Source: Mustelus asterias (lineage: Eukaryota). Taken from it: a stretch of DNA of 64,000 nt. The DNA lies in assembly GCF_964213995.1 (NCBI RefSeq), contig NW_027590123.1:682001-746000 (forward strand), given 5' to 3'. The position numbers and the translations under genes are program-made. This document shows, piece after piece, positions 1 through 64,000 of the stretch (the stretch's first letter is position 1; each line of letters starts with the position of its first letter). Under the pieces are notes generated by a model. The model was not told the DNA's origin. It worked only from the letters and a program-made list of their open reading frames with translations, and did no database searches.

Positions 1-1900
1 TCTCAGGTTGGAACTGTTAATTGGAAAATCTTCAGTTGGGATTCTTTACTTGTTTATATCTGCTAATTATATTTGTTATTAATTTTTTTTTGTTATTCCG
101 TTTACCTTGTTGTTCCGAACCTTTTCTCATTATAAGGTTTATCTCAATAACATTTTTGGAGGCACCGCGCCAAACATACTCAAATCCTTTTCATGCAAGC
201 CTGTACTGGCCTTTATGGGTAAACAGGAAATTTAGCCAGCTCACCATCAACTGCTCGGAATTCAGGATCCTGTAAATCGAACAGTCAAATAGTAGCCCCA
301 TATTGTGATCAGCATGAGGTTACAATAGGATAAACAATTATTGATTACAAAACGTGGAAAATGGAACAATCACTTATTCCTGAATCCCACAGACGCGCAC
401 ATGAGAAAATATGATTTCCAGAAAATTGACATGCACTTAAATTATTAGAAATGCAGAGCAGAAAAGATCACGGGGGCTATTGTTCAGAAAAAAATCTAAG
501 TGTCAAATTCACTGAAACACTGGAGCAAATCCTGCTGGTGTTTTCAGTGGGAGTTTCAAAATGAATCGCCCACAGTCTGTGCACTACAGAGAGCCCAAAT
601 GTGCTTCACGCTGAAATCAGTATTCCCGGCGGTGGGGCCTCCAGCATAACACTGAGTAAGTGTTCTGTCGGTCGATCTGTCAGTGCCGGTATTGGCCCAT
701 GTGAATAAGCCCACACTGCCGGCATCCCAGTCGCTGGTCAGCTCGATATTTAAAAATAGCAGTGCGGGTGCTGAAAATTTGGAATGAAAACAAAAAATGC
801 AGGAAAAGCACAGGAGCTCTTGCAGCATCTGTGCAGAGTGAAACTGAGTTAACGTTCCAAATCCGTCTGACATGGTCCTTCTAGATGGAGATGGTCGTGG
901 GTTTGGAAGGTGCTGTGAAAGGATCTTTGGTGAATTACTGCAATGCATCTTGAAGATAGTACACACGGCGGCTGCTGAGCTTTATCCTCTTTTAGCCATG
1001 CTGTTACTTGTCTGCTCTTGTTTTTTTGTAAATGTGGAGGCGCTGCGCTTACGGAACGTACTGAATGAACTGTATTGTCTTCCTCCTGTCCTTTTCCATG
1101 TTTATATATGGGGGAATCATCAAGCTGTACTGGACCAGGTTTGAGGGTGAGCTGTATTATTCGTAAAAATGCCAAAACTTCAAAGAAAATATATTTAAAG
1201 AATAACGTTCGAGGGGAGGTTCCTCGTGTTGCTGAATACATGTCCTACTGAGCGCGACTAACACAGACGTCCAGTGGACAGGTGCAGACGAAGTTACAAA
1301 GAAATGTGTCAGAGCTGTTAAAACATCCCCTCCAACATGGATACCACCGGAGACAGCGGGAAGTAAATGTAAGAGCTTCCCACAACATTCTATTGCTTCT
1401 GAGCTTCTTTGAGCTGGCAACTTTTGACCATGTGGATGTGAATATCACAGACAGTTGGGAGGACGAAATTCATTTCAAACAGGGAATTGGACAAATCCTG
1501 AAGGGGAAGGATTTGCAGGAATCTGGGGAATGGACAGAGGAACGGGATTAGTTGCAGCAGTAAAACCAAGAATGAGAATATTAGCACGGAGATGATGATT
1601 TATTCAACGGATGGGCTGGGCTGAGGCAGAAGTGGGGATGTCTGATGTTATTGAGGTGGCTGAGGACAGTATTTGGGATGGAGAGAATATGGGGTTGGAA
1701 ATCCAGTCAGGGTCAAAGGGATATTTAGTTTGTGAGCAGCCTCTGATAGCAACCAGAGAGGGGCGTGGAGCCGCGGGATATGGAATGGAATGAGTGACTG
1801 GAGCTGAAGAGAATGAATTCATTCTTTTCAAAATGTAAATAACCAGAAAAATAATGCAGTCCGACACAGTTAGAATAAGTAACTGGACAGAGAAACTTAC

Positions 1901-2075
1901 CAGGGACACCAACAATAGCCAGGACGGGATAATATCCCTCTTGAATACGTAACAGTACATCGTTGATCTGGTAATCCCATGGTCTCTGAACGTCAATGGA
2001 CTCGACAACGTTCAAGAGGAAATCTCCATCGAATGTTGGAAAATTCCAATCTATTGTTCTCAGATTCTGATCCAT
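1901..2075 (-). CDS. First coding exon of a GPR139/GPR142-like class A GPCR (shark-expanded family)
   Basis: Translates MDQNLRTIDWNFPT...LLRIQEGYYPVLAIVGVP and ends at a phase-1 donor CCTG|GTAAGT (1901/1900). The IxxxYYPxLAxxGVP| ending matches the TM1 start and intron position I recall for chondrichthyan GPR139-like genes. I could not find exon 2 in 1-1900. Confidence 0.7.
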
Positions 2076-3529
2076 TGTTGTAACGTTCCAATCTATTCTC
2101 AGATTCTGATCTCTCCTCCCCCTATCACTCGAGCTGTGAGTGCCGCAGTTTATGCTCCCATTGAAAAGAATCCCTTATTACTCGAAGAGGGAAACCCTCC
2201 AGTGACACAGTTGGGATCCATGGAGGCTGCCATTTATTACACTCACTAAACAAACAAGTTCAGTTAACTCCTTTCAATCCAAAACATTTTGTATCACAAC
2301 CAAGTCAAACATTTACTCGCTATGGGTTGGATGTAGAGGTTGACTGAGGACAGGAATATAGAACATACTGACCATAATATTTCAATCCTCCTTGGATATG
2401 GGAGTGGTGCCAGAGCACGGGAGAGCTGTGAATGTTCCATGTTTAGAAAAGGAGAAAGAGATAAACCATTGAACCAACAGAGCAGTCCAGGTGAAATGAG
2501 CGGGGGGAAAATGGGGATTTCCAGTGTAAAGTGTTGTCCCTGACCGAATGTTGCAGACTGACACATTCCAGAGTCCAGGACTCCGTGCTGAGGGATGCAC
2601 TAAAGCTTGAGGCGTCCACCCCAGATGTGCAAAGGGGTAAGGGTGCGGTGTAAGTCCTTTCAGCCATCGTGATTTGAGGATGGGGAAACGTAAAGAACCC
2701 CTCGGGCCTTACGATTCACATAGAATGTACACGGTTCATGTTACATGTATCACAATTAATTGAAGCAATCAGAATGCAACTTGATTTTTGCAGACCACTC
2801 GAATATTCGTGCACTTTGTGTGATGGCCATTTTGTTCAGAATGTTCTTTCATACATTTTACAAAAAAAAGAATCTTTGCAAGAAAAACCATCGAGCAGAG
2901 TGAGTGAATCGAAGACACAGGAGCCAGCAACTCGGAAAATGGGTGAAAAGAGGACCTGGATGCCGTCACCACCATTTAGAACAGAGTGTACTGAACTGGA
3001 ATGCCTTTGTACCATTCGTAATGACCATTTTCTAATGTCTGCAATGTTTCTTTGAATGTATTGAAGCGCCTCAGATTGCAACATGATATATGCAGAGAAA
3101 CTGTATATTACTGTACTTTGTGTGATGTCCACTTTGAAATGTTTGTAATGTTCTTCCAGATATTTAAAGTATATTTTTGCAAAAACAAAAAATAGGATTT
3201 TGATCTGGAAGGTCAGGGTCCTCATTGACAATCCCAACAGGGACAGATCAGAATGGTGTACTGCTGTCATTGCCTGGGAGCTCAGGCGTTTCGACATTGA
3301 CATTACGACTCTAAGTGAATCCCGGTGGGCTGGGCAAGGCCAGCTTGAACAACAAGTAGGTGGTTAAACTTTCTCCTCGAAAGGTAAATCAGAAGAATAT
3401 CGCTGGCTCTATGGGGTTGGCTTTGACACCAAAAATAAACGAGCCTGCCATCTCTGAGACTCGCTTGGCGGGATAAGTGAATTCCTCATGAACCTTCGGG
3501 TCAACGTAACCCAGAACCAGTGTGCTGGT

Positions 3530-4240
3530 TCCAATGTGAAAGCATCGTTTCTTGTGCTGCACAGTCAACCATACCGTTCATAGTGTAAAGAGGGGAAAAT
3601 GAAAAGGAGAGAGTGCAGAATATACAGTTACAGTCATAGCTCGGGTGAAGAGAAAGGTCAGCTTAATAAAAGATAGGACAATTCAAAACTCTGACGGCAG
3701 CAGGAAAGAACCTGTTTCTGAGTTGGTTGGTACGTATTTTCAGACTCTTTCACCTTTTTTCCCGATGGAAGAGAGTATATCCGTGGTACATGGGGAGCTT
3801 GATTATGCTGGCTGCTTTTCTGATGCAGCGGGAAGTGTGGACGGAACCAATCATGGGAGGCTAGTTTGTGTAATGGAGTTGGCTACGTTCGCAACCTCTT
3901 GCAGCCTTGGTCAGGGCAGGAACCATACCAAACTGCGATAAATACAGAAAGGTTGCTTTCTATGGTGCATCTGTAAACAATGGTGAGTGTCGCAGTGGAC
4001 AACCTGAATGTTCTCAGCTCCCTGAGAAAGTGGAGGCACTGGTGCGCTTTCCTAACTACAGCGTCAGCATGGAGTGACCAGGACAGTTTGTTGGTGATTC
4101 TAACATTTGGAAAATTGATGTTCTCGACCATCTCCACTTCATCACCTTGATGAAGACAGGGACATGCTCTGCACGAGGTTTCCTGACGTTGACGACTAGC
4201 TCCTTCGATTTACTGACATTGAGGGAGAAATTATTGTCCT
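3530..4240 (-). mobile_element. Rex1/L2-group LINE 3' fragment
   Basis: ORFs 3883..4137 and 4056..4325 read LNVSKSKELVV..RK, LSWSLH..AVVRKAHQCLHFLRELR, YRCTIES. Same family as 27430-28168. Confidence 0.65.
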
Positions 4241-4552
4241 CGCCCCATTTCCCAAGGAAATTAAACAGCAACTCTACCCTGTTCCTGACAAAACCCCTAG
4301 AACACGGCCTTGTCACAGCCAACATCTTGTTCCATCAGAGATACATGGCGACACACTCGTTCCAACTGAAACCTGCCCAACTATGTCACTGTCTGAGCGA
4401 GCGACCGGAAGGACGTGCGTTATCATCCCTGCCATGGCAGGTGCCAAAGACTGCCAGACAAACCGCTGTCCAATCCGCTCTGTGATCAACATCAATGTCA
4501 CCCCAAAGCAGCAACGGAAACAGAACCAATGCCGCAGAAAACACAAAGCTCA

Positions 4553-4868
4553 GGTGAGGCACAGTGGCACAATAGTTAGCGCTACTGCCTCACATCGCCG
4601 TGGCCCCAGGTTCAATTCCCGGCCTGGGTCATTGTCTGTGCGGAGTCTGCACATTCTTCCCATGTCTGCGTGGCTTTCCTCCGGGTGGTCCGGTTTTCGC
4701 CCACAGCCCGAAAGACGTGCTGGTTAGGTGCATTGGCCAAGTTAAATTCTCGCTCAGTGTACTCGAATTGGAGTTGAAGTGTGGCGACTGGGGAACTTTT
4801 ACCGTAAATTCATTGCAGTGTTAATGTAAGCGTACTTGTGACATTAATAATTAAACTTAAAATAAACT
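4553..4868 (+). mobile_element. tRNA-derived V-SINE (HE1-like head and core, TTCATTGCAGTGTTAATGTAAGC tail type)
   Basis: A/B-box-like head, V-core variant TGTGCGGAGTCTGCACATTCT..GTCTGCGTGG, A-rich tail. Confidence 0.8.
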
Positions 4869-5051
4869 TTGCTGAGAGAGCCCTATTTAGCCAACACCCC
4901 ACTGACAACCCGATGAATCCTGGTGACCCAGAGATGCAGAGTGTCCACAGCGCCTGTTCCGCCCTCAAGACCTCCAAAGAGACGCTTGGTCACTTGGCCA
5001 GGAAACACCAAGACTGCTGAATGAACGATCGGAGATCCAGCAGCTGGTAAG

Positions 5052-5375
5052 GGCGCAGAGTGGCACAAGGATCCAGGTTCGAGGACGGCCTTGGGTGACT
5101 GTCTGTGTGGAGTTTGCACAGTCTCGCCATGTCTGTGTGTGTTTCCTCCGGGTGCTGTGGTTTCGTTCCAAAATACAAAGATGTGCAGGTTAAGTGGATT
5201 GGCCATGCTGAATTGCCATCCGTGTCCCAAGCTCTCTAGGTTAGGTCGAATGGCCATGGAAACTGAGTGGGGTTACTGAAAATGGCGGGGTTGAAGTGGG
5301 CCTGTTTAAGGTGCTGAGTCAGTACAGACTCATTAGGCTGAATGGCTTCCTTCTGCACTGTAGGGATTCTATGGT
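5052..5375 (+). mobile_element. HE1-like V-SINE with CR1-type 3' tail
   Basis: V-core plus tail GAATGGCTTCCTTCTGCACTGTAGGGATTCTATG. Confidence 0.8.
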
Positions 5376-7619
5376 TCTCAGCATTAAGGTCAAGGCGTTT
5401 CGGAACCTGCAGGAGCAGCACAACTCGAGAACAAAACGTAGCTCTGCAGCCTAACCTCCATAAAAAAAAGACTTGAAGAATCGATGCTGCGTGGAGAAAG
5501 AGCAGGAGATCCAGCAGTTAACTGGCAACTGTGATAGCCAGGGTTTCTTTACCGCAGTTGAGATCACCTGCAGCCGAAGAACCCAAGGTTCCACTCCATT
5601 GTTGGCCAAGAAGGGGGAGATGTTCATCAAGAAAATGGAAGCAGTCAGCACCCGTTGGAAGGGCCTCCTTAACACAGATTCTATCTTCAACGTGCGTGTC
5701 CTTGACTCCATTCCACAACATGCTATCCATGACCATCTCAGCACAAACATAACCGGAACAAGGTAGAAAAGGCCATTCAACAGCTAAAGAACAACAAGCC
5801 ATCTTGAACAGATGAAGTCCCTGTTAAAGAATTAGAACATAGCGGAAAAGCACTATTGTTGTAAATACACGACCTGACTTCCATTCCCCGGAAGGAAGAA
5901 AACGTGCCAGGAGATCTCAAGTACACCACAATCATGACCATCTTCAAGAAAGGTGACAAGTCCGACTTCTGTAACTACAGAGGAATTTCCCTGCTATTAG
6001 CCACAGGGAAGATCATCATAAGAATCTTCCTTAATCGTCTTCTCCCTGTGGCTGCAGCGCTCCTCCCAGAGACCTGACGTGGATTCCGGCCACTCAGGTG
6101 TACAATGGATATGATCTTCACTGTGCGGCATCTGCAGATGACAGCGTCAACCTTTGTATGTGGCTTTCTGTAACCCCACAAAGCCCTTTCACACTTTTAA
6201 TCGCCAGGGATTATGGAAAATTATCCTCCACCTTGACTCCTCCAAAGGTTTTTCCCCAACATCCATCTGCTCCACGATGACATGGAAGCTGCGATCCTGA
6301 TCAACGGAACCACCACAGACCCAATTCATGTTCAGATGGGTTCAAAAAAGGCTGCTTCATCACACTAACGCTCTTCTTATTCTTGCTGCAATGCTCGATC
6401 TGACTCTCAGCCAGATCCCTGCTGGAATTGAGTTGAACAACAGAACAACTGTGTCTGCTGTTCGTTTTTCCAGTTTACTACTGTCAGGAAAACAGCGGTA
6501 ATGATCAATATTTGCATTGTTCAATAGTAGAAGTAAGGAATAGTTTTAAGTGGGTTTAATTTAGTGTTTCTGTGTAAGAGGAAAAAACCTCTAACTGGAT
6601 TCATGATGGACAAGGGTGTTTGTATCTGTGGGATTTTTGGTCAGTTCAAACTGTGTTTCTCCTGTGCTTCGAGAGGGTAAAACATAACAAGTAAACAAGC
6701 TGGGAGAAGTAAAAGTCGTTGCTGACAAACCAGGTGCACCTTTCGGGTGTCATTTTTAGATAACTTAACAACACTTGCTTTTGGAAAGCTAGAGAGCGAA
6801 CAGCTCTCTCAGTTTTGCTGGATAAAAAGCCATACAATGGAGTAATTGTTAATGAATGATGGAAAGCGTCAGTTTTTCTGAGATTGAAAATACTCATGTG
6901 ACAATCATCTGGAGGGAGTTTGAGGAGAAAACCACTAAAGATTGGTTGATTGGCATAGGCCATTTAATTTCAGAGTAGGGTGTTACCTTTGAAAACAGTA
7001 CGCATTTGTGAAGCTGAGAGGGGAGTAAAAGAGTATTGTACTATAATCAAACGTTTAATGTTTAAGAAATGCTTTTTCTGTTAAAAAATTATTAGCAGTC
7101 CAATGACTCTGTTCCTCATGTTATCTAAGAAAAAAGAAAAACGTAAAGTCCTGTAAGCTTCCAACCAGTAGTAGTAACATAAGATGGGGTTGTGACACTT
7201 CTGAACACTTTATATTCAGCTGTTATAATCCGGGCCAGAAGCGCCAAGGTGTTTTATGAAGTCAGCCCAGAGCAGAAGTTTTGCACCTTGCATTTGGCAC
7301 GGATAAGCATAAAATATTTCGCTCGAGGTAGGATCCAAATGTCCCTCACGGGACCTTTTACCAAACAAAGTTTACTTAAGTACACAGTTAACAGATAATA
7401 CAGAAATCAGCATAACTTTTACCAATTACAAAAAAAAAACAACCATGATCTTGGATAAGCCTCAACAGCTAAATATACTGTCCCAAACTAAACAGCACCC
7501 ACAACCATATATCCTGTTCAAGGCTGAGCAAATTAAGCAAGTATGCTCACACGATGCAGCATTTTGCAGTTTCGTAACACCTGCTGCGAATTAGTCCTGT
7601 GGAAATGGAATTGAGAGAG

Positions 7620-8562
7620 AATCACAGAATCACAGAACACTGCAGTGCAGGAGAGGGCCTTTGGCCCATCGAGTCTGCAATGACGGAAGAAATGCCCTGA
7701 TCTGCCCACCTAATCCCACTTGCCAGCACTTGGCCCATAGCCTTGAATGTTCTGGCTTGCCAAGTACTCATCCAGGTAATTTTTAAAGAATGTGAGTCAT
7801 CCCGCCTCTACCCCCACCCCTCTGCCCTCCGCCCAGGCAATGCATTCCAGACTGTCACCACCCTCTGAGTAAATAACGTTTTCCTCAAATCTCCCCTAAT
7901 CCTCCCACCCCTCACTTTTATCCTATGTCCACTCGTCACTGACCTTTCAACTAAGGGGAACAGCTACTCTCCATCCACATTGTTCACGCCCCTCATAATT
8001 TCCAACGCCTCAATCAGGTCGCCCCTCAGACTTCTCTGCTCCAACAAAAGCAACTCAAGCCTATACAGCCTCTCTTTATAACGTACATGTTCCATCCCAG
8101 GCGGCATCCTGGTAAATAACCTCTGCACTGCCTCCAGTGCTTTCACATCATTCCTACAATGTGGCGACCAGAGCTGCACGCAGTACTCCAGCTGTGGCCT
8201 CACCAAAGTTCGATGCAACTCCATCATGACCTCTCTGCTTTTGTAATCTAGACCCCGATTGATAAAGGCGAGTGTGCCATGTGCCTTTTTCAACACCCAA
8301 TTAACCTGCATTTCCGCCTTAAGTGATCTATGGACGAACACGCCAAGGTCCCTTTGTTCTTCGGAACTTCCCAGTGTCGGGCTTTTCATAGCACATTTCC
8401 TTGTCAAATTACTCCTTCCAAAGCGCATCACCTCTCATTTTTCAGGGTTTAATTCCATCTGCTACTTATCCACCCATTTGGCCATCTCGTCTATATCTTC
8501 ATGTAACCTAAGACACTCAACCTCATTGTTAACCACCTGGCCAATCTTTGTGTCATCGGGAA
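7620..8562 (-). mobile_element. CR1 LINE 3' fragment
   Basis: ORF 7964..8431 contains QRDLGVFVHRSLK and LVRPQLEYCVQLWSPH. Short tandem tail near 7620. Confidence 0.9.
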
Positions 8563-8714
8563 ACCCGGAGGCTTTCTGGCCCTGGAACATTTAGCACAAT
8601 TCGAGGCAGAAACATTCGTTGCTCTAGCTTTCAGCTAACCAGCCACCCACAGCAGAATTTCCAACACCAGGAACAGAGACAAAAAAACATTGTTTTCAGC
8701 CTACAGTCCAAACA

Positions 8715-9290
8715 GCTTCTCTGTATTTCTCTCTCTATCTCTTTCTCTCTGTCACTTTATCTCTGTCTCTGAATCTGCATGTCTCCCTCTGAGTTTCTCT
8801 CTCTCTGTCTCTCTCTCTGTATCTGTGTGTCGCTCTCTGTATTTCTCTGTGTGTGTGTCTCTCTCAGTATTTCTCTCTTTGTATCTCCCTGTATTTCTCT
8901 CTGCCTTTCTCTCTCTGTATTTCTCTGTCCTTGTCTGTCTCTGTATCTGTGTGTGTCTCTCTGTATCTGTGTGTCTCTTTGTATATGTGTGTCTCTCTCT
9001 CTCGGTATCTGTGTGTCTCTATGTATCTGGCTGTCTCTCTGTATTTCTCTCTGTCTCGCTCTATATTTTTCTCTGTCTGTCTCTCTGTATTTCTCTCTGT
9101 CTATTTCTCTGCAATTTTTCTCTCCTTGTCTCTCTCTGCATCTGTGTGTGTCTCTCTCTGCGTCTGTCTGTCTCTCTCTCTGGATCTGTGTGTCTCTCTC
9201 TGCATCTGTTGTCTTTCTTTGTATCTGCGTGTCTGTCTCTGTATCTGTGTGTCTCTCTGCATCTGCGTGTCTCTTTGGACTGTGTGTCCA
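8715..9290. repeat. Degenerate (CT)/(TG) low-complexity tract
   Basis: Runs of TCTCTCTGTATCTGTGTGTC-type units. The long S/L/C/V-rich ORFs here are artefacts. Confidence 0.9.
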
Positions 9291-10134
9291 AAGCCCATCG
9301 ACACCGCTCTATTTTCTCTATTACACGGTTTCCCCCTTTTCCCAGACAGGGATTTTTCGCCAATCCTGCCTGGGATGTGTTTGAACTCAAGATTCTTCAA
9401 TGAAAGAGTCACTGCGCCATCGAGCGGCCTATCTGTCTAACGACAGCTTTACCGCTGCCTTTTTCTGATGAACTCCAGAGACAGAATGATTGAACAGCCA
9501 GAAGAACCTCGGTGATTTCACCCATAAACTGTTCTGTCACTGTCGAGTGACGGGCAGTTCTCAACAACAAAGGCTCTGCTTCATCAAAGGCCGATACAGC
9601 ACAGTATATGGGAGAAGAAAGTTTATTTTGCACTGTCCCACCCTAACACTGCAAAGATCGCTGCAGCACAGGTTTTCAGAGCAATTTTCTCTCCCCATTG
9701 CCCGATTAAATAGTTCGAAGCCAGGTTTGCAACCGGCCAGATATAAAACTCGGTTAGAACAGTTGGGTATTAACCATGAGAGACTGGGATGTTTTCCGCA
9801 AAAACATGCAGCTGGGACACATTTCCAATGATTGTCAGCAATTGGGGCCTATGAGGTATACTAGGGGAAAACACGCAGAAATTCGGAGATCTTGGGGTCA
9901 ATCTGAAACAACAGATAAACGGAGGTTATTGGAAATGGTCCCAGAGAATGCGGTTTAATCTGATAGAGAGACTCCCGCTTCTCACTTTCTCTCAAACACA
10001 TAAATAGATGTTTTGCCCCCATGTTCCGTTAGAAACGCACACGCTCCGTTTTCTGGTGAAAACAAAGCGACTCTCTGCTTCAAACTGTCCGCTTTGCACG
10101 AATTAACACTACTCCACTGACTCCATTTCGATGA

Positions 10135-11035
10135 TGCATTATCCCCAATAGACGCCATTCCCTCTGATTCCATCCCCGGAAATCATAGGGTCATAGAGGT
10201 TCACAGCATGGAAACAGGCCCTTCAGCCCATCTTGTCCATGCCTCCCTTTTTTTTTTAAACCCCTAAGCTAATCCCAATTGCCCTCATTTGGCCCATATC
10301 CCTCTATACCCATCTTACCCATGTAACTATCTAAATGCTTTTGAAAATATAACATTGTACCCGCCTCTACTACTACCTCTGGCAGCTTGTTCCAGACACT
10401 CACCACCCTCTGTCTGAAAAAAATGCCCCTCCGGACACTGTTGTATCTCTCCCCCTCACCTTAAACCTATGCCCTCTACTTTTAGACTCCCCTACGTTTG
10501 GGAAAAGATATTGACTATCTACCTTGTTTTTGCCCCTCATTATTTTATAGACCTCTACAAGGTCACCCCTCAGCCTCCTACGCTCCAGAGAAAAAGTCCC
10601 GGTCTATTCAGCCTCTCCTTATAACTCAATTCATCATGTCCCGGTAGCATCCTAGTAAAAATAATCACTGAACATCACTCCAGGGATCCTCTCTCCCTGC
10701 TCCATTCCCTCTGACTCCATCCCCCAGAACTCAGTCAACATCACCCCAGGGATCCTCTCTCCTTGCTCCATTCCCTCTGATGCCAAGCCCCGAAATCACT
10801 GAACACCACCCCAGGGATCCTCTCTCTGCTGCATTCCCTCTGATACCCACTGATACGATCTGATACCATCCCCCGGATCTCCCTGAATATCACCTGAAGG
10901 ATCCTCTCTCCCTGCTCCACTCCCTCTGAATCCATCCCCCTAAACTCACTGAACATCACCCGAGGGATTCTCTCTGCCTGCTTCATTTCCTTTGCTGCCA
11001 TAACCCTGAACCCACTACATATCACCCCAGGGATC
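10135..11035. repeat. ~65-66-bp minisatellite interrupted by a CR1 fragment
   Basis: CAGGGATCCTCTCTCCCTGCTCCATTCCCTCTGA variants recur at 10681, 10747, 10812, 10897, 10962 and 11028. A partial unit lies at 10135-10182. Confidence 0.85.
10183..10657 (-). mobile_element. CR1 LINE 3' fragment
   Basis: Same subfamily as the 3' parts of 19015-20128 and 59370-59945. Confidence 0.85.
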
Positions 11036-11674
11036 TACCAGTGCCATTCCAAACTTTCATGCCCTGACCTTTCTGTCCACCTCCGTCTCATCATGTTCTT
11101 CTACAGGCTGTGGATGATATCAACATTTCCTGAGGATTCTGGTCTAGTTCTTTGTATGTTCCAACATTCCTGAAGCTGAGAAGTTTTCATTCTAAAGTTC
11201 TGGATTTCAGCTCCGAGATTTGATTTGCTTACAATGTCATATCAACTTCAGGTAGAGAAGAATGAACGGCCTGCATGCGAGTTCAGAAGCACTTCTCTGA
11301 ATGGGTACAGTTGAAAATTAAGTTCCTTTCTGCTCGAATCTCTAATACTCACCATGTGCACCGCCCCACGCAGCCAAGGGCCGACCCTCCCTCACTCTGT
11401 TACTTTTACCTTCAGTCGGTATGATTCCCCATCTCGATGTACCTTCCCCAGGATCGGGAGGTCTCACGTTGGTCAGGGCGACCGTTTGTTGCTCACGCAT
11501 GCGGTACTGAATCTGAGAATGAGTGATTGGATAATGTAGTGGGAGATTTGTACTGCATCACACCTATGCCATACCTGTCCTATAATGTGACACCAGATTG
11601 TAGAGGGAGGTTTTAATTCTATCTGTGCTTAACCTATTGGACGTAATGACATGCTTTGCTGATAACCAGTATAT

Positions 11675-11680
11675 ATACAC

Positions 11681-11720
<40 letters not shown>

Positions 11721-11748
11721 GCACGCGCACGCACACACACACACATAC
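11675..11748. repeat. (CA)n/(CG) microsatellite
   Basis: Direct inspection. Confidence 0.9.
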
Positions 11749-11876
11749 ATTTTTGTTGTTATGAGTCTTTGCTGGTTAGGGCGATGACAATATTCTATTC
11801 ACAACAAATTATTAATACAACCTTACGAAAGATGGAATTATTAATAGGAATAAAATTTAACAATTTGGTTAAAGTA

Positions 11877-11964
11877 CCCCAAGTTGTCTCGGAGTATGAT
11901 TCCTGCTGTTGGTATTTGAGATCAAATGTGCATGAAATGCTGAGTTCAAATCCCGGACATGCCC
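11877..11964 (+). pseudogene. Decayed intron-containing tRNA-Pro
   Basis: GTATGATT...GG + 16-nt insert TATTTGAGATCAAATG (11913-11928) + TGC..GTTCAAATCCCGGACATGCCC. Aligns as 36+36-nt exons with tRNA-Pro. Confidence 0.65.
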
Positions 11965-12229
11965 TGTGATGTTGTTTCCTATTGCCCAATTCGCAGGTTC
12001 TGTTCATTTCTTCCCGCCACAGACGGGGGGATTGGTTCACATGGGGCTTGGTTTGAGAATCTGAGTACAACCTGCAGGGAATCTATCATCACAACACGCT
12101 CACTCGAAAAACAGCTTTCAAAAGGGTTGACTTGGAAGGGGACATTCATTTTATCATCATTCACCTGTTCAAGAGACCCCACAATTGCCCGTTCAGGCAG
12201 TTGAGGCAGTTGGCTGGATGTTTCTGTTT

Positions 12230-12660
12230 ATTCATTGACGAGATGTGGGTGTCTCTGGCTCGGCCGGCATTTATTACCCATCAGTAATTCCCTTGAGAAG
12301 GTGGCGGTGAGCTGCCTTCTTGAACTGCTGCAGTCTATTGGTATAGATACATCCATAGTGCTGTTAGTGGCGGGGGAGCGGTTATTCCAGGACCTTCTCC
12401 CAATGACGATGAAGGTTCAGCGATACATTTCCAAGTCAACATTGTGATCGGCATGGAGGGGATTCTCCTCGTGATAACGGTCTTGGGTTTGCAAAGTGCT
12501 GTCTAAGGTGTATTTGGTGAGTTCCTGCACCGATCAGGCAAGTGGGGTGTATTCACTCACATTCCCGAGTTGTGCCTTGTAGATGGTGGACATGTTTTGG
12601 GGAGTCAGGTGAGTTACTCGCCGCAGGATTCCCAGCCTCTGACCTGTTCTTGTGACCACT
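12230..12660 (-). mobile_element. CR1/L2-group (Crack-like) LINE 3' fragment
   Basis: Homologous to 28265-28885. An inverted paralogue lies at about 25030-25500. Confidence 0.6.
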
Positions 12661-13082
12661 GCACGAATTGATAAAATGTGTGTTGAGTCAAAATAGGAGC
12701 ATCATTTTTCCTGGTCAGTGTGCAGTGGATACTCAGCACTTCAGTTTCATTTTTTTCTGAATGCATATTGAGGCATATGTAAGAGCTAATGTCATATGCA
12801 TGCACAGTATTACATTCAAGTAATATTCGAGTGTTGATTCTCTGAGGGGAATGGTTACTGGTTTGGCAGTCTTATAGACTTTGGACAGCAGTTTGAATTC
12901 CACCACGGCGGGTTAACTCAGCAACTCAATTCAAGGGCAATTAGAGGTGATTGTAAATGAAGGAAGACAATCTCAATGATGGACCTTTTCCTCACAAGTA
13001 AACGCAAAATTTTGACAAAGTTTCTACCTGAAACTTTCGAAACATCGGGCCAATATGCAACAACTCTCATGTTTTCACATGT

Positions 13083-13155
13083 GGGCCAGTGGCGCAATGG
13101 ATAATGAGTCTGACTACGGATCAGAAGATTCCAAGTTCGACTCCTGCTTGGCTCG
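13083..13155 (+). tRNA. tRNA-Arg(ACG) variant, probably a pseudogene
   Basis: GGGCCAGTGGCGCAATGGATAATGAGTCTGACTACGGATCAGAAG...GGCTCG. About 5 substitutions relative to the perfect copy at 24498-24570, including stem positions. Confidence 0.85.
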
Positions 13156-13283
13156 GTGCAAACGTTTAAATGATGAGTACAGAGCAAAGATAAAATTGCT
13201 GTAAAACCGAGATTTGAGTAATGTTCAGCAACTAACTAAAATCGTATAAATGACCCACACGATACATGAGAATGCTTAATTAA

Positions 13284-13348
13284 TGTTTCGGCCCAGTTTC
13301 AAACCGGGGACTTTTCGTGTGTTGGGCGAACGTGAGAATCACCACACT
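13284..13348 (-). pseudogene. tRNA-Val(AAC) pseudogene, 5' end lost
   Basis: Reverse complement CACGTTCGCCCAACACACGAAAAGTCCCCGGTTTGAAACTGGGCCGAAACA. Confidence 0.75.
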
Positions 13349-24570: not shown

Positions 24571-25889
24571 ACAGCAAATCCACATGCAGCAATGTTTACA
24601 TATCGGTCCGAGGCTTCAAAATCGGCAGAAACATGGTCAAAACATTTTAGTGAGGAAATGTTGCATAATTAAAATTTTCTCTACTCACTTACAGTAATTC
24701 TACTTTGCCTTGAATTGAGTTAACCTGCTGTGTTGGAATTCGAACCCTGGTTCCCAAAGCTTCAGCCTGCTTCTCTGCTTTATCAATCCAGCGTCAACAA
24801 CATGACTCGAAACCGTACCCCTCCCGCCAGTGAATCCACGATTGAATATTACCTGAATGTAGTATCTTACAATCATATGACATTGGCCCTTACTTGAGCC
24901 TCAAAATACATTCAGGAAAAGACAAAAGTGCGGAAAATTCACGACAAACTGAGCAGGAAAGAAGACACACCTATTCTGACTCAGCACGCATGTTATCAGT
25001 TTATTCAGTGGCTAAAAGAGCAGGGCAGAGGATGGGAATCCTGTGGGAGTAACTCATCTCCCGACTCCCACAAAACAGTCCACGATCGACGTGGCACAAG
25101 TCAGGAGTGCGATAGAATATTCTCCACTTGTCTGCATGATGCAGGAATCCACCAAAGGCATTTTAGACAGCATCTCCCAAACCCAAGACCGCTTCCACCT
25201 GGCAGCTCCCCTGCCAGCCCCCCCCCCCCCCCCCCCGCCCCCTCTCCCCCCTCCCCCCTCCAACGCCACACAGCCAACACCACACTCAATTCCCTCAGCA
25301 TTCTGATTTGGAAATATATCGCCGTTCCTTCACTGTCATTGGGACAAATTCGTGGACTTCCCGCCCTAACAGCACTGTAAGTGTACCTGTACAAATGGAT
25401 TACAACGTTTCAAGAAGGCAGCTCACCACTACTTTCTCAAGGCTAAATACTGATGGGCAGTGCATGCTGATCTAGCCAGCGACACCCACATGAACAAAAA
25501 GAAACATCCAGGCAGCTCACTGAACCCATAATCATGGGGCCAGCTGAAGAGGTGAATGGAGATAAAATGAACGTCAAGTTACATAGCCAACCCTGTTGAT
25601 CATATCTTTATTTTCGAGCGAGTGTGTTGTGCTGATAGTTTCCTCACAGTTTGTGCTCAGGTTCTCAAACGAAACCCCATGTGGACCAATCCCAAAGTCT
25701 GCAATGCAAAGAAAAAAACAAAATCTGCAGCTCATGAAATCTGATCAAATCTTCGTGAGAGAGGGCGGCACAGTGGCTAGTTCTGCTGGCTCACAATACC
25801 AGGGACCTGGTTTCGATTCTGGGGTTAGTCACTGTCTATGTGGATGGAGATATACAGCTTTTTAAAGTTGCAGCAGTAGCTCACCGATA

Positions 25890-25962
25890 GTCCCAGTAAC
25901 CTAACGCGTAAGGCACTGGCTTCCTAAACCAGGGAGCATGTGTTCGAGTCACTTCTGGGATG
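25890..25962 (+). pseudogene. tRNA-Arg(CCT) pseudogene
   Basis: GTCCCAGTAACCTAACGCGTAAGGCACTGGCTTCCTAAACCAGGGAGCATGTGTTCGAGTCACTTCTGGGATG, with A-box and stem mutations. Confidence 0.8.
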
Positions 25963-26047
25963 CGGCTTATTTTAACACTTAGGTGTCCAACATTGGCAAA
26001 TGCATTTCTTGCCAACTAATCCTGGCTATTTCTGGGCAGATATGTTT

Positions 26048-26366
26048 TGGGTGGTACATTGGTTAGCACTGCCGCCTCAAAACGCCAGGGTCCGAGGTTC
26101 AAATCTGGCATCGGGTCGCTGTCTGTGTGGAGTTTGCACATTCTCCCCGTATCTGCATGGGTTTCCTCCGGGTGTTCCGGTTTCCTCCCATTGTCCAAAG
26201 ATGTGCGGCTCATGTTGATTGACCGTGTTAAATTGGCCCTAGTGTCAGGGGTATTAGCAGGGTGAATGCATGTAGTTCCAGGAGTGGGGCCTGGATGGGA
26301 TTGTGGTCAGTACAGACTTGATGGGCCGAATTGGCCTTGTTCTGTACTCAGGGATTCTATGATTCT
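26048..26366 (+). mobile_element. HE1-like V-SINE
   Basis: Head, V-core and GATTCTATGATTCT tail. Confidence 0.85.
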
Positions 26367-26624
26367 AATGGAACCTTATAACATTCTGACCGGATGAAAC
26401 AGGGTAGATTCAGAAAGAATGTTCACGTTAGTGAGGAGTCCAGGGCTGGGGATTATAGTTTGAGGATAACGGCTGAGATGATGAGACTTCCTTCAGCCAG
26501 AGAGTGGTGAATCTGCAGAGTTCACTCCCACAGAAAGTCGTTGAGGCCAAACACTATGATTTCAAGAGAAGTTTAATATACTCTTGGTGCTAAATGGCGG
26601 ATCAGGGTATTGAATTTGATTATC

Positions 26625-26998
26625 AGGCACGGTAGGGGCGGCACGGCAGCATAGGGGCGGCACGGTAGCACATGGTTAGCACTGCTGCTTCACAGCTCCA
26701 GGGTCCCGGGTTCGATTCCCAGCTCGGGTCACTGTCTGTGTGGAGTTTGCACATTCTCCTCGTGTCTGCGTGGGTTTCCTCCGGGTGCTCCCGTTTCCTC
26801 CCACAGTCCAAAGATGTGCGGGTTAGGTTGATTGGCCAGGTTCAAAATTGCCCCTTAGAGTCCTGAGATGCGTAGGTTAGAGGGATTAGCGGGTAAATAT
26901 GTGGGGGTAGGGATAGGGCCTGGGTGGGATTGTGGTCGGTGCAGACTCGATGGGCCGAATGGCCTCCTTCTGCATGTAGGGTTTCTATGATTCTATGA
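26625..26998 (+). mobile_element. Young HE1-like V-SINE with reiterated 5' end
   Basis: GGCACGGTAGCACATGGTTAGCACTGCTGC...GGTTCGATTCC...TTCTATGATTCTATGA. Confidence 0.9.
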
Positions 26999-27078
26999 AC
27001 AATGAATGGTAGATGATGTTCCAATGATCTACTCCTGCTTCCGATGTTTTGATGTAACAGGGATAAGAAGAAACAGTA

Positions 27079-27159
27079 GGGTTAGTCTCGGATTTCAACT
27101 CGGGATCTCGGTGGTTAAGGCATACCAAAATGCGATTCATACCCCTACACCAAGGAGCC
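27079..27159 (-). pseudogene. Decayed intron-containing tRNA-Pro
   Basis: GGCTCCTTGGTGTAGGGGTATGAATCGCATTTTGG-TATGCCTTAACCA-CCGAGATCCCGAGTTGAAATCCGAGACTAACCC. Confidence 0.7.
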
Positions 27160-27429
27160 TATAAGCAGCCACTGATTGAAAGAAAAGATGCTCTCTTGGC
27201 CATTCAAAGCCGATCAGATAACTGCAGCGAAGGCGGAAGATGCTGCAGAAACTTAGGAATTCAGGCAGAATTTGTGGACAGGGAAACAAAGCTCATCTTT
27301 TACGTCCATGGCCTTTCATTACAACAGGAAAAGGTGAAAAATGTGGGAATTTGAAACGACTGAAACTCAGGAGGGAGGAAATGTAACAACAGGAAGAGTG
27401 TGGAAGTCAGGAGAAATGAAACTATTTGA

Positions 27430-28168
27430 TTTAGTTTTATTTATTATTGTCACATGTATTAGTATGCTGTGAAAAGCATTTTTACTTGCGCGCTATACAG
27501 ACAAAGCGTACTGTTCATAGAGAAGGAAACGGGAGTGCAGAATGTGGTATTGCAGTCACTGTCAGGGTGTAGACAAAGATCAACTTAATGCAAGGTAATG
27601 GCCATTCAAAAGTATGATGGCTGCAGGGAAGAAGCTGTTCTTGAGTCGGCTAGCACGTGACCTCAGACTTCTGTATCTTTGTCTCGAAGGAAGAAGGTGG
27701 AAGAGAGAATGTCCGGGTGCGTGGGGTCCTTAACAATGCTGGCTGCTTTGCCGAGGCAGCAGGAAGCGTAGACAGAATCAATGAATGGGAGGCTGGTTTG
27801 AGTGATGGATTGGACTACATTCACGACCCTTTGTAGTTTATTGCGGTCTTGGGCAGAGCAGGAGCCATACCAAGCTGTGATACAATTAGAAAGAGTGTTT
27901 TCTATGGTGCACCTGTAAATCTTGGTGACAGTCGTAGCTGACATGCCAAATTTCCTAAGTCTTCTGAGAAAGTAGAGGCGTTGATGGGCTTTCTTCACTA
28001 TAGTGTCGGCATGGGAGGCCAGGACAGGTTGTTGGTGATCTGGAGACCTAAAAACCTGAAGCTCTCGACACTTTCTACTTCGTCCCGTTTGATGGAGACA
28101 GGGGCATGTTCTCCTCTACGCTTTCTGAAGTCAATGACAATCTCCGTTTTGTTGACATTGAGGGAGAG
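27430..28168 (-). mobile_element. Rex1/L2-group LINE 3' fragment
   Basis: LNVNKTEIVIDFRK...FRFLG..ITNNLSW...KKAHQRLYFLRRLRKFGMS...YRCTIE. Confidence 0.8.
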
Positions 28169-28264
28169 ATGACAGAAATGAAAAAATACTTTGCGGTTCA
28201 CGGCCTCAGGGTGAGGTCCGCACTAAATCAGAAAATGCGTACACCACAGAATAAGGCCATGCTA

Positions 28265-28885
28265 AGGAATGGCAATATAATTCCAAGTCAGGATGGTGAG
28301 TGACTTGGAGGAGAACTTACAGATGGTGGTGTTCCCATGTGTCTACTACCCTTGTCCTTCTGGATGGAAGTGGTCGTGGGTTTCGAAGGTGCTGTCTAAG
28401 GATCGTTGGTAAATTGCTGCTCTGTATCTTTTAGATAATACACATCGCTGCTCCTGAGCGTCGGTTGTGGCGGGATTGAATGCTTGAGGATGTGGTGCCA
28501 ATCAAGCGGGCTGCTTTGTCCTGGATGATGTCAATCTTCTTGTGTGTTGTTGGAGCTGCACCCATCCAGGCGAGGTGGGAATATTCCATCACGCTCCTGA
28601 CTTGTGCCTTGTAGATGGTGGACAGGCTCTGGGGAGTCAGGCGGTGAGTTATTCGCCACAGTATTCCTGGCCTCTGACCTGCTCTTGTAGCCATTGTGTT
28701 TATGTGGCGAGTCCAATTGAGTATCTGGTCAATGGTAACCGTAAGGATGTTAACAGTGGGGGATTCAGTGATGGAAAATCTATTGACTGTCAAGAGGCGG
28801 TGGTTAGATTTTCTCTTATTGGTGATGGACATTGTCTGGCATTTGTGTGGCGCGAATGTTACATGCCACTTGTCAGCCCAAAGTC
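28265..28885 (-). mobile_element. CR1/L2-group (Crack-like) LINE 3' fragment
   Basis: WADKWHVTFAPHKCQ...IYKAQVRSVMEYS. Older copies at about 53280-54810 and 57690-58420. Confidence 0.8.
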
Positions 28886-29213
28886 TAATATAATGCAGCA
28901 CACTGCGAACTTTCAAAATCTGAAATAAAAACAGAAAATACTGGGTTATGTCAGTATTTCTGGAAGTACCTGTGGAGCGAGAATCAGAACTAACGCTTCC
29001 CGTCCAGCTGTCACGTGGCAGGCGCAGACATGATGGGTGTCCGCGCCTGCCATGTGGGTGTCCGAGTGGGCTCTATCCGTGCTGTAAAATTCTGTGCCTT
29101 TATGACTCTTTTTCGGAGCCAGTCAGCAGAAAGCCATCCCGCCGTTTGCACCTTAAACAAATCAAAATATCTCCTTTTGAACACAATATTTTGGTCAAAA
29201 CGAAACAAATGAG

Positions 29214-29303
29214 GGGCTCGTCCGGGATTTGAACCCGGCACCTCTCGCATGCTAATGGGGCGAGATACCCTAAGCGAGAATCATACCCCTAGACCAACGA
29301 GCC
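29214..29303 (-). tRNA. tRNA-Pro(AGG) with an 18-nt intron at canonical 37/38
   Basis: Exon 1 (29303-29268) GGCTCGTTGGTCTAGGGGTATGATTCTCGCTTAGGG; intron (29267-29250) TATCTCGCCCCATTAGCA; exon 2 (29249-29214) TGCGAGAGGTGCCGGGTTCAAATCCCGGACGAGCCC. One substitution (C48G) versus the canonical sequence. Confidence 0.9.
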
Positions 29304-29872
29304 TGCACGTTAGCAGTCAGCAAAATAAAACTTGTTTAACTTTCTAAAAGGCAGTTCTGACACCTCGAGTGAAAGCCGAAATTGATTCAATAACGCACCG
29401 CATCAGCATTTGTGGACTTTAAGCACCAGCAAAATATCCGTCCAATATTGTTACCTCGACTGTTTGCAACTGGGGGCTTTTGTTTATAAAGTACACATGT
29501 TACAGTCAATAATTTTAACCCAGCGACTTCAACATGTGACAACTCTGAGTCCGCATTTGATATTTGATCACTTTTGAAAGGTGTTGTCTGTCAGACAGTT
29601 AAAATATCTGGAACATTTAAAGTACAGATTGATGACATGGTTCACCTGGGAGATCTGCTGGTTTGTGTGAAAGGATCGGGGAGCGATTGGACTTGATGTG
29701 ATAGTAATATGAATAAAAACATGTCAAATTTCCCAACAGTGACAATCAGTAACCTCAGTGAGAGAAAACACTCAGACGGGGCTGATTGTCACGTTCACTA
29801 TGAGTAAATTTTCTCTGAAGTTTAACCCCATGTGTTGTCCTGACAATGAATCATTGATTATCGACCTGTGCC

Positions 29873-29911
29873 AGATTTTGTCTGAGGCCCGCGGGAGCCT
29901 CGTGTACTGTG
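29873..29911 (-). other. 23-RSS of TCR V segment
   Basis: Heptamer CACAGTA (29911-29905), 23-nt spacer, nonamer ACAAAATCT (29881-29873). Confidence 0.92.
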
Positions 29912-30388
29912 GCTCTCAGTGCACAGTAATACTCGGCGCTGTCTGTCACCTTCAAATCTTTCATGGGCAAGTGAAAAGAATTTTGTTTCAGGTTGAGATT
30001 CCCGCTGCAGTATAAGAAACCTGGAGCCGTTTCGGTACATTGGCGGCTCTGAGCAGTCAATGAGGAGCTCGGTGTGTATACTGGCGATACCAGAACAGGT
30101 AATGTTGCATCGTTAAACTCGATCCCGAGTAACTGCAGGGTATTGCTGAATCTTCACCCTCTGCTGCTTGAACTCCTTGTTTTGACTGGGACACTGAGTC
30201 ACCGTTACTGATGTCTGAAAATAGGCAACAGACACGCAGTGGGTTAGAAGGAGTAACAACAATGGAATAATCCCCTCGAGATGGAAATGGGGAATGAATC
30301 TGGTGACTGGCAGATGTCACGCAGAAGTTCAAAATGACAAACCTGCAATCAGGACAATAACCAGAGTGAGACAGAGTTTCACCCCCAT
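29912..30388 (-). pseudogene. TCR alpha/delta V pseudogene (single frameshift)
   Basis: Leader 30388-30343 (MGVKLCLTLVIVLIA|GT) and intact acceptor TTTTCAG|. V exon 30214-29912 reads DISNGDSVSQSKQGVQAAEGEDSAIPCSYSG..YLFWYRQYTHRAPH*, then shifts frame to ..NSFHLPMKDLKVTDSAEYYCALR. Confidence 0.93.
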
Positions 30389-30634
30389 GGTTCGAGACTG
30401 AACACCAGAAACAGAGAGACTGATCACTGTCTGAATCAGATCTGCAATTGGAGATGTTGAAACAGTCAGGGGGATGCTATGAGGTCCAAGGGGACTCCAT
30501 CTCTCCGCCCATCTTTACATCTTCAAACAGACAATTCCTTTAGAAAGGGGTTGTGAACTTTCATAAGTGATCAGAGAGCGCTCTCCCGTGGACAGCACAG
30601 CCGCATATTGGCAACCTGAAAAGACTGACACTTA

Positions 30635-30860
30635 TAGAGATCATAGAATCATAGAACCCCTAAAGAACAGAAGGAGGCCATTCGGCCCAGAGAGTCTGTA
30701 CCGACCACAATTCCACCGAGGCCCTATTCCGGTAACCGCACACTTAATCTCCCTGACACTAAGGGTCAATTTAGCCTGGCCAATCCACCTAATCCGCACA
30801 TCGTTGGACTGTTGGAGGAAACCACAGCACCCGAGGAAGCCCAGCAGACATGCGGAGAAC
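30635..30860 (-). mobile_element. HE1-like SINE, partial
   Basis: Reverse complement of the SINE tail and part of the core. Confidence 0.75.
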
Positions 30861-31599
30861 AGATACACACACGGTCACGTGGAAAGACCAACACGAATAA
30901 GGATATATAACCATATAGATATATGCCCAGACAGTGACATCAATTCTAACGTCCCTCGTTATAAATCCAGAATTATTCTGCAGATTTCTGACACCTATTA
31001 GTTTGCGTTGCTAACCATGATAATGCATGAATACCTCCACCTCCGTGTTCACTGGAAGCCTCGGATACTGCACAGAATCAACACAGAGGCAAGTAAACTA
31101 AGTGATAGATTCCCAAACCGATCGACTCAAACATAGAGTCATAAAGACATGGAGGCCCTCCGGCCCAACTTGTCCATGCCGCCCTTTTTTGTTTAAACCC
31201 CTCAGCTAATCCCAATTGCCCGCATTTGGCCCATATCCCTCTATACCCTTCGTACCCATATACTATCTAAATGCTTTTTAAAAGATAAACTTGTAACGGC
31301 ATCTACTAATACTTCTGGCAGCTTGTTCCACGAGACACACGGACAATCACTCAGAAAGATAACCAAGCAGATAGCTGGTGATGGTTTCGTAAAACTCCTC
31401 TGAACTTTTTCTCATGCATTAACATATTTCTTAAGATAAGGAGAGAAATAGTGTACACAATATTCGAGATATATCCAATGCCCTCGCCAATGCCCAATTT
31501 TCAGGTCTATCCTTGTGTCGCCAGCAGATATAGCATCCATATCTTCACTGCCTTCATCACTGCAGAAATCATCCCACTTTAATGCTTTTTGACAAATTC

Positions 31600-32830
31600 A
31601 GCCAGAATGCATTTGTTCAGATCAAATCGTTTTTCGTCAACTTGCTTGAGTTTAATGCTGAACAACAGAGATGGTTTGTGAGGGTATTTCTCTTAATGGG
31701 CGTCCAAGGGTCATGTGATATGGTGCTGCATCACAGCTTGTGAGTAAATGTGGAGATCAGAGAATCAAATGGATAGGACGAACACGGATAGGAAATTGGC
31801 TGAGTGCCAGGAAACAACTCATAGCTATTTTTCGGACTGGAACAAAGTTTGTAGTGAAGGTGCCAGGAACAGGTTATATGACTCTTGATCTTCCCGGCAT
31901 AGTAATGGCCGAGAGCTTGGGATGGAGGTCAGACTTTCAAAATCTGTGTCTAATGCAAAACATGGAAACATTGCCAACCATCAGAAGACCGAGCAGAACT
32001 TCAGAACGAAAAAAAAACGAATTTGTGGAATTGTCCTGCAATTGGGAGATTTAATTGATTGCATGTAAAGTTACATGATTAGTTTTGTTAAGCAGAATGT
32101 GAAGAGACAAAGGGAAATGATGAAAACGCTGTGAAAGTGGCGGTAAGACGCCGAGGGACCTGAGTGAATATGTACACAAATCATTCATGGTGGAAGACAG
32201 TTTGAAAGAGCGGAAAATAAAATAGTTAACAGTCTTTGTCTGTTGGAGAAAATAATACAGAAGCAAGGAAGTTATGCTAAATTTGTTAAAAGCACTGGAA
32301 AATAGTCAACTGAAAATTTGCGTCAAATTCTGGGCACCAAACGTAAGGAGAAATGTAAAGTCAATAGGCTGGGTGCAGGGGGAAAATACGAGATTAGTTC
32401 CAGAGATCAGAAACTTCAGTTGCGAAAATATATTTGTGAGGTTCGGGCTGATTTCCTTGACAGGAAGTTGCTGATGTGATCCCATTGAGGCCTTCAAAAT
32501 CCTGAGGGGTCTTGACAGAGTAGATAGAGAGGAATTGTTCAATAGCAGGTGGATTTTGTAACAGAGGGCGCGGGTTGAAGTTAATTGGTGAAAGAAGCAT
32601 GGAGTCATAACGAAAAACATTTTCGGACAGTGACTGATTCAGACCTGCAATCTGCTGTTTCAGAGTATGGTTCAGGGAGCGCCAATTGATGGTTTCAAAA
32701 TGGGATTGGATTATTGTCTGGAATTGAACAAAATGCTGGACTGTCGGGTATAGAGTCTTATTGGATGAATTGCTCCTTAAGAGGACCAGCACATACATGA
32801 TGCTTCAAAATGGCCTTCTTCTCTCCTGTA
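31600..32830 (+). mobile_element. Old, highly decayed CR1
   Basis: RIGNWLS.RKQ and CVKFWAP remnants, with many stops. Confidence 0.6.
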
Positions 32831-34093
32831 AATAGTCTATCAGTATGGAAAATGAAGTCAGTGGCAAAGTGGTAATATCACTGGGAGAGGATTTCTGAGG
32901 GGAGGCAATTTTCTCAAGGTGTATGTTCAAATCTAACTGCAAAAGAACGTGGGTTTTAAAATGCAATTGCAATTTTGAATTTAAACCTCGTTCCGTAATT
33001 GCGGCCAATACAAGTAATATAGCAGATCCTCTAATGCCCAGCAGAAAAGGAAACAATCCATCATTTCCCAGTTTGGCCCATAGCTGACTCCAGGCCCACA
33101 CGTGTTTGGCGTTTACATGCGTTCTGTGATGATCTAGGAAACCAATGAATTCAGAGTACTCGCGACTGCCAAATTATGCTGGACTTGCCAGCTGTGTGTA
33201 CACCCCATGAAAGAATAAGAAACAGCAACGAAAATCAGCATTTCATAACATCTGCTATACCAAAGGACGTCCAGGAGATGGCAGTGAAACCGTGCTCTTT
33301 GGCACGACGCGAAACAGAACGTCTCAGTTATTGCTGCAATAGATGCAGTCTTTATTCATCCTAAACTAGACCCAGTTTATGTGACACAAAATCATATTTC
33401 TGATTACGTGACAATAATTCTCAATTGATTCTCTACTCAGCAAAATCCCAGTTGTCACTATACCGTACCAAGTCCCATTTGATAGTACATTGCTGGAACC
33501 TGCAACGTGTAAAGAAACCTCGACGATACCTCAATCACTGCTGCACCAGTCCACCTCCCTGTTTATACCGAATCATATCCTGTCTCTAATTATTGTTCTA
33601 TTTCATGACTCGTTTATTGCTCTAATGTCCTTGTCAAATCTTTTATCAATCTGAAGCCTTAGTTTGAAATTATTGCATCAGCTTTGTCTCAGTTTATATC
33701 ATACAATGCCCAGAATCAGATTGAACAGTATTTGAACCGATTGAACAGGTGGAGTTTAATTGCGCTAGCTGCTGTGTCCTTTATTAATGCGCCAAACCAT
33801 ACCACTGTTCATTTTACACATTATCCTCTCTCAGTTATTGCTTTACTCTGCATTGCCTCACTTTTTATTCCACTGGGTCACATCTCTGTTTATATCACAC
33901 TAGATTATATCCCTATATTCTAATAGCGTCCATGTGAGATTACATTACACTAGAACCTGTCTCAGTTTAAATTATAGTGCACATTGTCTCTGCTTACATT
34001 GGAATAAACCTTGACTTTGTTACAGCTGCGTAATTCATGTTTCTGTCTATGTGAGAAAACATCACGCTGGTTAGTGCTACGCTATACAAATTC

Positions 34094-34892
34094 CGGACAA
34101 ATGTGAGGTAATGCATTTTGGAAGGTTTAATACAGATAGGAAATTTACAGTAAATGGCAGAACCCTTAGGAGTATTGATAGGCAAAGGGATCTGGGTGTA
34201 CAGGTACACAGGTCACTGAAAGTGGCAATGCAGGTGGAGAAGGTAGTCAAGAAGGCATACGGCATGCTTGCCTTCATCGGCCGGTGTGTTGAGTTTAAAA
34301 ATTGGCAACTCATGTTGACGCTTTATAGAATCTTAGTGAGGCCGCAGTTGGAATGTACGGTCAATTCTGGTCGCCACACTACCAGAAGGATGTGGAGGCT
34401 CTGGAGAGGGTACAGCAAAGACTTACCAGGATGTTGCCTGGTATGGAGGGCATTAGCTATGAGGAGAGGTTGGAGAAACTTGGTTTGTTCTCACTGGAGC
34501 GACGGAGGTTGAGGGGAGATCTGATCGAAGTCTACAAGATTATAAGAGGCATGGACAGAGTGGATAGTCAGAAGCTTTTTCCCAGGGTGGAAGAGTCAAT
34601 TACGCGGGGGCATAGGTTCATGGTGCGAGGGGCAAGTTTTAAAAGAGATGTACGAGGCAGATGTTTTGCACAGAGAGTGCTGGGTGCCTGGTACTCGTTG
34701 CCGGGGGAGGTAGTGGAAGCCGGCACGGTAGTGACTTTTAAGGGGCGTCTAGGAAAGTACATGAGTGAGATGGGAATAGAGGGATATGGTCTTCGGAATC
34801 GTAGGGGGTTTTAGTTAAGTCGGGCAGCATGGTCGATGCAGGCTTGGAGGGCCGAAGTGCCTGTTCCTGTGCTGTAATTTTTCTTTGTTCTA
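34094..34892 (+). mobile_element. CR1 3' fragment
   Basis: KCEVMHFGR, QRDLGVQVHRSLK, LERRRLRGDLIEVYKI; one frameshift near 34355. Confidence 0.92.
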
Positions 34893-36931
34893 TACCCGCT
34901 CTCAGTAAGCACCGAACTGAACCCAGTCTACATTCATATAAGTACACGTGCTGTATCAATAATTGGTGCACTCGACTCTGTCTCTGTATTACTGCACAAA
35001 ACCCGTCCTTCGTTCATCATACAGCAGATCGTATTAGATGGATTGGCTGTGCAAAATTGCCTGTTATTGTCCATAGGGTATGTGGATTCGCCATGGTAAA
35101 TGTGTGGGGCTAACGGGGATAGGGCAGAGGGGAGGGCCTGGGTGGGATGCAAACTCGGTGAGCCAGATGGTCTTTTTCTGAACTCTAGGGATTCTATGGT
35201 TCTATGTCTAAGAATTATCATATCATACCTTGCTTAGACATTTGAGTGCTTATTTCTTTTAAATATTCTTTTTTCCAATTACCCCCTTTGGAGAAATGAT
35301 TTCTTTTAGCAATTTCCCTTCAGTTTTCCAAGTGATAACCTTCAGTCCATCTCTGCCTTCCATGAGTGTATGAAAACACCAGACAGTTCATGTATTTCAA
35401 CTGAAGAACATTTAATATGTAACTATTTATTGACAACCATTCTGCTGTGTGCTCTTGCACACAAAACGATTTCAATCTGATTATTTTGCTCCCAGCGTTA
35501 ACTTATCTGTCTTTAAAAATCTGTTGGAAAATGGATAAATCACATCTCGATGACGAGGAGATTACTGGAAATTGATCTTCTTCGTGTCTCACTAAAGTTC
35601 CTGATTTTCGACTCAATTATGTGCTGATTTGTGAAAATGATGGCGGAAGTGACCGTGGATATATAGCCGACAGGAGATAATTACACCTGTAATTCTCAGA
35701 CTTCTTATTCCTATTAATGCAAAGGATTGAAACATCTGCTGTTCTCCAGAGATGGAGCAATATTTCTGTTTAACCGTTACATTCGCCAATTCCATGGTAA
35801 CCATCCTAAATATTTTCTACTGTGTATAGGTTGTACAATCTCGGTAACATGACGAATCAGGATCAGGTATATTATGAGGGTGGTCAGACCTTGTGTGAAA
35901 CAAACAGTAATATTGCCTGGTGAACATGGACAGTAGCTGTTCAAGATGGTAGCTCATCATCACTTTGTCAGGGCAATTAGAGAAGGGCAACAGATGCCAG
36001 TGATGCCCACATCCCATAAATGATTAAAAATTATGCAGTAACAACAGAGACAGAATCTAATCTAATATAGACAGATGTGCTGGCGCAATGATAACATAAA
36101 CTGGCCGGGAGAGTCATGTAAGCTAATGCATTAGATATATAGAATAAGAGAGACAGAACATGATATAACATTTAAATAAACATTTTGTTCCGTGTGATCA
36201 TTCTAGAAAAAAGTAAATTGTCCAATAATAACTGGCAGGCGTCACACGTAGCAAAACCAGATATAGGTTCCAATTCACAACTGATTGGGTAACGGTTTCC
36301 AAAAATAATCATAGAGAATTAGAATATTATAATTTGAATGGCCGGCCCCGGTGTTTCACTAACAGAGACAGCTAGGCCCGGAGTCAGACTGGGACCTGAT
36401 ATAAGGAAGCATATCTTTTCGAGGGGCTTGCGCAGGTTTCCATGTCATGACGAGTGATGCAGGGATTTGTGTGGCCAACACGGATTGGAAACCGATGACA
36501 GCCGCAAGAATGACTGACTCCACCTGACAAAGAGCTGTTATTCCCATGGGGGGGGGGGGGGGGGGGGGGGGGATCAATCATGGTGGACTCCAAAAAATTC
36601 TGTTATCTGAGGTAACAATGGTGAATCTGTTAGAGGAACAGAAAATAACATGCTCCTTCTCATTCTTACAAACAGTTCCACATTTCCAGTCAGAATTGGG
36701 ACATGTGAAGACTGAAAAGACGAAGTATGAAAATATCATCGGAGGCAAAACGAATAGTGCAATAACTGTTAAGGATTATTGCACTTTTCCGAAACAAGTT
36801 CGATCCAATGCTAATTTGTTCAAAGTGATGGCTTGTAAATAGAATTGAATAATTGAATTTCGGCATCGTTCCTCGCAAATGTCCACCACCAACCCTCCCA
36901 TCCCCCCTCCCCCACCGCGCACACACACGCA

Positions 36932-36962
<31 letters not shown>

Positions 36963-38919
36963 GTGTTGCCAAAAGATAAGATTAGCACAAGACGACAGCT
37001 GTATAAATATTGCATCTTATTCAGTCTCAATGAAGGACAGGGGGAGACTCAAAAACGATGCTAGGACAATGATGCATAAGAACCATTAAAATGGACCTGT
37101 TCTCGAAAATCCTTCACATTTTACTCCATGAAGGATATATCTCATTTATTTTCAAAGTTACTGTGAAATCTGATTCGATCACCCTCTGAAGCTGTTCATT
37201 CCAGTCCACAACAACTCTTGTGTAAAAGTAAACAATCACATTTCTGTCTCTCTGCTCAATAAAATAAATCTGTGCCCACTGGTTGCTGACCGTCCTCCCA
37301 GTTGAAATATCCTCTCTTTAATTACCCCACTCAAAACGTCATGATTTTGAACACGAATAAAAGTGTTCAAAACACTGGCAAGGAGATAGAGAGAGAGAGA
37401 CACCGGGAGAGTTAGGAGAAAGAAAAACGGGGTGCTGACAGATAAAAGCTGAAGAACAAAAAATAAATAGCAGATGGAGAGAAAATGATCGAACAATGCA
37501 AGATAACAGCTATCATTTCCTTTCTTCACGAAACCTGGGAGAGCTCAGTGACTGATCCACTGACCATCCAGTTATGTCCTGGAATGGAAACTCTGAACAG
37601 ATCACAACAGACTCATTTGTAAATGTCACCACAATGTGATCTTTATAACTCTGCCCTGGCTCTGTGGACAGATATAGGCCGCACTGACAGATGTTCTCGT
37701 CAGATTGTGGCCCCTGGATTTATTTTCTGCTCAGAAGTGAGATGTGTGGTTTGGAACTGGCAACAAGAATCAGGAAGTTATATTACCTGAGAATGAAAGA
37801 AACGGGGCCAGTTTAATGTTATCACCGTGAACAGTCTTCCTGCCTGCGAGGGTGAACTCATTCTGAAAGCTTCAAGAACAGTCACAGAATTGCTGCCGGT
37901 CGCAGCATTACATTCACTTCGATTGCCATGTTAATGAATCAAGAAAATGATCATATTTGGGGTTTAGGTAGGTTAATTGAAAGGAAGATGGATTGAAAAT
38001 TATCGCTGAGAGAAAAGATGGAAAATTAAAGCAACATTTTTCCCCGCACAGGTGTTCTAAAATAGAAAGTTTAAGTGTGTTAGGTGTTGTGTGAGTGAAA
38101 TCGAGGAGAGCGTATAAAAGAGTGAACTGGTCTGTTTCCGGCACTGAATTTTCCTCTGTTGAGATTGTTGTGTTTCATCTTTTCAGTCACAAGTTGCCTT
38201 AAGCATGAAAGTTAAACATTTGTGAACGAGTAGCCAGATCCGGCTCATGGGTACCTGTGTAAGTGAGCTAAATGAGATTGAGAGAGAGAAGCGAGGTTTT
38301 CCGATTTAGGTCTTGTCTGAGACAGAGAAAGAGAGGAGAGAAGTTCAGTGAGTCATTTGAAAGATGCAATGCCTTGGCAGTGGAATGGCCAGCTGTATAT
38401 CACATTCAAGAGCGTCCAGAGCAGTTCATTAACTTTAGACATTGACTGAGGCAAAGAATGTGCAAGTAAATACTGAACAAATTACCATAAAATGCTTAAA
38501 ACTAATTGCAATTATTTACATAGGAGTTATGACTGGTATCTCACATTGTTATGGGCATACGGTCCACTTCGGCCTTGTGTAACTGTCTGTCTGGTTTTTG
38601 CAAATTGTTTGCGTGGGTTTCCGCCAAGTTTACCGCTTTCCTCCTGCAGTCCAAAGATGTGCAGGTTAGGAGGAGTGGTCATGCTGAATTGTCCCTGAGT
38701 ATCCATTTGCAGTCCAACGTGGCATACGTTTATCGTATTCCTCAATTTCTTTTGAACAAGAGGATGTTACAAGATTCATCCCAAGCTTTCAACAAATTAT
38801 TGCACACAATACGAGAGCAACTAGATATGATGCGCAACACTTAATATTTATTAACAAGATGAAATGCATACTTCCAACCCCTTTCATCCACACGAATACG
38901 TTTCATTTCTTAAGTTAGT

Positions 38920-39215
38920 ATCTATTTATTCAAAGTTAATTGATTAGTCACATGTCGGCTTGCATTAGCACTGCAATGAAGCGGCTATGAGAATCCCCCA
39001 GTCGCCACACTCTGGCAGCTGTTCGGATACACTGAGGGAGAATTTGACATTACCAATGCACCTAACTAGCACATCTTTGGAATGTGGAAGGAAATCGACA
39101 CAGACACAGGGAGAACGTACAAACTCCACACATATAGTGACCAAGCCAGGAATCGAACTCGAGTCCCCAGCACTGTGAGGTAGCAGTGCTAACCACTGCT
39201 AACCACTGCGCCATC
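38920..39215 (-). mobile_element. V-SINE (second tail type)
   Basis: Reverse complement of the 4553-4868 type. Further copies at about 45385-45663(-), 46390-46710(+) and 51570-51855(-). Confidence 0.75.
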
Positions 39216-39391
39216 CAGCTAGCTTGGTCTTCCTCTTTTTTCATCCATCAGACGCATTTTATAGAAAATTAGTAACTGAGGCAGTGCCTGCTTTTTTATT
39301 CGGACCCAATGTAATGCAACGTGAGGTACGGGTGTACTCAGTAGTGCATGACATACAACCTACCAAAAATAATATCTGAGATGGAACCTAA

Positions 39392-41835
39392 TTTAACTTT
39401 CCAAATATTGATTGGAACCTTTGTAGGTCAAATAGTTTGGATGGGACACTTTTTGTGCAGTGTGTGCAGGAGGGTTTCCTGACACAATATGTGGATAGGC
39501 CGACAAGGGGTGAGGCCACATTGGATTTGGTACTGGGAAATGAACCGGGCCAAGTGTTAGATTTGGTTGTGGGAGAGAACTTTGGAGACAGTGACCACAA
39601 TTCGGTGTCTTTTGTTATTGCAATGGAGAGGGATAGGGCCGGACGGCAGGGCAAGGCTTACAATTGGGGGAGAGGTAATTATGATGCGATTAGGCAAGAA
39701 TTAGGGGGCATAAGATGGGAACAGAAACTGTCAGGGAAAGGCACTGATGAAAAGTGGAACTTTTTCAAGGAACAAATACTGGGTGTCCTTGATAGGTATG
39801 TCCCTGTCAGGCAGGGAGGAAATGGCCGAGTGAGGGAACCGTGGTTCACAAAAGAGGTGGAATGTCTTGTGAAAAGGAAGAGGGAAGCTTATGTAGGGAT
39901 GAGGAAACAAGGTTCAGATGGCTCGACTGAGGGTTACAAGTTAGCAAGGAACGAGCTGAAAAAGGGGCTGAGGAGAGCTAGGAGGGGACATGAGAAGTCC
40001 TTGGCGGGTCGGATCAAGGAAAACCCCAAGGCTTTTTACTCTTATGTGAGGAATAAAAGAATGACCAGGGTGAGGTTAGGGCCGGTCAAGGACAGTGGTG
40101 GGAACTTGTGTATGGAATCAGTAGAGATAGGCGAGGTGATGAATGAATACTTTTCTTCAGTGTTCACCAAGGAGAGGGGCCATGTTTTTGAGGAAGAGAA
40201 GGTGTTACAGGCTAATAGGCTGGAGGAAATAGATGTTCGGAGGGAGGATGTATTGGCAGTTTTGAATAAACTGAAGGTCGATAAGTCCCCTGGGCCTGAT
40301 GAAATGTATCCTAGGATTCTTTGGGAGGCGAGGGATGAGATTGCAGAGCCTTTGGCTTTGATCTTTGGGTCCTCGCTGTCCACGGGGATGGTGCCAGAGG
40401 ACTGGAGAGTGGCAAATGTTGTTCCTCTGTTTAAAAAAGGGAATAGAAATGACCCTGGTAATTATAGACCGGTTAGTCTGACTTCGGTGGTTGGTAAATT
40501 GATGGAAAAGGTCCTTAGGGATGGGATTTACGACCATTTAGAAAGATGCGGATTAATCCGGGATAGTCAGCACGGATTTGTGAAGGGCAAATCGTGCCTC
40601 ACAAATTTGATAGAATTTTTTGAGGAGGTAACTAGGTGTGTTGATGAAGGTAGGGCGGTTGATGTCATATACATGGATTTTAGTAAGGCGTTTGATAAGG
40701 TCCCCCATGGTCGGCTTATGATGAAAGTAAGGAGGTGTGGGATAGAGGGAAAGTTGGCCGATTGGATAGGTAACTGGCTGTCTGATCGAAGACAGAGGGT
40801 GGTGGTGGATGGAAAATTTTCGGACTGGAGGCAGGTTGCTAGCGGAGTGCCGCAGGGATCGGTGCTTGGTCCTCTGCTCTTTGTGATTTTTATTAATGAC
40901 TTAGAGGAGGGGGCTGAAGGGTGGATCAGTAAATTTGCTGATGACACCAAGATTGGTGGAGTAGTGGATGAGGTGGAGGGGTGTTGTAGGCTGCAAAGAG
41001 ACATAGATAGGATGCAAAGCTGGGCTGAAAAATGGCAAATGGAGTTTAACCCTGATAAATGTGAGGTGATTCATTTTGGTAGGACTAATTTAAATGTGGA
41101 TTACAGGGTCAAAGGTAGGGTTCTGAAGACTGTGGAGGAACAGAGAGATCTTGGGGTCCATATCCACAGATCTCTAAAGGTTGCCACTCAAGTGGATAGA
41201 GCTGTGAAGAAGGCATATAGTGTGTTAGCTTTTATTAACAGGGGGTTGGAGTTTAAGAGCCGTGGGGTTATGCTGCAACTATGCAGGATCTTGGTGAGAC
41301 CGCATTTGGAATATTGCGTGCAGTTCTGGTCACCTCACTATAAGAAGGATGTGGAAGCGCTGGAAAGAGTGCAGAGGAGATTTACCAGGATGCTGCCTGG
41401 TTTGGAGTGTCGGTCTTATGAGGAAAGGTTGAGGGAGCTGGGGCTGTTCTCTCTGGAGCGGAGGAGATTGAGGGGAGACTTAATAGAGGTTTATAAAATG
41501 ATGAAGGGGATAGATCGAGTGAACGTTCAAAGACTATTTCCTCGGGTGGATGGAGCTATTACGAGGGGGCATAACTATAGGGTTCATGGTGGGAGATATA
41601 GGAAGGATATCAGAGGTAGGTTCTTCACGCAGAGAGTGGTTGGGGTGTGGAATGGACTGCCTGCAGTGATAGTGGAGTCAGACACTTTAGGAACATTTAA
41701 GCGGTTATTGGATAGGCACATGGAGCACACCAGGATGGTAGGGAGTGGGATAGCTTGATCTTGGTTTCAGATGAAGGTCGGCACAACATCGTGGGCCGAA
41801 GGGCCTGTTCTGTGCTGTACTGTTCTATGTTCTAT
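39392..41835 (+). mobile_element. Young 5'-truncated CR1 LINE with uninterrupted ORF2 (C-terminal APE half + RT)
   Basis: The frame is open from FNFPNIDW (about 39392) through ORF 39437..41758, with [45 protein letters not shown] and FADD. It ends in a 3' UTR with a TGTTCTA tandem tail. Confidence 0.97.
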
Positions 41836-42823
41836 ATGTGGACTATTGACTGAGCAACAACAGCTCAGAAATGATTAATTATAGCATATATCACGGCATG
41901 TCTTCATGTAATATAAAGGGAGCGGCACGTAATGTAATGTAAACAGATACACGGTATATTGCAATAATGATTCAAATGAATCAAATGCAGTATATAAAGA
42001 GGCATGGCCTAGTGCATTCCTGTATAAGACTGCACCAAATGGGTTATTGCAGCGAACATCGTCAAGTACAGTACTAACTGAGACAGGGTTAATTATAGCC
42101 CTCATAGATCAAGGCCCAGTCCGTTAATAAATTAAACTTCAGGTTGCGTTATATAGTGCAGAAAGAAAGATAAAACGAGATATGGTGTCATACAGACATG
42201 ACTGAGACAACTCCTGTGCAATTAAAAAAATTACATGGTTAAATGCAGTAATAACAGAAGGAGGGGCAGTGTAATAAAACTAAACTCAATATATAGTGAA
42301 ATATAAGCATATACATCGTCGTACCATAGTAAGCAATAGAACAAAAATGGCCATTCATAGCCTAATTCAGTAATAACGATATGTGATCTAATGCTATGAA
42401 TCCGAGAGGGTGAACTGCAGTGTTGACTGAGGGAGGAGAGAGAGAGAGAGAGAGAGACAGATGAACAAGTTCACTAATATCACTCCATTTATGATAAATG
42501 ATCTGCTGAGTGTTTCTGGCAGTTCATTTTTCAGATCCCATGCATCCACGGTATCTTGTTTTTGAGCAAGGAGATATTTGAACAGATTACTAAAAGGACG
42601 ATCAATACAGGGACAGTTTTATGCATTGATTTAGACGAGGAAAGTGAGATAAGGAGATTTAGGGAGGGAATAACAGAGCTTAGGGCCTGGGCAGATTAAC
42701 ACATCCCAAACTGAAAAATAATTTTGAAGATAAGAATGGAAATTGCAGAAAATATATATATTTAAATTGTATTCAAACATAACATGTTCTGTGGCCATTT
42801 CGTTTTATTTCTCTATGAAACAG

Positions 42824-43153
42824 ATGACCAATTAACCATTGGTTCGAAAATTAGCCTGTGGGAGCCCATCTGGCGATATTGCGAGTACAAAATTCTGTCT
42901 CATACCGCCAGTGTATCAGTTGAATGCTATTAATAAAATAAGGCAGGCGAAACAATCTTTATCGCTAAAATCTGCAGCAAATTGACATAGTGCAACACAA
43001 TCTACAACGAATAAAATGCATCATAACAGAGATTCCTAAAGATATTGCAAAGAGCACTGCACTATTGTTCATATTGACCTGTCCCTCAGTGCCAGTTTAT
43101 CACTGAGAAATTGTTATAACGTTCACGCTAAATATTACCCACACAATAGCAGA
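42824..43153 (+). pseudogene. Putative decayed V-set Ig domain exon, no RSS seen
   Basis: T-rich acceptor ...GAAACAG| phase 1. Reads YCEYKILSHTASVSVE(TGC, W?)Y ... KDIAKSTALLFI..VYH(TGA, C?)EIVI. 330 nt long, ending at GTGATT. Contains several stops and a frameshift. Confidence 0.4.
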
Positions 43154-43734
43154 GTGATTAGACGTTTCTCACAGCTACTTATAGATATTAGCAAAAAATA
43201 AACCTACTGTTTCAAACAAGAATGATTGGTATCGGACAGGCACACCCACATATATCGTGATTGATAATATCTCGACAGGCAACATATTCATGGTTGCATG
43301 TTGGATTAACAGAGACAGGCTCTGATGTAATGTAAAGAGACAAATCCTGTGTAATATAAAAAGAGATGGGATCCGACGTAATATAATCAGATCTGTGGTC
43401 CACTGTAGGACTAATTGAGATGACCTGATGTAGCATAAATAGAGAAATGGCTGAGTGTAGCATAACGAGAAAAACGACCGAATGTAGTATAAAGAGAGAC
43501 AGGGTCCGCTGCCATATCATTAAAGACTGGGTCTGGTACAACATAAATAGAAGTATGGACCAGTGTAATGTAATCAGAGGATTGATTCAGTTAATTAATA
43601 ACTAATAAAGCAGGGTCTTCTATATACTGGCCCTATTGCCAATGGATAGCGTTTTCTTCCTAATGAGCAAAACATTCTCATTCATAACTTTGAACTTCTG
43701 TACTAAATCTCCCATAAACTGCTCAGTTCTAAAG

Positions 43735-44137
43735 GAAAGAAACGCAGCGTTCAGCTGTTCTGATAGTGCAGCTCATGCATGATGAACGTCGAGCTCCATA
43801 CCACCTTCTGCCTCGCATGTTTCCCGATGTCATTTTAGGAATTGATGGAACTTTCACATGGATTCTCATTAACCAATGGCATCGTGTCAGAATAAGATTC
43901 AAGGCTAAGAAAAGACTTGCTTCTGACAATTAAATGCATCAGTGAAATATTGGACACAGATCTCAGAGTTTAAACACACTGAACTCAATGTCATGTCAAA
44001 ACACAAACTGTGATCGGTTAACAGTCTTATCCCAGTGGAATCAACGTCATTTTTGAGTCAAATAGTAACGTGCTCAATTCCCACAACAGATACCTCAGCT
44101 CATGATGCAACCTGTGACCAAGTGCTGAATGTTCAGT
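43735..44137 (+). pseudogene. Putative decayed C2-type Ig exon
   Basis: Fragments TFCLA, GTFTW and SLIPVESTSFLSQIVTCSI...VLNVQ appear in shifting frames. Confidence 0.25.
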
Positions 44138-44399
44138 TGTTCCATTATTGGATGTGATGATATTTCAGTCCAAGGTGTAGCATAGCAATATTATTATTAA
44201 GAATGTATTCCAGAAGCTTGAAGCAATGCTCTGCGGGCAAGAGTTCAAATTCTACCCCAGCAGCTGGGGAATTTCATTTCAATTAATTGATTAAGCTGAA
44301 TCAAACATCGTTGTCTAATTAGTAACAATCATATTTCGGCAAAGCTCATTGTCTTCTCTGATGTATTTTAGGAGAGGAAATTTTACTTTTTATTTCTAA

Positions 44400-47080
44400 G
44401 GCATATAAAATTGCCAGAAGAAGCAACAAGCCTGAGGGTTTGGAACGTTTTATAATTCAACAAAAGAAGACACAATGTGCGAGGGGGGAAAGAGAGAATG
44501 AAAGTAAAATGGCAGGGAGCATAGAAACTAATTGTACAAGCTTCTCTGAATATCTGAAGAGACAAAGATTAGTTAAGACAAATTAGGTAGCTTCCAGTCA
44601 GAATCCAGGGAAATTATAATGGGGAACAAAGAAATGTTGGATGAATAGAACACAAAGTTTGACTCCATCTTCACAAAAGGGGACACAAATATCCTCCCAG
44701 AAATGTTAGGGAACCAAGAGCTGGTTGGCATTGAAGAACACCAGTGTTAGTAGCAAAATCATGCTGGGGAAATTAATGGGGTGAAATGCTGATAAATCAC
44801 TAAGGCCTGAGAATCTACATCCCAGAATATGAATGGAAATGGCCCTGAAAATATTGGGTGCATTGGTGTCATCCTCTAAAATCCTATACACTCTGGATCA
44901 GTTCCTATAGATTGGAGGGTGACAAATGAAATCCCAACATGTACAAAGGAAGGGAGAGTAAAAATGTTGAATTACAGCCTGACTTTAGCATCAGTGAAGA
45001 TGTTGGAGGCTGTTATCAAAGACATGATAGCAAAATATTTGGAAAGCATTAACGGAATTTGATGAAGCCAAAATGGGCTTAAGGAAGATATGTAATTCGT
45101 AACAAACATACTTGCGTTTTCTGAGGCTGTAAATAATAGAATAGGGAGAGGGGGGTGGAGGGAGGGGGGAGGGAACCAGGCTATGTGGTGCATTTGTACT
45201 TTCAGAAGACGTTTGAGACGGTTCCTCGTACAATATTAGTAGGTCAAATTAAAGCACGTGGGATCGGGAGTAATGTATTGACATTGGTGTAGAATTCGGT
45301 GACAGATAAGAAACAGAGAATGGAAATACATGGGTTTTTTACCGAGTGGTAGTCAGCGAGTGATGGGGTACTTCAGGATCCCGACTTATTTTATTTATTT
45401 ATTAGTCACATGTCGGCTTACGTTAACACTGCAATGAAGTTACTGTGAAAAACCCCGAGTCACCACACTCCAGCGCCTGTTCGGGTGCACTGAGGGAGAG
45501 TTTAGCATGGCCAATGTCCCGAAGCTGCACGTCCTTCGGATTTGTTGGAGGAAACCGGGTCACCCAGAAGAAATCCACGTTAGCACGGGGAGAATGTGCA
45601 GACTCCGTACAGAAAATGCCCCAAGCCGGGAACCGAACCCGGTCCCCGACGCTGTGCCACCGTGGGATCTGGATAAGGAAATCAAATGTAAAATGTCCTA
45701 AGCGGCTGGCGATATATAACTGTGAGCTATGAGGAGGGTGCAGTGACTTGTGAGCTGTGAGGAGGATGCAGGGGGGCTTCAATGTGATCTGGACAAGTTG
45801 TGTGAATGGGTGAACATGTGGCAGCTGCAGTACAACGTGGTTCAATGTACAGTTATATACGTGTGTAAAGCACAAAACAATATATATTTGGAAGTGTGAT
45901 GTACAACTGGATCTGGGTATCCTTGTACACCAACCAATGAAATCGGAGAGGTATGTGCAGCAAGCAATTAGGAAGGCCTTCGTTGCAAGAAGATTTGAGT
46001 TCGGAATTAGGGAAGTCTTACTGCAGTAATGCTGGGTCTTCATAAGACCACATCTGGTGTAATGCGTGTAGATTTGATCTCCCTCCCTAAGAAAGGGACT
46101 CTGGCGAGTGCAGCTGATACCCGGATTGGTGGGACTGTCCTATAAGGCGAAATTGATTCGACCGGGCCTGTATTCACTTGACTGACCTGATGAAGGAGCA
46201 GCACTCAGAAAGCTCGTGAGTCCAAATAAACATGTTGGACTTTAACCTGGCGTTGCGAGACTTACTGTACCCACCCTAGTGCAACGCTGGCATCTCCACC
46301 TCATGTATTCACTCGAGTTTAGACGGATGAGAAGAGATCTGATTGAAATACATAAAATTGTGATTGAAACATTCAAAACATAACAAATGAGGGCGGTACA
46401 GTGGCACAGTGACTAGCACGGCTGCCTCTCAATGCGTAGCACGGCTGCCTCTCATTGCCAGGGACCTGGGTTCGATTCCCACCTTGGGTCACTGTCTGTG
46501 CAGAGACTGCACATTCTCCCCCTATCTGCGTGGGTTTCCTTCGGGTGCTCCATTTTCCTCCCGCAGTCAGAAAGACGTGCTGATTAGGTGCATTGGCCAT
46601 GCTAAATTTTCCCTCAGCGTACCTGAACAGGCGCTGGAGTGTGGCCATGGGCCCTTTCACAGTAACTTCATTGCAGTATATGTCTATTTGTGCATTAATA
46701 ATAAATGAAGTTATGAATAATTAAACGAATTCTAACAGGGCTGAGCAGGCGAGACGAAGGAAGGACGTTTTCGCTGGTTAGGTAGTCTCAAACCAGGGAT
46801 GCAGTCTCAAGACATAGGGTAGCCAATTTAGGACAGAAATGAGGAAACATTTCTTCACTTCAGAGGCTAGTGAACATACGGAGTGCTCTAGCACTGACGG
46901 CTTTGGATGTCATGCCACTGAATAGATTCAAGAAATAAATCGATCTGTGATTAGATCTTAATGGTATCAGGGGGTGTGGGCAGAATCCAATAATGTGGCC
47001 TTGAGATAGGAAATAACCCATAATCATGAAGACTGGTGGATCAGGCTCGACTGGCCTCCTCCGGCTCCTAATTTCTATGT
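44400..47080 (+). mobile_element. Old CR1 with two nested SINEs
   Basis: Decayed DKS..PE.LHPRI and DWRV motifs plus a 3' UTR. SINEs at about 45385-45663 and 46390-46710. Confidence 0.75.
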
Positions 47081-48650
47081 ACCTAATGTTCAGTCAATGT
47101 TCTGAGGACCTGAGTTCAAATCCCGCCACGGCAGATGGTGGAACTTGAAATCAATAAAAACTATCTGGAATTAAGAATCTATTGATGACTATGAGACCAT
47201 TGTTGATAGTTGTAAAAACCCATCTAGTTTACTCACGTCTCTTTAGGGAATGAAATCTGCCGTTCTTACCTTGTTTGACCTACATGTGACTCCAGAGTCA
47301 CAGCAATGTGGTTGACTCTCAACTGCCCTCCACGGGCAACTAGAGATGGGCAACAAATGCTGGCCAGCCAGTAATGTGCAAGGCCCACGAATCAATAAAA
47401 AAAGCTATGTTTAGCCTGCCTGCCCTACATGTGACTCCAGTTCCACAGTGATGAAGCTGACCCTTACGTGCCTCTGAAATTGACAAAACAGCCATTCAGG
47501 TGTTTCAAAGCTGCTGCAGAAAGTCAAACATAAATAAAACCGACCAGAGGGCAATTATTACAAAAAGGTAGTTCACAACCGCCTTCTCAGTATGGACAAT
47601 TAATGCTGACTTTGTCAGTGATGCCCATATCCAGAGAATGAATAGAACAGTGCAAACTACTGCGAATTCCGGAAATCTAAAAGTAATACAACAAAAAAGG
47701 CAGGTCAGTGGGTATTAGCAGTGGGTGAAACAGATTCTCATTTCAGGCCGATGACAGAATGTAGAATCTCATTGATAAAATTCGATATAACAGGACTGTT
47801 CTGCCCAGTATCCTGGCCACTCATTCTTCAACTAAAATCACAAAATTACTGTTCATTTATCACATCTCGCTTTGTGGGAGCTTCCTGTGCACCAAATCCT
47901 TGTTGTATGTCCAACATTACAGCAGTGAATAACTTCAGCGAAAATATATCAGTGAGTTGTAAATGGTTTGGGACGACCTAACGTCAGGTAAAGCGTTATG
48001 AAAATGCAAGGCCTTTCCAAATGTTAATGTTATAAAATGCAAGAATTGATATGTTAAAAGCTCTGAGATTAATGCGATTATCGTCACTCCTCTGCCTGAT
48101 GTTTTAACGTGTCTAGTTTTAGTAGATTAAATCATCAATCAAATTGACATTCAGTGGAATACCAGTCTTTTCAGACATGTTTTATTTATTCTGACATCAG
48201 AACTTTCAGAACAATTTCTTGATTAGAGGATATTTTTTTATTTGAATTAAATAGCGTCTGGTCTAATGGGTATTCACGAAGTTTCTATTGATTTTGAACC
48301 TGCTGTCAATATACTTAAAAGAAACCGCTATTTTGAATTGAAACTAATGAATAAATGACGGTTTATCTGGTTTTGCTGCCATGAACATCTCATTGTAACC
48401 AGTGAGGTGTTTATGGAAATAAACACAGAAATAGAAATCCCAGATTAGATTTATTGATTGACAAAAACGCAACAAATATTTCCCCATCAACACAGCACAG
48501 AAATAGAGGCAAACATGCAAATCAATCATTGGATTCCAGTTGTGATTGTTTTTTGGGCATATTTTTTCATCAGTTATATGCACAAAACAAGCTATGATTA
48601 TCAATGTTCAAAATTAGGAAAGATTCCCCCTAATCACAAAATATAAGGAC

Positions 48651-49585
48651 ACGGCGACACAAAGATAAGTGGAAAAGTGAATCGTGTGGAGGACGGAGAA
48701 GATCTGCAGAGAGATTTGGACAGGCTGAGTGAGTGGGCGAGGATATGGCAAATGGAGTATAACGTTGAGAAATGCGACGTTATACACTTTGGAGGAAATA
48801 ATAACAAATGGGATTACTATCTCAATGGAAACAAATTAAAACATGCTACCGTGCAAAGGGACCTGGGGGTCCTTGTGCATGAGACGCAAAAGCCCAGTCT
48901 GCAGGTACAACAGGTGATCAAGAAGGCAAATGGGATGTTGGCCTATATTGCGAGGGGGATAGAATATAAAAGCAGGGATGTCTTGATGCACCTGTACAGG
49001 GCATTGGTGAGGCCGCAGCTGGAATACTGTGTGCAGTATTGGTCCCCTTATATGAAGAAGGATATATTGGCATTGTAGGGAGTGCAGAGAAGGTTCACCA
49101 GGTTGATACCGGAGATGAGGGGTTTGGATTATGAGGAGAGGCTGAGGAGATTGGGTTTGTACTCGTTGGAGTTTAGAAGGATGAGGGGGGATCTTATGGA
49201 GACTTATAAGATAATGCGGGGGCTGGATAGGGTGGAGGCGGAGAGATTCTTTCCACTTAGTAAGGAAGTTAAAACTAGAGGACACAGCCTCAAAATAAAG
49301 GGGGGTCGGTTTAAGACAGAGTTGAGGAGGAACGTCTTCTCCCAGAGGGTGGTGAATCTCTGGAATTCTCTGCCCACTGAGGTGGTGGAGGCTACCTCGC
49401 TGAATATGTTTAAAGCGCGGATGGATGGATTCCTGATCGGTAAGGGTATTAAGGGTTATGGGGATCAGGCGGGTAAGTGGTACTGATCCAGTCAGATCAG
49501 CCATGATCCTATTGAATGGTGGGGCAGGCTCGAGGGGCTAGATGGCCTACTCCTGCTCCTATTTCTTATGTTCTTATGTTCTTAT
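48651..49585 (+). mobile_element. CR1 3' fragment (young, one stop)
   Basis: ORFs 48677..49078 and 49082..49486 are in one frame separated by TAG. TTCTTATG tandem tail. Confidence 0.93.
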
Positions 49586-50039
49586 GTGCTTTATCTGTCT
49601 TTGTCTTTCTCCTCTCTGATTCTATGTCTTGTTTTGTCTCTCCACGATGGGTCAATGTCTTTACTCAACAACATCAAGTCAAACTCCAGCAAATGTATTC
49701 TCTCAGGTCTATTTTCAGGCCTCTAACTAAATGGATTTAATTCAATCTATAGAGGGAGCTTTTCTCCAATATGTATCTTGATCATTCCCTGTATCTAACC
49801 CTTTCTGTCCCAGCGTCCAATTGTTTCAATGGACAGTGTAGAGAGATTTTTACTGCTTCTAAACAGTCTTCATTTGCTGGAAATGCTTGATTGAGATAGT
49901 GTGGATGGAGTTTCACTTTTTATCTATCCCGTGCTACACCTGCTTGGGAGTGTTTAATGTTGCACTGTGCAGGGAGCTTTACATTCGGTGCCTAAACACA
50001 TGCTACACCTGCCCTTGGAATGTTTGATGGGACACTCGG

Positions 50040-51540
50040 CCCTGTCTCTATATTGCACTCATCTGTGACCTGTCTCTGCTGATGTTAAATTAACTAATCC
50101 CTGTTTCGGTTTATATTAAAGAAGATTTTGTCTCTGTTCACATTACACTAGACGTACTTTCTGTTTATAATAAACTAGATGCTGTCTCTGTTTATATTAC
50201 ACGTCACCATGTCTCTGTTCATATTGAGATCGACAATGACTCTGCTTTTATTAATGTAGACCAGTCTCTGTACTAAACTGGATGCACTTGACCATGTCCA
50301 TGTTCATTTTATATTGGGCACGGACTCAGTTATTACTGTACTGGACAATGCGCAATAATGTGAAAAGTGGCTATGGGAACACGATTCTCTGCATCCTCCT
50401 ACAGATACAACTCTGACGGATGGAGACAAGTCTTGGGAACTGGAAAAGAAGAAGTGATATTTGAAAGCTCATTCTACTGATGCATTGAAAATAGATATCA
50501 AAACCTGCGCAGCATACACTGTCGATCCAATATTTTCCGTTTCAAGATCCTGCTGAATACAGATGTTTATAGCCCAGCATATTTATGCATTATATTATCT
50601 CTCTACCTCACAGAACCGTTGAGTAATGTTCATGGAGCCATAGTTCAGACAGAGGAATACTATAGTGCAGTAATAACAGTGACCTGGTCTCGCGAATTAT
50701 AGACAGAGTCAGGATCAAATGTCATATAAACAGGGATTGGGTCTAGTGCATCATAAACTAAGCTCTGGTCAAGCGGAATATTAACAGAGACAGGATCTAT
50801 TTTAATATTAACAGAGGCCTGATGCAGTGGAATAGAAATGAGTTCGTGCTGAGTGCCTTGTGGGAAGTTAAAGGCGAAATACTGGCCTTACCAGAGACAC
50901 CCACATCCCATGAAATAAATATTTTAAAAATATGAATGACATCAACGAATACAAGAAAAACTGAGATGGTGTCCAGTGCAATTTAACCGAATGCAGTTAC
51001 TTGCGCGATATAAACTGAGACACATAGTGTCAATTACTGATACAGGCCTGAACCGATATTAACGGAGGCAGAGCTTAGAGCATTAGGAGTAATTACTGAT
51101 ACAGAATCTGGACTGACATAAACTGAGACAGAGTCCAGTGTGTTAGTGATCATTACTGATGCAGGACCTAGACTGATAAAAACTGAGACAGAATTTAGTG
51201 TGTTATTAATGACTAGAGGTACGATATTTAGACTGATATAAACTCAGAAAGAGTCTAGCGCATTGGTAATAATTATTAATATGTGATCTAGACTGGCATA
51301 CACTGAGATATGGACAATGCAGCAAATTAGAGGGATCACATGATGCAATAATAACAGAGGCAGGGCACAGTGTTGAATAAACAAATACATGCACTTGTGC
51401 AGCATTAACTAAAACAGTGTCGAGTTTATTAGATCTAATGAACCATTAGAGTAATGACAGTGACCGAAACTTGTGTAACGCAAGAAGGATGTTGGTCCAG
51501 TCTAGGAGTCACAGATAAAGGTTCTGATGCAGTAGGAATT
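50040..51540. repeat. Degenerate 27-bp tandem repeat, two tracts in opposite orientation
   Basis: Unit approximately CCTGTCTCTGTTTATATTACACTAGAC, in register at 50131, 50158, 50185, 50212 and 50239. The reverse orientation starts at about 50655. Related tracts at about 33560-34070, 41836-42430 and 43290-43620. Confidence 0.7.
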
Positions 51541-51979
51541 GAGACACCGTCTCTTCCCAGATTAAAGATTTAAAGCTTATTTATTAGTGTCATAAGTCGG
51601 CTTTCATTCACACTGCAATGAAGTTACTGTGAAGAACCCCGAGTGGTCACACTCCGGTGTCTGTTTGAGTACACCGAGGGAGAATTTAGCATGGCCAAAA
51701 TGCACCAAACCAGCACCTCTTTCGGACGGTGAGTGGAAACCAGAGCACCCGGAGGAAACCCACGCAGACATAAGGATAACGTGCCGACTCCACACAGACA
51801 GTCACCCATGTTGGGAATTGAACCCGGGTCCCTGGCACTGTGCCACCGTGCCGCCCTGATTAACTGAAACATATTTCAGCACAGTCATAATTCAGAAACC
51901 ATCGTGTAAACAGGCTTTGGCTTCACTTATGAATAACTGATAATGAGCCGAGTAGAGAACTAACAGAGACAGGACATAT

Positions 51980-53165
51980 GGATTATATGGTTTATATGGA
52001 TTTTAGCAAGGCATTCGATAAGGTCCCCCATGCAAGGCTTCTAGAAAAAGTGAGATGGCATGGGATCCAAGGGGCTGCTGCCGGTGGATCCAGAACTGGC
52101 TTGCCCAAAGGAGGCAGATAGTGTGCATAGATGGGTCTTTTTCTAATTGGAGGTTGGTCACCAGTGGTGTGCCCCAGGGATCTGTTCTGGGACCCTTGCT
52201 GTTTGTCATTTTCATAAATGACACGGATGAGGAAGCGGAGGGATGGGTTAAGTTTGCCGACGACACGAAGGTTGGTGGGGTTGTGGATAGTCTGGAGGGA
52301 TGCTAGAAGTTACAGAGGGACATAGATAGGATGCAAGACTGGGTGGGCAAGTGGCAGATGGACTTCAACCCAGATAAATGCGTCGTGGTCCATTTTGGTA
52401 GGTCAAATGGGATGAAGGAGTACAATATAAAGGGAAAGACTCTTAGTACTGTAGAGGATCAGAAGGACCTTGGGATACGGGTCCATAGGACTCTGAAATC
52501 GGCCCCGCAGGTGGAGGAGGTGGTTAAGAAGGCGTATGGTGTGCTGGCCTTTATCAATCAAGGGATTGAGTTTAGGAGTCCGGGGATAATGATGCAGCTA
52601 TATAAAACCCTCATCAGACCCCACTTGGAGTACTGTGCTCAGTTCTGCTCGCCTCACTATAGGAAGGATGTGGAAAAGATTGAAAGGGTGCAGAGGAAAT
52701 TTACAAGGATGTTGCCTGGATTGAGTGGCAAGCCTTATGAGGATAGGCTGAGGGAGCTCGGTCTTTTCTCCTTGGAGAGACGAAGGATGAGAGCAGACCG
52801 AATAGAGGTGTATAAGATGTTGAGAGGCATAGATCGGGTGGACTCTCAGAGGCTTTTTCCCAGGGTGGAAATGTCTGCTACGAGAGGACACAGGTTTAAG
52901 GTGCTGGGGGGGGGGGGGGGGTAGGTACAGGGGAGATGTTATGGGTAAGTTTTTCACACAGAGGGTGGTGGGCGAGTGAAATCGGCTGCCGTCAGTGGTG
53001 GTGGAGGCGAACTCAATAGGGTATCTTAAGAGACTCCTGGATGAGTACATGGAGCTTAATAGGATGGAGGGTTACAGGTAGGTCTAGAAGGTAGGGACGT
53101 GTTCGGCACAACTTGTGGGCCGAAGGGCCTGTTTGTGCTGTTGTTTTTCTATGTTCTATGTTCTA
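51980..53165 (+). mobile_element. CR1 3' fragment
   Basis: [29 protein letters not shown] and a TGTTCTA tail. A related 3' piece lies inverted at 54905-55190. Confidence 0.93.
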
Positions 53166-55639
53166 GGACATGCTGTAATGTGGCTGGGACATGGCCTGTT
53201 GCAATGCAAACAGACGTGGGGGCTAGTTGAACGTAATCAGATATATGACATGTTCAAAATCATTTAATGAGGTTTTGCTGTCACTGGTAACGTAGGATTT
53301 GTTGCCACTTCTATTTTTTCCTTTGAGAATGTGCCAGTGAGCCCTCTTTTTAAATCGTTGCATTCCCTATGAGTAAGTACACATACAGTGCTGATGGGAA
53401 GGGAGTTGCAAGATTTTCATCCGTTGACACTGAAAAAATAGTGATATAGATCCCAGTCAAGACGGTGTGGAGGTTTTATGGGCATTTGCAGGTAATTGTA
53501 TTCTCCTGCCTCTGCTGCCCATGTCATTTTAAGTGTCAGAGTTAATGTGTTTGGAAGTTGCTACCAAAGGATTATGTTGCTGCTACACAAGTTGTAAATG
53601 GGTCACACGGCTAGAGTTGTACATCTGTGATGCAGAGAGTGAATGTTTAAAGTGGTTGATGGGGTGTTCATCCAGCCGCCTGCTTTTTGCTGGGTGGTTT
53701 CGAGCTTTTTGGTTGTTGCTTCAGTACCACGCGCCAGGCAAGTGGAGAATCACAATCCTGACTTTTGCCTTTATATGATGGATAGGGTTTGGGAAGTCAG
53801 GAGGTGAGTTACTCCACGCACAATTCCCAGCCTCTGACCTGTTTTTGTAGCAATATTATTGACATGGCTGTCCCAGTTCAATTTTCCATCAATGGCAATT
53901 CCCAGAATGATGATAGTGGGGTTTCAGCTGTAGTCATTCAATTAATGGCAAGCGGAGATGATTGCAATCTCCGTTACCTGAAGGGGTCATTGCCTGTCAC
54001 CCCGGTGGCGTGAATGTCACATGCCACTTCACAGCCAAAGCCTGAATGTTTTCTAAGTCTTTCTGCTGACGGACACGGACTGCCTCAGTATCTGAGAAGT
54101 TGTAAATGTGCTGAACATCGTGCAATCATCAGTGAACATCCCACTTCTGAGCTTGTATTGAAGCGTGAATATTAGGCCGAGGGCACTATCCTGAGGAGTT
54201 CCTTCAGCAAATGCCCTGTGACTGAGATGATTGGCTTTCAACAGCCACAGCCATCTTACTCTGTGCTCGGTATGACTGAAGCCAGTGGAATGTTTTGTTT
54301 TCCCCCGGATCCCCATTGACTGCAGCTTTGCTCGGGCTTATTGATGCCACAATCGGTCAACTGCTGCGTTGATGCCGAGGGCAGGCACTCTCACCTCACC
54401 TCATTAAAGCAGCTATTTCCACTAGATTTGGACTAAGCTTAAATGATTTCTGGAACTGAGTGCTCCGAGTGGGACCCAAACAGAGCATCATTGAGCAGAT
54501 TACTATTATTTGTAGTTGTAGCAGTATTGATATTATTATATTATTATTACTTTTTTAGATGATCCTTCATACTTACCATTACGTTGATCGAGTGAGGACG
54601 CATTGGGCGGTAATTGGTCGGGTTGGGTTTGTCCTACCTTCAGAAACAGGTCACGTCTGCCAATTTTCACACTGTTGTGTATGTGACCGTGATGTAGCTG
54701 TACTTGAATAGATTGGCTGAGGCTCAGCTAGCTCCAGAGCACAAACCGTTATTATTATTGCTGAAATATTGTCAGGATCCATAATCTTTGCAGTATCCAA
54801 TGCTTTCAGCACAGGGTTAGGCCACAGATCAATCATGATCATATTGCATGGCGGAGCGGGCTCCAGGGGCTGAATGGTCTACTCCTGTTCCTATCCTCAA
54901 TGTTATAGAAACATAGAAATATAGAAAACTACAGCACAAAACAGGCCCTTCGGCCCCACAAGTTGTACCGAACATATCCCTACCTTTTAGGCCTACTTGT
55001 AACCCTCCATCCTATTAAGTCCCATGTACAGGAGTCCAGGAGTCTCTTAAAAGACCCTATTGAGTTTGCCTCCACCACCACTGACGGCAGCCGATTCCAA
55101 TCGCCCACCGCCCTCTGTGTGAAAAACTTATCCCTAACATTTCCCCTGTACCTACCACCCAGCACCTTAAACCTGTGTCCTCTCGTAGCATGTTGAATGA
55201 ATTGACCTCCTTGGAGACTGGCATCTGTGATGTTCGGGGCATCAGGGGAAGGCAGAGATGGAACATCTTCTGCCTGAACATAGGAGCAATTGTTTCAGTC
55301 TTGTTTCTTTTCCCTTTCGTTTGAGGCTCCTGCTGCAGTTACTTGTTTAAATGTCCATCACCATTCAGGACTGCATGTGGCAGAACTGCAAAGTTAATGT
55401 CCAGTTAGTCTTTATTGAGGCAGTGCCTTCTTCATGTAATGTAAACCATCAAGATGCCAATTCCATCTGCTGGCAAAATTCTGCAATTACAGTTACTGTA
55501 AATATATCGCTGTCAGGTACGATTTATGACAGTAATATACAAAGAATTCACATTCATAAATGTAAGACCACATCCCCTTCTGCAGAAAGTGCCCAAATTT
55601 AAGGTGCAACGAATTATAGATGAGATGTACGTTGCTGAA

Positions 55640-56445
55640 TAATACAGGTTAAGTTGTGTCCCGCAGGAATCTGTCTTGAGGTCTCAATTATTTACAATAT
55701 TCATAATGGCTTAGATAATGCCACAAAAAGTCAAATAATCCAAATGAAAGATCAAGGTAGTTTTTAGAAGGCACAAAATTAAATTTAGTGGATGCCCAGC
55801 GAGATTTGGGACTTCAAGTGAATAGCTTCTTAAAATGCCACGAACTGATGCAGAAAATAGTCAAGCAGGTCAACGGAATTTTGGCCTTTGTATCTACAGG
55901 ACTGGAGTATAGCGATGCAGATGTTATGCTGCAATTATGCAAAATCCTGGTTAGAGTCCACCTGGAGTACTGTGCACAGGTTTGGGCACCACACCTTTGC
56001 AAAGATTTTGGCTTTGGAGGGAGTTGAATGCAGGTTCACAAGAATTATATCTGGCCTTCAGGGGTTACGTTGCGAGGAGAAATTAGACAAATTGGGACTT
56101 TTTCTCTCGAATTCAGAAGCTTGAGGAGTGCGGATAATTTTTTTTCCACCAGTTGAAGGCTCTAGAATAAAGGGCCATAATGAAACAAAAACAGGGCCAA
56201 GCCGTTCAGGAGAGTTGATAGAAAGTATTTCTACACCCAGAGAGTGGTGGACTTTAGGAACTCTCTTCCGCAAAGGCCAGTGGGTGCTGGTTTAATTATT
56301 AAATTTATGTCTGAGGTCGATTTTTTTATTGAACAGGGGTATCAAGGGATATGGGCCAAGGGCAGGTACATAGGGTTTGGCCACAGATCAGCGATGATCT
56401 TATGAATGGGGGGCGAGTTCGAGAAGCTGAATGGCCTGCGTCTGC
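55640..56445 (+). mobile_element. Old CR1 fragment
   Basis: QRDLGL and LVRVHLEYCAQVWAPH. Confidence 0.75.
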
Positions 56446-56729
56446 TTTTTTTATTCATTCTTGGGACATGGGCTTCGCTGGCTGGTCAACATTTATTCCC
56501 CATACCTAGTTGCCCTTGAGAAGGTTATGGTGAGTTGCCTTCTTGGATCGCTGCCGTACATGTTCTGTGGGTAGACCCACAATGCCGTTAGGGAGGAAAT
56601 TTAAGGATTTTGACTCAGCGTTTGTGAAGGAACGGCGACATATTTCCAAGTCAGGATGGTGAGTGGCTTGGAGGGGAACTTCTGCTCCTCTGTTCCTATG
56701 TTGCCAGGTCAGCATCAGAGCATAATGCC

Positions 56730-56869
56730 TCAATCCACGGTAATGTATATTTGTTCATTTTGGTTAGAAGGAGGAATGCTGACCAGGGCGCTGTTGGAGA
56801 CAATGGGACCTTTAATGTTCAGTTCAGCAAACATGGTCTTGAGGAAAATTTGTTTGTTCTTCATTTCAT
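56730..56869 (-). other. Putative terminal cytoplasmic exon with ITIM-like motifs
   Basis: CTATCTTTCAG| phase 1, open frame EMKNKQIFLKTMFAELNIKGPIVSNSALVSIPPSNQNEQIYITVD*. Confidence 0.35.
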
Positions 56870-56942
56870 CTGAAAGATAGTTGGGGTAATTGTCTTCTAA
56901 ACCCCCCAGGAAGCAAAGATGGAGTCTTAAATTGAAGGAAAA

Positions 56943-56980
<38 letters not shown>

Positions 56981-58824
56981 CGTTGTCTGAAAAACGTCAT
57001 ATTGTTTACAAATCAATTTCACAATGATAACCGACGTCCTTCCATTTAAAATAAAAAATAGACACAGAGTAAACACATCAATTTCAGAATGGTTTCTTTT
57101 TCAAATGTCACCTTTGTTGATGACTGAGAAGGACAATTTTTGAGAGGTTGGCTCTGTTACAAGTGCTGCCCATGAAGCTACCAATTGTGGTTTTATGTTG
57201 TCGTTTTCTGTGTCATGAATGAGACCGAGGAGGTTTGATGGAGTGCGACTTTTTCCCAAGCATGGTAGTCCCTGCTCTGCTACAAGTGCTGAATGTCTTG
57301 ATGAGATTGACGAAGGTAAAGATAAGTACATAGGGCATATGAAGCAGATACTTTCCAGAGTCAATCTTCCATTAAAAACACAACATTGTGCTTCAGGATA
57401 ATCCGGATCTTCAAACAGATGAATGTTTTCAGATGTGTCGCTGGCAATGATGTACATATATCTGTAGTTGTTGCAGTGTCCTTTGGCGGCTTTTTTTCCC
57501 GGTAGTGTTGTGCTTTTGAATCATGCATCTCCTGTGGCGCGCATGCTATCTTCCATTAAGAAAGAGAAGATTATAAATGTTCATAAAGTTGGTATTTATT
57601 TTCACCAATTGCCATCCATTCACAAAGTTGCATAAATTTGTTCACCAGTTATCAACCATTCATAAACATTAATATATTTACGTTTTAATTTAAGGGATGT
57701 GATCGTTGCTGGCAAGGTCAACATTTGTTGCCTATCCCTAATTGCCCTCAGTAAGCTGGTGGCGAGCTACCTTCGTGAATTGCTGCGAAGCCTGTGGTGT
57801 ATGTACTCACACAGTGCAGTTACAGAGGGTATTCCAGGATTTCAATCGAGCGACAGTGAAGGAAGGGCGATATTTTTCCAAGTCAGTTATATGACTGACT
57901 TGGAGTGGAATTTACAGGTGATATTCCCAGGTAACTCTTACCCCTGTTCTTCCAAATGGTAACAGTCCTGTGGTTGGAAGGTGTTGCCTAATGAGTCTTG
58001 GTGAGTTCCTGAAGTGAAACTTGTAGATGGTGTATAATGCTGCTGTTGTTTGTCGGTGATGGAGGGAGTGAGCATTTGCAAATGCTATGCCAGTCAAGCC
58101 GCCTGCTTTGTCCTGAATGCTATAAAGCTTCTTGAATGTTGTTTGAGCTGCACTCATTCAAGCAAGTGGAGAGAACTCAATTACTCCTGAGTTGTTGTTT
58201 GTAGGTGGTGGACAGGTTTGGGGAGTCAGGAGGTTAGTTAGTCACAGCAAGCTGACCTGATATTCCAGCCGGAGCATTTATATATCTAGTTAATTCAGCG
58301 ATTAGCCAATGGTAACCCCGACGATGTTCATAGTGGGTGATTCAGTATCGTAATATCATTGAATAACAAGGAGCAATGGGTAGATTCTCTCTTTTTGGAG
58401 ATGGTCATTGCCTGGCGCTAATATTACTGATAATCTGCAAATCACAAAAACAAATAAATATTTCACAAATTATTTTCAGCATTTTATTGGTACAAATATA
58501 GTTGCAGTTTATTTATTGTAGTTTATTGAGATTCAAATTTATTGAGGTCACTTTGGCCTTTCTGTCACCAAAGAATCAAATCTGTCCCAGAATTCAGCGG
58601 GAAGTCGAATCAAATCAGACCGAGGATAATGAGCAGCGACCCAGCAGCCTCTGCGCTTTATTGACACGTAATCACCTCATCATCACACACAAACCCCTGA
58701 TATATAACTGGAGTGTGTAACCATTTTTAAAGTGACTGTAGAACTGAAAGTACCTGTATCTAATGTCACATATAATTTATAATATCTAATATGACGTTAT
58801 AGAATCTTAAGATCCAGATTAATT

Positions 58825-59152
58825 ATTCATAGAACAAAGAATCTACAGTGCAGAATGAGACCACTGGGCCCATCGAGTCTGGAGCGACCTCAATCCTACC
58901 CAGGCCCTATTCCCGTGACCCCTCATATTAACCCCATTAATACCCCTGACACAAGGGTTAATTCAGCATGGCCAATCAACCTGAACTGCATATGTTCCGA
59001 CTGCAGGAGGATACTAGAATACCCGGAGGAAAGCCACACAGACAAGGAGAGAAACTGCAAAGTCCACAAAGACAGTGACCTGAGGACGGAATTGAACCCG
59101 GGTCCCTGGCGTTGTGAGGCAGCAGGGCTAACCAATATGACACCGTGTCGCC
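58825..59152 (-). mobile_element. HE1-like V-SINE
   Basis: Reverse-complement head, core and tail. Confidence 0.8.
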
Positions 59153-59369
59153 CTTGCACACTTACACAGTACTGGAAAGTCATTTACCACTTGGATCTGT
59201 CCAGTGAGTTTCACAACATTTCAATTGCCTCATTAATTTTTTAGCCTGTTACCTTCACTAATTTAGGTGATGATATGTTGAGTGATTTGTTGCACTAGAA
59301 AGGGCCATATGTTCCAAATATTACAATCCTCCCCCTCAACCTAATCCCTCTTTCCATCTTGGATTTGAA

Positions 59370-59945
59370 GATTTTGAAGACATCGGTGAGGCTACACTTG
59401 GAATGCTGTGTACAGTTCTGGTCACCCTATTATAGAACGGATATTATTAAACTGGAAAGAATGCAGAAAGGTTTTACTAGAATGCTACGAGGCCTTGATG
59501 GTTTGAGTTGTAGGGAGAGGCTGGATAGACTGGGACTTTTTCTCCGGAGCGTAGGAGGATTGGGGGGATCTTATAGATGTCTATAAAATAATGAGGCGCA
59601 TAGATCAGCTCGATAGTCAATATATTTTCCCAATTGTAGAGGAGTCTAAAACGAGAGGGCATAGGTTGATGATGAGAGTGGAGAGATACAAAATGGTTCA
59701 GAGGGGATATTGTTTCACACAGAGTGTGGCAAGTGTCTGGAACAGGCTGCAAGAGGTAGTGGTAGAGGCGGGTACAATTTTGTCTTTTAAAAAGGGTTTA
59801 GACAGTTACATGGGTAAGATGGGTACAGAGGGTTATGGGCCAAATGCGGGAAATTGGGACAAGCTTAGTGGCTAATAAAAAGGGCGGTATGGACAAGTTG
59901 GGCCGAAATGCTTGTGTCCATGCTCTCAACCTCTATGACTATGAC
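59370..59945 (+). mobile_element. CR1 3' fragment
   Basis: VRLHLECCVQFWSPYY and a CTCTATGA tail. Confidence 0.9.
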
Positions 59946-60069
59946 TCGAGTCACCGTCAGCAGATGGAAAAAAAATCAGACTGCTCTTAGTTCATTTGTT
60001 CCCGATATCTCGGGGATTGAATTCACCGAGAAAATCTGGAAGGACTAAAAGTTGCAGCACAGCATAAAG

Positions 60070-62080
60070 GTCAAGCACAGCATTAAAGCAAAAGTTAAAG
60101 CATACAAAGCGGCAAAGATTTGTGGGAAGCCAGAGGATTGGGACGTATTTAAAAGCGAGCAGAGGACAACTAAAAAAGCAATAAGGGGAGGAGAAGATGA
60201 AATATGAGTGTAAGCTAGCTAGTAATATAAAATAAGACAGGGGGAGTACTTTTCAATATAAAAAAAGGTAAGAAAGACGCAAGAATTGACATTGGACCAC
60301 TGGAAAATTAGACTGGAGAAGCAATAATAGGAAACAAAGCAATGGCAGAGGACCTGAATAGTTACTTTATATCAGTCTTCACGGTGGAAAACACCAGTGG
60401 AATGCCAGAGCTCCAGGAGATTCTGGGGGCACAGGTGGCTGTAGTGGCCATCACTAAGGAGAAGGTTCTGGGGAAATTGAAAGGTCTGAAGGTGGATAAA
60501 TCACCTGGACCGGAAGGGCTACACTGCAGGGTTCTAAAAGAGATAACTGAGGAAATTGTGGAAGCATTGGTGGTGGTCTTTCAGAAATCACTGGAGGCAG
60601 GGAATGTACCAGAGGACTGGAAAGTAGCGAATGCAACACCACTGTTTCAGATGGTTTAAGGGAGGCAGCAGACGCGAAATTATAGGTTGGTTAGCCTGGC
60701 TTCGTTCAGAGGCAAGACTTTAAATTCCATTATTAAAGATGAGACCGCAGAGTACATGGAAGTGCATGATAAAGTAGGCCTGAGTCCAGTACAGTTTTGT
60801 GAAGGGGAGGTAACATCTGACAAATCTGTTAGAGTTATTTGAGGAGGTAGCAAGGAAGTTAGGTAAAGGAGAGCCAGTGGACATGATTTATTTAGATTTC
60901 CAGAAGGCCTTTGACAAGGTGCCGAAAAAGAGACTGTTAAATAAGTTCAGTGCACATGGTGTTAAGGGTAAGGTCCTGTCATGGATAGAGGATTGGTTGA
61001 TTAGCAGAAGGCAGAGAGTGGGAATAAAGGGGTCTTTCTCAGGATGGCAGCCGGTGACTAGTGGTGTGCCTCAGGAATCAGTATTGGGAACACAACTTTT
61101 CACAGTATGCATTAACGATTTGGAGGAAGGAACTGAAGGCACTGTTGCTCAGGTTGCAGATTATACAAAGATATGTAGAGGGACAGGTAGTATTGAGGAA
61201 ACAGGGGGGCTGCAGAAGGGCTTGGACAGGTTAGCAGAGTCGGCAAAGATGTGGCAGCTGGATTACAATTTGGAAAAGTGTGAGGTTATGCTCTTGGAAG
61301 GAGGAATGGAGGCATAGACTATTTTCTAAATGGGAAAATGCTGAGGAAATCAAAAATACGAAGGGACTTGGGAGTCATTGTTCAAGATTCTCTTAAGGTT
61401 AAAGTGCAGGTTCAGGAAGGCAAATGCAATGTTAGCATTCATGTCGAGAGGGCCAGAATGCAAGAGCAGGGATGTACTTCTGAGTCTGTACAAGGCTCTG
61501 GTCAGACCCAAATGGAGTATTGTGAGCAGTTTTGGGCCCCATATCTAAGGAAGGATGTGCTGGCCATGGAAAGGGTCCAGTGGAGTTTCACAAGAATGAT
61601 TGCTGAAATGAAGAGTTTGCTGTATGAGGAACGGTTGAGTCCTCTGGATCTGTACTCGTTGGAGTTTTGAAAGATGAGGGAAGATCTTATTGAATCTTTC
61701 AGGATACTGCGAGGCCTGGATAGAGTGGGCGTGGAGCGGATGTTTCCACTCGTAGGAAAAACTAGAACCAGAGGGCACAACCTCAGACTAAAGGGACGAT
61801 CCTTTAAAACAGAGATGAGGAGGAATTTCTTCAGCCAGAGTGTGGCGAATCTGTGGATCTCTTGCCGGAGAAGGCTGTGGAGGCCAGGTCATTGGGTGTT
61901 TTTAAGACACAGATAGATGGGTTTGTGATTTATAAGAGGATCAGTGGTTATGGGGAAAAGGCAAGAGAATATGGATGAGAAAAATATCAGCGATCATTGA
62001 ATGGCGGGAGCAGACTCAATGGACCGAGTGGCCTCATTCTGCTCCTATTTCTTATGTCTTCTGGACTTATGGTCTTATAT
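60070..62080 (+). mobile_element. Decayed CR1 (about 2 kb)
   Basis: LKVDKSPGP, YLDFQKAFDKVP and GVPQESVLG, with frameshifts. Confidence 0.9.
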
Positions 62081-63894
62081 ACTGACACACTTGGAATAAA
62101 GGACATGCTTCGATTTTTGAAGTAGTAAATCACAAATATGCGAATGTAGAACAGCATATTTTAGGACCAGCTATCGTCCCATCCATCCGTCCACTCTCTG
62201 ATTTCTGAAGCAAAACATTCAGGCATCCAACTATCGTTCATCCCTGCATCAACGCAAGTATTCCTTTATTGCTGGGTAGATGGTGGCGTAATATTAATGC
62301 CAGTGTACCAGTAATCCAGAAGCCCAGGCCAATGATGTGGAGACACGAGATTAAATCCGACCCTGGCAGCTGGTGGAATTTGAATTCAATCAATAAATCT
62401 GGAATACATACTGACAGCGACCAGGTAAACCTCTCTGATTCCCCAATGAAGGAAATCTGCCATCCCTACCTGGTCTCATCAGGATGTGACTGCAGACGGA
62501 CAGCAATATAACTAACTGGGCAATGCCTTCTGAGATGCCCTAGCATACCACTCAGTTCAAGAGAAATTAGGGAAAGGGAATAAATGTTGGCCTTTCCAGA
62601 GATTCTGACGTCCCATGGAAGAATGAAGTGAAATAAAACACAAGCATACATGTTTATCTAGTATAAAATATATCACCTCTCTGAATCAACTCTCATAATC
62701 TGCCGGTATTTTTTCTACATCTATCCATCAATGTTTTGTTGTGTTGGAGAGATTCATCATTGTTGCTAACAAGGTGCCGGAGAAGCTGAATACTTTCTTT
62801 TCCGAAGAAATGGGAAACATTCATAGATGTTTGCAACTTAAAAATAATTAAATTGCCTCCAGTACTGTTGCTGGGTAGATTTGTTTATAAATAGGCCTCA
62901 TTGACAATGCTGAGAGTTTGAAGTTGGCTTGCAGCCAAGTGTTCAGTACTGAGGAAACAGGTTTTTGATTTACCGAACAAACACCCTCAGATGCTTCCTG
63001 TAAATATTTTTGGGTATTTGGCAGCAGCCTGGACAGTTGCCAAATGCTGCGTCGGACAGATTAACGTGAATCTGTAAGGATAACATGGGACTTCGTCAGT
63101 TATACAATAAATGTTTTATTCCCAAAAGGAAGGCACATTTTAAATGTTTTTTCTTCGAAGCAAATATTTTATATGAATGCACTGTCCATTATGTGATTAA
63201 AAAGTATCGGAAACTAGTCAATTGACTTGATGCTATTTCATTTGTATAGCTTCCAAAGAAATGTCCTTCCAACAATTAAAGCCTCTTTATGACCAACGTA
63301 TGTTGATGTCCCCAATCCCTCCGTCTCATGAGATCAGTGTAAAGGCACAAAAATGAAAATAATTAAAACTAAAAGAAAATCATATATCTGCCTTGAACAG
63401 CGGGGACTTGGGCATATTCTCAATGTTCTGCACCTCATTAAAAACTTATATCTGATGTATAACGTGTTCTGTTGTACAGCATAATCTGATTTCAATTATT
63501 TAACAGTCCCTCTCATAACTGCCAATGAGTGAAGAAATGATCAGTTCATAACCTGGTTCAGTGAAAGATGAAGTATTTATTCTTGTGATATTGTGCATTA
63601 TGCCGCAAAGTCCTGATATCCTGTGTTCCCAATACCAGCTGCTCGCCAATACAATGATCTGTCATGATTTGGATGCTGAAGGAGAACTTTCCTGATTGCC
63701 GTGTTCCGTTCTAATTCATTAGCTTCTTTGTCAAAAGTCAATGTCAATTTTATGTTTCTCTGTCAACTCAATGCTTAATTATAAGTCAAGAAGTTTTCTT
63801 TCACCGTTAATTTTCACAGGGTTAAGGAGCTGTTGGGGAAATATAAGGTGTAACATTGTATCAGATAAGGAGTTTATTTTGTTAATTTATTAGT

Positions 63895-64000
63895 GGGCGG
63901 CACGGTAGCACAGTGGTTACCATTGCTACTTTACAGCATCAAGGACTGATGGTTCAATTCCCGGAATGGGTCTCTGTCTGTGTGTAGTCTGCACATTCTC
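63895..64000 (+). mobile_element. V-SINE 5' part, truncated by the window end
   Basis: GGGCGGCACGGTAGCACAGTGGTTA...GGTTCAATTCC. Confidence 0.85.

Follow-up and report, generated by a model that had tools for sequence, protein, structure and literature searches.

Putative canonical-type introns in tRNA-Pro and tRNA-Arg(UCG) gene families of the shark Mustelus asterias

Is an 18-nt insert in the anticodon loop of a shark tRNA-Pro(AGG) gene an intron, although proline tRNAs are not among the tRNAs known to be spliced in mammals? This question was raised by a stretch of 64,000 nt of Mustelus asterias DNA (assembly GCF_964213995.1, contig NW_027590123.1, positions 682,001 to 746,000), referred to below as the window; the contig measures 2.5 Mb and the whole genome 3.68 Gb. 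Four spliced tRNA types, with 28 intron-containing genes in total, are described for human, and the animal spliced tRNAs that are named are Tyr, Ile-UAU, Leu-CAA and Arg-UCU (PMC12168002; this and the other papers are cited for their accessible text). In vertebrate tRNA introns generally, TSEN cuts both splice sites and RTCB joins the exons (PMC10275265, PMC4090602).

A reading of the window from its sequence alone had described the gene as a nearly canonical tRNA-Pro(AGG) with an 18-nt insert at 37/38 and two exons of 36 nt. This description was borne out, both by our own reading of the minus strand at 29214-29303 (exon 1 of 36 nt ending in AGG-G37, the 18-nt insert, and exon 2 of 36 nt) and by ARAGORN with intron search, which reported a tRNA-Pro(agg) with an 18-nt intron at 29214-29303(-). 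The gene was not picked up by the default, intron-blind ARAGORN run or by the Rfam gathering scan. Stems, A box, B box and T-run terminator all read as intact, the A box at 29285..29296 being delimited by its generally accepted definition. The features of the locus are the following:

29268..29303, minus strand: tRNA-Pro exon 1, positions 1-37, identical to the corresponding part of intact Pro-AGG genes without intron elsewhere in the genome
29285..29296, minus strand: A box of the internal Pol III promoter, intact (sequence reading)
29269..29271, minus strand: anticodon AGG (sequence reading and ARAGORN)
29250..29267, minus strand: putative 18-nt intron at the canonical position 37/38 (ARAGORN and pairing analysis)
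29214..29249, minus strand: tRNA-Pro exon 2, positions 38-73 (sequence reading and ARAGORN)
29239, minus strand: private C48G change, which breaks the G15-C48 tertiary pair (paralogue comparison and the 15:48 rule of PMC9023262)
29225..29235, minus strand: B box, intact (sequence reading)
29197..29200, minus strand: T4 run 14-17 nt 3' of the gene, likely the Pol III terminator (sequence reading)
29304..29320, minus strand: inner 5' flank, hypervariable between paralogues (bin -17..+2 has 1.7 changes per site, and the other upstream bins have 0.1-0.85)
27714..31082, no strand assigned: portion of the segmentally duplicated block that bears the gene (89-98% identity to paralogous loci)

Other tRNA-like sequences are found in the same window. 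An intact-looking intronless Arg-ACG gene lies at 24498-24570(-), a decayed inverted copy at 13083-13155(+) and a decayed Arg-CCT-like gene at 25890-25962(+). With these Arg-type genes in addition to the Pro gene, the window belongs to a tRNA cluster. Positions 13284-17352 contain five mostly decayed copies derived from tRNA-Val, in tandem duplicates of a unit of about 1.2 kb; one of the five, at 13898-13970(-), has a TAG anticodon on a Val body and was miscalled as Leu. Lastly, an open frame of 788 codons at 39392-41755(+) resembles ORF2 of a CR1-type LINE, as judged by eye from its translation.

The sequence-only reading had proposed a search for other intron-bearing Pro genes in the genome, and such genes are indeed present. 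An exact exon-core pattern that allowed inserts of 8-35 nt matched 143 insert-bearing Pro loci genome-wide with anticodons AGG, TGG or CGG, a count that may contain haplotype duplicates on small contigs. The reversed pattern gave 0 matches, and the number of loci is therefore far beyond chance. Among the 100 matches listed of these 143, we counted by hand 42 AGG, 46 TGG and 12 CGG anticodons, and the inserts among the matches listed were 13-18 nt long and widely different in sequence. The insert is placed between positions 37 and 38, with a possible slide of one base in some copies that leaves the mature sequence unchanged. The exons of many copies are identical to those of intact intronless genes, and removal of the insert restores a normal cloverleaf. 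The exact exon-core pattern also matched 9 intronless Pro loci, which became 27 when three mismatches were allowed. About 8 of the 27 are intact genes, located on four large contigs, and the others are mostly decayed copies attached to SINE or LINE pieces.

The copies of the window type are 89-98% identical to each other across the whole 1-3.3 kb that was fetched. Since the identity extends over all of the fetched flank, the true duplicated unit must be longer, and since the flanks are shared throughout, these copies have spread by DNA duplication. On an 85-Mb contig, two AGG genes that stand alone and carry an insert (L043 and L044) have unique flanks and unrelated introns, which suggests, at the level of sequence, that the intron feature predates the recent amplification. 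This pair combines a C in the D-loop with the AGG anticodon, and its spliced products, like those of the CGG-18 lineage with a change at D-loop position 16, would be distinguishable from the tRNAs of the intact intronless genes. Recent switches of the anticodon from TGG to CGG were seen in tandem duplicates that kept the TGG-type intron (L066/L067 and L109).

Eukaryotic tRNA introns range from 6 to 133 nt (PMC4090602), and the inserts of 13-18 nt in Pro genes and of 16-22 nt in Arg-TCG genes fall inside this range. In the described A-I/BHL arrangement, a pyrimidine at position 32 pairs with the third-last base of the intron, a purine, and this A-I pair is extended by an anticodon helix (PMC10275265); the structure found in the shark inserts matches this description. 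In the window gene, the G at intron position -3 (29252) stands opposite U32 (29273) as a G-U wobble, and positions -4 to -6 continue the helix with the pairs U33-A, A34-U and G35-U, so that the earlier suggestion of a pairing between the antepenultimate intron base and U32 holds. We then considered 53 distinct Pro types of anticodon plus intron (the underlying 87 records include a few loci twice). Position -3 is a purine in 48/53 types, position -4 is A in 52/53 and position -6 is a pyrimidine in 53/53. Position -5 tracks base 34, being T with A34 in 20/22 types, A or G with U34 in 22/24 and G with C34 in 4/7; two of the C34 misses are recent TGG-to-CGG switches. In the canonical register 199/212 pairs are formed, as compared to 99 +/- 7 in 5000 shuffles (maximum 127) and 76-114 in slid registers, but it should be noted that the 53 types represent about six intron lineages, so that the shuffle test overstates independence and the independent events are few. 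The three large 18-nt lineages form different pairs at position 34, namely A-U, U-A and C-G.

One CGG lineage has U at -3 (5/53 types), which breaks the A-I pair. This lineage (L070, L071, L074, L077, L090 and L107) also has a changed D-loop base 16 and an anticodon helix of 5 bp, and it is a natural test of what TSEN requires. With regard to folding, the minimum-energy structure of the window subfamily, at -36.8 kcal/mol, has the intron paired to the D-loop, and the splice-ready fold (-28.7) lies 8 kcal/mol higher, whereas in TGG-18 and CGG-18 examples the splice-ready fold is within 1.5 kcal/mol of the minimum.

Proline is not the only isotype concerned. A pattern for Arg-NCG matched 136 loci, and by hand count among the 100 listed an insert was present in 46/47 TCG genes and in 0/53 ACG genes; the single Arg-CCG match was intronless. 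The Arg-TCG inserts among the matches listed measure 16-22 nt and are located at 37/38, and -3 is a G opposite C32 in 15/15 distinct Arg-TCG introns from loci L158-L197. Contigs C26, C72, C75, C85, C102, C103, C130, C141 and C155 of the genome (G000) carry members of this second intron-bearing class. Some of the Arg-TCG inserts contain an expanding (GAT)n repeat. For Leu-NAG, a single insert was found among the 100 matches listed of 187. The gene concerned, a Leu-AAG gene (G000:C71:13736022-13736059), has 13 nt duplicated in tandem across its anticodon loop, the kind of event that could seed an intron. The idea that introns mark all tRNAs with G37 was dismissed, because 99/100 of the listed Leu-NAG genes and the lone Arg-CCG gene are intronless. 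In 400 kb of DNA from the tRNA clusters, selected around known matches, no insert was found in genes for Asp, Glu, Gly, Lys, Ser, Thr or Asn, SINE heads being excluded from this count and the intron calls labelled His and Thr being decayed Arg and Pro copies. Judging from the genome sequence, we therefore regard Pro AGG, UGG and CGG together with Arg-UCG as four further intron-bearing anticodons in a vertebrate. The earlier proposal of an additional class of tRNAs spliced by TSEN and RTCB in this lineage is thus supported at the family level, where we infer splicing, and has widened from one anticodon to all three of Pro plus Arg-TCG.

We examined 27 paralogues of the window gene that had been chosen by their upstream flank alone, leaving out L135, from which the gene is absent, and two duplicate rows. 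Their pairwise difference is 0.019 for the exons, 0.204 for the intron, and 0.058 and 0.064 for the flanks, the upstream figure being lowered by the ranking of this set on upstream similarity. Parsimony counts, which gene conversion can inflate, amount to 0.21 changes per site for the exons, 1.39 for the intron and 0.42/0.54 for the flanks, rising to 1.7 immediately 5' of the gene; the difference between exons and flanks has a p-value of 5e-4 in these counts. Active tRNA genes are known to combine a conserved mature sequence with a hypervariable inner 5' flank, and their intron variation tracks the flank variation (PMC6130373). The excess of change in the intron and the inner 5' flank of the shark genes matches this signature of active transcription. 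Moreover, the exon constraint argues for splicing, since a tRNA that retained the insert could not serve in translation. No RNA run was listed in a search of sequencing runs. Four sequencing runs matched to the upstream flank contained paralogue-like flank copies in four organisms from three studies, which has no bearing on the intron.

The window copy itself may be a weakened one. Position 48 is C in 29/29 other loci from the DNA search and also in 26/26 other distinct gene-bearing loci picked by flank alone, and only the window copy has G. This copy thereby lacks the G15-C48 tertiary pair; positions 15 and 48 form G-C or A-U in nearly all families surveyed (PMC9023262). The doubt raised by the sequence-only reading about the 15-48 pair and the function of this copy is supported. 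The nearest paralogues, with 99-100% flank identity, keep the C; therefore, the C48G change is very recent. Judging from these flanks, the window copy would be a very recent duplicate or an allele. The private C48G change likely weakens it, and the chances that it still yields tRNA seem about even.

Retro-inserted copies provide traces of the RNA. Several insert-bearing copies with a few leader bases are fused to a SINE head or a LINE piece (L040, L041, L042, L046 and L099/L108). From their sequence, these are best read as reverse-transcribed unspliced precursors, and this arrangement suggests that the unspliced precursor was transcribed. No retrocopies of the window's own subfamily were found on large chromosomes among 38 matches. 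A trace of splicing may be present in L031, whose similarity to the intron-bearing TGG subfamily extends from 4 nt on the 5' side to 43 nt on the 3' side and ends there. L031 carries the 43-nt trailer of this subfamily (37/43 identical) and precisely lacks the insert. It is joined to a 5'-truncated LINE piece with an RVT_1 (reverse transcriptase) domain. Although this is one ambiguous case, L031 is most easily explained as derived from a spliced precursor with unprocessed ends, and as such it suggests splicing in vivo. An inverted, partial twin of 96% identity lies at a distance of 326 bp, and its similarity sets in precisely at position 38 of the tRNA, which could reflect a cleaved 3' exon or a stop of reverse transcription at a modified G37 (the chimera and its twin are at L198:4332-4685 and 5012-5399). 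On the other hand, L031 is surrounded by retrocopies of intronless genes from its vicinity, and the same structure could have arisen without splicing if a template switch had led onto an intronless tRNA. A target-site duplication was looked for at L031 and not found. As a separate observation, 16/19 decayed intronless Pro copies (L031, L032 and L140-L157) share a contig with an intact gene and lie within about 9 Mb of it, and most decayed intronless copies consist of a tRNA with a leader of 4-5 nt and a short trailer, to which a SINE or LINE is joined. This hints at a local capture of nascent pre-tRNA during retro-insertion.

Taken together, the Pro and Arg-TCG inserts are very probably tRNA introns of the canonical type that are removed by TSEN and RTCB. 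Pol III would transcribe such genes from the intact A and B boxes to the T-run, yielding a precursor whose leader and trailer are short. In this precursor the anticodon loop would pair with the end of the intron, leaving a 3-nt bulge, and the A-I helix would set the 3' splice site. TSEN would then cut at 37/38 and at the other site, and RTCB would ligate the exons into the same tRNA that is made from the intronless genes. The copies would have spread via segmental duplication inside tRNA clusters. A search for the catalytic domain of TSEN (PF01974) gave one exon match over the cut-off, covering profile positions 1-32 of 85 with an E-value of 3.8e-4.

It may be argued that the insert-bearing copies are, or once were, transcribed but are poorly spliced or mostly dead, and that they travel as passengers of the duplications while the intronless genes make the working tRNA-Pro. 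All three Pro anticodons, AGG, TGG and CGG, are represented among the approximately 8 intact intronless genes, which are accompanied by many retrocopies, so that the cell can do without the spliced genes. Furthermore, many neighbouring genes in the tRNA clusters are decayed, stem-breaking changes are frequent among the insert-bearing copies, and the window subfamily misfolds in silico. Nevertheless, we consider this explanation unlikely, as the exons in the recent subfamily are about three times less variable than the flanks, the A-I pairing is preserved by different base pairs across lineages, and intronless Arg-TCG genes make up only 1/47 of the matches listed.

Even less probable is an origin as a tRNA-derived, SINE-like repeat, or else as an accidental insertion or duplication amplified by retrotransposition, with no intron involved. 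Such repeats are abundant in sharks (PMC8450103), some of the copies are fused to SINE or LINE pieces, and the motif TCTCGC occurs both in the window insert and in the 5' anticodon stem. A local duplication of the anticodon stem was nonetheless rejected as the origin of the insert because the other lineages show no such likeness. Most copies share kilobases of flank, as expected for DNA duplication, and retro-inserted chimeras are only a minority; a dispersed distribution with unrelated flanks, a SINE body and a LINE-type tail was not what we found. In addition, other subfamilies have unrelated inserts at the same site with the pairing kept, and the background rate of inserts is as low as 1/100 for Leu-NAG and 0/53 for Arg-ACG among the matches listed. 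These observations largely refute a repeat origin. An artefact of sequencing or assembly might be suspected because most copies are on small contigs, and C48G, which concerns one base only, could be an error. For the insert, this suspicion is refuted by 143 loci with dozens of different inserts, including L043 and L044 on the 85-Mb contig, and its probability is negligible. We therefore favour splicing of the family by TSEN and RTCB.

It is still an open question what tRNA introns are retained for (PMC12168002). In the shark, an identical mature tRNA would be encoded side by side by spliced and unspliced genes. These pairs offer a natural test of three possibilities, namely that introns guide modification, that they determine expression or that they are neutral, and a traceable case of intron gain or loss. 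The many diverged introns likewise represent a natural mutational scan of the A-I helix recognised by TSEN, in which one lineage lacks the A-I pair. Animals are generally credited with a nearly fixed set of spliced tRNAs, which four further anticodons would double. Annotation that is blind to introns misses such genes. More speculatively, sharks may possess two parallel sets of genes for Pro and Arg-CGA codons, namely a few intronless housekeeping genes on large chromosomes and well over 100 spliced, clustered genes for a stage of high demand, such as the oocyte. This scenario is doubtful, though not far-fetched; if true, TSEN activity would gate the supply of Pro and Arg tRNAs, and early jawed vertebrates would have had eight spliced anticodons, half of which were lost toward mammals.

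The yeast Pro-UGG tRNA has an intron, and the human annotation includes a single Pro-AGG gene, of low confidence, that carries an insert. A canonical-type intron is known as a kind, and what is new is its presence in isotypes that are not reported as spliced in mammals. In literature searches, no paper was found to name a vertebrate intron-bearing Pro or Arg-UCG tRNA, although GtRNAdb or bioRxiv supplements may already catalogue them, and the accessible parts of PMC4981973, PMC8450103, PMC12530127 and 10.1101/2025.10.17.683076 contain nothing on isotypes. The closest precedent is the Squalomix preprint on sharks (10.1101/2025.06.08.657570), which likewise describes abundant, clustered tRNA loci, many of them intron-containing. 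Its accessible text differs from our analysis in that it names no isotypes and gives no structural or selection evidence, but its Fig. 3A or supplements may list them. Introns occur in these anticodons somewhere among the eukaryotes, since UCG, AGG and UGG come soon after the four classic anticodons on the axis of a supplement figure in PMC12168002, whose column order is not guaranteed; this figure pools all kingdoms and is silent on vertebrates, and the shark inserts can be compared with it by anticodon only. L031 and the SINE-fused copies resemble U6/L1 and tRNA/L1 chimeras, in which a small Pol III RNA is found at the 5' end of a truncated retroelement (10.1101/2025.02.02.635956), but the primate tRNA/L1 chimeras are mostly antisense halves, whereas those of the shark are full-length sense precursors with leader and trailer. 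The most direct comparison is with Tyr-GUA, Ile-UAU, Arg-UCU and Leu-CAA of human and mouse, which differ from the shark families in that the latter concern Pro AGG/UGG/CGG and Arg-UCG, comprise more than 140 Pro loci as compared to 28 human genes, and are ones for which we infer splicing. Both nevertheless have a short intron between N37 and N38, an A-I pair of Y32 with a purine and an anticodon helix, and both have introns that vary among family members; as in the shark, Arg-UCU and Leu-CAA mix intron-bearing and intronless genes (PMC10275265, PMC12168002).
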